From contig JAMWBK010000002.1 of assembly GCA_029953675.1 (NCBI GenBank), positions 1,798,001-1,862,000 of the forward strand: a stretch of 64,000 nucleotides of DNA, written 5' to 3'. A program made the translations under genes and the position numbers. This document shows positions 1 through 64,000 of this stretch, piece after piece; the stretch's first letter is position 1, and each line of letters opens with the position of its first letter. Under the pieces are notes generated by a model, which saw nothing but the letters and a program-made list of their open reading frames with translations, was not told the DNA's origin and made no database searches. This stretch comes from Rhodosorus marinus CCMP1338. Lineage: Eukaryota > Plantae > Rhodophyta.

Positions 1-750
1 CAACAACCGTATGTCGAGCATCCCCTCCGCTGAGTGTGCCTTGCGCGTTTCCAAAAGAACCTGTTTTGCCCTCAGAGAATTGCTCGTCTTTTCCGTCGCT
101 TTCAATGTCCCCATTTCTCCATCCCTGCACCTCTGTTTTCACCCTAACCTTCTTGTCTGAATCCGAACCCTCCCTCGCCATTCCGGGCTGCCTTCCATTG
201 TACCCAACGTACCTGGACCATAATCCAGTTGAGGATGTCAGCATCTCTTCCAAAGCGAAAATTTTCCCGAGGGTTCACTCGTTGAAATTTTATTTCGCAA
301 CGTGTTAACCGGAAAGCTGAGCTTGAAATCCGTACCCCCCATACAGTGCATCCCCAATCAGGCGCTCCATCTCCGCAAGGTCGCCGCTGAAAGTTCTGGC
401 TGTCGCAAGGTATGCCGGATCTCGCATTGGCGAGAGCATTCGAAAGGCCGTGACGAACCCTCGCGTGCAGTAAGGATCTTCCTCGATATCCTACAGTGCA
501 ATCCCGGAAGTAGACGCTTAGTATTAGCATACCAAGCAAACGGAGTCATGCGCTTCATGGGAGAATCTACCTCATCAATCAGATCCTTGGATAAGAAGTC
601 AGGCGCGACGACGCAATGCACCTCTTCAGTATCCGTCCACGCACAGTATTCCATCAGATCGCTACATCTAAACGTTGAGTAGCCGCATGTTTTCCGCCGG
701 CTATCAGTAACAGACTCATATGTCGTTTGCACAATTCCTCTCAAACTCAC
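1..750 (-). CDS. Hypothetical multi-exon protein, runs off the left edge of the window
   Basis: Protein-like segments (…HCVVAPDFLSKDLIDE | GT…AG | DIEEDPYCTRGFVTAFRMLSPMRDPAYLATARTFSGDLAEMERLIGDALYGG…). No family recognised and the exon structure is unresolved. Confidence 0.35.
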
Positions 751-3700
751 CTCTCTTCAAGGACAGTGCGACAATCCGTACACTGTGTTGTTCGATTAGA
801 AACGCTGCAGGACAAAAAAGTGAATAAAATCGAAGAGACAAGCCACTCTTAGACCAAAAAAATCAATACACAGTCACGTTTCATTTCACATTCCCATTGA
901 CTCTGTCCAAAATCTGACCGGTTCCCAACGGATGTACTTCAAAATAAAACAATCCAGAACGGGTCAATTCATGACCAATTGGTGCGTTTCTCACTTTCTT
1001 CTAAGCTCGGCCTTGCCGCAGCTCAGGCACGACGAGTACGAGCCGAGCATGATGCCAAAAATAAATATTCGAAAAGCTAATCTCAGGTGTCCTCAGCTAT
1101 CCTTTGAAAACCTTTCTCAACGACTACCTGCTCAAGCTTAAATCCTTTTCTGTCTTAGCATCATCCACCCATCTTCAACCCGCCCTTACCCATTCCCTCT
1201 CCATAAAAAGGGCATCCACGCTAAAGCAACCCCATTCTTGCGAAGATCCAACGGCTTGAGATCCTAGCAAGAAAACAGTGGCCAACTTGAGTGCGTCATT
1301 GTCCAGGTGCTTCGCTTTTCCACAATTTTTGTCATATTTCCAAAACTTTTCCCAAGCCAAAAATCCCGCTAGTAGCCTTCTACAATGCAAAATTATGTTC
1401 CCTGACTACTACGAACTTGGATGCCTAGCTATTCTGGTGCTATAATTTAGATATATCTAGACTCTCAACAAAACTTATTATTTCACATTTACAATATATT
1501 GCTCAGATTTAAAGCGCTGAAGTTGCAAATCGAGATTCATCGTGGTCTTATTTGCCGGTGAAATGGAAAAGGGTAGAATTCCACCCAACTCGAACGGTTG
1601 GGAAACTTTTGAGGGGGGGTGCGATGTCCTTGAACTTAATATTTATTTTTGAAAACGCAATACCTCGAATTTCAAAAAGGGTGGGGGTTGAAACGAAGCC
1701 GACACACCCCTGTTTCCCCCCTGAATCCATGTTCTGAAAAAAAAGCGAACCATTGGAGAACCATAATCTCAATGGCGGTCACGTATCGAAGATTCAATAC
1801 GATGATAGTAATATCGATGTGACTTTGGAGAAGGACCTAGGCACTGCGGATGGGAATTCTGGACAGCTCCAATGTGTGCACCATGGCCGGATCTGGCTCC
1901 GCCTACTAGCAGAGAGCTGCTTAGAGGCTGTCGACCATGAAGAAGCTGGGAAAGGTTATTAGCTCTGTGCTTTCGGAAAGCCTCAAGTGTCAGGTTGGGG
2001 TGATGAGTGCTTGTATGATGGCCTGTGCCTGCCGGGTTTAGACTTACTCAACCGAGTTGGAACAAGACATTTTATCATGCGAGCAAATCTATGACAACTT
2101 TTAAGTCCACAAACACTCCAGCGATGAGGAGGTGGTTCAGACGTCAAGCACCAAAAGTTGATGTGCTATGGAAAGCACTCCTTGCGTAATTCTCAACAGC
2201 ACATGGAAGCTTTTTCCAAAAATGTTCTTGAAAGTGGACAACAGACAAGCAGGATTTCTTATATCCCCCATGCGTATCCATGATAAAGCCACATACTTCC
2301 ACCAGAACACCATTCAGGGTAAGATCTAGTAGTAATACTTCCGGTTTTCATAGCTCCGCTGTGCTCCTCCTCCAACAAAGACGCTGCCCATCCAGAGAAC
2401 CAAAACACGAACGGAGCGAAGAACAGAAACAACGCATGAAAAAAAGCAACTGTTTCCCAATATCCCCTACAAATTCCCATTAGAACCCGCCGCGCATATT
2501 CAACAGCGGAGGACACATTTCAATGGGGACTAGGGCCTGGGCTGGGAGGCCTTCCCACATATTCAGACGTTTCCGACATCTTTATCCACTGTATTCCTGG
2601 AGTTGCGAGCCTCCGGGTCCGTATGATCTCATAGCTCTCTCGGGGTGGCCAGCTCCAGAGCTCACACTCCTCAACCTACTACCTTTGTAGATACCTGAGT
2701 GAAAAACTCCAGACCGTGCGTCATCCAAAATTGTCCTTCAAAAACCAAAAAAAGTAAATAATGACTGAAGCTCCATCAACATGAACTCATATAGACTGAT
2801 ATATCTACATTGAAAATCTATCAATACTGCGGTATAGATTGATATCACTTTATTTATTATAAATAAATTGCTCATCGTTGCTTTTATTGGAAAGAAAACC
2901 CAGCGCCTCGTTGAAAAGCGTAAAAAGTGTTCTGTTTTTCAAGCTAGTTCGTGGGGGGGGGGAATTTGAGGTAGAGGACTGGGGTGAGTGGACTGAGGTG
3001 AGTGGACTGGGTTGAGGATAAGACGGGGACTGATGGATTCCATATCTATGAGAAGGTTGAAGTAGAGAGAAAGGTGAGAGGTGTTGCGGTAAGTTAGAAT
3101 GCTTGGAACTGGGTAGTTTTGGTTTAGATGGTGGTATGATTTGCGTTTGTAGGCATGAATTCTAGAATTACTGGTGGAGAGAGGGGTTTGGAAGGACGGG
3201 TCTGGAATCTTCGGGGAGGGGGCGACTTCGTTGCGAAGACGAAAAAGAAGGGGTTTGGTCTTCCCGGGGAAGGAGTTTACTATGATCCGATCACATATTC
3301 GAAGTTGTGGGATAGATCGACGAGGAGACTCTCCCTCGGGTTGACTAAGACCTTCCATTTAGCCACTCTCAGCAACTTTTTGGAGAGGACTGTGCCAACT
3401 GTATTCGACGTGGGATGTAAGACTATTCCTTTTCTGTAGCAAGTCGCTCTGTCTGTATGGATATGCGCTCTTGAAACTCCTCGGGAATCGGAGTTTTCTG
3501 AGAGTAGTCTCGAAATGCGGTCTTCTTTACTGCCATGTGGACCCTGACTTGAATTTCTGCTTTGGTCATCATAGGTCGATTCATCAGTGGTCCGTACGTC
3601 CTTGGATGGAGACCAAGACCAGGAAAGAGCATGTGGCTTCTCGACTGGAAATACGAGCCCGTGTTTCGAACAGGGCTATCCGTTCAGCTCTTGGACCTGG

Positions 3701-4373
3701 CCAGTGCTGACGGTCTGAGTAAGGGCTACCTCAAGGTACTATGGATGCAAACTTGTAGTATCTGACTAGAATCCTGAAGCGAAAAATATCCCCAAGCCAA
3801 GCTCTTTCTGACCCGGAATACATCCTTTCTTCCCTGGTACAGTTTCGAGCCGGCTTCAACTCGCTAGGCCGACGTGAGCGAGGGTTCGAGTTGGATCGAA
3901 CTTATAAAATCCCCAAGATCGAGCTAGCTAGCGAGCTGCGAATCAAGGACAGCTCCGTTCTCAAGACTTTCGACACTCGCCTTTATGGCGAGGTGATTGC
4001 AAAGTAAGTTTATCGTAAATCATTCCCTGTAGTCCGCAAAACCGCGACCGCTTTGAACTGTTTCGACTCACGCCATGCTCATCCACAATCGTGGCACTAT
4101 TCGTCTCTTGCAGAAAAATTAGCCAGAGGATTCTCGATGAGAGCCACAGCCGATGGAGCATGAAGAGCACCTTTGGTTTCCAGCAGTCAATGTTATTCTT
4201 TGACTACTTCTTGGTAAGATGCCGCGTCGGTATGGGGTTGCGTCCGGACGGTACTAGCAGCAAAGTATTTGATTTTAAGTAAACAAGCAACACATTTTTG
4301 CCAAGCTATAATTGCATTAGAGTAAGTCTAAAAGTTAGTAAATCCCATTTTGGAGAGTAGTAGATATACGGAT

Positions 4374-6185
4374 TCAGCTCCTCAGAATAGGTCCGGGAAG
4401 ATCTCCGGCCGTGTAGTCAGGTATAATACGTAAGATACGGCGCAGTGCAGTGGCAAGTCGTCGACGTCCAAGAACCCTCTCTGGCAGCCAGCGGGCCAAC
4501 GGATGCTCCAACTGAGCAATTCGCTCGATCCGTCGACTATAAGTACAGGAACAGTGCAAGTCTTCTTCAGTTTGTTGCCATTTCTCAAAGTGGACGCCGA
4601 CCGAATCAGTCCGAGGTTTGGGTCAATCCTACCTCCTCTGGGCGACAGCCAGGCATCGAGGCTTTCTCGTTCGCTCGTACATCTCAAGTCCAAGAGGGTC
4701 TCGAACACCGTACTCGGCCAACATCTGTGCTAAACAGTGCCCGTCCTCCACGGCGAGACAGGTGCCTTGGCAGGGCAAAGGGTCGACACTGTTAGCTTCC
4801 GTTTTGGGAGAGTAGCAAACGGGCAATCGACAGCTTGGATTCTTACTCAGATGCATGTTTTCAGTTATCGGATGGGCGGCTTCACCCATCAGTACGACAC
4901 GATTCTCAACCCAAGGGACTGGTTGAAGCCTCTCCTGAACATCGTGACTAAAGTTACTCTGTGTGTCAGCATTCGCTCAAGAAAGGGCAGCGCTCAGAGA
5001 GTAAGTGGGAGACTACTCACCGAGTTATGTTTCGCTCATCCGTTGCATCAATTATTTCTCTACAGCGAAAGTCCCAGTCTCCAAATTTGTTGAGGAGAGT
5101 CTTCTTGAACGGCCGCAGGAACACCTCACCGTTTCTAGCGTTAGCAACCGCATACCTGCCGAGAATTTCGGAAAAATACGCTTATTAAGCAATGGGGGAT
5201 TGCTGAATGAGCTTTACGATTACTATGCGGAGTTCCATGAACAGTAACTGACCAGTACAACGTTCCAGTTCTGATATGCATCGCTCCAAACCGTCGACCT
5301 TTGCCCCAGATCTCGCGCCCGAGCTGCAGAGGAAACTCCTTGCTGAGGTTGGTCATGTTCTAGCAGGAGAATACAGAGAACAGAAGGACCATCATATTGA
5401 GTTCGCTTCCGGTGAGCGAAATACTGTTGTCCTCAGGATTCCAAAGCTCACCGTTACGCCCCTCCAAGTACTGTACCCAGCGTACCGGTGGGACATTTGT
5501 AATTTCAGTCTCGATCGAACCTGGACATTCGGCCGCGGTTACCAGATGATGAATAAGCAAGGAGCGCGGCGGTGCTAGCGCACAAGAAGACAGTCTGGGG
5601 CATACTCTACTGTACAGTCCATCTGCACCGATCAAAATAGCACCTTCCGCACTGCTTCCATCAGCGAGGTGTACGTCGACGTAGTCCCCATGCTGAGTGA
5701 AACTATCTAGCTCCTTGTTGAACAATACAGACTCGCTTGGAAGTTCTTCCAGGAGAAGTTGCTTGAGCTCGTTCAGTTCTGCTACTATGATCTCATTGAC
5801 GTGTCCGCTCGATTCCTCGGAGAAATTGAAGTTGAAGAGAACTCGTCCGTCGGTGCTATTCACGATCTCGCTTGAGAGCGTCGCTAAACCGCAGGTTCTC
5901 AGCTTGGTTCCAACTCCTAGACGGTCTAATACTCTCATTCCATTGCCCCACAGAGCTACACCGGTCTTCGCATCTGCGGAGGAGTCATCACAAAAGACTT
6001 AATTCACGAAATTCAAAAAAAAACACGAAGAACTCATCGTCAATTGAAATCGTACGCGGCAGGTGCGGCTTCTTCTCGAAAATCAGCGGAGTCAGGCCCG
6101 CTCTCTGCATAGAAACTGCAGTGACAAGACCAGTGAGTCCAGCACCGATGATCACTACGGGTCGCCGGTATGTCGCTGCTGACAT
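4374..6185 (-). CDS. FAD-dependent monooxygenase (group A flavoprotein hydroxylase family), about 7 introns
   Basis: Rossmann motif VIIGAGLTG, then LIGADG, YAGYSTWRGVT, EIWGKGRRFG and VVLMGEAAHP…TCLAVEDG. Exons join at GT-AG introns, e.g. 5521-5605, 4957-5020 and 4766-4846. Confidence 0.88.
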
Positions 6186-6584
6186 TGTCAGGGTGACTCC
6201 AATACTTCAGGCTTTTATCCTAGTCCATCAAACCAAACAGCCGCAATTTCAGAAGCAGCAGTTCAGTACTGCACCTCCCACGCGCTAGGACACTGCTCAC
6301 AGAAAAACCTGCATTATCCTAACCACTTCACGTATCCAAAGTCATGTAAAAGCCCAAGCCAGTGCTCCCAAAGCCTATCCGGACCTTCGCGTCAACGCCT
6401 CCCACTAGGACTTGAGGATTGATTTTCATTTCAGAGGAGAAAGTTGTTTAGCTTTGGCCTGCAACCAATCTATGGACTCTTGAGCGTGACTAGCAAAAGG
6501 CACTGCAGTTGCGTTTGGACAGCGGTTGGCATCACACTGACGAGCAGATTTGCGATTTACTAATAAAATTTGATCTTGATGTTC

Positions 6585-7378
6585 CTAGTACATGTCTTCG
6601 TAGCTATATCCTTCAGAGCTCATTGGGTTGGTCATCGTCGAGTCGAGTCCGGTCCGTGTGAAGTACGTGAGAACTTCTTCGTCATCATTATCTACGTAGT
6701 CGAGGTCCTCCTCGGTGATGCCTGTCATCTGTCTCTGCATGTCTTCGTCTAGTACGTCGTCCTCTTCGCTTCTTGGTAAAAGCCTATGGACATTGAAAAA
6801 CGTCAGCTTTGCGTGAATCGTGTTGCGTTGGGTGGGCAAGACAGAGAGGTCCACATTCGGCTACTTCCGAGGAAAAGCTGCTTTTGATGGTGACAATCCA
6901 GGCCTACCGGTTCAATCCATCCAAATATTCGAGCAAGTCCACGTCGATCTCGTGGGTGACCGGGGTAACCTCGTCAATGTCCAACTGCAGATACTCACAA
7001 TCGTCCACGACGTCCATAATGCTCTCAAGCGGGTAATTGTCACCGGCGGACCCTGGTGGAAACGTCCCTGGATGTTCCTCGATGGGAATGTACCCTGCAG
7101 GGCCTTTCTGGTCAGGGTGCAAGGGAATAACTCTTCCGGAGGGATCAATAAGGTTTCGAACGATCCTAGACAAGGTAAAGTTCGAAAGGACAAGAGCAGC
7201 TCGTTAGTGGCATGTACATGCCCGTCGCCAATTTCTAAGCTCGTGAACAAACACGAACATGAAACCTGTTGAGGAAAACAAATCAGTCACATCCACACCT
7301 GCGTCCTCTGCATATTGCCGTCCTACCACTAACACGACTCCGAACCCCAACGCAGTCAAAGACAAAACCGACCCCCAT
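6585..7378 (-). CDS. Acidic hypothetical protein, probably plastid-targeted, 2 introns
   Basis: N-terminus MGVGFVFDCVGVRSRVSGRTAICRGR resembles a transit peptide. It splices to the D/E-rich ORFs 6904-7173 and 6585-6854. Confidence 0.55.
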
Positions 7379-7764
7379 CACTCCCAAAACACAACCAAAA
7401 CACCCCACTCGGAAAAAAAAAAAAAACAGCAACCGACCAAACCCAAAAGCTCGCAAAAACTCTTCAAGGTAAACTTTCCTTCTGGCTATCTGCAACATTT
7501 ATCCACGGAAAGAAGGACAATTCACGACAATGAACCCCTCCTCCGCCTCACCGTCCGTCGGGAAATCTTTGCGAAAACCCTCAATTCACATCTCAACACC
7601 ATCTCCGTAAGCAAATGGAAATCGTCCTCACCGAACTCCTCCTCCCAGGTCTAAATAGATACCTAAATTTCTTAATTAAGGAAACGTTTGAAGGGAATAC
7701 TAATATCGAACTTATCTTCTCAGATTTAGTTGTTTAGAGTATAGAATCAGAATTTTTTAGAGGC

Positions 7765-7913
7765 TATTGGATCTTTTCGCCCGAAGAGTTGCTTGATAAG
7801 TCCAAAGAATTTTTCCCCCTTGCTCTCGCCTAGCCTGACGTCTCCCTGGCTTTCTCCGTTGTCAGCCAGGCCCTGATGGCGTCGTTCTGTCCGGCTACAA
7901 CCGTGCGCCAACA
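7765..7913 (-). repeat. 3' LTR (149 bp)
   Basis: Near-identical to 12101-12268. Minus-strand termini are TGTTGG…CCAATA. It is preceded by the purine tract GGCGGGGGTA (putative PPT, about 7914-7923). Confidence 0.9.
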
Positions 7914-7967
7914 TACCCCCGCCAACTCAGACTCACGGGTCCTCCCGAATCTGAGTTTTATCTGGTG

Positions 7968-10900
7968 CTATTCGCCGCGCAGGTCGCCCAGCTCATCCTT
8001 TGTGGGATGGTACCAATAACTCCGCACTTCCTTGTCGACCTGGGCTCGCTTCATACGATCACGATGAACCAAGGTCTTGAGCGGCGTCCCATCTGGCTCA
8101 GCTAGTCGGTGCGTGTCGAATAATCGGCGCTCCAAGACTCGGAGGGGTCCGACGTGGCGGTACGTGCCCTTTTGTTTTCACCTCGTTCGTGAGCAAGACG
8201 AATTCTCCCGTTTTGAGTGGGTCCCCCTTCACCTTCCAGTCATAGTAACGTGCCATTTGATTTTTGCGGCTTCTGTCCTCAGCGTGACAGCTTCGCGTTC
8301 TCGACCTAGTTGCTCTAGTTGTTTGACTCGCGCCTGAACAGAAACATCTTCGTCGACAGCATCGAACAATAACGGTGCCTGCGCCAGTCCGGGGATTCGC
8401 GGTTTCACCCCGTATAGGATTTCGTATGGTGACATGCGGTGATCCTACTGGTCCGCATTCGCAGCGCCATGTTCGCCTGGTGGATAAAGCGATCCCACCT
8501 CGTCACTGCTCCGTTCGTTAATTTCACGAGCACCTCCTGGAACGTCCGGTTCCACCGTTCCGCCGTCGAATTCGTCCGAGGGTGGTAGCTACTAGTAAAT
8601 CGTTGGGTAGTTGGCAGCAGTCGCAGATACTCCTCCACCACTTTCGACCGGAAATTAGCGCCTCGGTCGGTTAATATGTGAACTGGAGCTCCGTATGGGC
8701 ACACTATCTCCTCGTAAATGAACTTGGCGACGTTTGCCTCCGTCGCTTCCGGCATTGCCCTTACTACCGACCAACGCGTCAGGGACTCTACTGCTACAAG
8801 AATCCACTGATTTCCAGAGCCGTGCGCCTTCGGTAATCGTCCTATGAACTCGAGATTCCACCGGGTGAAGATGGCTTCCGTAGGTAAAGGATGCAGTGGT
8901 GCCTTCCGAGCCAACGGAGCCTGCACCTGATTCAATTGACAGCGAGGGCAATTTCGTACTGCTGTGTAAATGTCCGTCCTCAGCGTCCTCCACCAAAGTT
9001 TGCTTCGCAGGTGTTCGTAAAGCGCTCTTGCCGATAGGTGTCCCAACGCCTGGTGCGCATCTGCTAGCGCGTCGTTCCGATTTTCGGGCTCGACCCAAAT
9101 ACGTGCTTGGCCATCAATTTCTCGAGTGTATACTCCTGTAGCTGCGTCGAAGACGACGCCTTCCATTTTCCTTGCGCATCACGGATTGCTCCTCGGCGGT
9201 CAGACCTGTCTCCTTTCCTTCTCGCGCATACATCGTGAGTTGCGCCGTGGTCAACAGATTTACTCGAGACAAGCGTGACAACGCATCCGCCACGACGTTC
9301 GACCTGCCGGGCAAGTGCTTCATCTCGTAATCGAACCGAGATAGTTTTTCCAGGTAACGTGTCATCCGCCGCGAGGGCGGTACCTTCGTGTTCACATAGG
9401 TGAGCACGGCGTTGTCCGTGAACACCGTAGTCCGGGCTCCCTCCAGGAAGTGTCGCCATTTGAACAGACAATACACGATCGCATACATTTCCCGCTCCTG
9501 AACTGGGTACCTTCGCTCGGTGTCTGTAAATTTCCTACTTTCGAATGCCACCGGATTTCCCCCCTGCGTCAGCATCCCTCCCAATCCTATGTCTGAGACG
9601 TCAGTTGTTACCTCGAACTGAAGATGATCCAGGTCTGGGAGTCTCAAGATGGGCGCACTGCATATCAGCGCCTTAAGTTTCTCGAATGCCGTATGTACTT
9701 CGACCGTGATTTCGAAAGGCTCCCCATCCTTAAGCAACTCGGTTAGGGGAGCTGCTAGGGTTGAGAAGTTTCGTATAAATCGTCGAAAGTACGAAACTTT
9801 CGAGTCCCTTTAACTGACTGGGGTACCTCTAGCTTCCTTATCGCATCCACCTTAGTTTCGTCGATCGAGATGCGGCCGTTTTCGATCCGGAAGCCCAGAT
9901 ATGTCACCGCGTTAAGAAATAGCTCTGTCTCTACCGGGTGTAGGTATAGGTGATGCCGCCTCAGCTCCAGGAAGACCTGTCGGAGGTGTTCTTCGTGTTC
10001 TTCCTTATTACGGGAGTAGACGAGAATATCGTCGAGATACACAACTACAAACCGGCCGATGAAACGCCGTAGGATGTCCCACATCAATCGCGAGAAGAGG
10101 CCGGGTAAGGAAGTCAACCCAAACGGTGCCACACGCCATTGATAATGGCCGAATTCCGACACAAAGACCGCTTTTGGTTCATTTTCCTCCCGTATCCGCA
10201 GCTGCCAGTACCCACTCCGTAGATCGTGTTGGTCCAAGAGCTCGTCTATTTTTGGCAACGGATATTTAACCCGCTCGGTGACCTCGTTCGATGCGCGGTA
10301 GTCAACACACAAACGTAACTCGCCCGTTTTCTTTTTTACGAAAAGCACTGGGGCCCCCCATTGGCTGTTGGAAGGGGTTAAGAAGCCTTTCTCGATGAGG
10401 TCCTCCAGCTGATTCTTCAGCTCTCGCCGCTCCAATGGCGATAGTCGGTACGCGCACTTGAACACCGGCTTCGCGTTACCCGTTTCAATTGCTGCGTCCT
10501 GCTCCCGATGTGGCGGCAGTTTCGCGAACGTATCGACGAAGAGCTCATCGAACTCTCTCCGTAGCTCCTTTTCGGCTGCGCTCAACTCCTTCGTCGTTCC
10601 CGGAGTATCCATTTCGCGGATTTGGAGAACACCGATGTTCTCGTCACCGCCGACTGCTACTTCCTTTCGTCTGACCAGGAGCACCTCCGTGATGTTACTT
10701 GGCGTAGGCTGAAGTTTGAGGCACCGTAGTGATTCGTCCTGCCCTAGATCGTTGACCGCCGTCAGCGACCCGTCACCTGGGTGGATTATTACGCGGTTGC
10801 GCTTTAACCAGGGTAATCCCAGGATGACTTCGGGCCTCCCCGTTCCGCGACTCGGAACGTCTCCTGACTGCGCCACTTGGGTGTGCACTCCACCGTAATC

Positions 10901-11244
10901 CCTCGGACTATACCTACGCGGAATGCCTGTCCGAACGCTGCTCCCAGCGATTCGGTCTCCTTAGGCACCGTAATTTTCATCTTCGCGGCTACCGCGGTCG
11001 TCATGAGGTTCACCTGCGCTCCGGTGTCCACGATCGCGTTGACCTTGAGTCCGCCTACTTCTGCCGGGATCCGCAACAACGGTTGCCGTTGGTCGGGAAC
11101 GTCAGCTTCCTTCAAGATGGTCAATACCCGGGTTGCCGAGTCTTCACTCCCATATTTCGTGCCAGACGGTTCCTCCACGATGTTCACCCTACTTTTCTGG
11201 CCCTGACGTCGTTGCCGCGGCCCACGCACCGTTCCAACTGCCAT
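7968..11244 (-). pseudogene. pol: Retrotransposon pol (PR-RT-RH-IN), broken into several frames
   Basis: ORFs 10804-11244, 9755-10888, 9114-9737, 8405-9166 and 8229-8435, with a tail ending …LGDLRGE* at 7968. RT lacks the segment between LLDQ and DLRSGY. The first integrase catalytic D reads E (WNLEFIG). Confidence 0.9.
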
Positions 11245-12049
11245 TGGTACTGGTGCATCCAGGTGAGGTGGCGGTTGGGAACGATTTCGTGCTGGTCATG
11301 ACTTGTCCTGGCCGTCCGTTCGTTTTTACCCCGCGCCTTCATCACCTTCCGCCTCGACCCAGATGTCTCTTCGGATATTGACACCGCCAATTCGATCGCT
11401 CGCTGTAACGTTGTCGGGCGTAGTGCTCTTACGTACGTTTGTGGTACGTCCGTAAGCCCATTATGAAGAGTTGGGTCTGCATAAACTCGCTGAGGCATTC
11501 AGGGTCATACCTTCGGAGATGGTCCAGCGTGGATTCAAACTCCGTGGTATACCTCCGTGGCATACTCGTTGACTGTTGACCCTTGGCGTATCCTCGTCAG
11601 TTTGACCGCCAGTTCTACATCCTGGTTGTGGCTCGCGAATCGCGTTCGCAGGGCAACTTGCAACGCTGCCCACGTTGCCCGTTGTGTCACGGGGAGGGTG
11701 CGGTACCATTCGGTAACGGTTTTTGCAAGCCCTCGAACCGCGATGAAAACAAGTCACTGTCCTCCTCGAGGACATAAACGGCCTTCAGGTGCTCGAGCTC
11801 GCTTATGAATGTCTCGACGTCTGAAGTACCGTCGAAAGTCGGGGACTCAGATTTCTTTGCTAGTCGTCCCGATCGAGCTCCTTGCTGTTGTTGTAGCTGT
11901 TGCTGCTGCTGCTGTTGTTGTAGCTGTTGTTGTTGTAGCTGTTGATGTTCCTGCAACGCTTGCACAAGCTGCTCCGTCATCCGCTGTTGTTGCTCTAGTA
12001 GTTGAGCAACCGCGGGCATCCACGCACCCGGAGGAGGATTGGGTTCCAT
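11184..12049 (-). pseudogene. gag: Retrotransposon gag (frameshifted) with N-terminal polyglutamine tract
   Basis: MEPNPPP…QQQ…SPTFDGTSDVETFI, continuing in another frame as …EWYRTLPVTQRATWAALQVALRTRF… and …RPTTLQRAIELA. These are typical gag capsid segments. Confidence 0.75.
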
Positions 12050-12080
12050 TTTTCTTCAATCACCAAGGTCCAGCGGCTTC

Positions 12081-12098
12081 AGCCCCGGAAATCCACCA
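12081..12098 (-). promoter_or_regulatory. Primer-binding site of the LTR element (tRNA 3' end complement, possibly tRNA-Ala)
   Basis: TGGTGGATTTCCGGGGCT starts 2 nt inside the 5' LTR. TGGTGGA pairs with a tRNA end UCCACCA. The tRNA identity is inference. Confidence 0.6.
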
Positions 12099-12100
12099 AA

Positions 12101-12268
12101 TATTGGATCTTTTCGCCCAAGTAACCCCCTCACGAAGAGTTGCTTGATAAGTCCAAAGAATTTTTCCCCCTTGCTCTCGCCTAGCCTGACGTCTCCCTGG
12201 CTTCCTCCGTTGTCAGCCAGGCCCTGATGGTGTCGTTCTGTCCGGCTAAATACAACTGTGCGCCAACA
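12101..12268 (-). repeat. 5' LTR (168 bp)
   Basis: Same sequence as 7765-7913 plus 15-bp and 4-bp extra segments and a few substitutions. Confidence 0.9.
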
Positions 12269-12688
12269 AGTGTACTTATCTAATAGAAACAAATACCATG
12301 AAATTGAGCATACAATACATAAAAATACTATATAATGTTTGTATTTTATTAGTATACAAGCATGCAGGCTGCTAATTTTGGCAAAACTGTCTTTTCCTCT
12401 TCTAGATTTTGCATGAAGCATGCTCTAGTCATGTACAATTCTACTCGGGGAGCAGGAGCCCGTGGTGATCCTGTCTTGTACTGTGTTATCAGTTGACGTC
12501 ATTTCCATTGGTTCTTACATAAGTTAGTTACGTCCAATAGTCATACTGGATGGATCCTCGCTGAAAGTCCCTTTCAAGCTACGCAGCTGCGGACGGGACT
12601 TGGGTAGCAATCCACTTGACCGTGTGTTCTCGATGATAACGGTTGTCAAGGAAGTTTCGTCATCGTAAAAAAAGTTATCCCCCAGTTT

Positions 12689-13458
12689 TCAGCCCAGGGA
12701 GCTGGTCAGCCTCAGTATCTCCGCCCACTCGAAACCTTCTATGCAGTCGAAGCACCATCCGATATCTGGAACTAACTTGCCCCTCCCCATAGTGGCACGC
12801 ATGGCACTGCATCTTAGGTGATTCGTAGCACCACACTTCGAGCAGAGCCATATCCTAAGTGATTCATCCGCACAGCAGATCGAGTCTGAACCCATCTTGG
12901 AGCTCGCAGGACCTGGATTGTTGCTCTCCGGCGTTCGTGAGATTGAGTCTATTGGAGCAACGTCCATGCGCATGTGGGTTGGAATTTCGAAAATAGCAGA
13001 TAGCATCTGCTCATGATCATCAACAAAGGTGACGTTCAAAGGGATGGAGGCCCAGGGCTGATTCTTTAGAAGGTCTTCCAGTGCCTTTAAACGCCGATTC
13101 TTTCCGGCTCGTGATGTCTGTATTCGTTTGGCACTCCGCGGATGTTGCCACGCCCACTCAAACTGCAGGGCTTGAACTTGACAGCGAAAACCGTGCACTA
13201 CGAGAAGCATTTTCCATGGTCGATGCGCTCTTGTGCTCTTCGCCTAAAAGAAAAAAGGATCTCGCATGAACAAAACGTAATGTGCGCCCAAATCGAATTT
13301 CCACGCAGGACAGATACCCCTCCGCGAAGCAGTTCTCCATTGTGCTGCCTTAGTCTTCTTCGCGGGTTTGTGGTGAAGCCGATATAAGTTCGGCCTTTGG
13401 ACCCTCGCTCAGGCGCGTCCGACTCCAGAAGATAGCACCCAAAGAACCGCTGAACCAT
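12689..13458 (-). CDS. SLX1: Structure-specific endonuclease subunit SLX1 (GIY-YIG plus C-terminal Cys-rich domain), 1 intron
   Basis: GCYLL…TYIGFTTNPRRRLRQHNGE…GG|AKSTRAHRPWKMLLVVHGF…ALQFEWAWQHP, with C-terminal Cys/His motifs. Intron at 13244-13317. Confidence 0.92.
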
Positions 13459-13929
13459 GGTCCATACGACATGTCACGCTACGATCCAAACGAATCTAGA
13501 CGGCGCAAGTCGAACCGCAGGATCATCCCCTCTTGCGCTAGGCAAAGAGCCATGAAACTCAATCTTAGATATCTGTTGTATTCAAGGAAGCCTAGGGGCG
13601 GAGAAAACGAAAGCAGACTCGGTACCTGCGCAAAGACCCCCAACCGCATGGGCAAAGAGTGACGTGCGCCTAACAGGATTCCCGCGCACCCTTAACAGCA
13701 AAAAAACCTCTCTCGGCAGGTCACATAAACAACCCACGTCATAACACACTACAGCAGACCAATAGAGTCCATCCCAATCCTCCTCAGTACTAACAGTTCT
13801 TCCTCCCCGCAGGCACAGATTTGAGCAATTTTTCATAATGGGCGAAAGAATATCACTCAGTCCATTTCATAGGTTTATTGACTGAATATGTATATTGATT
13901 AATTTCAATCTAAACTGAAATTGTGATAT

Positions 13930-13941
13930 TTTCGCGGGAAA
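13930..13941. promoter_or_regulatory. E2F-binding site in the SLX1/RFC2 divergent promoter
   Basis: TTTCGCGGGAAA. The reverse strand TTTCCCGC matches the E2F consensus TTTSSCGC. Confidence 0.55.
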
Positions 13942-14250
13942 TATTTTTTCTATATCTGAATGGCTGGATTGTTTTCTTTTCACTGATAAATTTTGTTGAA
14001 AGGGGACTATTGATGAGCAGCTTGTTTCTGTTTAGGCGATCGAGCCGGATTTCGGGGATGGGAGGCTTTGGCCTATGTATGTGTTTTGGATCACTAGGTT
14101 CGAGGCTTGTTGATCTTGAGTGAAGATCTACTTGGTAATGACTTGGTTTGGAGCGTAGATAAGATCTCTCGGAGAGTGGTCCACTTAGTTACACGTAAGG
14201 TGGATGTTTGCTTTGGGTACGTTCAGATTTTTTTTAATTGGCGCTTCACA

Positions 14251-15331
14251 ATGGAAGTGGAGGAACGGAAAACTGAGGAGAAATATGAGCTACCCTGGGT
14301 GGAAAAGTACAGGCCGATGAGGTTGAGCGAGGTTGTCGGGAATCAAGAGGTTGTGGAGAGGCTCAAGGTAAATGCCAAGCATGGCAATATGACGAATCTG
14401 CTGCTAACCGGACCTCCGGGTTGCGGTAAAACAACTGCGGTAATGTGCTTAGCGAGGGAAATGCTCGGAGAGGAGCTTCTTAGGGAGGCAGTACTGGAGC
14501 TGAACGCTTCTGATGAGCGAGGAATTGATGTTATTCGCAGCAGAGTGAAGATGTTCGCGCAGAAGAAGCTCTCTCTGCCCCCCGGCGCTCACAAGATTAT
14601 CATCCTAGACGAGGCCGATTCCATGACACCGTCCGCGCAACAGGCTCTAAGGAGGACAATGGAAATCTACTCATCGACAACACGGTTTGCTCTGGCTTGC
14701 AACCTTTCGAACAAGGTCATTGAGCCTATACAGAGCAGATGCGCGGTTGTTAGGTTTCAACGGCTGACAAACGAACAGGTCACGAAGAGGTTGCTTTTGG
14801 TCCTCGAGGCTGAGAGTGTCCCTTTTGAGCCTACGGGAATTGAGGCGCTTGTCTTCACTGCAGAGGGTGATATGAGAAACGCGCTCAACAATGCGCAATC
14901 CACCTTCCACGGATTTGGGAGGGTTACTGCGGACAACGTGTTCAAGGTAAATACAGACTGCCCCCAGAGCGCCGAGGCTCACATAAAACAGAAATTCTTC
15001 ATTTCCGCACAGTCTGAGCGCGTCATTGTTCCGTCAATAGGTCTGTGATCAACCCCATCCATTAGTTTTGAAACAGTTCATCGCCAAGTGTCTGGCCGTA
15101 GATCTTGACGGTGCGATCTCCGAGCTCCGATACTTGTGGAAGGAAGGCTATTCGGCAATTGATATTATTCAGACAGTATTTCGTATTGCGAAGTCGTATG
15201 ACATGTCCGAAGAGCAAAAGCTCGGTTATCTTCGCGAAGTAGGAAAGACTCACATGCGAATTGCCAATGGCGTAGATTCCATGATTCAGCTTTCAAGTCT
15301 GGCCGCGCGGTTATGTGAAGTCCAGCCTTGA
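14251..15331 (+). CDS. RFC2: Replication factor C subunit 2 (human RFC2 / yeast Rfc4 type), 1 intron
   Basis: [49 protein letters not shown] and IEPIQSRC. Intron 14947-15040 joins FK|VCDQPHP. Confidence 0.96.
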
Positions 15332-16882
15332 AAACTGTTCTCTATGCTGACAAACATATCGACCTTCCGTCAGGAGAAAGAACGGCATAAGAAGAAAAGT
15401 GTCAGTAGTGTACAGTACAAGCCCGAAACTAGTAAAGGTACGAAGATAACCGCGAAACGAAAGCCATCATAGATCTTGGTGATTTTTAAGTAGTTCGTCA
15501 TGGCCAATTCCCGAAAGAAAAGGCCGTCAAGAGTAGCAACTACTATGATTTTAATCATCTGACGTTTCAGAAGGCATCGAAGTCCCCAAAAAGGAAGAAC
15601 ACGAACTCACCCCCTTCTTCCCTAGCCCCCTCCAAAAGGCCAAGCCTGGTTCGTGGATTGAGAGCGCCTCACTCCGAAGCAGAGGACCCCAGCTGCAGCC
15701 CCGAGTCTATCCCACAGCTTCACTGCAAATCAAATTATGGCGGTATTAGATTTTAGCGCAATTCTCAAAAGAGGACGACGTGCTTGTCGTCATCTTACGA
15801 AAGGCTCAGAATCTCAACCTCCGTTACCCATCCTATTCACCGTGAAAAACACAAGATCTGGTTCTATTGATCTCGCTCTACGCCTCAAAATACATGTTAA
15901 TATAAAGCATAACCCATACCCATAACCGACCGCCCTGATAAGCAACGAGAAGCGCCTCCAGTGAATTCATGTGATCGTGCTCCACCCCGCTCGCGAACGG
16001 AGTTTGAAGCCGCGCTTTATATCGACGCATCGAGAGTGGCCGCTCGTAGACTGAGTTGTCGTCCTCAGTCTACGAGCGGTCGTTCTTCTAGATCCTTACA
16101 GCGTTCCATCTAATAGAGCAGTACTGTCAGAACTTATCCGGAATCTCGATTTGTTCAGTGAATTTGCTCGAACACACCTTCATTGGGCTATGAAGGCACG
16201 ATGTTCCTCGAGCTCCGGGAAGGGGGGGGCCGGAGGGAGGGAGGGATGGGTTTTGCTTAGGTTCGAGTTGGGACAGAAACGAACATGGAGAGCCAACTTA
16301 CACGTTTCAAGATCACATATCGATTTCGAATTATTCAGGCACAGCCCGTAGATGTGGCTTGAGTTTGAAGGAGGCCAGGGGAACGCCTGATCGTCGTAAC
16401 CCCGAACCTGCCCTATCCATTTGCCATCGAAATTCAACGGACAGCTGTCCTGACGGGTAGTGCCGATAGTACGGGCTAAAGTTTAGGCTCTAAGAAGACC
16501 AAACTCTTTTCAAGCTTGGCTTGGTTTGCCTTGACCGATGTTCAGTGGAGTAGGTCGTAGCTTCTAACTTCCGACTTCTGTGCATGAGGCTTTGGCATGC
16601 AGCTGCTCCGTAACATACTTCTGAGATATTTATAGAGGCTCTGAATGAGACTGGTTCACCGGGCCGTGTAAAGGGAGTTGGCTTGGCTTGGGGCTAGTTG
16701 ACGATGGAATGGGAGTAGCGTGGTGTGTCCTTCGGAATTTCTGTTAACTGCTTTGCTGGCCCCGACTTGACGTACTTGTTTGTTTGTAAACTAGTATGGA
16801 TGAAATGTGTTTCCTGAGTGTTTTTTTCCCTTTAAACGGAGCCAGGAGAAGTTTAAAGAGGGAAAGGCGCGGTCAGGCGGTT

Positions 16883-17203
16883 ATGAGCATGAGCCGGTGT
16901 AGACGATGTGGTCAGACGTTTGATACGGAGGACAACATTTTTGGAAAGTGCAAGTTCCATGCGACGTTTATAGGGAACCGTGGATACTACACAATGGTTC
17001 TCGAGACTTATCAGGACAAGGAGACTAAGGCATACAAGCAGCGCATGCACAGTCGCTGGACCTGCTGCGGGTCAAACGACGAGCAAGCTCGTGGCTGTAA
17101 AGTAGGACGCCATCTTACACACGACGACGAGGATGAGCGCTGGGAAGACGATTGGATGCGTCCTTATGGGGTATGGGGCCACGGGATGAAGCAGCTCAAA
17201 TGA
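16883..17203 (+). CDS. Small Cys/His-rich putative zinc-binding protein
   Basis: CRRC…CKFH…WTCCG…GCKVGRH pattern, similar to Btk-motif-like zinc sites. Acidic C-terminus. Confidence 0.65.
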   Translation: MSMSRCRRCGQTFDTEDNIFGKCKFHATFIGNRGYYTMVLETYQDKETKAYKQRMHSRWTCCGSNDEQARGCKVGRHLTHDDEDERWEDDWMRPYGVWGHGMKQLK

Positions 17204-18047
17204 GCTAACCTCTGGTAAAGCTGGGGGCTTACAGCAGATGTGCTCAAGACATGACTGCCACGGAAAACGCTTCCCGGTTCACCCTCCTACGCTCTCAGGA
17301 ACGCCTCTGTGTCGAAGGCCTGGAATCTCTTCTGACGTGATGACGGCAATTGATCGAAGTCAGCCAATGCCGTTTGCGAGGAGCGGGGGTTGGAAAAGAC
17401 CGAACATGCGTGTGGATAATCAGTGAAGCAAGGCGAAGTAAGTCTGGGTTGTCAAGCTGAAGGATTCAATCATTGCCAGCGCTGTCAGTAACTTCAGGGA
17501 GAGCGATGGATTCGTAAGTCGCTTAGAGCTCCTGAAACCGATGTATACAACACCCACGAGGGGTTAACGAATACCCTCAATCACGTAGGCGCAAAATCTA
17601 GTATAATATAAGCATATCGCAACCTTCAAAAATCCAACGCTATTTGGCAATAATCCTTGCTCATACTTTGAGATCAAAGACTATATTTCTTGATTAGGGA
17701 AAATATATCCATATTTATGACCAGCAAATTCCTGCGTTAGTATACTACTCTGTACTACTTGAGAATCGAGGCAGATCAAGGTCTCCTGGATTGCTTGGAA
17801 CATGAGAGACTTCTTGTCGTCCAGGCGGGTTGACCAACATGACCTTTGAAGGTTGAGGTGTTTATAGGCTGCAATACGTGTGTACTGAAAGTGCTATTAG
17901 GTCAGTCATTCCAACGGAATATGAAGGGTTTTTTTCTTGGACCACTATTTCTGGCTGTGAGTCCTTCACGGGTTTGATGAGAAGTCAGCTGAGTGAGAGT
18001 TTCTGCATGAGCGAAGCACAGGTGGACTTGGAACTGCTTCGTTGGAA

Positions 18048-20132
18048 ATGGTTCTGGAGAGCACGATTTCTTCAGTCCTACAGAGTCAGCTGAAGCAGTG
18101 GGTAAAAATCCGCGGAAGTGATGTCAGTGTCGGGATTCGCGGTGGTCACCTGGTGCTAGAGAATGCTGAGCTTAACACCGAGTCCCTGAACGAGCTTTCC
18201 CTACCCTTCAAAATCCTGTCTGTACGTTGTTGTTCAGTTGCGAACTTCCCATTTCTCTGATCCTCCTGGGCCGAGAAAGCTGATGGCCTTTCTCCTCCAT
18301 TTTTGAAACAGGGCCAAGCTGGTAGACTGAGAGTGGACGTCCCATGGATATCTCTCGGGTCGAAGCCTGTGGATGTTTATGTAGAGGACATACATCTCAC
18401 AGCTGGAAAGAAGCCTACCACAGATGAAGGGCCGCCTTCTTCCGAAAAGAAGCCCGTGCCCGAAATAACGGGTTCGGAGCTTGAGGCTTCGGAATCGACC
18501 CCAACGGCTGACGACTCTGCTGTGGAAGGAGATCGATGGCACGAGAGTTTCGTCTTTCGGTTGGCGGCTAATATTAGAGTTGAGGTCAATGGTATACGCA
18601 TCTTTGTTACACGACAGTGGTCTCTACTGAGTCGTACACACATGAGCTCATGTTCGTTCACCTGTTCCCACATTGGTTCCCCTGTGTCCCCAACCAGGCT
18701 TGAGACTGGAGTACACTGACGAATGTTGCAGTACATCTCTCTCTTTCACCTCCCTCAAGTCTACCGCCTGTGACGCGTCATGGGAACCAGCGTTTATTAC
18801 TGCCGACGATTCTTCTGGTATTCCTATTGCACTAAGAAGAAAGTTGGAACTCGAGTGTCTGCAATGCCAGATGATTCGCACGCTCGCGGATTCGAAGAGG
18901 GACTTTGAGGGTGTGTTTCCAGTTCTTGCAGGCCTTAATCTCCAGTTCCGCCTGTTCCTGTGCACGGGAGGAGATGGAGCCTTCTCGTCCGCGCAATCTG
19001 TTGAAGTCGAAGTAAGTCTGTGCTGCTGTACCCCTGTGTTTTCCAAGAAGTGAGGACTCAAACGGGCTTGTTATTATGCTCCTTTTCTAGGTCGATGTTG
19101 AAGAGCCCAATATCAGTCTCTCCGCTAGACAGGTCAACTGGTTGACAGAAATTTTCGGGTTGGAGAAGTCAACGAAGCAGTCCGCACTAGGTACGAATAG
19201 GTTGCCAGAGGAAGCCCAGCTTGGCAATGATGGCAAATCTCTGGCGAGGGAAGAGGAAGAGTCGAAGGGCCCAATGAGTCTCTTTTGGTCCTATATAGTT
19301 GGCGAAAATGGCTATGTGGTGGAAGATGATGCTGCAGGAGTGCTGGCCTTGCGCGAGGATAACGCCAAAGACGAACCAGATGTCGATGACCCTGCAGACC
19401 TCGACCAAAAGCTTGAGCTAGCAGGAAATGCGGGAGGGTTTACAATCAAGCTCAACCTCACCACGCCAGACGTCAAGTTGAGGAGTGAATTATCGAAGCT
19501 TAAGAAGCAACTGAAAGAGGAGCGATTGATTCGAGAAGACTTACAGGGCGCACGAGGGGATGCCTTGGAGGCCGAATCAAGGGCAAGGGCAGCAGCTGAA
19601 CAAGCGAGCATTCTTATGGCAAAAAATAGAGCCCTTCAGAAGGAGGTCGCAGAGCTCGAGCATCTGGTGAGGATAGACCCGAGAACTTGCCTCTCACTGA
19701 CTTCATGCTTGGCGGAAATGTTGCTTGTTTGATTGTTCAAGCTATGGACAAGTACAAACGGACAATCGCTAATGCGGGTTTCGCGTGGTTTTGTTACTGA
19801 TTTTACAGGCTGGTGAACAAAGCAGGAATAAGGACGCCATCATCCGCCAGCTACAAGCCGCGGTTACAACGGCAGAGAGGAAGCTGTTCGATGCAAGCCG
19901 ACTAGGACCCGAATCAACTTCTCCTGGTACTTCAAGAAGCCCGCTCGCATTACCGCCACAGGACGCACCAAAAGGATCGTCTACCTCGACCTCAGGATTG
20001 CCAGAAGTCGGGACATCGGAGAGCCACAGTAACGTGCAATCCGAGGAGCACAGATTCAGAAATGTTCCTCCAGACACTCGACCGCAAACTATGGTTCAGG
20101 AAAGTCTTGGCGACGGTGTTGAGCTCATCTAG
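18048..20132 (+). CDS. Short Chorein_N (VPS13/ATG2-like N-terminal) domain protein with coiled-coil C-terminus
   Basis: MVLESTISSVLQSQLKQWV…VSVGIRGGHLVLENAELN…LPFKILS|GQAGRLRVDVPWISLGSKPVDVYVEDIHL. Later heptad-rich region ELSKLKKQLKEERL…KNRALQKEVAELE. Several introns. Confidence 0.75.
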
Positions 20133-20458
20133 GTAAAAACGCCGGATACGATCGGCTTGAAATCGGAGTCGTAGTGATGAAGCGGGATGACGAACGAGGA
20201 TAATGACTCTGCAAAAGATTCTGGGACCCCCTTAAGATTGAATGCTTTCAGGGGCTGAGCTAAACGTGAATTAGCGATGATAGACTTGGACCCAGACGTA
20301 GTGAGCAGCCCGCACTGGTAATTTTCCTCTCGTCCTTTCATTGCATACCGCGCTTTTAAATTAATATCATAACAGCCAACTTCAGTGTATTCCACAAAAG
20401 CATTTTCGATTACGCTTGATTCACGCCTGAACCAATGTCTCGCAGGATCATGGATCAC
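20129..20458 (-). CDS. Hypothetical ORF of 109 aa
   Basis: Open frame with plausible composition, convergent with the Chorein_N gene. No family recognised. Confidence 0.2.
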   Translation of the reverse strand: MIHDPARHWFRRESSVIENAFVEYTEVGCYDINLKARYAMKGREENYQCGLLTTSGSKSIIANSRLAQPLKAFNLKGVPESFAESLSSFVIPLHHYDSDFKPIVSGVFT

Positions 20459-21846
20459 AGCTCTAATCTGTCCCAGCCCAGGCTAAAGCGGGACACTTCC
20501 AACTTATTCAAAGGTTCAAAAAAATGCGTTCTGTCCAGTAATCAACCAATCACAGGCATCCCCGCACGAGTGCGGTTTCTGCCGAAAACTGATTAAGGCC
20601 AGAGCGGCAATGAAATTCGTTTGTCTTTTGAAAAATAATGGTGCTCTTCCCGCTTCACATTTTGTCCATAGTAAGAATCCCTGATTGGCTTTTTTCAAAG
20701 ACTAGAACATTCTAATTGGATACAAATTATTTGAATTAAAAAAATAAAAATGTGCCAATAGAGCCTTGAAATTCTGAGGCCACAGACGATATTCATGCTG
20801 GGGAAATCTCGCGCTTCATTGTCATCCGTCCTGAAGAAGGAATGGGAAAAAAAAAAAGGAGCAGAATAAACCCTTCAAAAACGGACGACGAAGAAAGAGA
20901 CCGGTAAGTGAAAAAAGGGGACGGAATGGTTAAGCAGCAACTCTTACACTAAAATTTCAAAAATACCTTCGTCAACTAGAAATATAATTTCTACTCCCCT
21001 CCCCGACACCCTCCCCACATCCTCCAAGCATCCTCCGCACACACCCCCAGAAACCCTTTGTAAGAACAAGGAGAGTGTCTGTCCCAATTCAATCTCATTC
21101 AATCCCGGCTTCAAAACCCTCTATTTAAAAAAAACGTTAGATACACATTTTCAAAACTCAAACTTCCAAATCTGAAACCAACCTCTAAGGGAATCGTTTT
21201 CGACGATATGTGAATGGGAACTGTTCCGAGAGGGGGGTATTCCATTGTTACACTTTCAACTCAATCTGAACATAAATCCAGCAAACAAAATCCACCCCTA
21301 AACTTCCGGGAAGATTGATTGTTATTCTAATTTGTTTTATTTCTCGAACACATACAGGCTCTCCGGGATTTCGGATCTACCCCCTTTGCTATTGAGGATC
21401 ATTTTAAAACTGTATTGGAATCTATATTCTCCTTCCTTTTGGGTAGATTTTCCGTGGCTGATAGTGAGTGGGGCAGGACTGTCCCAAATGTTGTGCTCGT
21501 TGAGATGGTCGTGGATTGGCATTCCGAATAATTTTCTTCACGCGTTTCTTGGATAGGAATTGGGGTTTTGCCAGGTTTTTTTTGTAAGTTCAGGTGTTGT
21601 GGTGGTGGTATAGATTGATATGATAAGCGCAATGGGGATTTTCTTAGACTCCAGTGTGGGAAAGGTGTTCTTTTGAGAGCGAACTCGCGAGCGGAGTGAT
21701 TGTAGGCTATCCAAGACTTTCACTGTGTGTTGACGTTCAACGGAGGAAAGGTTAAGTTGTGGGTGGTTGAATTTGGAGTAGCGCTCTCAAATCAGTGTTG
21801 AGGCGGCTCTGAGCGATTGTTCTGCTGAGGTGCTTTCCCGGTCGCA

Positions 21847-22829
21847 ATGGCGAAGGTCGGGCAGTCTGCCTTGCGAGATATAACGAATCGACCTCGTCCT
21901 GCGAGAAATCCTGTTAACAAGGTCGGGTCGGATAGAGTTGTTCCGGTGAGAGGTAGTGATGACCTGGTACTTAGCGAGGAATGCATCCGCGATGTGATCC
22001 TCACGCTTCAGCGTGGCGAGAGAATGTACCGGGTCTCGGGAGATTATTTGGCAGATGTGCAAAAAGATATATCGAAGTCAATGAGATCAATGCTTGTCGA
22101 CTGGCTGATCGAGGTCTCCGAAGAGTATCGACTGCTTCCGGAAACCCTTCATCTGTCAATGAACTACTTAGATCGGTTCCTGCAAATGACGTGCGTCGAC
22201 CGATCGCGCCTTCAGTTGGTTGGTCTGAGCTGTCTTCTATTGGCGTCCAAGGTGGAAGAGGTCTACCCCCCTCTAATTGACGATCTCGTCTTCATATCTG
22301 ACTACACATACACGCGAGAAGAGGTTATCCAGATGGAATCCCTCGTTGTCAGTAATCTCGAGTTCAGACTAACGGTCACTACCATGTTCCCCTTCATGCA
22401 CATACTCTTGAGAGCTTGTGTGGTCGATTCTCGACTTGACCAGCTGGCGTCGTTCTTGGCGGACTTATCACTTCTTAATTATTCGCTGGTGACGTACGCC
22501 TAACTCCGAACGTGCGGTCAATATCACTAGAGGCCTTTCTTGATTGCTAAAAGTCCACCAAACGCTGATTTCACAGGTATTTGCCCTCAACAATCGCAGC
22601 TGCTTGTGTGTATGTTGCGCGAAGAGGTTTGAATATGCCTGGCTGGAACGACGAGCTAGAGAGAGTTTCGAATTTAGTGCTCAGGGAGATACAAAACCCT
22701 GCTCGAGAACTGCTGATACAATGGCGAAAATATGTAAGCCCGGCTTGCAACCTGCACTCGGTCAGGGACAAGTACTCTGGTTCGCAGTACTCCGGCATTG
22801 AATCCATGCTTCCCCCCACTGTATTGTAG
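21847..22829 (+). CDS. A-type cyclin, 1 intron
   Basis: Cyclin box MRSMLVDWLIEVSEEYRLLPETLHLSMNYLDRFL and LQLVGLSCLLLASKVEE. D-box-like QSALRDITN. Splice VT|YLPSTIAAACVY. Confidence 0.92.
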
Positions 22830-23426
22830 AAACGTTCCTAACAATTCCACCAAACCTGGAAACCAAAACCTTTAAAGAATATACTATGTATCCTATTCAG
22901 CTGTTTCTGAAGTGCAGTTAATGATTCTGTGCGGTTTTGATTTCCAAGAGCCAACAGGCAGGGGTCAAGATGTCCCCAGTGACCATCTCCGACTGACCAA
23001 TGACTAGTACTTGACAAAAAGCTCACGTGCTGTTCTTAATTTGGGCAGACTATGCACCTCGGTCCCGCAAAAGCTGATCAACTACTAAAGCATTCCCCAT
23101 ATCAGTTATACGCTCCCTGGAGTTTTCTTTCAAGGTCACCCTGAATGGAACGATATCACCCTGAAGAAAATCGACAGGCCACGCAGAATCTGATTCACGT
23201 GATTTCTTGGATTTTGCCGGGATGTGCGGGGGGATACATTTATATCCATTTGACGGATTAGGGGGATGGTAAGTTGATGGGCAGCTGAGTAACCGTTTCG
23301 ATGAGTGAGGAGCGGGATTAATGCACTTTTGGCAACTCGATCTGCAGAGTCGTAGAGGTCTGATACTAAGTAGGAAAAAAAATAAGGGAGTCGCTTTGTT
23401 TTGTGAGTACGTTTTGCTCCGTGAAG

Positions 23427-23756
23427 ATGGAAAACTGCAATCGATCGGTTGGTTTTGTGGGCCATGGGTTTAGTCGCGTATGTGGTCATCGGAATGGTCG
23501 ACCTGCGATCGAAAATCGGAGAAGGCCGATCGTTTGCGTTCAACCAGGGCCATTTGGAAGTCAAGCTGTGGATTATGTGTTTAGCGGGGGATTGTTGGTG
23601 ATCTTGATTGGTGCTGGAACCCTTCTGTGGAATGGCTTCACTGCTGATATTACGTCCACTCCGAATCGTACCGAGGGATTAAACCTGCCAAAGGTGGACA
23701 GATTCAACTCAAGCATCGATCAGAGCAAACCGGATGACGAAAAGAAGGATGAATAA
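23427..23756 (+). CDS. Small single-TM protein, probably plastid-targeted
   Basis: Transit-like N-terminus (GFVGHGFSRVCGHR…), one hydrophobic helix (GGLLVILIGAGTLLW) and a charged tail. Confidence 0.55.
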   Translation: MENCNRSVGFVGHGFSRVCGHRNGRPAIENRRRPIVCVQPGPFGSQAVDYVFSGGLLVILIGAGTLLWNGFTADITSTPNRTEGLNLPKVDRFNSSIDQSKPDDEKKDE

Positions 23757-24260
23757 AATAAGCGTGCTCTTCCCAATCTTGCAAGCACGAAAATGCGCCC
23801 AGCGGTGAGTGTTCTGCTACAACTCGAGGCTCAAACCAACTGGGTTTTGTCAGTCTGTGCTGGATGATCCACCGCCGCGCTCAGGAAGACGGACAAATTC
23901 ATCAATACATGAGTTTGTCGCGGACTTGATTTTGTATACATGATGGCCTCCGAAGGTAAAACCAAAGTTCTTCAGCTTAGAATCTTCAACGTTTGGGTTC
24001 GAGCAAAAAAACCGTTAGATCTATAGGTAGCAGTTCAGGATCAACCGGATCCCACGAGGATTCCAGCGCCTAAGAGGAATCTTCCTTTCCTTCGTCAGCA
24101 GACACAATGATATCTATACACTTCCTCTTGTTCCAATCGAAATACTTGGTCCCCGCTAGCTCCAAATCTGCTCAAATTTTGCCAGTGACAAAAGCAAGGA
24201 AAACTACCGTTAGGAATGCCATGCACTCATGGATCACGACCCTGCGTTAACCTGTATTGC

Positions 24261-25160
24261 TCACGTCGTACCCAGTCGGCGTTGTTCGAGAGAAAATTTC
24301 TTCGCCCCGGCTGAACTCAGGGCAACCTTCAGTCTTTCCTTCTCACCATTCAACAGGTTCACCGCCCTCCCCAGCTTTTCTAGTCCTGCAGGGCTTGAGT
24401 ACATCGCAACGATTTCATCTTTCTCGTCAACCAGAACCGAAAAGTGTGACAATCCTTTCACCCTGGTATAGAGTACCGACTGACGACAAAAAGTCACGGA
24501 GAAGGAACACCACCAAATAACCGTTTAGAATACAACTGGTAGACTCCCTATGCCATGCAAGTTGAAGCGAAACAGAATAAGAAAAGCCTCCTCGCACCTT
24601 AAAGTTCAAAGGCTTAAAAAACAAGAGCAGTGCTCGTTCTCGTCTGAGGAACTCCTGGGCCAAGCGTAAGCCGTACTCTTGCTTTGACATGGGACCTCTC
24701 CTTTCAATCAGCTCATCGCAAATGACTTGTTCAAGTACGGGGATTTTACGTTCACACGTTCCGACCAGTGCAAATGTTCCACGAGCGAGAAAGTACTCCC
24801 GAGCTAGCGCAAAACGACAGCATAAACCGTTACTTGAAAACTTGGGTAGCGGGCGATATTCTATCCACAGCGATTACCTTCTATGTCACACGCCAGGGCC
24901 TTAGCATGAATCTCTGTACCATAGTCATAGACGACAACGGTAGATATCGAGCCTTGACCGGAGAAGTTCAACGCGCTATCCACTGCTCTCTGCGCCAGGC
25001 GATAGAACTCATCATGATATCGGGAATCCGGCAAACCATCCCAATCCAATCTCACAGGATGCTCTGTGAACTCGAACGAAACCCCGTCGCTATCCTTTAG
25101 CAGCTTTGAATCTGGTCCGAGAGCATCACCTGGGGCGATCGTCAGGGTGCAGTAGAACAA
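24261..25160 (-). CDS. Conserved-looking hypothetical protein, 2 or more introns, start unresolved
   Basis: Exons join as …HAKALACDIE|AREYFLARGTFALVG…QEFLRRERALLLFFKPLNFK|…YTRVKGLSHFSVLVDEKDEIVAMY…. Family not identified. Confidence 0.55.
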
Positions 25161-25214
25161 CCATACGTTTTAAAAAAAAATTCGCCCCAAAAAATATTCG
25201 GTCTTAATCACCGG

Positions 25215-26509
25215 CTACTTACGAAAGTGCTCCCCTGCTTCTCTGTGGTTCACGACTAGCGCTTTCTTCTCCTCCCCAAAATATGCATAAACGTTGAAGT
25301 AGTTGTGATCTTCGCAGAATCGAATGTACCACTGCGTCCACATGGAGTCCTTCGCTCCTCCTTGCCACCATTTTGTTGTGACTATTCAACCAGAAGAGCG
25401 TCAGAGGAAACGATTCTCTCAGTTTCAATTGAGGACGCGGGAAACTTTAAAGCAAGAGGGACCCTTTCGTCTGCCGAAAGGTACCTAAGTTCTCAACAAC
25501 TGGCTCGTAGGAATCATCTCCTTGATGTTCTCTGTAGTATTCTTGAAACTTGATCCACGGCCGTCTAATGGGAGAAAAGCCCCAAGATCCAACGAGACGA
25601 TAAAGGTATATCTGTCAGGTGAGATGTAAACGTTGCGCATGGCTTTCAGAGAGAGGACTTTTTTGAAGCACGCGTCACTGAAATTTGGTTGCATTGGCAA
25701 ACCTGTTCATGCTCGCTATGGGAAACACCTCGACTCAAAGATTCGTTCTTTCTAGGCTGGAGAGTTGCTCGTTGGATGGTGGCCTGTTAGCAAGCGCCCC
25801 GTCTATTAGTTTTCAGTGAGCTTGCATTATGTCTGTTTTGTCGAACTTACTGCGGCGACATCTGGCCAGTTGCCGTAATAATGATGAGCTAGTTTAAACC
25901 ACGTGAAAAAGTCCTTGGAGACTTCTAAATCATCTTCCAAAATGACGGCTACCTCATCGTACCTGGCGTTCTTCGCATCCCATGCGTTTATCCACGACCT
26001 ACAGATCCGTCGTATCACTTTTCAGAAACTCTCATTGCTTAGACCGGCCTTCAAAGAATAGAGGAGTATCCGTACCCTTCAAGGCCAACATTTGTCTCCT
26101 CGACAACGAGGGTTTTCCTTCCGTAAGGCCAGAAAGCGTCCTCCGCGACAGCTAGAACTTCCGGATCAATCGAATCTGGTTCTTCCCCTCCTCCCTTAAT
26201 CGCGTCAATGTGAATATCCAGCTCAACTCTGCTCTTTCCGTACCTCGCTTCCTGCAGAGAATTCAACAGCCTCCGCAAAGATTCACTTCTCTTCTGAGTT
26301 AAAACAATAATCCTCCCGGGTTGGGCCAATCCATCGTCGCTACTCCTTCCTCCTCCAACCAAAAGCAGCAACAAGAACAGAAAGGAAAGTGTCAGCCATG
26401 CTAAACTACTTCTGGATCTCATCCAGCTCCATGCTCTCCCCCACAGCTTCGACCAGGCCCGCCCATCTCGTGATCCGGTCTTCCACGACCGTTTCCTCGA
26501 AAACATCAT
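25215..26509 (-). CDS. Type II membrane GT-A-fold glycosyltransferase, several introns
   Basis: N-terminal TM, then IIVLTQKRSESLRRLLNSLQEARY…LDIHID, AVILEDDLEVS (DxD), LVGSWGFSP and SMWTQWYIRF…NHREAGEHF. Confidence 0.82.
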
Positions 26510-27560
26510 ATCCTCTGCCACAGATTTTTGACCGCGTTCACTACAGCACAAGCTGCCTCGTTCGTTTCAAAGAAATCATCCTGCGCAGGGCATCTGAATA
26601 GGTACGTCCATTCTCCCTTAACGCCGACCCATACGGTCGCGGAACACCATCTAGCAACCCATGCCTCTGCCAAGTTGAGAGCGTTTGCCAAACAGAAGTC
26701 GATATCATTCACGTTACAGGGAGTTAACAGTTAGAGACAGAGTAGGAGTATCTCATGCAACCGCGATAGCTTCTAATGATTGCACTACCGCACTCGAAGC
26801 TGCTGTTCGTAAAACGACGGAGCCGATGCTTGGACCCAAATGTTATATATCAGTGACTGATGCTTTGATTGATGTCCATTTCGAGTTTTTGCTGTTTGTG
26901 CCTTTCAAAGGTTTCAGTTCTTCTTTTTTAGTATGTCAAGCGAGTTATTAGTAGTTAGATTGTAGCCCGATGCGGTGGGCTGCTCGGAGGGTTCCTTGTC
27001 CTTGCAAGCAGGAGCGAAACTAATGATCGCCATGGTCTGCCTGATGTGCGTTCAAGTCGTCGACTTTTCTAGGTTGTTTGCGTCGTCAGATGCGGGGCCC
27101 GTGAATCGGACTAAGGAACCCTGAAGTCATGTTCTGGATTTCGTGAAAGCGAGTATAACTCAGTCGGACAGCACTTTCTCCAGTTTTCGGCTGTCAGCAG
27201 TGATCAGTACGGCTGCATCGTCAACGTTGCTGGCTCTTGTCTTCAAAGCTTTGCTATCCATCTTCAGCGGAGACGCTGAAATCCGTTCAAGATTCATTTC
27301 GTGACTATCAGAGGGAAAACCCAGACAACAAGTCCCTTCGAACAATTGGAACTGGCTGTGAGCGGAGCTGTGAGCGGAGCTGTGAAGCTCTAGGCAGCCT
27401 CAACACGAAGAGCAAATCGCTTGGCTTTCATCAGCGCGTTAAGAAACATGCGTTTTGTGAGGAACCGATGAGAGCTCCTCAATTTTAAGAGTTAGGAGCT
27501 TCTGGGAAAGTTGCTTGCCACAGGGAGTTTCGGGATACCTTTTGCCAGCATCAAAATGGC

Positions 27561-28296
27561 TTAGCGCCGAACCCACCAGATTATGAGGATGATCAGTATC
27601 AAAAGCCCGACAAACCCGAACACTAGGTAGGTGTCTAAGAGCTCCCTCTTCTCGATAGATCGGATGAGGTCCTTGGATACTCCAAGCTGATTTGCCATAT
27701 CCAGAACCTTCTTTTTGGCACCCTTCAACTTTTGTCGTTGGGAGTGCAACATTTCCACAATGTTGCTCCCTGTTTCGACGATTTGATCCGACATCGTGGA
27801 CGACCTGTTCAGGGACTTTGCTTCTGCTTCATACCCATCGATTTGAATGGCGGTATCGCCACCGTTCGTTTGACTGCGTCTGCCAAGCAGCTCGTCCCTT
27901 ATTCTCTTTTCAGATTGCGCCGCTCTTGCCTTGGAGAGGCATCGTTCCTGCCGTTGGTACAGATCTACTATATTCTGCTCGAGTTGTAGAAGCTTTCTAC
28001 TCCATTGGGAACCAACAGGGCAAAAAAAAACCTTCAGATATATGGAGACGCTCACCGTTAACCAATTCTGAGCTGGAAGATGGGTGAAACACATACTGCC
28101 TCCAAATCTCTCTCTTGTGGGAGGGTTCCGAGTTAAAACTCTGCCCAAGTTGCACCTGAGTTACCCGCAAAGCCTCCAGCGTTCCTCTCAACGCCTCGAA
28201 ATCCGCATTCCCAAAGCTAGGATCTTGCTCCAACCGCTCTAGGAACACTTGAGAATCTCTTACACCACGTTTCGCGTCTCGGTAGAGATCCTCCAT
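27561..28296 (-). CDS. Membrin/GOSR2/Bos1-type Golgi Qb-SNARE, 1 intron
   Basis: Helical N-terminus, SNARE motif (SLNRSSTMSDQIVETGSNIVEMLHSQRQKLKGAKKKVLDMANQLGVS…IRSIEKR) and a C-terminal TM anchor. Confidence 0.88.
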
Positions 28297-28817
28297 TGCG
28301 TTCTAGGGAAATCCTGAACCTGGATCAGTGTATCACGTACCTTATTGATGAACCCAAGCTTCTCAAAAAAAGAGAACTCCAGCGGCCCTAGGCATATCGA
28401 CTTTCCCCGCGTCCCATCATGCACCGCCCCATAAGCCTTGAACCAGTAACACACTAAACTTCTCCGCAGTATACTGATTGAATATCAATCAATTAATGAA
28501 CTGGATCCAATGGGTTAAGAGGACGCGAAAATATTGACTGAGGCCCCCGGACCCTGCTCGTCAATCATTTATGGTCAACAGACTTCAATGTTATCCAGTA
28601 AAATTCATGGAATTCGTGTATTAGATTGATTAATATGATTTTGGACGAAAATATTAAAATTTTGGTAGCCATACTCCATAGTGATTGATCAGTTGAAACC
28701 GGTGAAACTGCGGATTTGGAGATCACAGCCGGTGCATAGAGAGGTAACGAGTGCAGACAAGGCTTATTCGCTCTGTCCATACGAGAGCTCGGAGCTCTAG
28801 TTTCGTCATTTCCTATT

Positions 28818-31052
28818 TTATCCGGTTAACTCTGGGTCCAGATCTTCCTTCGCCTGATTGAGTATATTCCAGATCGAGAGAATATCGTCCTCCGTCATGG
28901 TCATCTCTCGAGCGTCTGATCGATAGTGGACTTTGCATTCCACTTTCTTCCGGATGCAATCCAACGAGTCCACGTATTCTGATATTTCAGGAAATTCCAG
29001 CCCCGAGGTGAGGGTGTACGACTTATATCGCAATCCAGCCGTGGAGCCGTACTTGAAAAGGTCGTGGGCAAAGCGATAGGGGAAGATTTCCACGAGCTGC
29101 GCTCGAGGGGGCAAAAATATCGCGTTCACCAAGTTCGCCCCATGTATTCCAATGGCAATTGCTGCGTTCTCCACAGCTTTCACTTGGGCCTCAAAGGAAA
29201 GACCTTCAAACGTCACCACCCTCATGTCAAACCCCCATTGCTTGGACAATTCTGATAGCATTGACACGAGGCGTCCTTCTGACTCTGAATCAAACGAGCG
29301 ACCAGATCCCCTCTTTAAATATACGAGTTTTCGTTTCAATCGAAGGGGTTCGCTTGTGTCCGAATATCCAATCATGGCGAACACACTTCGACGAAACCCC
29401 AGCGCATCTCCCGGTAACCTCTCGGGGTCCTGGAGACACACACGACGGGAAGTGAAAAGCCAAGTTATGTTTCTGCGCCATGTTAGAACCTCAGGAATTG
29501 CTCTCACCTCATCCTCCGGGTACTTGGATAATCCCGGGACCTCAATGCTCGGAAGAAAGACGCGGTTTTTTAAGTACCCGAGCAGTATCGCCCCACGGAA
29601 ACAGGTCGTACCCCCGGAGGACATAGATCTATCATTACGAAGGTACTGTACGCGTTCAGTCCCTTCATAGCGGTCCAAACTGTCCAGTACCCGATCGGGC
29701 ACAGACCACGGGTTCACTACTGCCCTCAGCGCTTCCCTGTGCCAGCTTGATCTGGACAGCAGCTGATTCATGATGTGGTCAGACGCTAGGAGCAGTGCGT
29801 TCTGGATGGGTTCCACTCCGAAACCCTTGTTTTGGTAAGAGCAAGAACGGGGATTAGATTTTTCGACAATTCGAATGGCCGGTTCGAACTGAGATTTCGT
29901 AAATCAGAAAAGTTGATGTTTCCTCACCTCCGCATGGCGCATGAGAGTCCATAAAAAGAGAATTCTCGGAGAATACTGGGCGATATTCGAGTCAGACTTT
30001 GGAAAGGCTAGCAGTGCTGTCATATTTTCTACCCAGCGGATACCTCCAGATTCCTCCTGTGATACGTCCAAGCAGAAGATGTCGTTTGGTTTTTTTCACA
30101 CGTTCACGTACGAGGAGCCCGTACTGCGGCTTTCTCAAGCAGTGGAAGGGGTGGCCGAGACGACCTACCTGTTCTTTAAGCCACGAACGAGGCTGGGGCA
30201 CTGGATCCCCTGTTAGGCCACTTTCGCCAAACGTTTTCTTCTCGATTTCCAGACAATCGTTTTCTCCCATGGCAGTTTTTTCTCCTCTAAGCTGGAATGA
30301 ATCGCAGGAAATATCGCCTTCAATATAAACTATCTGTCCACGGTTGATACAGAGGGGCGAGTATTTACAGAACCGCTCATAGCGACCGGTTTTCATGCAG
30401 TATCGAGTCGCGTTGAAAGCGTCTTGCGCGAAGAAGGTAGTCCAGTCTAGTGATGTTTGCGAAACGCACCGAGACGAAGTTCGCGTTCAAGGTCGGACAA
30501 AAGTTATCTTTTCAGTAAGCGAGAATTAAGAGGAGATCATCCCCATGCTCGCTCCATGAGAAGATCGAACGAATCACCCTCTCTCGCACGCAGCGTTGAG
30601 ACAAAAGCCTACCTTTCTGGGCCATCGAATCCTGGTCATCTCCATTGCTAGTTGAAATGATCTCATCCACACCGTCTAAACCATCTTGTATGACATCATC
30701 AATGCTTGTTCCTGTTGTTGTCCTAAATCTATTGCCAATATCCTGCCGGAACACTCTCAGGACAGCCATTGTCATAGAGCACCGTAAGCATTGGGCTTCG
30801 CAGCTTCTGGCAAGCAGATCCTCATTTTGAGGAGAAAAACATCGACGTAGGCAGTTTACTTACAAAACTTACGGAGACGTATAGCACGTGCGCAAGAAAT
30901 CCTAGCATGATAAACGCTATCGCCGTTGTCAGCATGAGATCTCTCCGGGGACGACTACTGCGCCTCAAACTTAGAGGTATTGAAATCGCTCGGGTCACGA
31001 CCTCCCGTTCAGGCGTCTCCATATTGCCCCCTCGTTCAGGGAAGCGACTCAT
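28818..31052 (-). CDS. Glycosyltransferase family 61 (DUF563) type II membrane protein, several introns
   Basis: LSFEAQVKAVENAAIAIGIHGANLVNAIFLPPRAQLVEIFPY is the GT61 signature. N-terminal TM at 30822-31109. The 5' exons are only approximately placed. Confidence 0.82.
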
Positions 31053-32006
31053 TCGCAGATCCGGAGGGACCCGCCTCGCTAGAATCACCCAAAATCTGTG
31101 CGTATTCACATAGATTCAACATTCAGCTCCTGCACTTGCTAGTCTTCAGAGCCTCTATCTCACTTGAACAAGGGAATAGATTACTAACAAGCTCACGCAT
31201 TCCTAGGCCCTAACCTTCCAAGCGCTTCCGTTCAATTCGCTGCTAGCCGATGCGGACAGTGCACGATCCATCCACGTCTAGCTATTAATTCGCCAATGGA
31301 TTGACTGCTATTCTGAAATTTCAATGGTCTCTGCAAGGCAGGCCCTGTTTGGTTGTAGCTCACCACATTTGAGCGGCAAAACGCTTAGCTCTAACTGGTC
31401 CAAGATGGGTCTGGAAGAACCGCCCGAGCAAAACGAAGACCTAGAAAGAGCAGTATGGAACTGAATATGGACCTCGTCTTCGCAAATTCTCGATCTCGAG
31501 GTTTAATGAGAAGGCTGCACGTGACCGCGCCGATTTACTAGAAGACACTGCAGGAGCTTGCTTCATACAGTTCCGAGAGACCTTTTTCGCGAGATTCTCA
31601 AAGATTTTAGCACAGTCCAGTCCACGCTCTCACCTTCTCCACCAGCAACAAGCCCCAAACGCCTAGTTCCCGCAGTCCCACTTTCTGTCCCGTGGGACAG
31701 TACTATAGCTTATGAACCTGGACAGATCTACCCGCACCAAATCCACCACTACTGACAAAAAAACGATTAAGAAATTACTATAATTCTATGTTTTAGTATG
31801 TTTTGAGTTGGGAATGGTTTTTGGTTTTTGTTGGATGGATTGGAAGGGGGTTTTAAGGAGGGAGAGGGAGCGGGTGGCAAGTGCTTGGGTGGTTGGCAAT
31901 GGTGAAGAGGGCGTTTGCAAAAGTTCTATTTTGGATTTTAAATTGATGAACAGAGGTATTGATACAAAAAGAGACTGATGAAAGTGTTCGAAGGTGGTTG
32001 TTCGGG

Positions 32007-33658
32007 ATGAGTAAAACGGGAGAAGTTGGCAATGGAGTGAGGGATGTGGAGGGAGGAGGTGGTGGTGGTTTTCAGATTCTGAAGGTGTTGAAGAATAATG
32101 CAGTGCTGATTTGTTGTGTGGTTCTGCTGGTTGTTTACTCAGTGAATTATGAGGCGTTGCTGCATACGGATGAGATTGCCAATCATGAGGCTATTCTAGC
32201 GGAAATTGGAAGTTCGCATGAACTGGACAGGTTAGAGACGGGTGGAGTTTCGCTGCAGGACCCAGATGCCGGTGGTGCTAGTTCAGAGGACAAAGTTACC
32301 TTAACTTATGGAACTCCGGGTACTCCAAAATATCCACTCGATGACAGAAAGAAGAACACCGAGCTTGTCCCGGATGCTTTGAAAGGAACAATCGACTTTC
32401 GAGAAGACAATGACGGCATCCCGCCACCGGCGCCGCCGCCGGCTCCTTCCAACGATGTTCAGGACGGGGAGATTCCCTCGGATGATACCCCTGAACAAGC
32501 CAAGGCACCCGTGAACTACGATCACGGCACGCCGTCCCACGAAGTTGTTCGAAAGCCTGCTCCGGCAGACTTTGACATGGGCTCCATTCTCGCCTCGCCT
32601 CTCGCTTCGAGGCTGATAGTTAGTGAGAGTTTGAAGGCGATGTATTGCCCTCTTCCAAAGGTTGCGTGCTCGAACTGGAAGTCCTTGTTCAGAAAACTTG
32701 AAGGTTTCCAAAACTATAAGAACCTTGCGCTGGCTCACGACAAGGCGAACAGCGGTTTGAAGTACTTGAAGGACTACACGGAGGAAGAGGTAAACAAAGA
32801 AAATCTCAGACCCGTGATCTCAGTTCTATGTGGCACTAGCCTTTAGCTTTCTGGCTAACATTTCGTATCGACTTTGCAGGCTTTGAAAATGGTACAGGAT
32901 CCTGAGTGGTTGAAATTTGTTGTTGTTCGTGATCCAGCAACCCGTCTGCTCTCAGCTTATCTGGATAAGTTCTACCGACGTGAGCTCGATTCACCGGAAT
33001 TTATCAAGTTTTTCGACCAGCTCCTCGGTTTCCAGTACAGAAAGAACGCAGTGGAGCTCTTCATGCCATCGTTTGAAGAATTCATTATGTACATTGGCAG
33101 GCAAAGTGACTTCTCCATGAATGAGCACTGGGCACCACAAGTATATCTCTGCCAGATGGACAAGTTTCCCTATGATTTCGTAGGAAGGTGAGAAATGAAA
33201 TTAGAAATGTAAAGACTTGCAGCAACGCGTGATCTACCTCGAGCTAACGCAGGTCCCATTTTCTGGAACGTGGTAGGTTTGAAAATTATGACTCGGATGC
33301 GTTTGCGGTTTTGGATGCTCTTGGTCATCCCGAAGAGGAATTCCCGAGCCAGTCGAAACTAGGATTCCAATCAATGGGAACGAGCGAGAAAATGGATGAA
33401 CATTTTACCAACGAGATCAGGACTCAAGTCGAGGATAAGTTTGAGCGCGACTACAGGGTATTGAATTATCCGACAATTACCCGTGACACAACCCCGCTAC
33501 CTCCAGATGAAGAAGAGAAGGAGGCCCTTCCTGCCTTTTCATCCTCGGTTGAAGACGAGCAGGGCGTATCCCCCAACGATGCTGAGGAGATCCATGATCT
33601 TGCAGATCCTGCAGAGCCCAAACTGGATGATTCAAACACTAACGGAGAAACTAACTAG
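32007..33658 (+). CDS. Golgi carbohydrate sulfotransferase (Sulfotransfer_2 / CHST8-14-like), 2 introns
   Basis: N-terminal TM and a Pro-rich stem. 5'-PSB YCPLPKVACSNWK, 3'-PB FVVVRDPATRLLSAYLDKF, and NEHWAPQ…YDFVGRFE. Confidence 0.92.
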
Positions 33659-35051
33659 TGTGGGGCGATGTTGGCAATGCCGAGAGAAGGCTCCACAATG
33701 GCAAGCGGCTGGCTTGCCTGGGAGATGAACACGAAAGGTTTGGTTGAGTGCGAAGCTAGCGAGAAGCTAGCTTCGCTAAGGTACCGTCCGCACGGTGTCG
33801 ATTACGCGACCGAATGCACGGGAGCTCTAGAAATTGTCGGAAAGCTGCGCACGGTCCAGAGTGGGGGTAACTGAGCAACAATAGAAACTCATTACCCGAG
33901 TTGCCGAGGAGTTGTATGACCTGCCAATGGGAGTGTTGGCTGGGCGGCTCCCGCCAAGCGAAATGCAACGCCACATACGTTAGGCAATCGACTCGTGTAT
34001 AGAATGCTTATCCATCGTTCATCTCCTGCCTATCAAATTTTACTTACAATCAACGAAACGCAGACGACACACAAAACCTTGGCGTTACCACAAGTGACCA
34101 ATACCACGTGCGCAAGAGACTCAAACCTCTCACGTCCTCTTCGCGCTAGATCGTACACCGATACACGTCATCGGAGGTATGGATAAGGCTTGGCGGGTGA
34201 GCTAAAGCCATCCCACTGCCAAAGTCCGTGTTGAGAATGAGCCTCTAGCACTGATCTGAACCGTACGTCTTAGTACGAAAACTCCGAACTCCGCAGTGTT
34301 CTTGTCGGCTCGGGAGGAGGACACTGTTTCTTGTTGCTGATGAACAGCCTCATATAAAGTAGTAGTTTTAGATAATAGCTTTCATATTCCTCTTTCTATT
34401 TAGAATGTGAGCCTGAAACATCTTGTCTCTAAATGATAAAGCCCGAAGTCCGAGTTATCTCGTTCGTTGCAGGGATCAGCAATCTAGAGGCCGATCTCTG
34501 GCAAGCCAATGGAGAACAGCTGGTTTGTCAACCGGCTGCCAGTAGTCGTTCAGCTGTTCTACTCAATCCAGATATCAGTACATTGTTTTGGGTTTCAAGC
34601 GAGGTGCCATTGACCTTGGTTTGCAATGGAAGAATATATCACCCTCCTTTTAACGGGATGATGCGTCCACCAGAGCTCTCTCCGTTGGAAAGCGGTTGAT
34701 GGGATGGAGCATTATGTCCTACTATCATGTGTCGCTCTTATAGGGATATCTTACTGTGGGGGAGTTGTATGGACATCTTATTTTGAGATTGTTGAAGTTC
34801 AAGTCTGTTTTTGCTGAGATATGATCCGTTTTAATTCATCTGACCTGCTTTCACTGTTATGGTGTGTACACTGTTCTGTGTTGTTGTCGATGTGTACCAA
34901 ATTATTGGCAATCTTCATCTTTACAGCAGTAGCCTGAGTGGAGAACGGAGGTGATTCTTGATAATTGCGAGAGGGTCTCTTTGCAAAGTCTACGTGAAAA
35001 CTACGGCTAGACCGTTTATCGATTGTTTTTGCAAGTAGCTGAGTTGAGAGG

Positions 35052-37101
35052 ATGGGGAAACTCTTAAGAGGTCGGTGTAGACGGACGATTCTGAACTAGA
35101 CTAGTTTAACGGATCCGCTCCGAACCTTTAAAAATCTTCGTTCTGACGCTTTCCTTCAACCCGCTCGCGTTTCAAGTTGGAAGAATCGGTCTCACCGGAG
35201 GTGCTCTGCTTGCTGCCGGGTCGATTGGGTATTTCATCGGAGTTGAGTCGACGAACCGGGAGAAAAGGGAACCCTTCTTTCGGAGGTACAGCATTCAGCG
35301 CTTCAGGAAGTGTAGAAAAAGCCCGTTCGAGAACTTTTTATTAACCAATTTATTGACATCCTTTTCCTAGCTTGAGACCGTGGTCACCATCTGATCCGTT
35401 GCGCCTCCAGCTGACCTGGGAGCTTCATTCCGAAAGGTACCCTCCTGCGGAGGAGCCCTCGCCCTTGCTGGACAATGGTAGTTTACCGATTCCGAAAGAA
35501 GACAAGCCAATCTCACGATACACACTCGCGGATGCTGCAGGGAAGGTGCGTGCAGCCGGGCGGTTTTCTTCTGCTTTCTGTCACACTAAATATGTTATCA
35601 GATCTGTGCTGAACGACTTGTCTGTTCGTTCTGGGATAGGTATCGCCAGCAGTAGTGAACATCACTGTGGTTACCGAGGAGCCGCGGCTCTGGGGAAGTG
35701 GATTCTTATCGCAATCATCTGGGACTGGCTTTATCATCGATGAGCAAGGATATCTCCTCACGAATGCTCACGTTGTACAAAACGCACGTTCCGGTCAGAA
35801 TATACAGATTACTCTACAGGACGGTCGAAACTTTACGGGCAGTGTAACAAACTTTGACTCACTGTCTGATCTCGCAGTAGTGAAGGTATCGCATCCATCT
35901 CTTTAGTGAGAGCTGCGAGTGTTCTTAGTGGGAAGTTGGGTTCCGGCTCAACGAAAAGCGTTCCTCTTTCGTTTTCCGATTCATAGGTAGATGCTAATGA
36001 ACCTCTCCCTGTAGCCAAGCTGGGTACATCGACGGACCTTAGGGCTGGTGAGTTTGTCGCAGCCGTGGGAAGTCCGCTGACTCTGAGGAATTCGGTTACT
36101 GCTGGTATTATCAGTAATTCTGGCGTAGGTTCTCTCAGAAGTCACGCTCCTAGATCTCAAACCTTGCCAGAAAATGGTGCGATGAACTATTGCTGACATA
36201 GTTCGTATTGACCTTTGGTGCTTCCAGCGCGAGTCGTACGAGATTGGGATGGGAGGATTCAGTGCCACTCCGGCATTCATTCAGACTGACGCGGCGATCA
36301 ATATTGGCAACTCTGGTGGACCTCTTGTAAACCTTGACGGAGAGGTTATTGGCATAAACACCATGAAAGTGGAATCTGTCGATGGAATAAGCTTTGCGAT
36401 CCCAATCGACTATGCTAAGGATATCCTGACCCAGCTCACTTCTCATGGTGAAGTTAGACGACCGTACCTGGGCGTTAAGCTGCTAACGGTCACCCCGACG
36501 CTGATGAAAATGCTGAAACGCAGAGGCAGAAAATTCCCCTCCAGTTTTGAATCTATGCAGGGCGGGTCAGGTAGGCTTACCAAGCATCACATTCCTGGGC
36601 TCACGGCATGCTGTGGCGTTGAGCACTGTGCTCCAGTGCTCCCATGGCTTGAAACCTCCAGCAGAGCTCAAGGCATTTCTACAAGGCCCTCCTTTCTTCC
36701 CTAAGCGATTCAGCCTCTGATTGATGAGCTCCTTCCGTTTTGCAGAGGGTGGCATTGGCGTGATGGTGCATGAAGTGCTGCCGCAGTCCCCTGCCGACAA
36801 AGGTGGACTGCGACCAGGAGATATTATCGTCGAAATTAACAACGAAAAAGTACAATCGACACGACAACTCATTGTAAGCTTCACTTTTTAAGAGAGTTCT
36901 CTCCCTTCTGGCTTTATGTTCATCACAACATTCACCTAGCGCATGATCTTGCTGATACCCATCCGATTGTTCGCGATCTTGACACTGAATCTAGGATACG
37001 ATGACGGAAACAATCGGACAGTCAGTCTCAATGAAGGTTCTTCGTGGCAAAGATGGCGCGCCCGTTGTAGTGCAAGTAACTCCGACCACCTTGAAGGGTA
37101 G
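35052..37101 (+). CDS. HtrA/Deg serine protease with PDZ domain (HtrA2/Deg14-like), about 6-7 introns
   Basis: Catalytic triad in [14 protein letters not shown] and GNSGGPL. RPYLG and PDZ ([18 protein letters not shown]). N-terminal TM ([18 protein letters not shown]). Confidence 0.92.
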
Positions 37102-37279
37102 ACATTAAGCTGGCTTCACGCTTGGAGACATCCACTGCTAAGCATAATCTTACCTTGATTGCGCCCATAACATGCTATGCACAGTTTCTGTTTCGGGATA
37201 AATTCCGTTTTGCACTCGAGATACAACCCTAAAACTGTGCTATTGAATCCCATTCGTAAGTAGAATCGATGGCCGATCC

Positions 37280-37700
37280 TCACTTTCCTGTTCCCCCGCA
37301 AACCCCACAAGGAAGGTTTCCAAGTCCTTCGCAGCGTTCACAACGTCGCGCATACTTTTGAGTTTTCACAACGGCTGCTCCATTGCAAACTGGACACTTG
37401 ACCTCGCCCTTCCCCTTGCAGGACAAGCATGTCCTCAGTTTCTAAGGACACCAAGAAAAAAGGAGCAAAGCCAACGCCAACTGGTTAGCCCCAGCCCAAC
37501 GACGAAGAAAACTGACGTTAACCTCCTACCGTAGCCCCTATGAAAGCTCCATTCTGCGCCAGAGCAGTTCCCAATGCAATCGACGTAGCAATGAACGCTA
37601 ACCCCGCCAGCTTCTCTGCCACAGTACAAACAGAAACATCACGCTTCTGCGCTGATCTAAAACCACCACTGGGTCCGACAACAAATCCAGATCGATCCAT
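37280..37700 (-). CDS. DnaJ-like zinc-finger (DNAJE-type) protein, probably plastid/thylakoid-targeted, 1 intron
   Basis: Four CxxCxGxG-like repeats (CLSCKGKG, CPVCNGAA, CERCEGLG, CGVCGGTG) follow a transit peptide and a hydrophobic stretch ending ALA. Intron at 37442-37529. Confidence 0.82.
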
Positions 37701-40700
37701 TCTTACAGGAAAAAGACACACAAGCAAACTACTTCAACATCAAACCAAGAACATCCACAAAACCACTCCAACTGCTTCACCGAAGCGACTATTTCGTTCC
37801 GCACAAACCGAATGACTACCAATGCCCTTGGCTTAGTGACCATCTCCACCACAATCTACGAGGCTTATTGACCTCTTCTTACCGAAATGTGTTGAAGAGT
37901 AGGGTTGTCATGTTCGTCCGATAATACCCTTTAGTATATCTGTTAGTACAGTAGATATTGAATAATAGAATATAATAGGGTGCATTTGAGCACAATTCTT
38001 TTACGAAATATGTCATATAATATGACAGGTTTTTTGAAAGAAACGGAAAGATTCTCTTCGTTTATTCAACATGATATGATGTTCCGGTTTTATCGGACAT
38101 TTTATGACAACCCCACTTGGAGAGAAAAGTACCAGTTTCTAAATACCCCCCCCAAAGAGGTGGTGTTTCGTTGTAGCGGTGGAAGGAGCAGATGATGATC
38201 AGCCACCCAGATAGAGTCTGAAGCATGTCAAAGCAGTGTGGCGCCTGTTCAAAAACCAGAAGAGAAGCTACCCGACTTGTTGTATGTCCAGTTAGTTGTT
38301 GCCAAGACAAGGTTTTCAGAATGTGAACAATCCACAGAGCTAGTCTTGCCCGCTCAATGCCAAGATTTGCTGAGGAAATACTGCTCCAGCTGCAGGCGGT
38401 CGGGGAGCTGATGCTCTAAAACTGCATTTACTCTAGTGTTCATGGAGTTTTTCACCAACATCTTTAAAAGTTGATGAGAGTGACGGAACTTGCGTCCGAA
38501 GGCCTGACAACCACTAATGTTTTCGGGGAATATCTATGATTGTGCGCGCATCCTCATGGGCGATCAATGAGCCTGAAGCCCAGCCCTATTGTATTAGGTG
38601 TGGGCTAGAGGTGATTCAGACTTTCTTCCAGTTCTTTACCAGCACAAGTAGCTCATGACAACGGAGTATCGTTCGAGGCAAGCCGAGCGCAGTGTTTTTT
38701 TACGCCACGCCAGAGCTCACTGGGGCGATTCATTCGGAACGAGTTCTCGAGAGCAAATCACAGCTGAAGTACAATCGTAGACATTTGGCACCAGCAGGTG
38801 CGGTAACCGTGCAAAAGTATCACTTGCAGGACCCTGCTGAGATCGGAACGCGACTTACTGTTGTATTTTAGGATTTGTCGTGATAGGATGCGCCAGGTCT
38901 TAGCTCAGCACTCTCCCCTGTACAAGCCTCACTGTAGTCCTACCTGCCGTGTTGTTTCTCCGCGGTCTTTGATGTTCCCGTGGCTTGCTGCCTGAGGACT
39001 GCCCATGGCCTGAGTAGTAGATCTAATCCTGCTCCATTTGTTTCCTGAGGATTACCATCGACTGGAGGTGCTCCACAGAGAACTATCACTTCATACTTAT
39101 CACTTCCGCATATGTTCCAGCCTCTTCCCTCGGGATCGATCCGAGCAATCTCAACTTTGGTCAGCGTCTCTCATTCGACGGCCACCACAAGAGCGAGGAA
39201 CGTGCTCCGCCGTTCCGAGAAACTCCTAGTAGCCCTGGTGATAGAACCTTCCTGAGACTCCTCACGGGCAAAAACGGACAAGAACAGAAAGTAGGCGACT
39301 ACAGCCGCTTCTCCAGTCGCCGTGCAAGCTTCTATGACGCTGATGTGCAATTTGTGCCACCGCGTTTCCGGTCAGTCTTCAGTAGGAGGCTAGTGCCAAG
39401 ATATGAAAGGGTGTCTGAAACACTGTTCCGGCGGTCTAGCAGGCACTCACGCAATCACAGAAACCAGAATACACAACTGTGATAGGAGACCTTCATCCAA
39501 GGCGGACTGGAAAACCTCAGCATGGGTGAGTGCCTCCGCCTTGGGCTTCCGTATGCAGTCTTCGCGGAAGCTCCCGACCATGTGACGATGCGGACGAGCA
39601 GTGTCTCTAGCGATAAGAACATACGGATGGGTCAACTCAATACAGGTGTTCCGTATGGCCAGTCGCTTCCTCAGCCACCAAACCAGTCAACATTGGCGTC
39701 GTTCGCCAGCGCTTCCAATAAATCCGGATTTCAGGAACAGATGTCAGTGCGAACAAGGTTTTGGGTGGACATGGTTCGGTCTGATCGCTTTGGTGAACAA
39801 ACTACACAAGGAAGAGGCACTAATGTCGCTCCTTCGTTATCCACTATATATTGCTCTAGTCGTAACCCCTAGTATCCAGTTCGCGATGCGGAAATCAAAG
39901 AGGAAACGCTTTGCCGGGAGGAGGGTCCTAGCTGTCTTCTCGTCGGGACTCTAAGAGGTTCGGGTTGTTCAGACCTACTCCGAACTAACAAGCCGGGTGA
40001 TTCTGGGATGGATAAACATCTCATGCGCGGGTTTCGCCTTCAGGTCACTGCAGAAGGGTAAGTAGACGATGAGGGACACCTGCAATGTACGGGTTACCTG
40101 GGGTTCGTAGGAGTATGAATAGCCAAAAAAGATTCAAATTTCTGAAAGCCCCAGCGAGCCCTCAGAAATTTAAAATGCATTTTGTAGATCGTCCGACACC
40201 CGCGATCGCAACTTTATGCAAATTCAGCAATCAGGCGTTATCTGCACATGCCAAATGCAATTAATGGCGAGTCCTCCAAGGGACCGAGATTTTTGGAGGG
40301 AAAACCTAAAGCCTCCTGCTGCACCGCTGGGAACATAATGCGCGACTCGTTCAGGTCACCGCGCACTGGTGCGGTGAGCAGCTCGATCAAAACCGCCTCC
40401 CCCGATCTCGAAAGATGAAACGTTCAAGACGTTTCACAACAATATGTCAAGTTCGAGTCCACTATTCTCCAATGAAAAACTCATAACTGTATATATCTCC
40501 CGGACAGCAAGTAAACATTGCAATTCCTCAGCCGAGGTTACAAGAAAGAGATCGGAACAAAGCCGATGTGCATTCCGAGCTATCTCCGAATTGCAAAAAA
40601 AAGGGGGACCGACGCAACACCCAAGCGGCAGTGCCACTGTCACTCGAGATTTTCATTCCTGGCCTCGTGCTCGGACCACTTCCCTTCAAACACTTCCGGA

Positions 40701-41792
40701 AAATAATCAAATCAAAACATGCCCGGAGCCCTCGCCTTTGGCCTCAGTCGAAGCATTTCCAAAGAAACCCCCTCAAAATGAATAACTATAGAACAACATC
40801 CAATCGCACGACCTCAATAATGCGTAAGAAACCATATTCTAATTCATGCTCAATCTAAAAACTTACTAAATTCATACAGACGGCACTCAAATCAATTGCA
40901 AACACAATCCAGATTCTATTGTCGACCATCCCCCTGGTCGTCCCTTTGCTTTCGAAACCGGAACCTAATCAAATGCTAGCAAACGAGCGTTTTTCCGAAA
41001 TCGGCACAATCAGTTACCCCCTTCTCTAACTTCCGCAATTCACGAAATTTGCAAAAGTTTCCACAAAAATCGAACACCGCAAGATATCCCAAGACAACCA
41101 ATTAAATTCCATGACGCCTTTCAAATGATATTGAAAGGAAAACTTTTAGGAAGACAAATCTCAGTATCCAATTATAGTAGGGCTTCGCATCCCTTCGTGT
41201 GCAATTGATATCCAATCAATATAAGATTCCGTCTGTTGTCCGGAAACATTGGAATTCTTGACCTTTTGAAGAATGCCATTGGATAAATTGATAAATATCC
41301 AAACGACTAGGTATGCTTTGGATCCACAACAACAGTTGCAGCGTGCGACTATATCCAATTATTATTAAACAAGTAAAATGAAATTATGAAATAATCTCTT
41401 CATTTCACCCTCGAAACCTCGAAAACTTTCTACTTTTCTAATATCCGTTGGATCCGTCTAGGGCCATCCATTATAGTTTCAAGGGCTCCATTTCAACATC
41501 ATTTTAAGAAAAACACGTCCAGCATATTTTTTAAGAAAAAAGGGGATGATATTTCTTGGAAGCGTTATTTGTTTGCATGAATTTTTACCTTGCAACAAAT
41601 GGTATTTGTATTTTGGCAAAATTTTGATGGGTTGACAGGACGCAGGGTCGGGCTTCAAACATTGCCGCTTGGAAGTGCCTATATATTCCGCGGTCGGTTC
41701 GAGTCGGTTGGCGGGGGTTTCTTCAAGACGGACGTAGAGAGCTGAGCAGAAGGTAGAGGAGAGCAAGGGGAAGAGGGTGAAGAATTGGAAAT

Positions 41793-42413
41793 ATGCAAGT
41801 GATGAGGACACCCGGAACGTTGGATTGGGGGATGCAGACCCCTCGTAGGTCGGATTCTCCGAGTCCGTGGCTTGGGGAGCGGAAGGGACAGGCTGACGAC
41901 CTGAAGAGCGAGTTTCAAAAGTTGTTTACGCCTAGTCTATTCGCGTCAATGCATGGTACGACGCCGTTGATTGGGGAAGACCCTTCGTTGCAGGAGGTGC
42001 CGTCATTCGGGATGCGGATGAACAGGATTGACTCGCAACCAAATCTACCGGAGCTCAGTGGGATTGTGCCGTTCCCAGCCCCGAACAAGAGTCAAACAGT
42101 GCCCAAAGTTGTAAAGAAGAGAGAGAAAAAGCCTGTGGAAGACCCGGTTCCAGTTGAGACCAAGCCAGTCGACCCAAGCAAGTTGGAGTACATGCGCCTG
42201 CACAAGAAGAAGTTGCGCGAAGCTGCGATTATTCGCTTCAAACAGAAGAGGGAAGAGCGAAAGCTCGGCGTGAAGAAAGTACGATACCAGTGCCGCAAGC
42301 AAATCGCTGACTCTCGCCCCAGAGTGAAGGGGCGCTTTGTCAGTAAGGAGAAACAAGCATCTCCTTCGTTGGCGGCGATTGACTACTTGGCCAAAGCAAC
42401 TTTTGAAGACTAA
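41793..42413 (+). CDS. CCT-motif protein
   Basis: REAAIIRFKQKREERKLGVKKVRYQCRKQIADSRPRVKGRFV is a CCT domain. No B-box or receiver domain is seen. Confidence 0.9.
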   Translation: MQVMRTPGTLDWGMQTPRRSDSPSPWLGERKGQADDLKSEFQKLFTPSLFASMHGTTPLIGEDPSLQEVPSFGMRMNRIDSQPNLPELSGIVPFPAPNKSQTVPKVVKKREKKPVEDPVPVETKPVDPSKLEYMRLHKKKLREAAIIRFKQKREERKLGVKKVRYQCRKQIADSRPRVKGRFVSKEKQASPSLAAIDYLAKATFED

Positions 42414-43609
42414 GAAGTGTAAATTAGTGTTATATAGTGAAAAAACCCAATGTGAAACTTTAGAACCGATAGCCCACCTCTATTTTTGTTTGTTTTATAT
42501 TTTTAGGTATCAAGCACATAAAAACCCAAATTTCTGACTTTAATCACGATCGAGCCAAGTTTGCTCACAGCAAGCACTTCGTTAAAGCTCAAGCCAATGT
42601 TTCTGATATGGTCAATGGAACGTCATTAGGAAACAATCCTTTGTGGGAGCGTCTCCGATTTCCGATTAAGCAGGCTGGGGAGGAGCGTGCGCAGAATTGT
42701 TGTCGAAAGCCCCACTTTACCATCTGAAAGCTTGCTAGTCAATGCTATCCACAGTTGGTGAGCTCGAGGACGGCATATCCCTGTAAGATCCACAAACGGA
42801 GCGGGGAACGCTCTGGCTGTGCTTGAATTCAAAGTACTAGCGTCATTCACACTCCGACGGGAATCTCTGTGAGGGAGGCGTTGGCAACGATTCTTTACTA
42901 AGCACAGCGCCAGCATAATGCCACATGTTTACAGGTCGAATAAATCCACAACGTCAGGGCAGACGCGGATTAGAGAGATAATGAATCTGTTGCAGCGAAT
43001 CTAGGCTTCTCGTTAATAGCCATGGCGTCACTGGCAATCAACCAAATACGCACCCAATAGCCTAGCTGAAGTCGGATCTGAAAACCTTCACTTCGATAGA
43101 ATTGAAAATGATTCTGAAGATTGGATGTGGGCGAGGAATTCGATGATCTCATGGAATATCAACAGCTGGTCCCATGGAGATGGTTGTCCATCGCAACGCG
43201 TCCAATCTTTTTGATAAGAGGCGATTCCCGATCCCGAACAACCACCAATGACGCCCCTGGTTGAAATCGACCTGGGGAAGGCTTTGACAATGCTGGATAA
43301 TGGTTCTACCGAAAACAGAGTAACAGCTCTTGATGATCTTAACGAATCTAGACGAGTAAACGCCCATCAGAGAGATAAAGAATCCGTCGCAGCGAGTCCA
43401 GTCTTCCGGAAAGTCTTGACTGATGTCCTGCAATCAATGACGATCGATAACGAATTGTCTCAAGATCGGATCTGAAGCGGGCTTTCAGAAGGATGGGGTA
43501 GGGGTAGATCTTCGAGCAAGAGGAGTGAGGGGTTGACGATCTTTTGCTCTGACTTTCCGATGGTTTGAAAGGCCCGAGCTTTTTTTTGGAGGTTTTGAAA
43601 GTCGTTGGG

Positions 43610-44823
43610 ATGGGGAAGGAAGGGATGACGGCTCTGGGGTTTGTTCTTGGTGCTTCCGTGAGCACCCGACGGATAATGCGAGCTTCGGAAGGAGTGCGTG
43701 ACTCGATGATCAGGAGGCGAAATGGTCGCTGCAGTGTCGTTGTAAAGGTGTTCACGAATCCCTGGTCGGTATCCTCAGCAGAACTCGGTTCTCAACTGTT
43801 CGCCCTATCTCTGTTTCCGTACTTGGCCTTTCTGAGATCGATCGGAAACGAGGAGACAGACTGTCCACCTTTGGCCGTGCGCGGGTTTCAGTTTCTCCTG
43901 GTTTTCGTCGCAGCGACCATTCCCGCCGGGATCTATGCCAAGGTGGCTTATAACGATATCCTGGCAAACGTGGACTGGTTGCATGGGGGTGCAGAGTCGT
44001 TCCTCACTATTACCAACCTGATCATTCTGCTTGGATTCAAGAGCGACCTCGATGGCTCGAACAAGAAACAATCTAGAAACTTGTTAGCGAAGTCCGCACT
44101 TGGGGCGTCCATCGTGGCATGGATAGGCCTGGTGTTACTAGGCTCGCCGATCACCCCTTCTCACGCTCAGCCGGGAAATGCCCTGAGCGTCCTGACCTGG
44201 ATAATCCACGTCTCGTCCCTGATCGAGTGGTTGGTGGTTATGGACATCATCTGGGATCGAGCTCAACTTACTGGAAACGAAAAATGGAAGGTGAGCCTGT
44301 CTGTGACGGTTTAGCCGTATCGAACACTGTGAAGAATCTGAACCGCAGTGCAGATGCTAATGCAAGCCTCTCCTCCTTATACACCCAGGGGCTGACTTGG
44401 GGTATGATCCCGTTGCACACATCTGGGCTCTTGGCGTGTACCTTCCACCTCTTTTACAACGCTCCGGTATTGGATCCCCTCGTGACGATGCAGGCGGCAC
44501 TCACCTGCATTGGGAACACTACAATGTGGTATGCAGCACAGAGGATTTCTAAAGGTAGAACCAAAGAAGAGTCAAGCAAGGCAGTTTCCTCCAACAAAAA
44601 CGATAAGACTGGCGCGAAGACTATCAACGAAAGTGGATCTAATGCGGCTGAAGATCTGATCAAAGTGGGGGCATTATCTGTTGTAGCGTCACTGTTCCTT
44701 CACTACGGAACGCTCTTCTTCGACTTTCCATTCGAGCCCACGCTGCCATTAGCAATGGCCTTTGTCCTTCTCCCGACAGCAGCAAACGTGTCGAAATGGG
44801 TGCTTCGGAGCAGGAGTAGCTGA
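43610..44823 (+). CDS. Plastid membrane protein with DUF3593 and DUF2499 (Ycf49-like) domains, 1 intron
   Basis: QLFALSLFPYLAFL…ANVDWLHGGAESFLTITN (DUF3593) and NALSVLTWIIHVSSLIEW…WK|GLTWGMIP…LACTFHLFYN…QAALTCIGN (DUF2499). Intron at 44291-44388. Confidence 0.88.
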
Positions 44824-44968
44824 GAAGCATTCTTGCAGTCTAGTTTATGAGCATAGTAGATGATTAAGCCATTGAGACGCACATGAGCTTAGCGCTACGT
44901 GGAAGCTGCTTATTGTGCGGCTCTTCCCCTGCAATAAGTCTTTCTTCTTGACCAACGACAAATACCCT

Positions 44969-45012
44969 GTGTAGTTTCCGTGTAGTTTCTATGTAGTTTC
45001 CGTGAAGTTTCG
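44969..45012. repeat. 4 x 11-bp tandem repeat (GTGTAGTTTCC-like)
   Basis: GTGTAGTTTCC, GTGTAGTTTCT, ATGTAGTTTCC, GTGAAGTTTCG. Confidence 0.8.
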
Positions 45013-45030
45013 GGGGTTCTTTTCTTTCCT

Positions 45031-45246
45031 GGCACCCGTGAGCTTTTAAGGGCATCTGGAAAAGGCACCCATAGTTAAAATCTAAATAACCTGTCTATCG
45101 CCGTAAAGTCTCTTCGACAGAGACACGTGCACTGCTTTGGCACCCATGAGCTTTTACGGGCAGCAGGAAAGGGCGCCCATAGTTAAAATCTAAAAAAAAA
45201 GTCTATCACCGGAAAATATCTTCGACAGAGACACGTGCACTGTTTT
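45031..45246. repeat. Imperfect tandem duplication of about 108 bp
   Basis: Units start GGCACCC at 45031 and 45139. Both share CCCATAGTTAAAATCTAAA and TCTTCGACAGAGACACGTGCACTG. Confidence 0.85.
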
Positions 45247-45474
45247 ATTCCCGTTTTCAAACAGCTCGTACGTTCGAACCTCTGCCGAACTCCAATCGGT
45301 CGCTGTTCACCAAACCTTCCAGCACCGCCTCCATTATCCACTCGATGACGAAAGCCTTCTCTCGTGGAGTCAAAAATGAGCAGACGAGGGACCTTTTTAA
45401 CCAGCGTCAAGAGACTCCGCTAACCTTTTTGCATGTCTTCAAATGACGTGTTGGGAGGACTCGGGATTATGCCA

Positions 45475-46569
45475 TCACTGTGGATTGCGCGAGTATCCAC
45501 GAAACGTCTCCGCTTCAAGAGACTTAAGCCTCGACTCGCAGTCGTCCATTCTCGAAGCCAATCGACTCACAGTTTCCTGGAGCGCTTCCATTGTGGCAAT
45601 CTGGGCATCTCTCTGAGCGTCAACTGCTCTCCATAGTCTATTCGAGCGCGACAGAAAAAAGGGAAGATTTAGTTGGCGAAACCAAGAGTCCCAGGATCGG
45701 TCGGTTGCGATCGTTCCTGACAATTCAAACTCATTCACGGTAAGCTGCTCGCGACGGGAGATCTCTGCTAGTCGATTCGCGCTCGAACCCCAGCCCTGAT
45801 CAACGCTCTGACGTGCCCCCTTCGGAAAGTTCTCCACGGACGGCGTCTTCCCTGTGGACTTATTTTCTCTGCTCCCGACGGTTTTCTTAGAGTCCTCTCC
45901 GGATGGCAACTTTGAGGACTGCACCAGGCGGTCGGGAGAGTCGAACCTAGCATTGCTGCTGCTTCTTAGCGATCTCCTCTCCACGAGCTTCAAGCGATCA
46001 AAGTCGCCACGTCTGAAATCTGTGTGACCGAACTCCCACAAGTCCGGACGCAGCTTCTGAAAGCCGTATTGGTTGAGCTGCCTTATGAAGCTGGAAAAAT
46101 TATTGTGGCGAAAGTATCTTGGGATCACGTCCCTCGCAAAAGTATCTGGATTCCAGATTGTGAAACTCTTCCCATTGTCCGTCCACCTACAGTGCTGCTG
46201 ATTCTCCTCGGCCTGAAGAAGGGAGAAGAGCTTCTGTACAAACGGGGCGGGGGTTTTCAGAGTCGGCAACGATGCTGCAGTCGTTGCGGTCTCCTCTGTC
46301 GGCGCAGTTTTGCTGATATCCTCCTCCACAGGGTAGTACTCTTTCGCAGGCGACAATGGAAAGGGTACCGCGTTAGGCCGGAACTGGGGTGAGTATCCCA
46401 ATCTTAGGGCTGGTTCCTTACCTTCAGATTTGGATTCGCGATCCAGTAGTACCGTACTGATGAAGCTCCTTGCCTTATCTGTCCTCGGACGCTTTCGTGT
46501 GACCTCCTTCCCTTCTCGCGAAAATTGTCCTCCTCCCCGCGTAGTTTCATCCGCGGAGAATTCTGCCAT
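45475..46569 (-). CDS. Heat shock transcription factor
   Basis: HSF DNA-binding domain PFVQKLFSLL…WTDNGKSFTIWNPDTFARDVIPRYFRHNNFSSFIRQLNQYGFQK…WEF. Coiled-coil C-terminus. Confidence 0.93.
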   Translation of the reverse strand: MAEFSADETTRGGGQFSREGKEVTRKRPRTDKARSFISTVLLDRESKSEGKEPALRLGYSPQFRPNAVPFPLSPAKEYYPVEEDISKTAPTEETATTAASLPTLKTPAPFVQKLFSLLQAEENQQHCRWTDNGKSFTIWNPDTFARDVIPRYFRHNNFSSFIRQLNQYGFQKLRPDLWEFGHTDFRRGDFDRLKLVERRSLRSSSNARFDSPDRLVQSSKLPSGEDSKKTVGSRENKSTGKTPSVENFPKGARQSVDQGWGSSANRLAEISRREQLTVNEFELSGTIATDRSWDSWFRQLNLPFFLSRSNRLWRAVDAQRDAQIATMEALQETVSRLASRMDDCESRLKSLEAETFRGYSRNPQ

Positions 46570-47609
46570 TAGCGGTGGTCCGTAAGAAGAAAACCGTTCA
46601 GGTCCCTGACTTGAACCCGTCCGAGCACACACAAACGATATCATCCACGTCTAGCACCCCGCTTATAGCTTTGCCTCGTCCTCGTATACCCTCAACTTCC
46701 CCTAGACACTCTCGTCTAGAGAAATCCAATTTGCATTTTACAATCTTAAAGCTCTACTCAGCTCCTCGGCGTCGATCAAAAAAGTGTATAAGGCCGCGGG
46801 CCTTCATAGCGTAGTCCCCAGCTCTTAGTCGTACGATCGCAACTCATCGTCTTCTCCTGGACTTTTCCGGAGTGCGTTGTTAGCAAAGCCCTGCCTAACA
46901 AGCCCAAAAGAACTGGAAGGATATTGAGTCGAAAGCAGAGCGGGCAAAAAAAAATGGGCTTACACTTCACAATGCAGCGCTGAGGAAAATTTATTTGCAT
47001 ACGGCTTCAGAAGACATCCACGCTCCTCGCGAGAAAGAGCAAAAACCGTTGCTCTACCCTTGTTGCACACACAACTCCATATCAACTTTGCCAGGTCTTA
47101 ACTTTCCCTCACCTTCGTTTCACCATCCATATTGCTATTTATACTTGCTCATTCGGTACTCCATAATCCATCCATACTCATTAACAAAAAATATCGCCAC
47201 ACCATCCAAATCTGCACACCAACATCGCATCGCAGACGACTGATCTAAAAGATTCCTCTGCGCACCTAAACCAACAAAAAAAAAAATCCTATCGCCTAAC
47301 CATGCCCTATCAAACATACCAGATCACCACAAGAGCGGATTCAGTAATTTTTTCTTTTTTGGTAATCTCTTTTGATGATCGCAAAATTCAAACCAGAATT
47401 CCCATTTATTTACCTCGTTTTTTTGCTCTCCTAGAAACTTCTGAAAAAGGTTCGGGGTCGTTTCTTAAAAAAGCAGTGAAAGCATTATCAGTCAATATAA
47501 CTCGCCGGGAAGAACAAGGACGACGTGCTCTCCCCATACAGAGACTAGCACACGATAGCACACTGCGGATGGGTTTACAAACACACACGACGCGCTAAAC
47601 TAGAAATAT

Positions 47610-47767
47610 GGTTGTAAGCCAAGTGGGTCGGGTTTTTCGTTGTTTACCCCTCTAAACCACCCTGTTTTCGCGGGTTTAACCACTTCTGGGTATTAAACGC
47701 CGAAACACCCAAGCCACTTAGCACAACCCTGCTAGAAGGACGGGATTGAAAACCGCGAAACCGGTGG
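47610..47767. repeat. Interleaved imperfect inverted repeats (A-B-A'-B')
   Basis: 47610-47639 pairs with 47701-47728, and 47657-47677 pairs with 47749-47767. Confidence 0.55.
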
Positions 47768-50700
47768 AAAAAAAATAGTATTGGATCCCTTGGATGAGAA
47801 AACAAGGCGCAAACTCAACTGGACTGAATACTGTAAGGCTGATATTTTGGAGGACAACATGGACCATTAAAGAATTAAAATTAATTTTGCAAGTTGCAGC
47901 CAGATTTTATTGTTGATTGGACCACGGGTAAAGTAGTTTTATTTCATAAAAAGAACCATAGGTCAAGGTCGAATTTTACCAGCCAATGATACGCAGTCGT
48001 ATAGAATGTGTAGTTTCATAATAATTATGTAAGGAAACGAAGGGGTTGTTGAACAGTTAACAAGAACGTTGGGAAACACTGCAGACACGGAGAAACTGGC
48101 GACAAACTAGGCCAGTTAAACTAGGCCAGTTACTCCGCTGCCAACAATTATCTCAGAGTTGTGGCAGAAAAACACACAAGAATCATTCAATCTGAGTAGT
48201 AAAAGCCGATGATGCTCACCTTCAAAATAAAATACCGAAGTAAAAAGGCCATCAGACTCGCTCCGTTTATTTACTTTTATGGATTTCCTGGTACCGTTGC
48301 ACTGGTATCCCGAGTAGGCGGGTACTTAAAATAGAACCGGAATAAACCCCTCCGTCCTGATGAGAGGGGGGTTCGAAATCTGACAGAATTGCGAGTCTCG
48401 TCAAGGCCTGCTCAGTCAGTACCGTTGTGGGGTGTGTGTGGGGTTGTTTATTTTCCCCACCCTTAGGTTTCATTCGAATTAGTGGAGAACAAAGCGAGGG
48501 ATAGTCGATTCCAGTTCGCCGGTTCCCCAATTTGCCAGGTGGGATTAAGCTTTAACGGTAAAATATGGCTTTTATTGTGGAGCTGGAAAACTGCACCTGT
48601 TTTCGAGGGTTGGGGTGAGTATATGGTGGGGAGTAGTTTCGGTTTCTTGCCCTACATCGAAAGCAGCGGGTTTTCGAGGTGTTCGGATTTGCTTTCGGTT
48701 GGGGGGCGTGCGAATAGGAGCTGGCAAGTTTAGTCGATTGGAAAGGTGAGGAGGGGATTAGGATACTTGCGAATATTGAAATACGTAACAAAACTATATG
48801 AGACCAGTATGACCAATGGAAGAGGCTTAGTAACAAGGTTCACCATTCACACTCCCTTACACAATTCTAAGGTCACTATTGTTGCCGTAAATATCTCGAA
48901 TATACATATTAATTAATAATAATATCAAAAAAATTACTTTATACAACGTAATCTTTGCCAATTTATCCAATAAGTGACCGTAAAATAATAATTTAGCCAA
49001 TCATTGATCTAAACCAATTCGTAAACGGGGATGGACTTCATTTTCCGATTTATAGGGTTTAGCGATGCCCCACCGACACGGGCGGCAATACACGGAAGGT
49101 GGCAGAGTAAATGGGGAATTCACCCACTCGTGCCGCCGAAATTTTTATACTCTACGATGTCTGGGCAATTCACGTCAAAGGTATGTTCTATATCCTATAG
49201 TTTCTTTTTGGATCGGTTCTCAGTTTTTATTTGGAACCTAAATATTGTTTGCGAAATTTTAGAATCTCGAACCCGAAAAGCAAACACCGGTCAACCACTC
49301 TGGACGCGTGACCGAATAGCTGCCCACCAGTTCAGAAATTTCCTCTTCGTGTGGCTTGTTACAAATCAAATTTTCTTTCGCTCCGTTGACCCACCATATT
49401 CCTTTTCCGCAATATAAAACCCCCTCCACACGCGCTCACCCCGGCCTTACTGACTGTGCGGGCGTGTTGCCAATCCACGCAAGGAGTCGTCCTCGGGAGT
49501 GGGTCGTTCTTGACGACGATATCCTCAATCCGCTACGGCGCGAGTCACACGCAGTTGCTGTTTCAGTCTATAAACGGCCCCTGCGAAGTGTGTAAAGTCT
49601 TTAGTGGCTGAGCGGAAAAGAGGTAGGGATTTTACGCCAAATGTTCTGCCCCTAGCACTCTGATTCGGCTAAAAGATGATATGCAACAGTAGTGGAAATC
49701 GTTCGAACCGACTTGCGAGTTTACCAAACCTCATCGCTCGCATCACTCAGTACCCAGGGGTGCCCGGAGAGGTAAGATTCCCGTTGTATTCATGTTCAAA
49801 CGATTTAGACTGGCTCGTCGATCTTGAGGTGATCGGCGCGCTCCAAGATGACTCGGTGGTCATCTATTCGGCAGGCACAAAGGTGGGCCCATAGTACTCG
49901 GCTTACGAGCCTCCGCAGGCTTTCGAGAACATGGAGGTTCCCCTGTTGCAAATCGAAGGAAAAGGAGGTTTTCACCAAATATCGTGCAGGCGTCAGCTCA
50001 ACTCTACAACCAACACATTGATCCTCGAGTGTGGCGGAAGGTGGTGGAAGGCGTCAACTTCGCTTAAGCGAAGGTGACACCTATGGTTGGGTCAGACAGA
50101 GAAGCTTCCTTTTGTGGCTCAGTAACTAAGTGGAACCTACCAATGGCGCTCGTCCACTGAGCAGTAAGTAAAATCGCGACGAACAGTGAAAGAAGCCTCT
50201 CTTTCCCAGAACAGTCAGCCAGCAGAAGACCGGCGCGATTGAGTACATACAAAAGAAGCTCTCTCACTCCTACCTCTCTGAGCCTCTCTCAAGAGATCTG
50301 CCAGCTTCGGCGCTTTGCGGACTATCTAATTCCTCGGTCGGTTAGAAACGTAGGGAATCCTGCCGTTCTCATAACCTATTGGGGAGGTGCATAGAGAGTC
50401 CGCAAAATATGTTTCAAAGCGAAAGCTCTCATTCTCTCCCGCTCTCTCCAGCCTTGAAGTTGTCTCTGAAAAGAAGTATCCGATTGGGCCCCGTGCCGGA
50501 AAGCCCAGAGAAAATTAAAGACCGACCGCGCGCTAAAGGCCCACACAAGCTAAATCTGGATTTATGGTACCCGCCACCGACACCCCCTCATCCCCGATGG
50601 TTCCATTACTAAACTCTGAAATTTAGAATATTTTTGTAAAGTACATTCTCGAATGTTCATAATTCATCTGTTTTTCATTAATCCTATGGTCAGTTGTTAT

Positions 50701-52984
50701 TTCTATTTCCGGAATTCACGCCAAACTGGAAGAGTAAGAAAAAGAAATTGGGCATCTATTGGTGAAGCGCCGACGATTTCATCCAATACTAAAGTATTAT
50801 GCATTTTCCGTGGCCCAATTATTTGGCAGTCTATTTGTTGTTCTGGTCGACTGTAAGCGGGGGCGATGATGGCGAAGGCTAGTCGCCGGATGCTGATTGC
50901 TTACGCAGGTGAACAACACCAGAAGGAACCTTTCCATGGTTTTCCCTAGATTCAAAAGGAAATCATGATTGGAGTCTTGTTGGCAATAACATAGGCGACT
51001 CTTCAAACCGTCGTGGAGTCGTCAACCCATTTTTAAAGAATAATTATTCTGTTTGGCAGAATCCGGTCACATCTGTACTGGTCAAATAGATGTGTTGTGT
51101 GCCAATTTCGCATTCGATAGTATGCGAGCTCGAAAAGAAGGGATGTGCTGAGTGATTGCCCACCTTTTCGGAATAAGATCAGTGCTCAGAACAACTTTTG
51201 TATACAGTCGCACCTTTTCAATGGGTAGGGGTCCTATGACCGGGAGCAGTGACCCACCACCGTCTTCCTTTTTAAATCGAGGGTTAGGGCGTCCACGCTC
51301 GAGCGTAAAGTACCCAAATAGATTTCCCGACCTTTTGCACAGACATCACAAAGACGGGGTTTCGGAAATTTTCGTTTTCAGGGTGGGGCTGGTCCTGATT
51401 TTCTCCTGGCTGACAGTCCTTCATGCAAAGCTTAAATTGAACTTCTTTTTTCGGGCGCTTGGCGACCCAAACAAGTGAAAGACAAAGCAGATTCTCATGT
51501 CTTGCTAGGACAAGAACAAGTTTTCGAAACAAGAAAAAAGTTTGACGGTGACTTCCAGAGGTTGGGTGCTCAGGGGGTTGGAGACGCGCTCGTATGTGAG
51601 CAGATTTTCCTCAAACGTTTGCACGTTTCCGCGGTGAGGGATTCAGTAGAACATCGTTGAACATCCGTACTATGCCTGCGAAAAGAAATGTAGACTGCTA
51701 ACCAAACTTGCTGAAAGCATGGAGACGCCGATGGGAACTCTACTCGGGTTGGTCTCCCTTGGCCATAACTTTCGCCGCGAAGTACGTCCTGACCTTGACT
51801 CTTATCATAAGTGGACCAATGGAACGGTTTGTTCGCAAATGACGACGAGGGTAAGAGATTCAAGCCGCGGTTTTCCTTACCGTTAACTCAGAAAATTTCT
51901 TATGTCAGTGGTTCCTGCCAGCGAAGCTACAGTCCTCACTGACATCAGTGGTGGTGGTTATGGTAAACGTCCAAACCGCAACTTCTAGCCTGAAACGAGT
52001 GCGGTCTACCTTCCGAACCAGGCTGAAGACAATTTTCCAACTCCACAGCTGAGTGCTAGCTGACTGGAGGGCAAAGGTCGACTCTAGGAGGCTCCGAAAC
52101 GTGTTCATCAAGAGACGCTAAAACCTGGGTCAAAACCTGCGTCCCAATACGCGGTAGCAGTTTGCGCCATTCCGATGAGCCTTGGACACCTTGTCGAGGT
52201 AATTCAACAAGCGAACGAGCGTAGGGCCTAGCTCTGGAAGAAATGAAGAGACTAATGAACTTTAATCGCAGTTTCTAGGTGGCTAGGTAGATGGCCCAGC
52301 GGTTCAGCATGAGGCGTCGCGAAGGGTTTTCGACATGTGAAGGAGCATCCTGTACAGGTTCGCATAGGATGTTACGTCCAAATCCCTCGCCCAGCAAGAG
52401 AAAATGCGAAGTGGGCACCCTGCGGTCATAAGTGACCGATAGATGAGGACATGGCACATTGCGAGTGAAGGCTCTTTTCAGGGCCCGAATTCGACGCGGT
52501 GTGATTTGCTAAGTTTCGGCGAGACCGGCTGATGTCTTGAACGTAAGACGATTACTTTCTTCCCTCTCGCACAAGTTTGTGGTGAAGTGCCGTTACCCGA
52601 ATACCCGAGATGACCGACCTTCCACAGTGCGCTTGCCCTCTTTCATCAGCTTTTGACTGACTACACCTAGAAGCAAACCGCGCTTGCTCCCTCCCCATCA
52701 AGAATCAGAGCTGCCCACCTTGTCCAATGAGCAGAATTTTGCTTCCAGAATATACCCCAGGATCACGGAGGGATGTGACAATCATTCTTCAAACGGACCT
52801 TCGCTGCTCCATCAATCTCCCTTAGAAGAAAAGCTCGTTCCTCGGTGAACTTAGTTGAGACAGCTGTCCCCATTTCTTTCCCAACCGAGAAAAGTTCAGT
52901 TTCACGTTTCGACGTAAATTGAATGGAAAAGTTGAAATCGATTTTCAAAAGAGGAAAAATTTGTGTTGATGCAGATGTCATTTC

Positions 52985-53195
52985 CGTCCGACAAAAAACG
53001 TCCGATAAGCATTTGTCGGACATGCGATTAGTAATATGAAATAGAATTTTCTGTGGAATCCCGTCCGATATATGTTTATCGGACCTGAATAGAAAAATAA
53101 AAAGGCTTTGTCCGATAAATCGTCCGATAACGGCTGATTGACCCCGTCCAATACGCATTCTCAGTCAGACAACAATATTGATTGGATATCAATCT
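52985..53195. repeat. Cluster of about 8 GTCCGAY motifs in both orientations ending in ATTGATTGGATATCAAT; possible DNA-transposon end or MITE relic
   Basis: Motif copies lie near 52987, 53000, 53016, 53063, 53078, 53109, 53121 and 53146. The terminal 17-mer recurs inverted at 41204-41220. Confidence 0.5.
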
Positions 53196-54010
53196 TCTTT
53201 TAAGGACACGTGTCCCTAAATAGTCGCAGAAAGCTGCAAGTTACTGACCTCCTAAGCATATTTTGAAAGTCCGAGTAGCCATAGCGTAGGGAACAGGGCA
53301 AGGAGTAGAAGGAGGAGAGAGGGGGGTGGCCAACTATCTCTGTGAGGAGCGTGATGAAAGTATGAACTGAACCTCAAAGGAACTTGAGCCGAGGGATTAA
53401 GTCGTTCGGATTATCCAAGGGTTTCTGTGCCTACCGATGCCGCCGGGGTCGATGGCCTCTTCTTCGCTCCTCGCATGTTTAGGATACCTTTTTGGTTCCG
53501 GTGCCTTGTGGATGAAGGAAGTGGAAGGAAAACGAACGGCACAAAGAACTGCTCTTGAGAATAAGGGCGGTTGTACTCCGCGATAGGGCTAAACCGAGAA
53601 GACTCTGAAAACGCGACCAACCATGGAGTCGATCCCCAAAGTACTCGCGCTACCAGAGGACACAAGAAAACTCCCTTCGGAATGCGCTTGTACTAGACTC
53701 TAAGTCCTTGCCACCTTAGCCACCTTAGCCACCTTCTTCAACCAATGTCATGGCAGCTTGTGTTCAATAGTCTATGCACCTAAAAATTCATCGGACGGTC
53801 TATGACAACACTAATGCATTGAACTAGTTGTGCTTTTACTTCTTGCATTACAAGCCTCCAATCGGGAAGGCTGACTCCCAGCAGAGAACACCATGGTCTT
53901 GAGATTCAAGATCACGATAGTACGTTGGCCATGGGTTTGAATAGGCAAACTGCATGGAGAAGGTATCAATAGGGGATGGATTTCAAAGATAGGAAAAGCC
54001 GTTGATCGGG

Positions 54011-56431
54011 ATGAAACTGAATCGATTGATAAGTAGATTTATCAGTTGTCGTAGAATCGGGACATTGCAGCGGAATGATCCTGATTCTGTGATTGTGCTC
54101 CCCACGCACAAGCGGGTTCCGGATGAGTTGGGAGTTCTGGCAGGGACGGTGTCTCTGGCGTTGAATCGACATGGAGCAAAGTCCGTTGGTTTTTTTCGCG
54201 CTGCGGATGGTGGAGGATTTGATTCGGTTGCAATCATCAAAGACAAGTACGAGGGCGTCAAGTCTCGAAACGGAATATCTGGTCAATCTTTGATAAAGGG
54301 GTTGTCAGGCTCCACAGATCATCTCGTGGAGAGCATCGCAGATGAGTACGAGCGCTTTCGGAAGGAGAACGAAGGTTTGGATTTCGTCGTTCTGGAAGGA
54401 TTCTGGTTGCCTGGCCACTCCGATGGCTTCATGCACGAGGTCAACTCGAAACTTGCGACCAGGCTTGGGTGCAACGCCCTAGCAAACGTCGATTGTCAGG
54501 GTGATTCCAAGGCTTCTGTGGCCAGCCATGCTGAAGAACTCGTTCGTGAGCTTCGTCGTCGACTTGTACGCGTCACTGGTGTTATTCTTGTTGGTGGTTC
54601 AGGGCGCGGGTTGCGAAAATTCATGGAATCCAGACCGTTTCCGTTTGCCGGACTGATTCCAAGGGATAAGTTGCTGTCCTCACCCACATTCAGCGACCTT
54701 CGGGATCAGCTCGACGCAGAAGTATTGTGTGGGACAGACAGGAGCCTTGAGGGAACCGTAAACTCGAAGAAGGTTTCGATTGCAACAGGTTTCGATGTTC
54801 GAGATGTCACTTTCGAGCGGTTGGAGTTGCACAAAACCAGCCTCATTCGATTCATCCATAAGAAAGGTGGACTCGTATCGATTGAGGAGCTAGAGGCGCG
54901 TTTTGGGCTTGACGAAGACGTTCTAAAGGCCCTCGACGTCGACAAAGATGGAATGATAAGAGAAGAAGATATCGTTGATTACAGCAGTGCCACTCTCATC
55001 GTGACTTCCTTTGATCGAACCGACATCGTTCTCAGCGTGTTCCTGTCTGAGCTGTCGGTCCAGGACTCTGGGAGTTACTCCGGGGTAATCGTCTGCAGCT
55101 ACCAGGGAGGTTCAGGGCTGAAGGAGATTGTCAACAACGCAGCAGAAGCTTATAAGCTAAGGCTTGGCTCGGAGCACCGCCCCCTTCCTCCAGTACTGGG
55201 GGTGAAAACTGCGCTTCATGGAACTGTCAAGAACCTGCGGAGAGTGACTCCACAGCTCTCCAAGCAATCAGAAAGAAAAATCGATCGAACGATCGAAAAC
55301 TTTCGGAAGTTTGTGGATCCGGATGTGATTCTGCAGAGCATTTCTGAACCGAAGAGCCAGGTGGTTACCCCAGCGATGTTCCAGCATCAATTCCTGCAAA
55401 GGGCTGCAAAGAAGCAGCGAAGGATCGTTCTGCCAGAGGGTACCGAACCAAGAATATTGCTCGCGGCACAGGAGTTGCTTAGAAAACAAGTTGCAGATAT
55501 AGTCTTGCTTGGTAACGAGCAAGAAATACTCTCTGTGACAGGGGCGAACGACATAGAACTCAACGGTGCTGAGATCATCGACCCGGACAGTTCTTCCCTA
55601 ACCCAAAAGTACGTCGAGGAGTTTGTGAGGCTTAGAAAGAAGAAAGGAGCAAATGTGGACATGGCAAAGGATGCATTGCAAGATATGAACTACTTTGGGA
55701 CGATGATGGTTCAATGCGGGGACGCGGACGGAATGGTATCGGGTTCCGTAAACACAACCGCCGCCACAGTTCGGCCAGCTTTGCAGCTGATCAAGACCAA
55801 GGAGAACATCTCGATCGTCTCTTCTGTCTTCTTCATGTGCCTACCGGACAAAGTCCTCGTCTATGGCGATTGTGCCATCAACCCCAAGCCGACGTCGTCT
55901 GAGCTCGCTCAGATCGCCGTCACATCTGCGCATACTGGAGCTCAGTTTGGAATAACCCCGACTGTTGCCGTGTTATCTTTCTCATCTGGAGACCGAGCCA
56001 AGAGTCCCGAGGTCCGGCTCGTATCCGAGGCTGTCAAGCTCGCTCGTAAGCTCGATCCCAAGCTGAAGATCTACGGGCCTATTCAATATGATGCCGCGGT
56101 AAGTCCCAGCCTGCCCACAGGTTTCTCGCCAAAGAAGGCACCCGGCTTGATGCCTATGCTAACCCTTTCTTCTCTAACTCCTGGTCCACAGGTTGATGAG
56201 AACATAGCAAAAGGAAAAGGGCTGGGAATGGAAGGTCCTGCAAATATTCTGATCTTCCCCGATCTCAACACCGGCAACATTGGGTACAAAGCGGTCCAGC
56301 AGAGTACCGGTGCCTTGGCCGTTGGACCTGTGCTCCAAGGGCTGAGGAAACCCATCAACGATCTTAGCAGAGGAGCTCGAGTTGCTGATATCGTGAACAC
56401 CGTTGCCATCACAGCTTGCATGGTGGAATAG
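54011..56431 (+). CDS. pta: Long-form phosphate acetyltransferase (N-terminal P-loop-like and DRTGG-like regulatory domains plus PTA catalytic domain), probably organelle-targeted, 1 intron
   Basis: RIVLPEGTEPRIL, YFGTMMV…ADGMVSG, YGDCAINPKP, GPIQYDAA, FPDLNTGNIGYKAVQ and QGLRKPINDLSRG. Arg-rich N-terminal presequence. Intron at 56099-56191. Confidence 0.95.
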   Translation: MKLNRLISRFISCRRIGTLQRNDPDSVIVLPTHKRVPDELGVLAGTVSLALNRHGAKSVGFFRAADGGGFDSVAIIKDKYEGVKSRNGISGQSLIKGLSGSTDHLVESIADEYERFRKENEGLDFVVLEGFWLPGHSDGFMHEVNSKLATRLGCNALANVDCQGDSKASVASHAEELVRELRRRLVRVTGVILVGGSGRGLRKFMESRPFPFAGLIPRDKLLSSPTFSDLRDQLDAEVLCGTDRSLEGTVNSKKVSIATGFDVRDVTFERLELHKTSLIRFIHKKGGLVSIEELEARFGLDEDVLKALDVDKDGMIREEDIVDYSSATLIVTSFDRTDIVLSVFLSELSVQDSGSYSGVIVCSYQGGSGLKEIVNNAAEAYKLRLGSEHRPLPPVLGVKTALHGTVKNLRRVTPQLSKQSERKIDRTIENFRKFVDPDVILQSISEPKSQVVTPAMFQHQFLQRAAKKQRRIVLPEGTEPRILLAAQELLRKQVADIVLLGNEQEILSVTGANDIELNGAEIIDPDSSSLTQKYVEEFVRLRKKKGANVDMAKDALQDMNYFGTMMVQCGDADGMVSGSVNTTAATVRPALQLIKTKENISIVSSVFFMCLPDKVLVYGDCAINPKPTSSELAQIAVTSAHTGAQFGITPTVAVLSFSSGDRAKSPEVRLVSEAVKLARKLDPKLKIYGPIQYDAAVSPSLPTGFSPKKAPGLMPMLTLSSLTPGPQVDENIAKGKGLGMEGPANILIFPDLNTGNIGYKAVQQSTGALAVGPVLQGLRKPINDLSRGARVADIVNTVAITACMVE

Positions 56432-56704
56432 CGCCGTTTCATATTATCGTCAAACCAAATTCGCGCTTCCTCGTCCTGTACAAATACAACTTGTTTTATA
56501 AAACCACAGTTGAAAAGAAAGCGCAGAGTGCTGCCTCCTTGAAAACCCACGAACCCGTAAGTGGTTTGCGCATTCTGAGGGTGTAGAACGGTCGAAGAGC
56601 GATAGGTACTCCTAGCCTGAGAACTCTATGTATTTTCTCACCAATGCTTGGTCAAGTCATCCACACAGGCTCCAGACGGTTACAACACTCGCCGCGAAGC
56701 AGAA

Positions 56705-57632
56705 CTAGCGCAAGCGATCATCAAACTCTGAGTTTTTCGCGATGACTCCTGCGCTTTTAAGAGCAGTGAACGCGCTTAGCAAGTGTTCCTCCTCCATTGC
56801 GATTGATAAAGGATCTGCGTATCGCACAGCTTGAAGCCACTGTGAAGCATCTCCCCTTGCCAGGCCGTAAGTCTCCACTATGAACGAAACGGACTTCTCG
56901 CCTTCGTTTAACTTGAAGCTCTTTGCACATTGTAAAGCCTTCTGGAGTGCCCCTTTCAGTTCTTCTTGAGCAGGATTGTCTTTTTTGCAGGCAAGAACAA
57001 AGCATGGCCAAGGTGTTGGTACCTCTCCGATAGTTCGCACTTCTCCAGAGTCATGGAACGGTTTGGTCATGAACTTCTCCCACATAAAAACGTCGCAAAC
57101 GCCAGAGTTGACTGCATCGCGAAGCTGAGAGAAACCTCCGATAACTACGAACTCTAGTCCTTCGCTCCAACCTCGGTCCTTGGCCATTACCGCTGCCATA
57201 ACATGAGATCCAGACCTGGTATGAACGGGGAAAATGCAGTTAACAGAGTTTAGACCTTTTCTCAAAACCGATGAGCTGGAGAAGGTGTGATCCATACCCC
57301 ATTCTTGATACACCGAATCGCTTTCCTCTTAGCTGTTCTAATGATTCAAACTCAGTTTTTCCACCGACGTGAACTCCCCAGATGAGCTCGGAGGCGACGT
57401 ACGTGCCAATGATCTTGATATCAGAGCATTGTTGATCCTCATAGGCCTTGGCGACTACGCACTCAGTCAGTGCGACGATGCCGTCGTAGGTACCTTCAGC
57501 TAGGCCCTTGAGCATTGCACCGGATCCCTCTCGAACCTCAGAAAACTGAACGGCGACACCGTCCATCCTCCATGGGACATTGAAATGCTCTGGGACACCC
57601 CCGATCCTCACTTTTCTGTCCTTCCCATTCAT
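56705..57632 (-). CDS. Ca3427-like type 2 periplasmic-binding-fold protein (NMT1/THI5-like superfamily), 1 intron
   Basis: RIGGVPEHFNVPW, GSGAML, FGVSRMG|SGSHVM, FMWEKFMTKP and IGEVPTPWPCFV. Intron at 57216-57297. Confidence 0.82.
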
Positions 57633-58000
57633 GGTTCTTTGTTCCAATTCCTACTGTAAACTGTCCTTCTTCCTCAGTGCAGGTTCGGAGATCCGATCGT
57701 CTTCAACATGGGGTTACAGACAGAGTTGGTTTAGCCCCTTCGTCAAGATTTTGAGTTTTCCGGGCGGGTGGACTATCCACCGTGCGTGCAGAAGAGAGAA
57801 AAACAATCGTCACGAAAGTACGTTTTACTTGTAGGATTGACTTGTACAATCCAAAAACCGCTACAGATCTTCTACAACCATGAGTTGTTTTCCAAGCCAC
57901 GTCATGGCAGTGAGTGTCTAAGACGAGGGTAAAACTTAGGCGGCAACCTCTTTCACAATTCCTGAAGTTTTCAAAGTACAATTGATACCTAGGTCTTAGT

Positions 58001-58514
58001 TCACACGTAGATCGAAGCACTCCGGGAAGGGACGCCCGCTGCCTTTCGACTGATTAGGATCGAGGCGGCTGACATGTCATACTTTTCACGGCGTATTTTT
58101 GTGCTTTTCTCCTTCATGGTGGGTTCATCTCTAATAACCTCTATTCGGTCCGAAGCCTTTCTTCTTCTTCTTCTTCTTGTCAGCCTCCTGAGAAATTTCC
58201 TCTGCGCTTTTCTGTGCGTAACTCTGGTTGCCGTTGGACTCATTCGATGCCACAGGTTTGGTAGTATTGTTCGTCTTTTCTTCAGTCTCCTTCTCCGCAG
58301 CCGCCGCACTCTTTCTCCCAGAGGGAGCCACACCAGCAGCGATCAAAGCTGCACTGGCAAGAACCGCAGCCACAAGTTGTCTTCGGCCGGAAGTCTTCTC
58401 CTCCAGTGATAAACATATTCTCTGTCTTCTCTCAACCTTCAATCCTCGATATCTTCTATCCTGAATGCCCACCACTCCACTCGGAACAAACGCTAAACGA
58501 GTTAAGTCATCCAT
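58001..58514 (-). CDS. Plastid protein with twin-arginine thylakoid-transfer signal; 3' structure unresolved
   Basis: Transit-like LAFVPSG…, then SGRRQLVAAVLASAALIAAG (RR plus hydrophobic core) and an A-X-A site, followed by a charged Lys-rich segment. Confidence 0.55.
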
Positions 58515-59253
58515 CGTTGTGGCTCTGTTTTCAACCATCAACTCTTCCAAAACAGGTAGTTTGGACTCCCACTCTATACTAACAACCGTAATCTAGTTCG
58601 ACCTTGGTCCCTCCGATCTCCTCTTTCAGCGTCCTCTCTTCCCAGTTTGGTACTCAGAAAGTCTGTCAGATTTCTTCCAAAAGTGTTGTGGTTGTCTATA
58701 TCATTTAGGAGTCCATCGTCCTCATTATAATAGAAATTTGAGCTGCTTCACACCACTTTCAGAGAACCATGCAGATGTCAACAGGCTTCTTGTCCAGGGT
58801 TTTGATGGTCAGGCTTGTCAATGGAGTTTAAGAGTGATTTCCCCTGTGTCTACACAGTGAACGACCGGCAAATCCGCTCTCCTAAGTCCATCGAACTGTT
58901 CTACTTTCCGGCTAGAAGGTTCTTCTGATTGTATATGAAATCTGAAGATTGTGAACCATCTTCTTCATGGCCAAACCACAAGCTGGATAGAACCGCATCC
59001 AACGGAGTTTCTTTTGGCAAGGGAGAAAAGTGAACTCTTCGGCATTGGAAAGGCGTTGGGGACGAGTCAATCTTCTACGGAGCTTCGCAGTGTCAACATC
59101 ATCAGCGTGGTGATGTGGACAGATTCATCATTGGCTGAGGAAACCCATACTGAGCTACAAGAGAAGCTTGATCAGGTTTGCTTCTTCAACTTCTGATATT
59201 GCTTGGAGGTTTCGTTTGCCCACGTCCGTATTGCTTGTGGGTGTTTAGAATCC

Positions 59254-60018
59254 ATGGGAAGGTCGTTCTCTCGATCTCAGAAGGAAGCATGTTGGGACGA
59301 GGTAAGCAGCTACCAAAAGCGCTATTAGAAAACTCTGTCTCGCTCATTGGATCGATCAGATACTAGCAATGCAAAATAAACCACAGGCTGCGGCTGTACC
59401 TGGAAGGGATCCAGAGCGATGGCGACTTGATCGGTAATGAGCATCCACGAAAACCAGAGAAACAATCCATCCATATGAAGGCTGACTTGTTCCGCCATAC
59501 CCCGTGTCCAGGTACAACAATCCCGTATGTCGACGTCTTCGGGGATGTGATGGATGTCTTTGTCATGAGTTTGATCACATCCAGCCGGTAAATGCAGTCA
59601 ATTCACTTTGCTCTTAGTCAGTCCGATTGCATGATGTCCGATCTCATGGAGATGTTTTCTGTGTCCTAGCATTCCAAAGGTGGTCCTTCGTCGCTTGCAA
59701 ACTGTCAACTTCTTCAGACCAGAGTGAATCGAAGAAAGGTATGGTATTATGCCGGCGTTGCTGCTTGTCCAGGCACTGAAGGGATTCACTGGCTGCTTTT
59801 GTTCGATGAAGGGAAACCAAGAGTTCGATGACGCACGGATGGAAGAGCTAGGCTGCGAGATAAAGTTCTCAGAGCGAGAGCTTGATCTCGTCGAGATGGC
59901 GGTTTATGGAAATGTTCGCCGTTCTGGACTCAACTGTAGATGCAAAAGCGTTGACGAGATGCACAAGTCGATGGAAGACATGAAAACTAGAAAGGCCAAA
60001 GGTGAATCATCTTCTTGA
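59254..60018 (+). CDS. Plant/algal-type HNH endonuclease-domain protein, 4 introns
   Basis: Spliced product: KEACWDE|AAAVPGRDPERWRLDR|YNNPVCRRLRGCDGCLCHEFDHIQP|HSKGGPSSLANCQLLQTRVNRRK|GNQ…ELDLVEMAVYGNVRRSGLNCRCKS. The six-frame track misses it. The start could lie further upstream. Confidence 0.85.
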
Positions 60019-60946
60019 GGTCCTCGGACTAGGACAACAGCCTCTATTAAAAGCTTGAGTCTCGTCTCGAAAGCTCCGCGGCGATAATGATCTGGGCAAA
60101 CGATATGCCTTCCTCGCGCTTCAACTTGCAACATGACAATCGTCCATTCTTTGGGCAGCAAGTGGAATTTCCTCTCCTCCTTTCCTCAACAACTTCAAAC
60201 GCTTCTTCTTAAGCGGAAACCTTTCACGTCCACCTACCGCTCTCACACCGTCTAGCTGAACACCTGACGAGTACCTCATCATCAACAACAGCTCGAGCGG
60301 CAAGGACCAGAGCTTAAGTCGCGACCTCATTCCAGGCAGTAGAATATGCTCCAGCCCCTCGTAAACTCTCAGACTCATCCTCCATGTTCTTCAAGTATCA
60401 TTTTGTCTCTTGCTATGTACAAACTACTCTCTCATCAATTACTATCAACGACTACCACGAAAGGGTTTGTCAACGTTCCGGGCTTGTCCCCGAACGTTAA
60501 TCAAGTAGGATTTCTGATGTGTTCCGAGGAGGAGAGCGCTTCGGTCGTGACGAGGGAGGCGGGAGTGTGATGACGATGATAAAGGAAATTGTGGATGAGT
60601 AAGTGAGCGTGTTTTCTTTTCTGTGGAATAATATCGAACTTTAGGTTTGATTTTTTTCATCGTGTAGTTTTTGGGGTTTTCTTTTTTTATTAGTTCTTTG
60701 TAGAACGTCATTGCGAAGAGGAAGAGGTGCGCGTTAAACAGCGACGGGGTGTGTTGAGTTTTTGAGCCTTCTTAGGGCGGGTTTGGAGAGGAGCTGTAGT
60801 CTTCTGATTTCTCACGTGAATTGGTGAAGTCGTCGTAAGGAAGAGGGGGAGTGGGGCTGTGCGGTGAGTTGTGTTGAGGAAGGAGTGATTTTGGGTTGCG
60901 TGGAAAGACGGCTGGGAGGACTTGAGTGATTGCTTAGTGGGCAAGA

Positions 60947-62247
60947 ATGGAGAAGAAGACTGAGGGTACAAGGAAATCTAGAAAGCCGAAGAAGTTCAGG
61001 GGGGAAAGTGAGAGTGACGGGGTTGTTCAGGGGGATGATGTGGATGGCAATGAGCTCGTTCATGACGAGAAAGCACGGAGTGGCAAGAAGGTGATGCGAA
61101 AGGGTGGTAGGTCGACGAGCAAGTCCTCTGCTGAGGAGTCGAAGACGAAGATAGTAGAAAACGGAGTGGGTCATCGGAAGCGGCAGTCTGAAGAGGCTGC
61201 TGAGGGAGCACAAGGTAGGTAGCGAATTGGGGGATTTTGGATTACTACACTGGAGGGCGCTAACTTTTTATTTGGGTCTTGTTGGGGATGGTTTCCAGAT
61301 GTAGGTCCAAAGCAGGTGGAGAAAAAAATCAAAAAACCGAGAGCGCAGTCCACAAGCGACCGAGGTCTTCCAGCATGGAGAAACCATAATGACGAAGAGT
61401 TCCAAAACGGTCCCTTTACTGAAAGGGAAAGGGAACTCGTTCTGGAAGGGATAGGGAATGTTCTTGAGGGAGAAGGAATCGAATGTAACGCAGAAAACAT
61501 CAGGAAGGTAGGAACTCCCGCCCTATTTGTGGAGCCTTCACATGTCGCCGTGGCCTGATCTCTCGTGGATTTCGATTGATTCTTTAGCACGTCAACCAAG
61601 GTTCGAAAGACTCCATCAAGGATTTTTGGCCTAGAGTCACTCTTCACGTACCGGGCAGAAGTACCTTGGCGATTTACAGACATGCGAAGAGGCGTTGGTG
61701 AGTTGACTGCATTCGTCAACAGAACTTGACGCGAAACCTGTTGCTAACATCTTTCTCCCTGCAGGGCCCCTATAACAAACAAAGGCGAATGGTCGGAGCG
61801 GGAGGTAGACCAGCTGAGGGACTTAGTACAGAAGAGGGGCCACAAGTGGACGCAAATAGGAGAGGAGCTTGGTCGTTTGCCAGGAGCTTGCAAAGACAAA
61901 TGGCGAGACGACGTTCAATTTGGAGGAAACAGGTACTTAGTTAGATGGACAGATCGTAGATTATGACTTTGTGGTTGACTTGTGGCTCTCATTTTACCAG
62001 GAAAACTGGGCGAACCAGTTCCGAAGAGCACGAAAAACTCACAGAACTCATTGTTAAGGCTGTAGGTGACAACCCAACGACATCGTCTATCGAAAACATG
62101 CCGTGGACGGCGATTAGCAGGGAAATGGGCACGCGCAGCTACTCGCAGTGCTTGAATGCAGGCCGTGCCATATTCAAGTCTTTGGTGCGACGTCAGGACA
62201 CAAATGACCCCGTTCCCGTGCCTTCAAAGGAGCAGGTTGTTGACTAA
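60947..62247 (+). CDS. Myb-repeat protein of the TTF1/DMTF1/Reb1 type, several introns; may extend to about 62680
   Basis: Lys/Glu-rich N-terminus, then GPFTERERE…, KGEWSEREVDQLRDLVQKRGHKWTQIGEELGRLPGACKDKWR and MPWTAISREMGTRSYSQC. Confidence 0.8.
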
Positions 62248-64000
62248 CCAGAAGGCGCTCCTGGAGAAGAGATCGGGATCGAGTACTTAATATCATCGAC
62301 CGACTGGTCGAGCAAACGGGCCGATTGCGCGCTCGCTTTTTTTTCATAATTACCTCTTTTTCCCTGTATTACTGCATTTGACACGAGCTCCCTGCGTCTA
62401 GTGACGACTTTGTTGAGATCCTATTCAGAAGTAAACCTGTCCGACGGAGCTGGACATGCACCAAAGCAAGGCTGACTGGCTAATGAGGAGCTAAAACGGA
62501 AATTTATCGCGCTTGCGGAAGAAAGACCGTGCGCGCCTTGTGATCCTCTTTTTCCCTACAACGTGCAGTCAGCGGTTTTTTTGCACCCAGCTCTTTCGAA
62601 CACTATGGAGGAGCAGAGCACAATCCCTCGTCAGCGGAGCACGAACATGACCCCTTTACTACTAAGAACAACATGAGCTGCTAAAGCAAGAGAACCTGCT
62701 GCCGTCATCCTGACATCATTCCCCGAGGCTTTGGCGACACAGCTTAGCACACTCTCCCCAATATCCAAGGGAAAGTGCGATACTCAATACATTAAATCGC
62801 CCTCTCCTGCCAGCCTGAACCGAAGGAATGTTGGCTCGGCTAGCAAGGGAAGCCGGAACAGAGCTGCATCCGACTTTGGGCGGAAAGCAATAGGATCCAT
62901 CTTCGTTTTGAGGACCAATGAACAGTGCTGCACTGCTGCACTGCGGAGAACACACAGACAGATGAGCAGCGCAACAGAAAAGAAAATGTTGATACAGGAC
63001 GCCATCTCCGATAAGCAGACAATTTCAAAAACTGTATACCCGCGGCACAGAAACCCTACATCGCTGAGAGCAAGGGTGCGAAGTCAGCATGAAACCAGTT
63101 CCTAACCTGTGGTTTTGAATACCTCTAAGCGCATCTGCCACATAGACAGCTATCGATACATTCTAGAGATTCCTAGCGGGGACATTTATAGACCACAACC
63201 CCTCAACCAGCAGCCGATCCAGATACCTTGATCCACACCCCGTTACCCACTCCCCAATCCAAAACTCTAAAAACAGAAGAAATTAAACCACTCATGAAAC
63301 CCTACCAGAAATTCTCTCCTCTCCCGCCACCACTAACTCCCACCCAACCTCCCCCCCCCCAACAAAAAAACGAAAAAGTATACATTGAACAGTAATCTTC
63401 TCTTTTTTTGTGACGAAACACCTCTCAAGCTTCAAGATTCACTGATTCCTGAAACCAGATTCCAACCATTCAAAAAAAATAAAATTACCCGGTAAGAAAT
63501 CCGTAATTGGAAAACATCACAAAAAAAGCAAAAACTACAAACTACATCTCAGAGCCAAAATGCTTAAATATTAAATCCATTCCCGCCCCATCAAAGAAAG
63601 TTCTAAAATTCAAACATTATCTTCCAATACTTCTCCAATATTTACTAGATTTAGGTATCTCGTTCTATTTGTAAAAAAAAAAGAAGAGAACAGCAACTCG
63701 ATATCCGAAAAAAACAACCTACTCTGGACACCCCCCCTCTCAACTTCCGCCAAATGCATGTATCTACATATTCCTTTCCAAGACTTTTCTAAAAAAATTA
63801 ATAAACCGAATTTTCTGTGCTTTATACATCAGGTGGGTATATATTAACAACATATTCTCCAGATTGGATTTTTTAATCTATTTTCATGACGAAAATGGAT
63901 CTCCGCTCAGCTCCTGGTAAAATGGATCCTTTAATAAGTAATGACAGACTGTCTTTTTCGGTGTTTTTAAGTAAATTTTATAAGGATTTGGTTTGTTGTC

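Follow-up and report, generated by a model that had tools for sequence, protein, structure and literature searches.

The phosphotransacetylase (Pta) of the red alga Rhodosorus marinus carries a predicted pair of EF-hands nested within its DRTGG domain, and this insert is not unique to R. marinus: it is shared at the same site by other red-algal Ptas. The gene lies in a 64-kb stretch of R. marinus nuclear DNA (the window). Its architecture, the exonic status of the insert, purifying selection, and conservation in several lineages of red algae and in two old paralogues are established here. With moderate confidence, we favor the explanation that the EF-hand pair sits in the DRTGG domain of a class IIa Pta, that its second hand (EF2) binds Ca2+, and that flux through the enzyme is Ca2+-responsive. 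The features of the gene are as follows.

54011..56431, + strand: Pta gene, stop included; product of 775 aa
54011..56098, + strand: exon 1
56099..56191, + strand: GT-AG intron (93 nt), the sole intron
56192..56431, + strand: exon 2, with stop
54011..54085, + strand: N-terminal extension MKLNRLISRFISCRRIGTLQRNDPD (25 residues), read from the sequence
54086..54655, + strand: putative, divergent BioD/AAA_26-like domain of class IIa Pta (PRK05632 profile 51-249 on aa 72-253)
54656..54814, + strand: DRTGG domain, portion 5' of the insert, with its strands and helix alpha1 (aa 216-268); from alignment with bacterial Ptas and AlphaFold2
54833..54976, + strand: predicted EF-hand pair (aa 275-322), comprising helix, pseudo-loop, helix, linker, helix, canonical-type loop and helix; from AlphaFold2, the insert profile and Foldseek
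54854..54889, + strand: EF1 pseudo-loop IHKKGGLVSIEE (aa 282-293), register from the beta-bridge at aa 288-290 in AlphaFold2
54935..54970, + strand: EF2 loop DVDKDGMIREED (aa 309-320), read from the sequence
54992..55330, + strand: remainder of the DRTGG domain (aa 328-440), starting with strand TLIVTS and the DRTD motif; from Pfam in relatives and AlphaFold2
55379..56416, + strand: PTA_PTB catalytic domain (aa 457-771), with intron 56099..56191 inside; Pfam PF01515

Gene structure and domain assignment

Spliced translation restored the Pta consensus IQYDAAVDENIAKGK and gave a 775-aa product identical to R. marinus KAJ8907761.1 (P0004). NCBIfam PRK05632 matched this product at 609 bits (cut-off 418) as two segments, profile 51-249 falling on aa 72-253 and profile 263-701 on aa 324-772, with about 56 residues unmatched between them. 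TIGR00651 matched at 358.5 bits (cut-off 311.2) and PF01515 at 392 bits (cut-off 24, E=3e-117) over profile positions 2-319 of 319. The catalytic domain matched solved Ptas over its full length (7t88, 1.5e-94; 1qzt, 2e-65), and a pseudo-enzyme was rejected on the ground that this domain is complete. The product is assigned as a long Pta, as the first-pass annotation had proposed, and as one of class IIa, with a putative BioD-like, a DRTGG and a PTA_PTB domain.

The N-terminal extension is basic, its first acidic residue being D23, and bacterial long Ptas, which begin at the first strand, do not have it. It is a putative organelle-targeting presequence and the sole basis for regarding the enzyme as organellar. 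The BioD-like region that follows was recognized by PRK05632 on the N-terminal fragment alone (E=5e-20). Pfam AAA_26 gave no match in the Rhodosorus Pta and 25.9 bits in the Pyropia Pta, just under its threshold of 27. In the PDB, phmmer found no match to the first 452 aa, and sequence search returned the DRTGG protein 2ioj and two fragments, 7t85 and 7t88, with no full-length class II Pta structure.

Position of the insert within the DRTGG domain

Pfam DRTGG did not match the Rhodosorus Pta itself. The region is spanned by the equivalog model PRK05632, and the aligned relatives passed the Pfam DRTGG gathering score (31-39 bits; 25.2 required). In relatives the Pfam match fell into two parts, profile positions 1-41 lying ahead of the insert (paralogue P0010) and about 37-105 directly after the EF loop, which agrees with the earlier placement of the insert inside this domain. 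For Rhodosorus, AlphaFold2 predicted an alpha/beta domain with the DRxD strand (E23-26, E41-44 and H49-54 in the first part; E114-119 and H123-134 in the second), and the insert site falls between helix alpha1 and strand beta2. Long Ptas, including bacterial and green-alga-like ones, were aligned with MAFFT, and the stretch from VSIATG to the TLIVTSFDR strand was found to hold 67 residues in Rhodosorus against 13 in bacteria. The insert previously put at about 45 aa is therefore real but was measured too short, there being about 54 extra residues by this alignment. The EF-hand insert of the red-algal enzymes, 54-100 residues long, corresponds to a turn of 4 residues in those long Ptas of the match set that are bacterial, green-alga-like or otherwise eukaryote-like.

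EF-hand loops and predicted fold

The EF2 loop was translated from positions 54935..54970 exactly as first annotated. Positions 1, 3, 5 and 12 are all Asp, position 6 is Gly, position 8 Ile and position 9 Arg, which gives it the general make-up of an EF-hand loop (oxygen ligands at 1, 3, 5 and 12, Gly 6, hydrophobic 8). The strict PROSITE pattern PS00018 was failed by the Rhodosorus protein, P0003 and P0006 because of Arg at position 9; it was passed by four relatives (P0007, P0008, P0010 and P0011) and failed by P0009 at position 13. The earlier description of a canonical 12-residue loop thus stands for a canonical-type loop but not for a strictly canonical one, given the PS00018 failure at Arg 9 and Asp instead of Glu at 12. 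The degenerate partner loop reported upstream (EF1) is present, although the register given for it (HKKGGLVSIEEL) was one residue off that of AlphaFold2 (IHKKGGLVSIEE). EF1 retains Gly6, Val8 and Glu12 but lacks an acidic ligand at each of positions 1, 3 and 5, and so probably does not bind metal; metal binding is predicted to be possible in just one of the two hands, EF2.

All Pfam EF-hand models scored under their gathering thresholds on the Rhodosorus insert (best on the isolated insert, EF-hand_5, 18.2 bits against 25.9, E=0.0017). The relatives' matches were sub-threshold too (best, P0010 with EF-hand_1, 20.9 bits against 25.4). The relaxed pattern DxDxDGx[ILV]xxx[DE]h matched once in the six-frame translation of the window, against 0.02 matches expected from shuffles. 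An insert profile (A2) searched against the PDB gave 508 matches, of which the best 60 were all EF-hand proteins; the best E-values (EhCaBP1, 1.4e-13; calmodulin, about 1e-8) are whole-sequence values that sum several repeats, the best single stretch having a conditional E of about 2e-7.

AlphaFold2 models were built from shallow input alignments (8-9 sequences) and gave two successive helix-loop(beta)-helix units whose loops are linked by a short beta-bridge (H275-284, E288-290, H291-298, H302-308, E315-317, H318-322; pLDDT 76-88, about 80 overall). Foldseek, whose alignment is defeated by nested domains, returned no meaningful match for a two-domain model of DRTGG plus insert, and the insert was therefore modelled alone. 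Nearly all of the best 50 Foldseek matches of the insert alone were EF-hand lobes, at weak E-values (0.1-0.5) and TM-scores of 0.45-0.6. The insert profile and the AlphaFold2 model thus support the predicted EF-hand pair with flanking helices.

Exonic status and selection

The spliced transcript protein P0003, from another strain (MMETSP0011), retains the insert, and the substitutions between the two strains are of coding type. The insert is accordingly not spliced out, and an intron or alternative-splicing artefact was rejected on these two grounds. A motif arisen by chance was rejected because the insert is conserved across relatives. Between the two Rhodosorus strains the EF2 loop is identical, and dN/dS was 0.21 over the whole gene, 0.125 in the catalytic domain, 0.29 in the insert and 0.16 in EF2.

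The downstream intron is still present in MMETSP contig L006, which hence does not represent a mature mRNA. That contig and the sub-threshold Pfam scores are the points in favor of treating the insert as an artefact, whether a linker motif arisen by chance, an intron missed in annotation or an error of assembly. This reading is very improbable in view of the transcript and substitution evidence, the 0.02 chance matches expected in the window, and the shared site of the insert in eight proteins whose assemblies are independent.

Distribution and conservation in red algae

A search of representative proteins returned 21 matches in 1.84 billion sequences, and six of the 21 carry the loop at the same site. 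Seven distinct proteins besides the Rhodosorus window protein have the loop at the homologous position. Carriers of the insert included a syntenic relative, both Porphyridium purpureum Pta paralogues and three transcriptome proteins at 22-44% identity; the relatives draw on JGI samples 3300016809 and 3300016707 and run SRR22824290. The first-pass annotation had allowed that EF-hand Ptas might prove both widespread and described: they are widespread within red algae and apparently undescribed.

Across the eight sequences the only invariant insert columns were D1, D3, D5 and G6. Position 8 was I, V or L and position 12 was D or E in all eight, the inserts being otherwise 22-39% identical. The distance from loop D1 to the DRxD motif (DRTD in Rhodosorus) was exactly 26 residues in every sequence, and the upstream part of the insert varied in length by about 50 residues. 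A rough neighbor-joining tree, computed without support values, was consistent with a single origin of the insert and says no more than that. In the Pta of Pyropia vietnamensis the insert is present and the EF loop is replaced by Gly/Ala low-complexity sequence; the enzyme can therefore function without the EF-hand site.

By its sequence, the Rhodosorus loop is the least canonical of the eight. Arg at loop position 9 is confined to Rhodosorus and SRR22824290, whose inserts are also the shortest (64 residues, against 84-113 in the others). Taken with the PS00018 failure, these features could mark a decaying relic, in which a hand that functioned in the red-algal ancestor, and perhaps still does in Porphyridium, would have lost metal binding in Rhodosorus. 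We regard this as improbable: the loop is unchanged between the two Rhodosorus strains, the dN/dS of EF2 was taken to be no higher than that of the catalytic domain, and the syntenic relative, with an insert only 39% identical to that of Rhodosorus, nevertheless keeps D1, D3, D5, G6 and D12.

Further searches were made for carriers. The N-terminal region as query found only the MMETSP relative and did not widen the list of taxa. A protein search with profile A1 gave two matches and no new taxa, the Pyropia low-complexity sequence having probably swamped the word index. With profile A3 the matches were mostly long Ptas of bacteria that lack the insert, again with no new taxa. Metagenome contigs were scanned with a 41-bit degenerate DNA pattern that encoded the loop and its 26-residue distance to RxD, giving at least 120 loci. 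Among the matches listed, these were unrelated conserved bacterial families, and tblastn found no new EF-hand Pta; the sole eukaryote-looking locus among them, L082, was rejected as not being a Pta.

Proposed Ca2+ control of the enzyme

In the mechanism that we favor, the EF-hand pair would occupy about 55 residues between DRTGG helix alpha1 and strand beta2 as a pseudo-hand followed by a canonical-type hand, with the exiting helix of EF2 leading through a fixed-length spacer to the strand that carries the DRxD signature. The EF2 loop would bind Ca2+, the EF pair would change as a result, and the rigid C-terminal junction would transmit this change to the DRTGG domain; in a compartment of the red-algal cell that is probably an organelle, the flux from acetyl-CoA to acetyl-phosphate would then answer to Ca2+. 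In bacterial long Ptas the N-terminal region controls oligomerisation and the allosteric response to pyruvate and NADH (PMC12724200, summarising earlier work). An Asp at position 12 of an EF-hand lowers Ca2+ affinity and selectivity. Because of Arg at 9 and Asp at 12, EF2 of the Rhodosorus lineage would probably bind more weakly or have mixed Ca2+/Mg2+ binding. That the insert is common to several red algae suggests Ca2+ control of the acetyl-CoA/acetyl-phosphate step.

A rather unlikely alternative, though one with several observations on its side, is an EF-hand fold that does not sense Ca2+ and instead holds a permanent structural Ca2+ or Mg2+, or gives the regulatory domain a surface for docking or oligomerisation that needs no metal. 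It would accommodate Arg 9 and Asp 12 in the Rhodosorus-lineage loop, the missing ligand residues of EF1 and the retention of the Pyropia insert after loss of its loop. It would also suit the part that the N-terminal region of long Ptas plays in oligomerisation (PMC12724200). Weighing the other way are the invariant D1, D3, D5 and G6 and the acidic position 12 amid inserts that are otherwise 22-39% identical. This pattern is expected from selection on metal ligation, which argues against metal-free docking and fits a permanent metal and a sensor equally.

Returning to Ca2+ control, a fuller version can be put forward tentatively, as something we would rate below an even chance. In it, a direct Ca2+ switch on the acetyl-CoA/acetyl-phosphate node would have been gained before the main mesophilic red-algal lineages and the two Pta paralogues split. 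Organellar Ca2+ transients, for which light-to-dark or oxic-to-anoxic shifts are candidate triggers, would act through EF2 and the 26-residue link to reset the DRTGG domain, turning fermentative acetate/ATP production or acetate assimilation on or off.

Comparison with known systems

The Rhodosorus enzyme shares with bacterial class IIa Pta (E. coli/Salmonella; PRK05632) the DRTGG and PTA_PTB domains, a full-length catalytic domain and, probably, the BioD/AAA_26-like domain of the three-part architecture. The P. purpureum paralogues KAA8494553.1 (869 aa) and KAA8493511.1 (917 aa) have the same nested EF-hand, the same site and the same 26-residue DRxD spacing at 35-40% overall identity to the Rhodosorus protein. 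They differ from it in having inserts of 84-93 residues, longer N-terminal extensions, and loops (DMDGDGVVTVRE and DEDHDGKLSFED) that pass PS00018.

EF-hand modules confer Ca2+ responses on external NAD(P)H dehydrogenases (NDB/NDE), where the EF-hand is an internal insert, on mitochondrial glycerol-3-phosphate dehydrogenase, and on the Aralar/citrin and ATP-Mg/Pi (SCaMC) carriers. The common design is an EF-hand module fused to or inserted in a metabolic protein, and the SCaMC regulatory domain (4zcu) was among the Foldseek matches of the insert. Here, by contrast, the host enzyme is unrelated, the module is nested in an allosteric domain and not at a terminus or in a catalytic fold, and only one hand is predicted to be functional. 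The DRTGG domains of CBS-domain family II pyrophosphatases and of AF_1212 (2ioj, the only solved DRTGG relative by sequence search) have the same fold, as a regulatory/dimerisation module, without an EF-hand insert; where their regulation is known, it is by nucleotides.

Relation to the literature

No paper linking Pta to EF-hands or describing a nested EF-hand Pta architecture was found in the literature searched, nor was a Ca2+ effect reported there for any Pta. This is consistent with the first-pass annotation, and we too know of no Pta that senses Ca2+. To our knowledge, the role of the DRTGG domain in long Ptas is poorly understood, and red-algal anaerobic and acetate metabolism has been little studied. 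A nested EF-hand coupled to the DRxD strand offers a handle on signalling from the DRTGG to the catalytic domain and bears on the route from Ca2+ signalling to red-algal carbon and energy metabolism. Should the proposed switch be true, acetyl-phosphate metabolism would have its first Ca2+-gated enzyme, and the protein would be a natural case of an EF-hand nested in an allosteric domain; should Ca2+ binding be absent, it would still be a clean example of conserved nested-domain insertion. Routine annotation misses the architecture, Pfam EF-hand scores being sub-threshold: the records examined read "phosphate acetyltransferase" or "hypothetical protein", and both Porphyridium paralogues are annotated merely as "Phosphate acetyltransferase".

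Pta gene and protein product

The window DNA is eukaryotic and nuclear; Rhodosorus marinus had its nuclear genome published in 2023 (PMC10250338). Phosphotransacetylase (Pta) is encoded in one open frame, and the Pta consensus IQYDAAVDENIAKGK was regained once a single intron was taken out:

54002..56431 (+): open frame of Pta; start ATG at 54011; product 775 aa
56099..56191 (+): intron in the Pta gene; GT-AG, n = 1, 93 nt

The 775-aa protein was identical to KAJ8907761.1 (UniRef A0AAV8UYS3) from this red alga. Its sole Pfam domain was the PTA_PTB catalytic domain (aa 457-771, 392 bits), to which solved Ptas aligned across their full length; searching for a full-length class II Pta structure for comparison returned none. 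The NCBIfam long-Pta equivalog model PRK05632 scored 609 bits (cut-off 418) and matched in two segments (aa 72-253 to profile 51-249; aa 324-772 to profile 263-701), leaving ~56 residues outside the match. This gap coincides with the place where the first-pass annotation had put an EF-hand insertion. The N terminus carries a basic extension of 25 residues, which may point to an organellar location.

Predicted EF-hand pair in the DRTGG domain

The protein is a class IIa Pta whose DRTGG domain harbors, in the alpha1-beta2 loop, a predicted EF-hand pair. Window Pta was aligned with bacterial and green-alga-like long Ptas using MAFFT; the distance from the first DRTGG strand to the DRxD strand was 67 residues in Rhodosorus vs 13 in bacteria, a net gain of ~54 residues. 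The loop described as canonical at first reading was recovered in place:

54935..54970 (+): second EF-hand loop, DVDKDGMIREED, aa 309-320

but it does not match the strict PROSITE pattern PS00018, owing to Arg at position 9. By general EF-hand chemistry, this Arg9 and the Asp12 of the Rhodosorus lineage suggest a reduced affinity or mixed Ca2+/Mg2+ binding. A relaxed ligand pattern had one match across all six reading frames of the window vs 0.02 expected from shuffles, and Pfam EF-hand models on the isolated insert gave E = 0.002-0.03, none reaching the gathering score. Taken from the window sequence by itself, the EF-hand case is weak and suggestive.

At E ≤ 1, an insert-only profile drew 508 sequences from the PDB, and the best 60 were without exception EF-hand proteins (Entamoeba CaBP1, 1.4e-13; calmodulins, ~1e-8; these are whole-sequence values summing several repeats, and the best single stretch had a conditional E of ~2e-7). 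Structural models were built on 8-9 sequences. AlphaFold2 was run on aa 215-440 with eight relatives in the alignment (pLDDT 78, pTM 0.68), and predicted the following elements:

EF1 part: helix 275-284, short strand 288-290, helix 291-298
EF2 part: helix 302-308, short strand 315-317, helix 318-322; then DRTGG strand 328-333

The modelled topology is what a paired EF-hand shows, its two loops linked by the customary beta-bridge, and was unchanged when the insert was modelled alone (pLDDT 76). Nearly all of the best 50 Foldseek matches to the insert model were EF-hand lobes (centrin, calmodulin, RASEF, RasGRP2, CRACR2a, ATP-Mg/Pi carrier), with weak E values of 0.1-0.5 and TM-scores of 0.45-0.6. 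Profile search and structure prediction support the proposed EF-hand and its degenerate partner. The first loop in the AlphaFold2 register, IHKKGGLVSIEE, retains Gly6, Val8 and Glu12, but none of its positions 1, 3 and 5 carries an acidic ligand, which makes it a pseudo-hand; metal binding is plausibly conceivable for the second hand only.

Relatives and conservation of the insert

With the N-terminal 452 aa of window Pta as query, HMMER was run in full over 1.84 billion representative proteins. Just 21 matches were returned, and in six of them an EF-hand loop occupies the homologous position:

P0006: DYDRDGYVRSCD
P0007: DLDGDGVLDEED
P0008: DMDGDGVVTVRE
P0009: DIDKDGMISLRE
P0010: DEDHDGKLSFED
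P0011: DLDHDGIITVRD

Porphyridium purpureum has two Pta paralogues, P0008 and P0010; a single transcriptome sample (JGI 3300016809) yielded P0007 and P0011, and a different one P0009. The insert was absent from the green-alga-like, other eukaryote-like and bacterial long Ptas aligned from the scan. In this shallow survey, the insert is present in several red-algal lineages and missing from bacterial long Ptas.

Aside from the strain pair, the eight insert sequences were 22-39% identical. In all eight, the loop had I, V or L at position 8 and D or E at position 12, and four relatives satisfied strict PS00018. Insert length upstream of the loop varied by ~50 residues, and the [DS]RxD motif was spaced exactly 26 residues from D1 in 8/8. 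The predicted EF-hand pair is conserved across several red-algal lineages with a fixed-length link to the DRxD strand. In the relatives, Pfam DRTGG scored above the gathering threshold over profile ~37-105 only, beginning right after the loop, and in P0010 profile positions 1-41 sit ahead of the insert; DRTGG is therefore split by the insert, as the first-pass annotation had it. A rough neighbor-joining tree, built without support values, placed EF-bearing proteins together in two paralogue groups, both with the loop, a pattern that fits one old insertion event.

A structural or docking role for the EF fold, with no part in sensing, is somewhat unlikely. In its favor, the Pyropia vietnamensis Pta (P0023, GAB0489019.1) keeps the insert and has a Gly/Ala low-complexity run, LSSGGNGGGGGGGGAAAAAAVTAGNGLTVADVE, in place of the EF loop (~aa 395-440), so at least one lineage can do without the site; here the metal site seems to have been lost in this lineage specifically, the genome being very rich in G+C. 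Speaking against a role without metal, only the loop ligand residues D1, D3 and D5, with G6, were invariant among the insert columns of the eight sequences.

Two EF-hand Pta paralogues were each present in P. purpureum (P0008/P0010) and sample 3300016809 (P0011/P0007), one type of ~810-870 aa and the other of ~920 aa with a 120-150-residue N-terminal extension. This contrast may reflect different compartments, as with the two PAT enzymes of Chlamydomonas.

Expression and selection

P0003, a Rhodosorus transcript protein (MMETSP0011; 774 aa, 89-92% identical to window Pta), has the downstream intron correctly spliced out and retains the insert, which is therefore exonic. An artefactual insert is very improbable. 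Window codons were compared with the second-strain contig L006; dN/dS came to 0.29 in the insert, 0.16 in the EF2 hand, 0.125 in the catalytic domain and 0.21 over the whole gene (small counts). This is how a coding sequence under purifying selection behaves; a decaying relic specific to Rhodosorus is improbable.

L006 (JGI 3300017118, an MMETSP-derived 'transcript' contig) keeps the 93-nt intron and extends into the convergent neighbor gene, and so stands for RNA that is unspliced or read-through, or else for genomic DNA, within a transcriptome assembly. P0003 is its properly spliced sister isoform.

Proposed mechanism and literature

Long Ptas require their N-terminal region to oligomerise and to reach full activity, and respond allosterically to pyruvate and NADH through it; in Salmonella Pta, a point mutation in the DRTGG domain changes activation by pyruvate (PMC12724200, summarising earlier work). 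In the favored reading, a sensing role, Ca2+ on EF2 would alter helix packing of the EF pair, this change would perturb the DRTGG domain through the rigid C-terminal junction, and activity, effector sensitivity or quaternary state would shift.

Metabolic enzymes and carriers under EF-hand control are already known in principle, and long Ptas are well known. In the literature searched, no relevant paper was found combining phosphotransacetylase or phosphate acetyltransferase with EF-hand, nor any combining DRTGG with EF-hand; the Porphyridium genome paper mentions neither. Public records examined were named solely "phosphate acetyltransferase" or "hypothetical protein". An EF-hand nested in Pta is interesting and cheap to test, its function being putative.

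Neighboring genes and other observations

A PBP2_Ca3427-like gene (NMT1-type periplasmic-binding fold) lies directly downstream of Pta and convergent with it, an arrangement kept at three loci:

Window 56705..57647 (-): convergent with Pta
L001 2606..3781 (-): SRR22824290 contig; Pta N-terminal region 44% identical
L006 2768..3218 (-): second Rhodosorus strain

P0006 is located on the genomic contig of run SRR22824290, which shares this gene with the window, and is therefore the syntenic orthologue.

Metagenomes were scanned with a degenerate pattern (EF-type loop with RxD 26 residues downstream; L007-L126, at least 120 loci). Among the matches listed, at least three unrelated families of highly conserved bacterial proteins also fit it (for example LDGDVDGMVHLSDLDWQK...YNRGD, MDANRNGLVERAEA...FDYNRDDVV and MDCDENGIMGSRDYENG...KKSYDII).

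Elsewhere in the window, Pfam searches of long ORFs gave:

8405..10888 (-): integrase (Integrase_H2C2, rve) and reverse transcriptase (RVT_1) ORFs
14107..15048 (+), 28818..29816 (-), 31959..32846 (+), 45475..46644 (-): other gene fragments

The four fragment loci comprise a clamp-loader/RFC-like AAA ATPase, a GT61 glycosyltransferase, a sulfotransferase and an HSF-type DNA-binding protein. The ORFs at 8405..10888 resemble a pol region as in LTR-type retroelements, and are enclosed by a stretch (~8000..12000) of raised G+C (0.54-0.55) and strongly negative AT skew.
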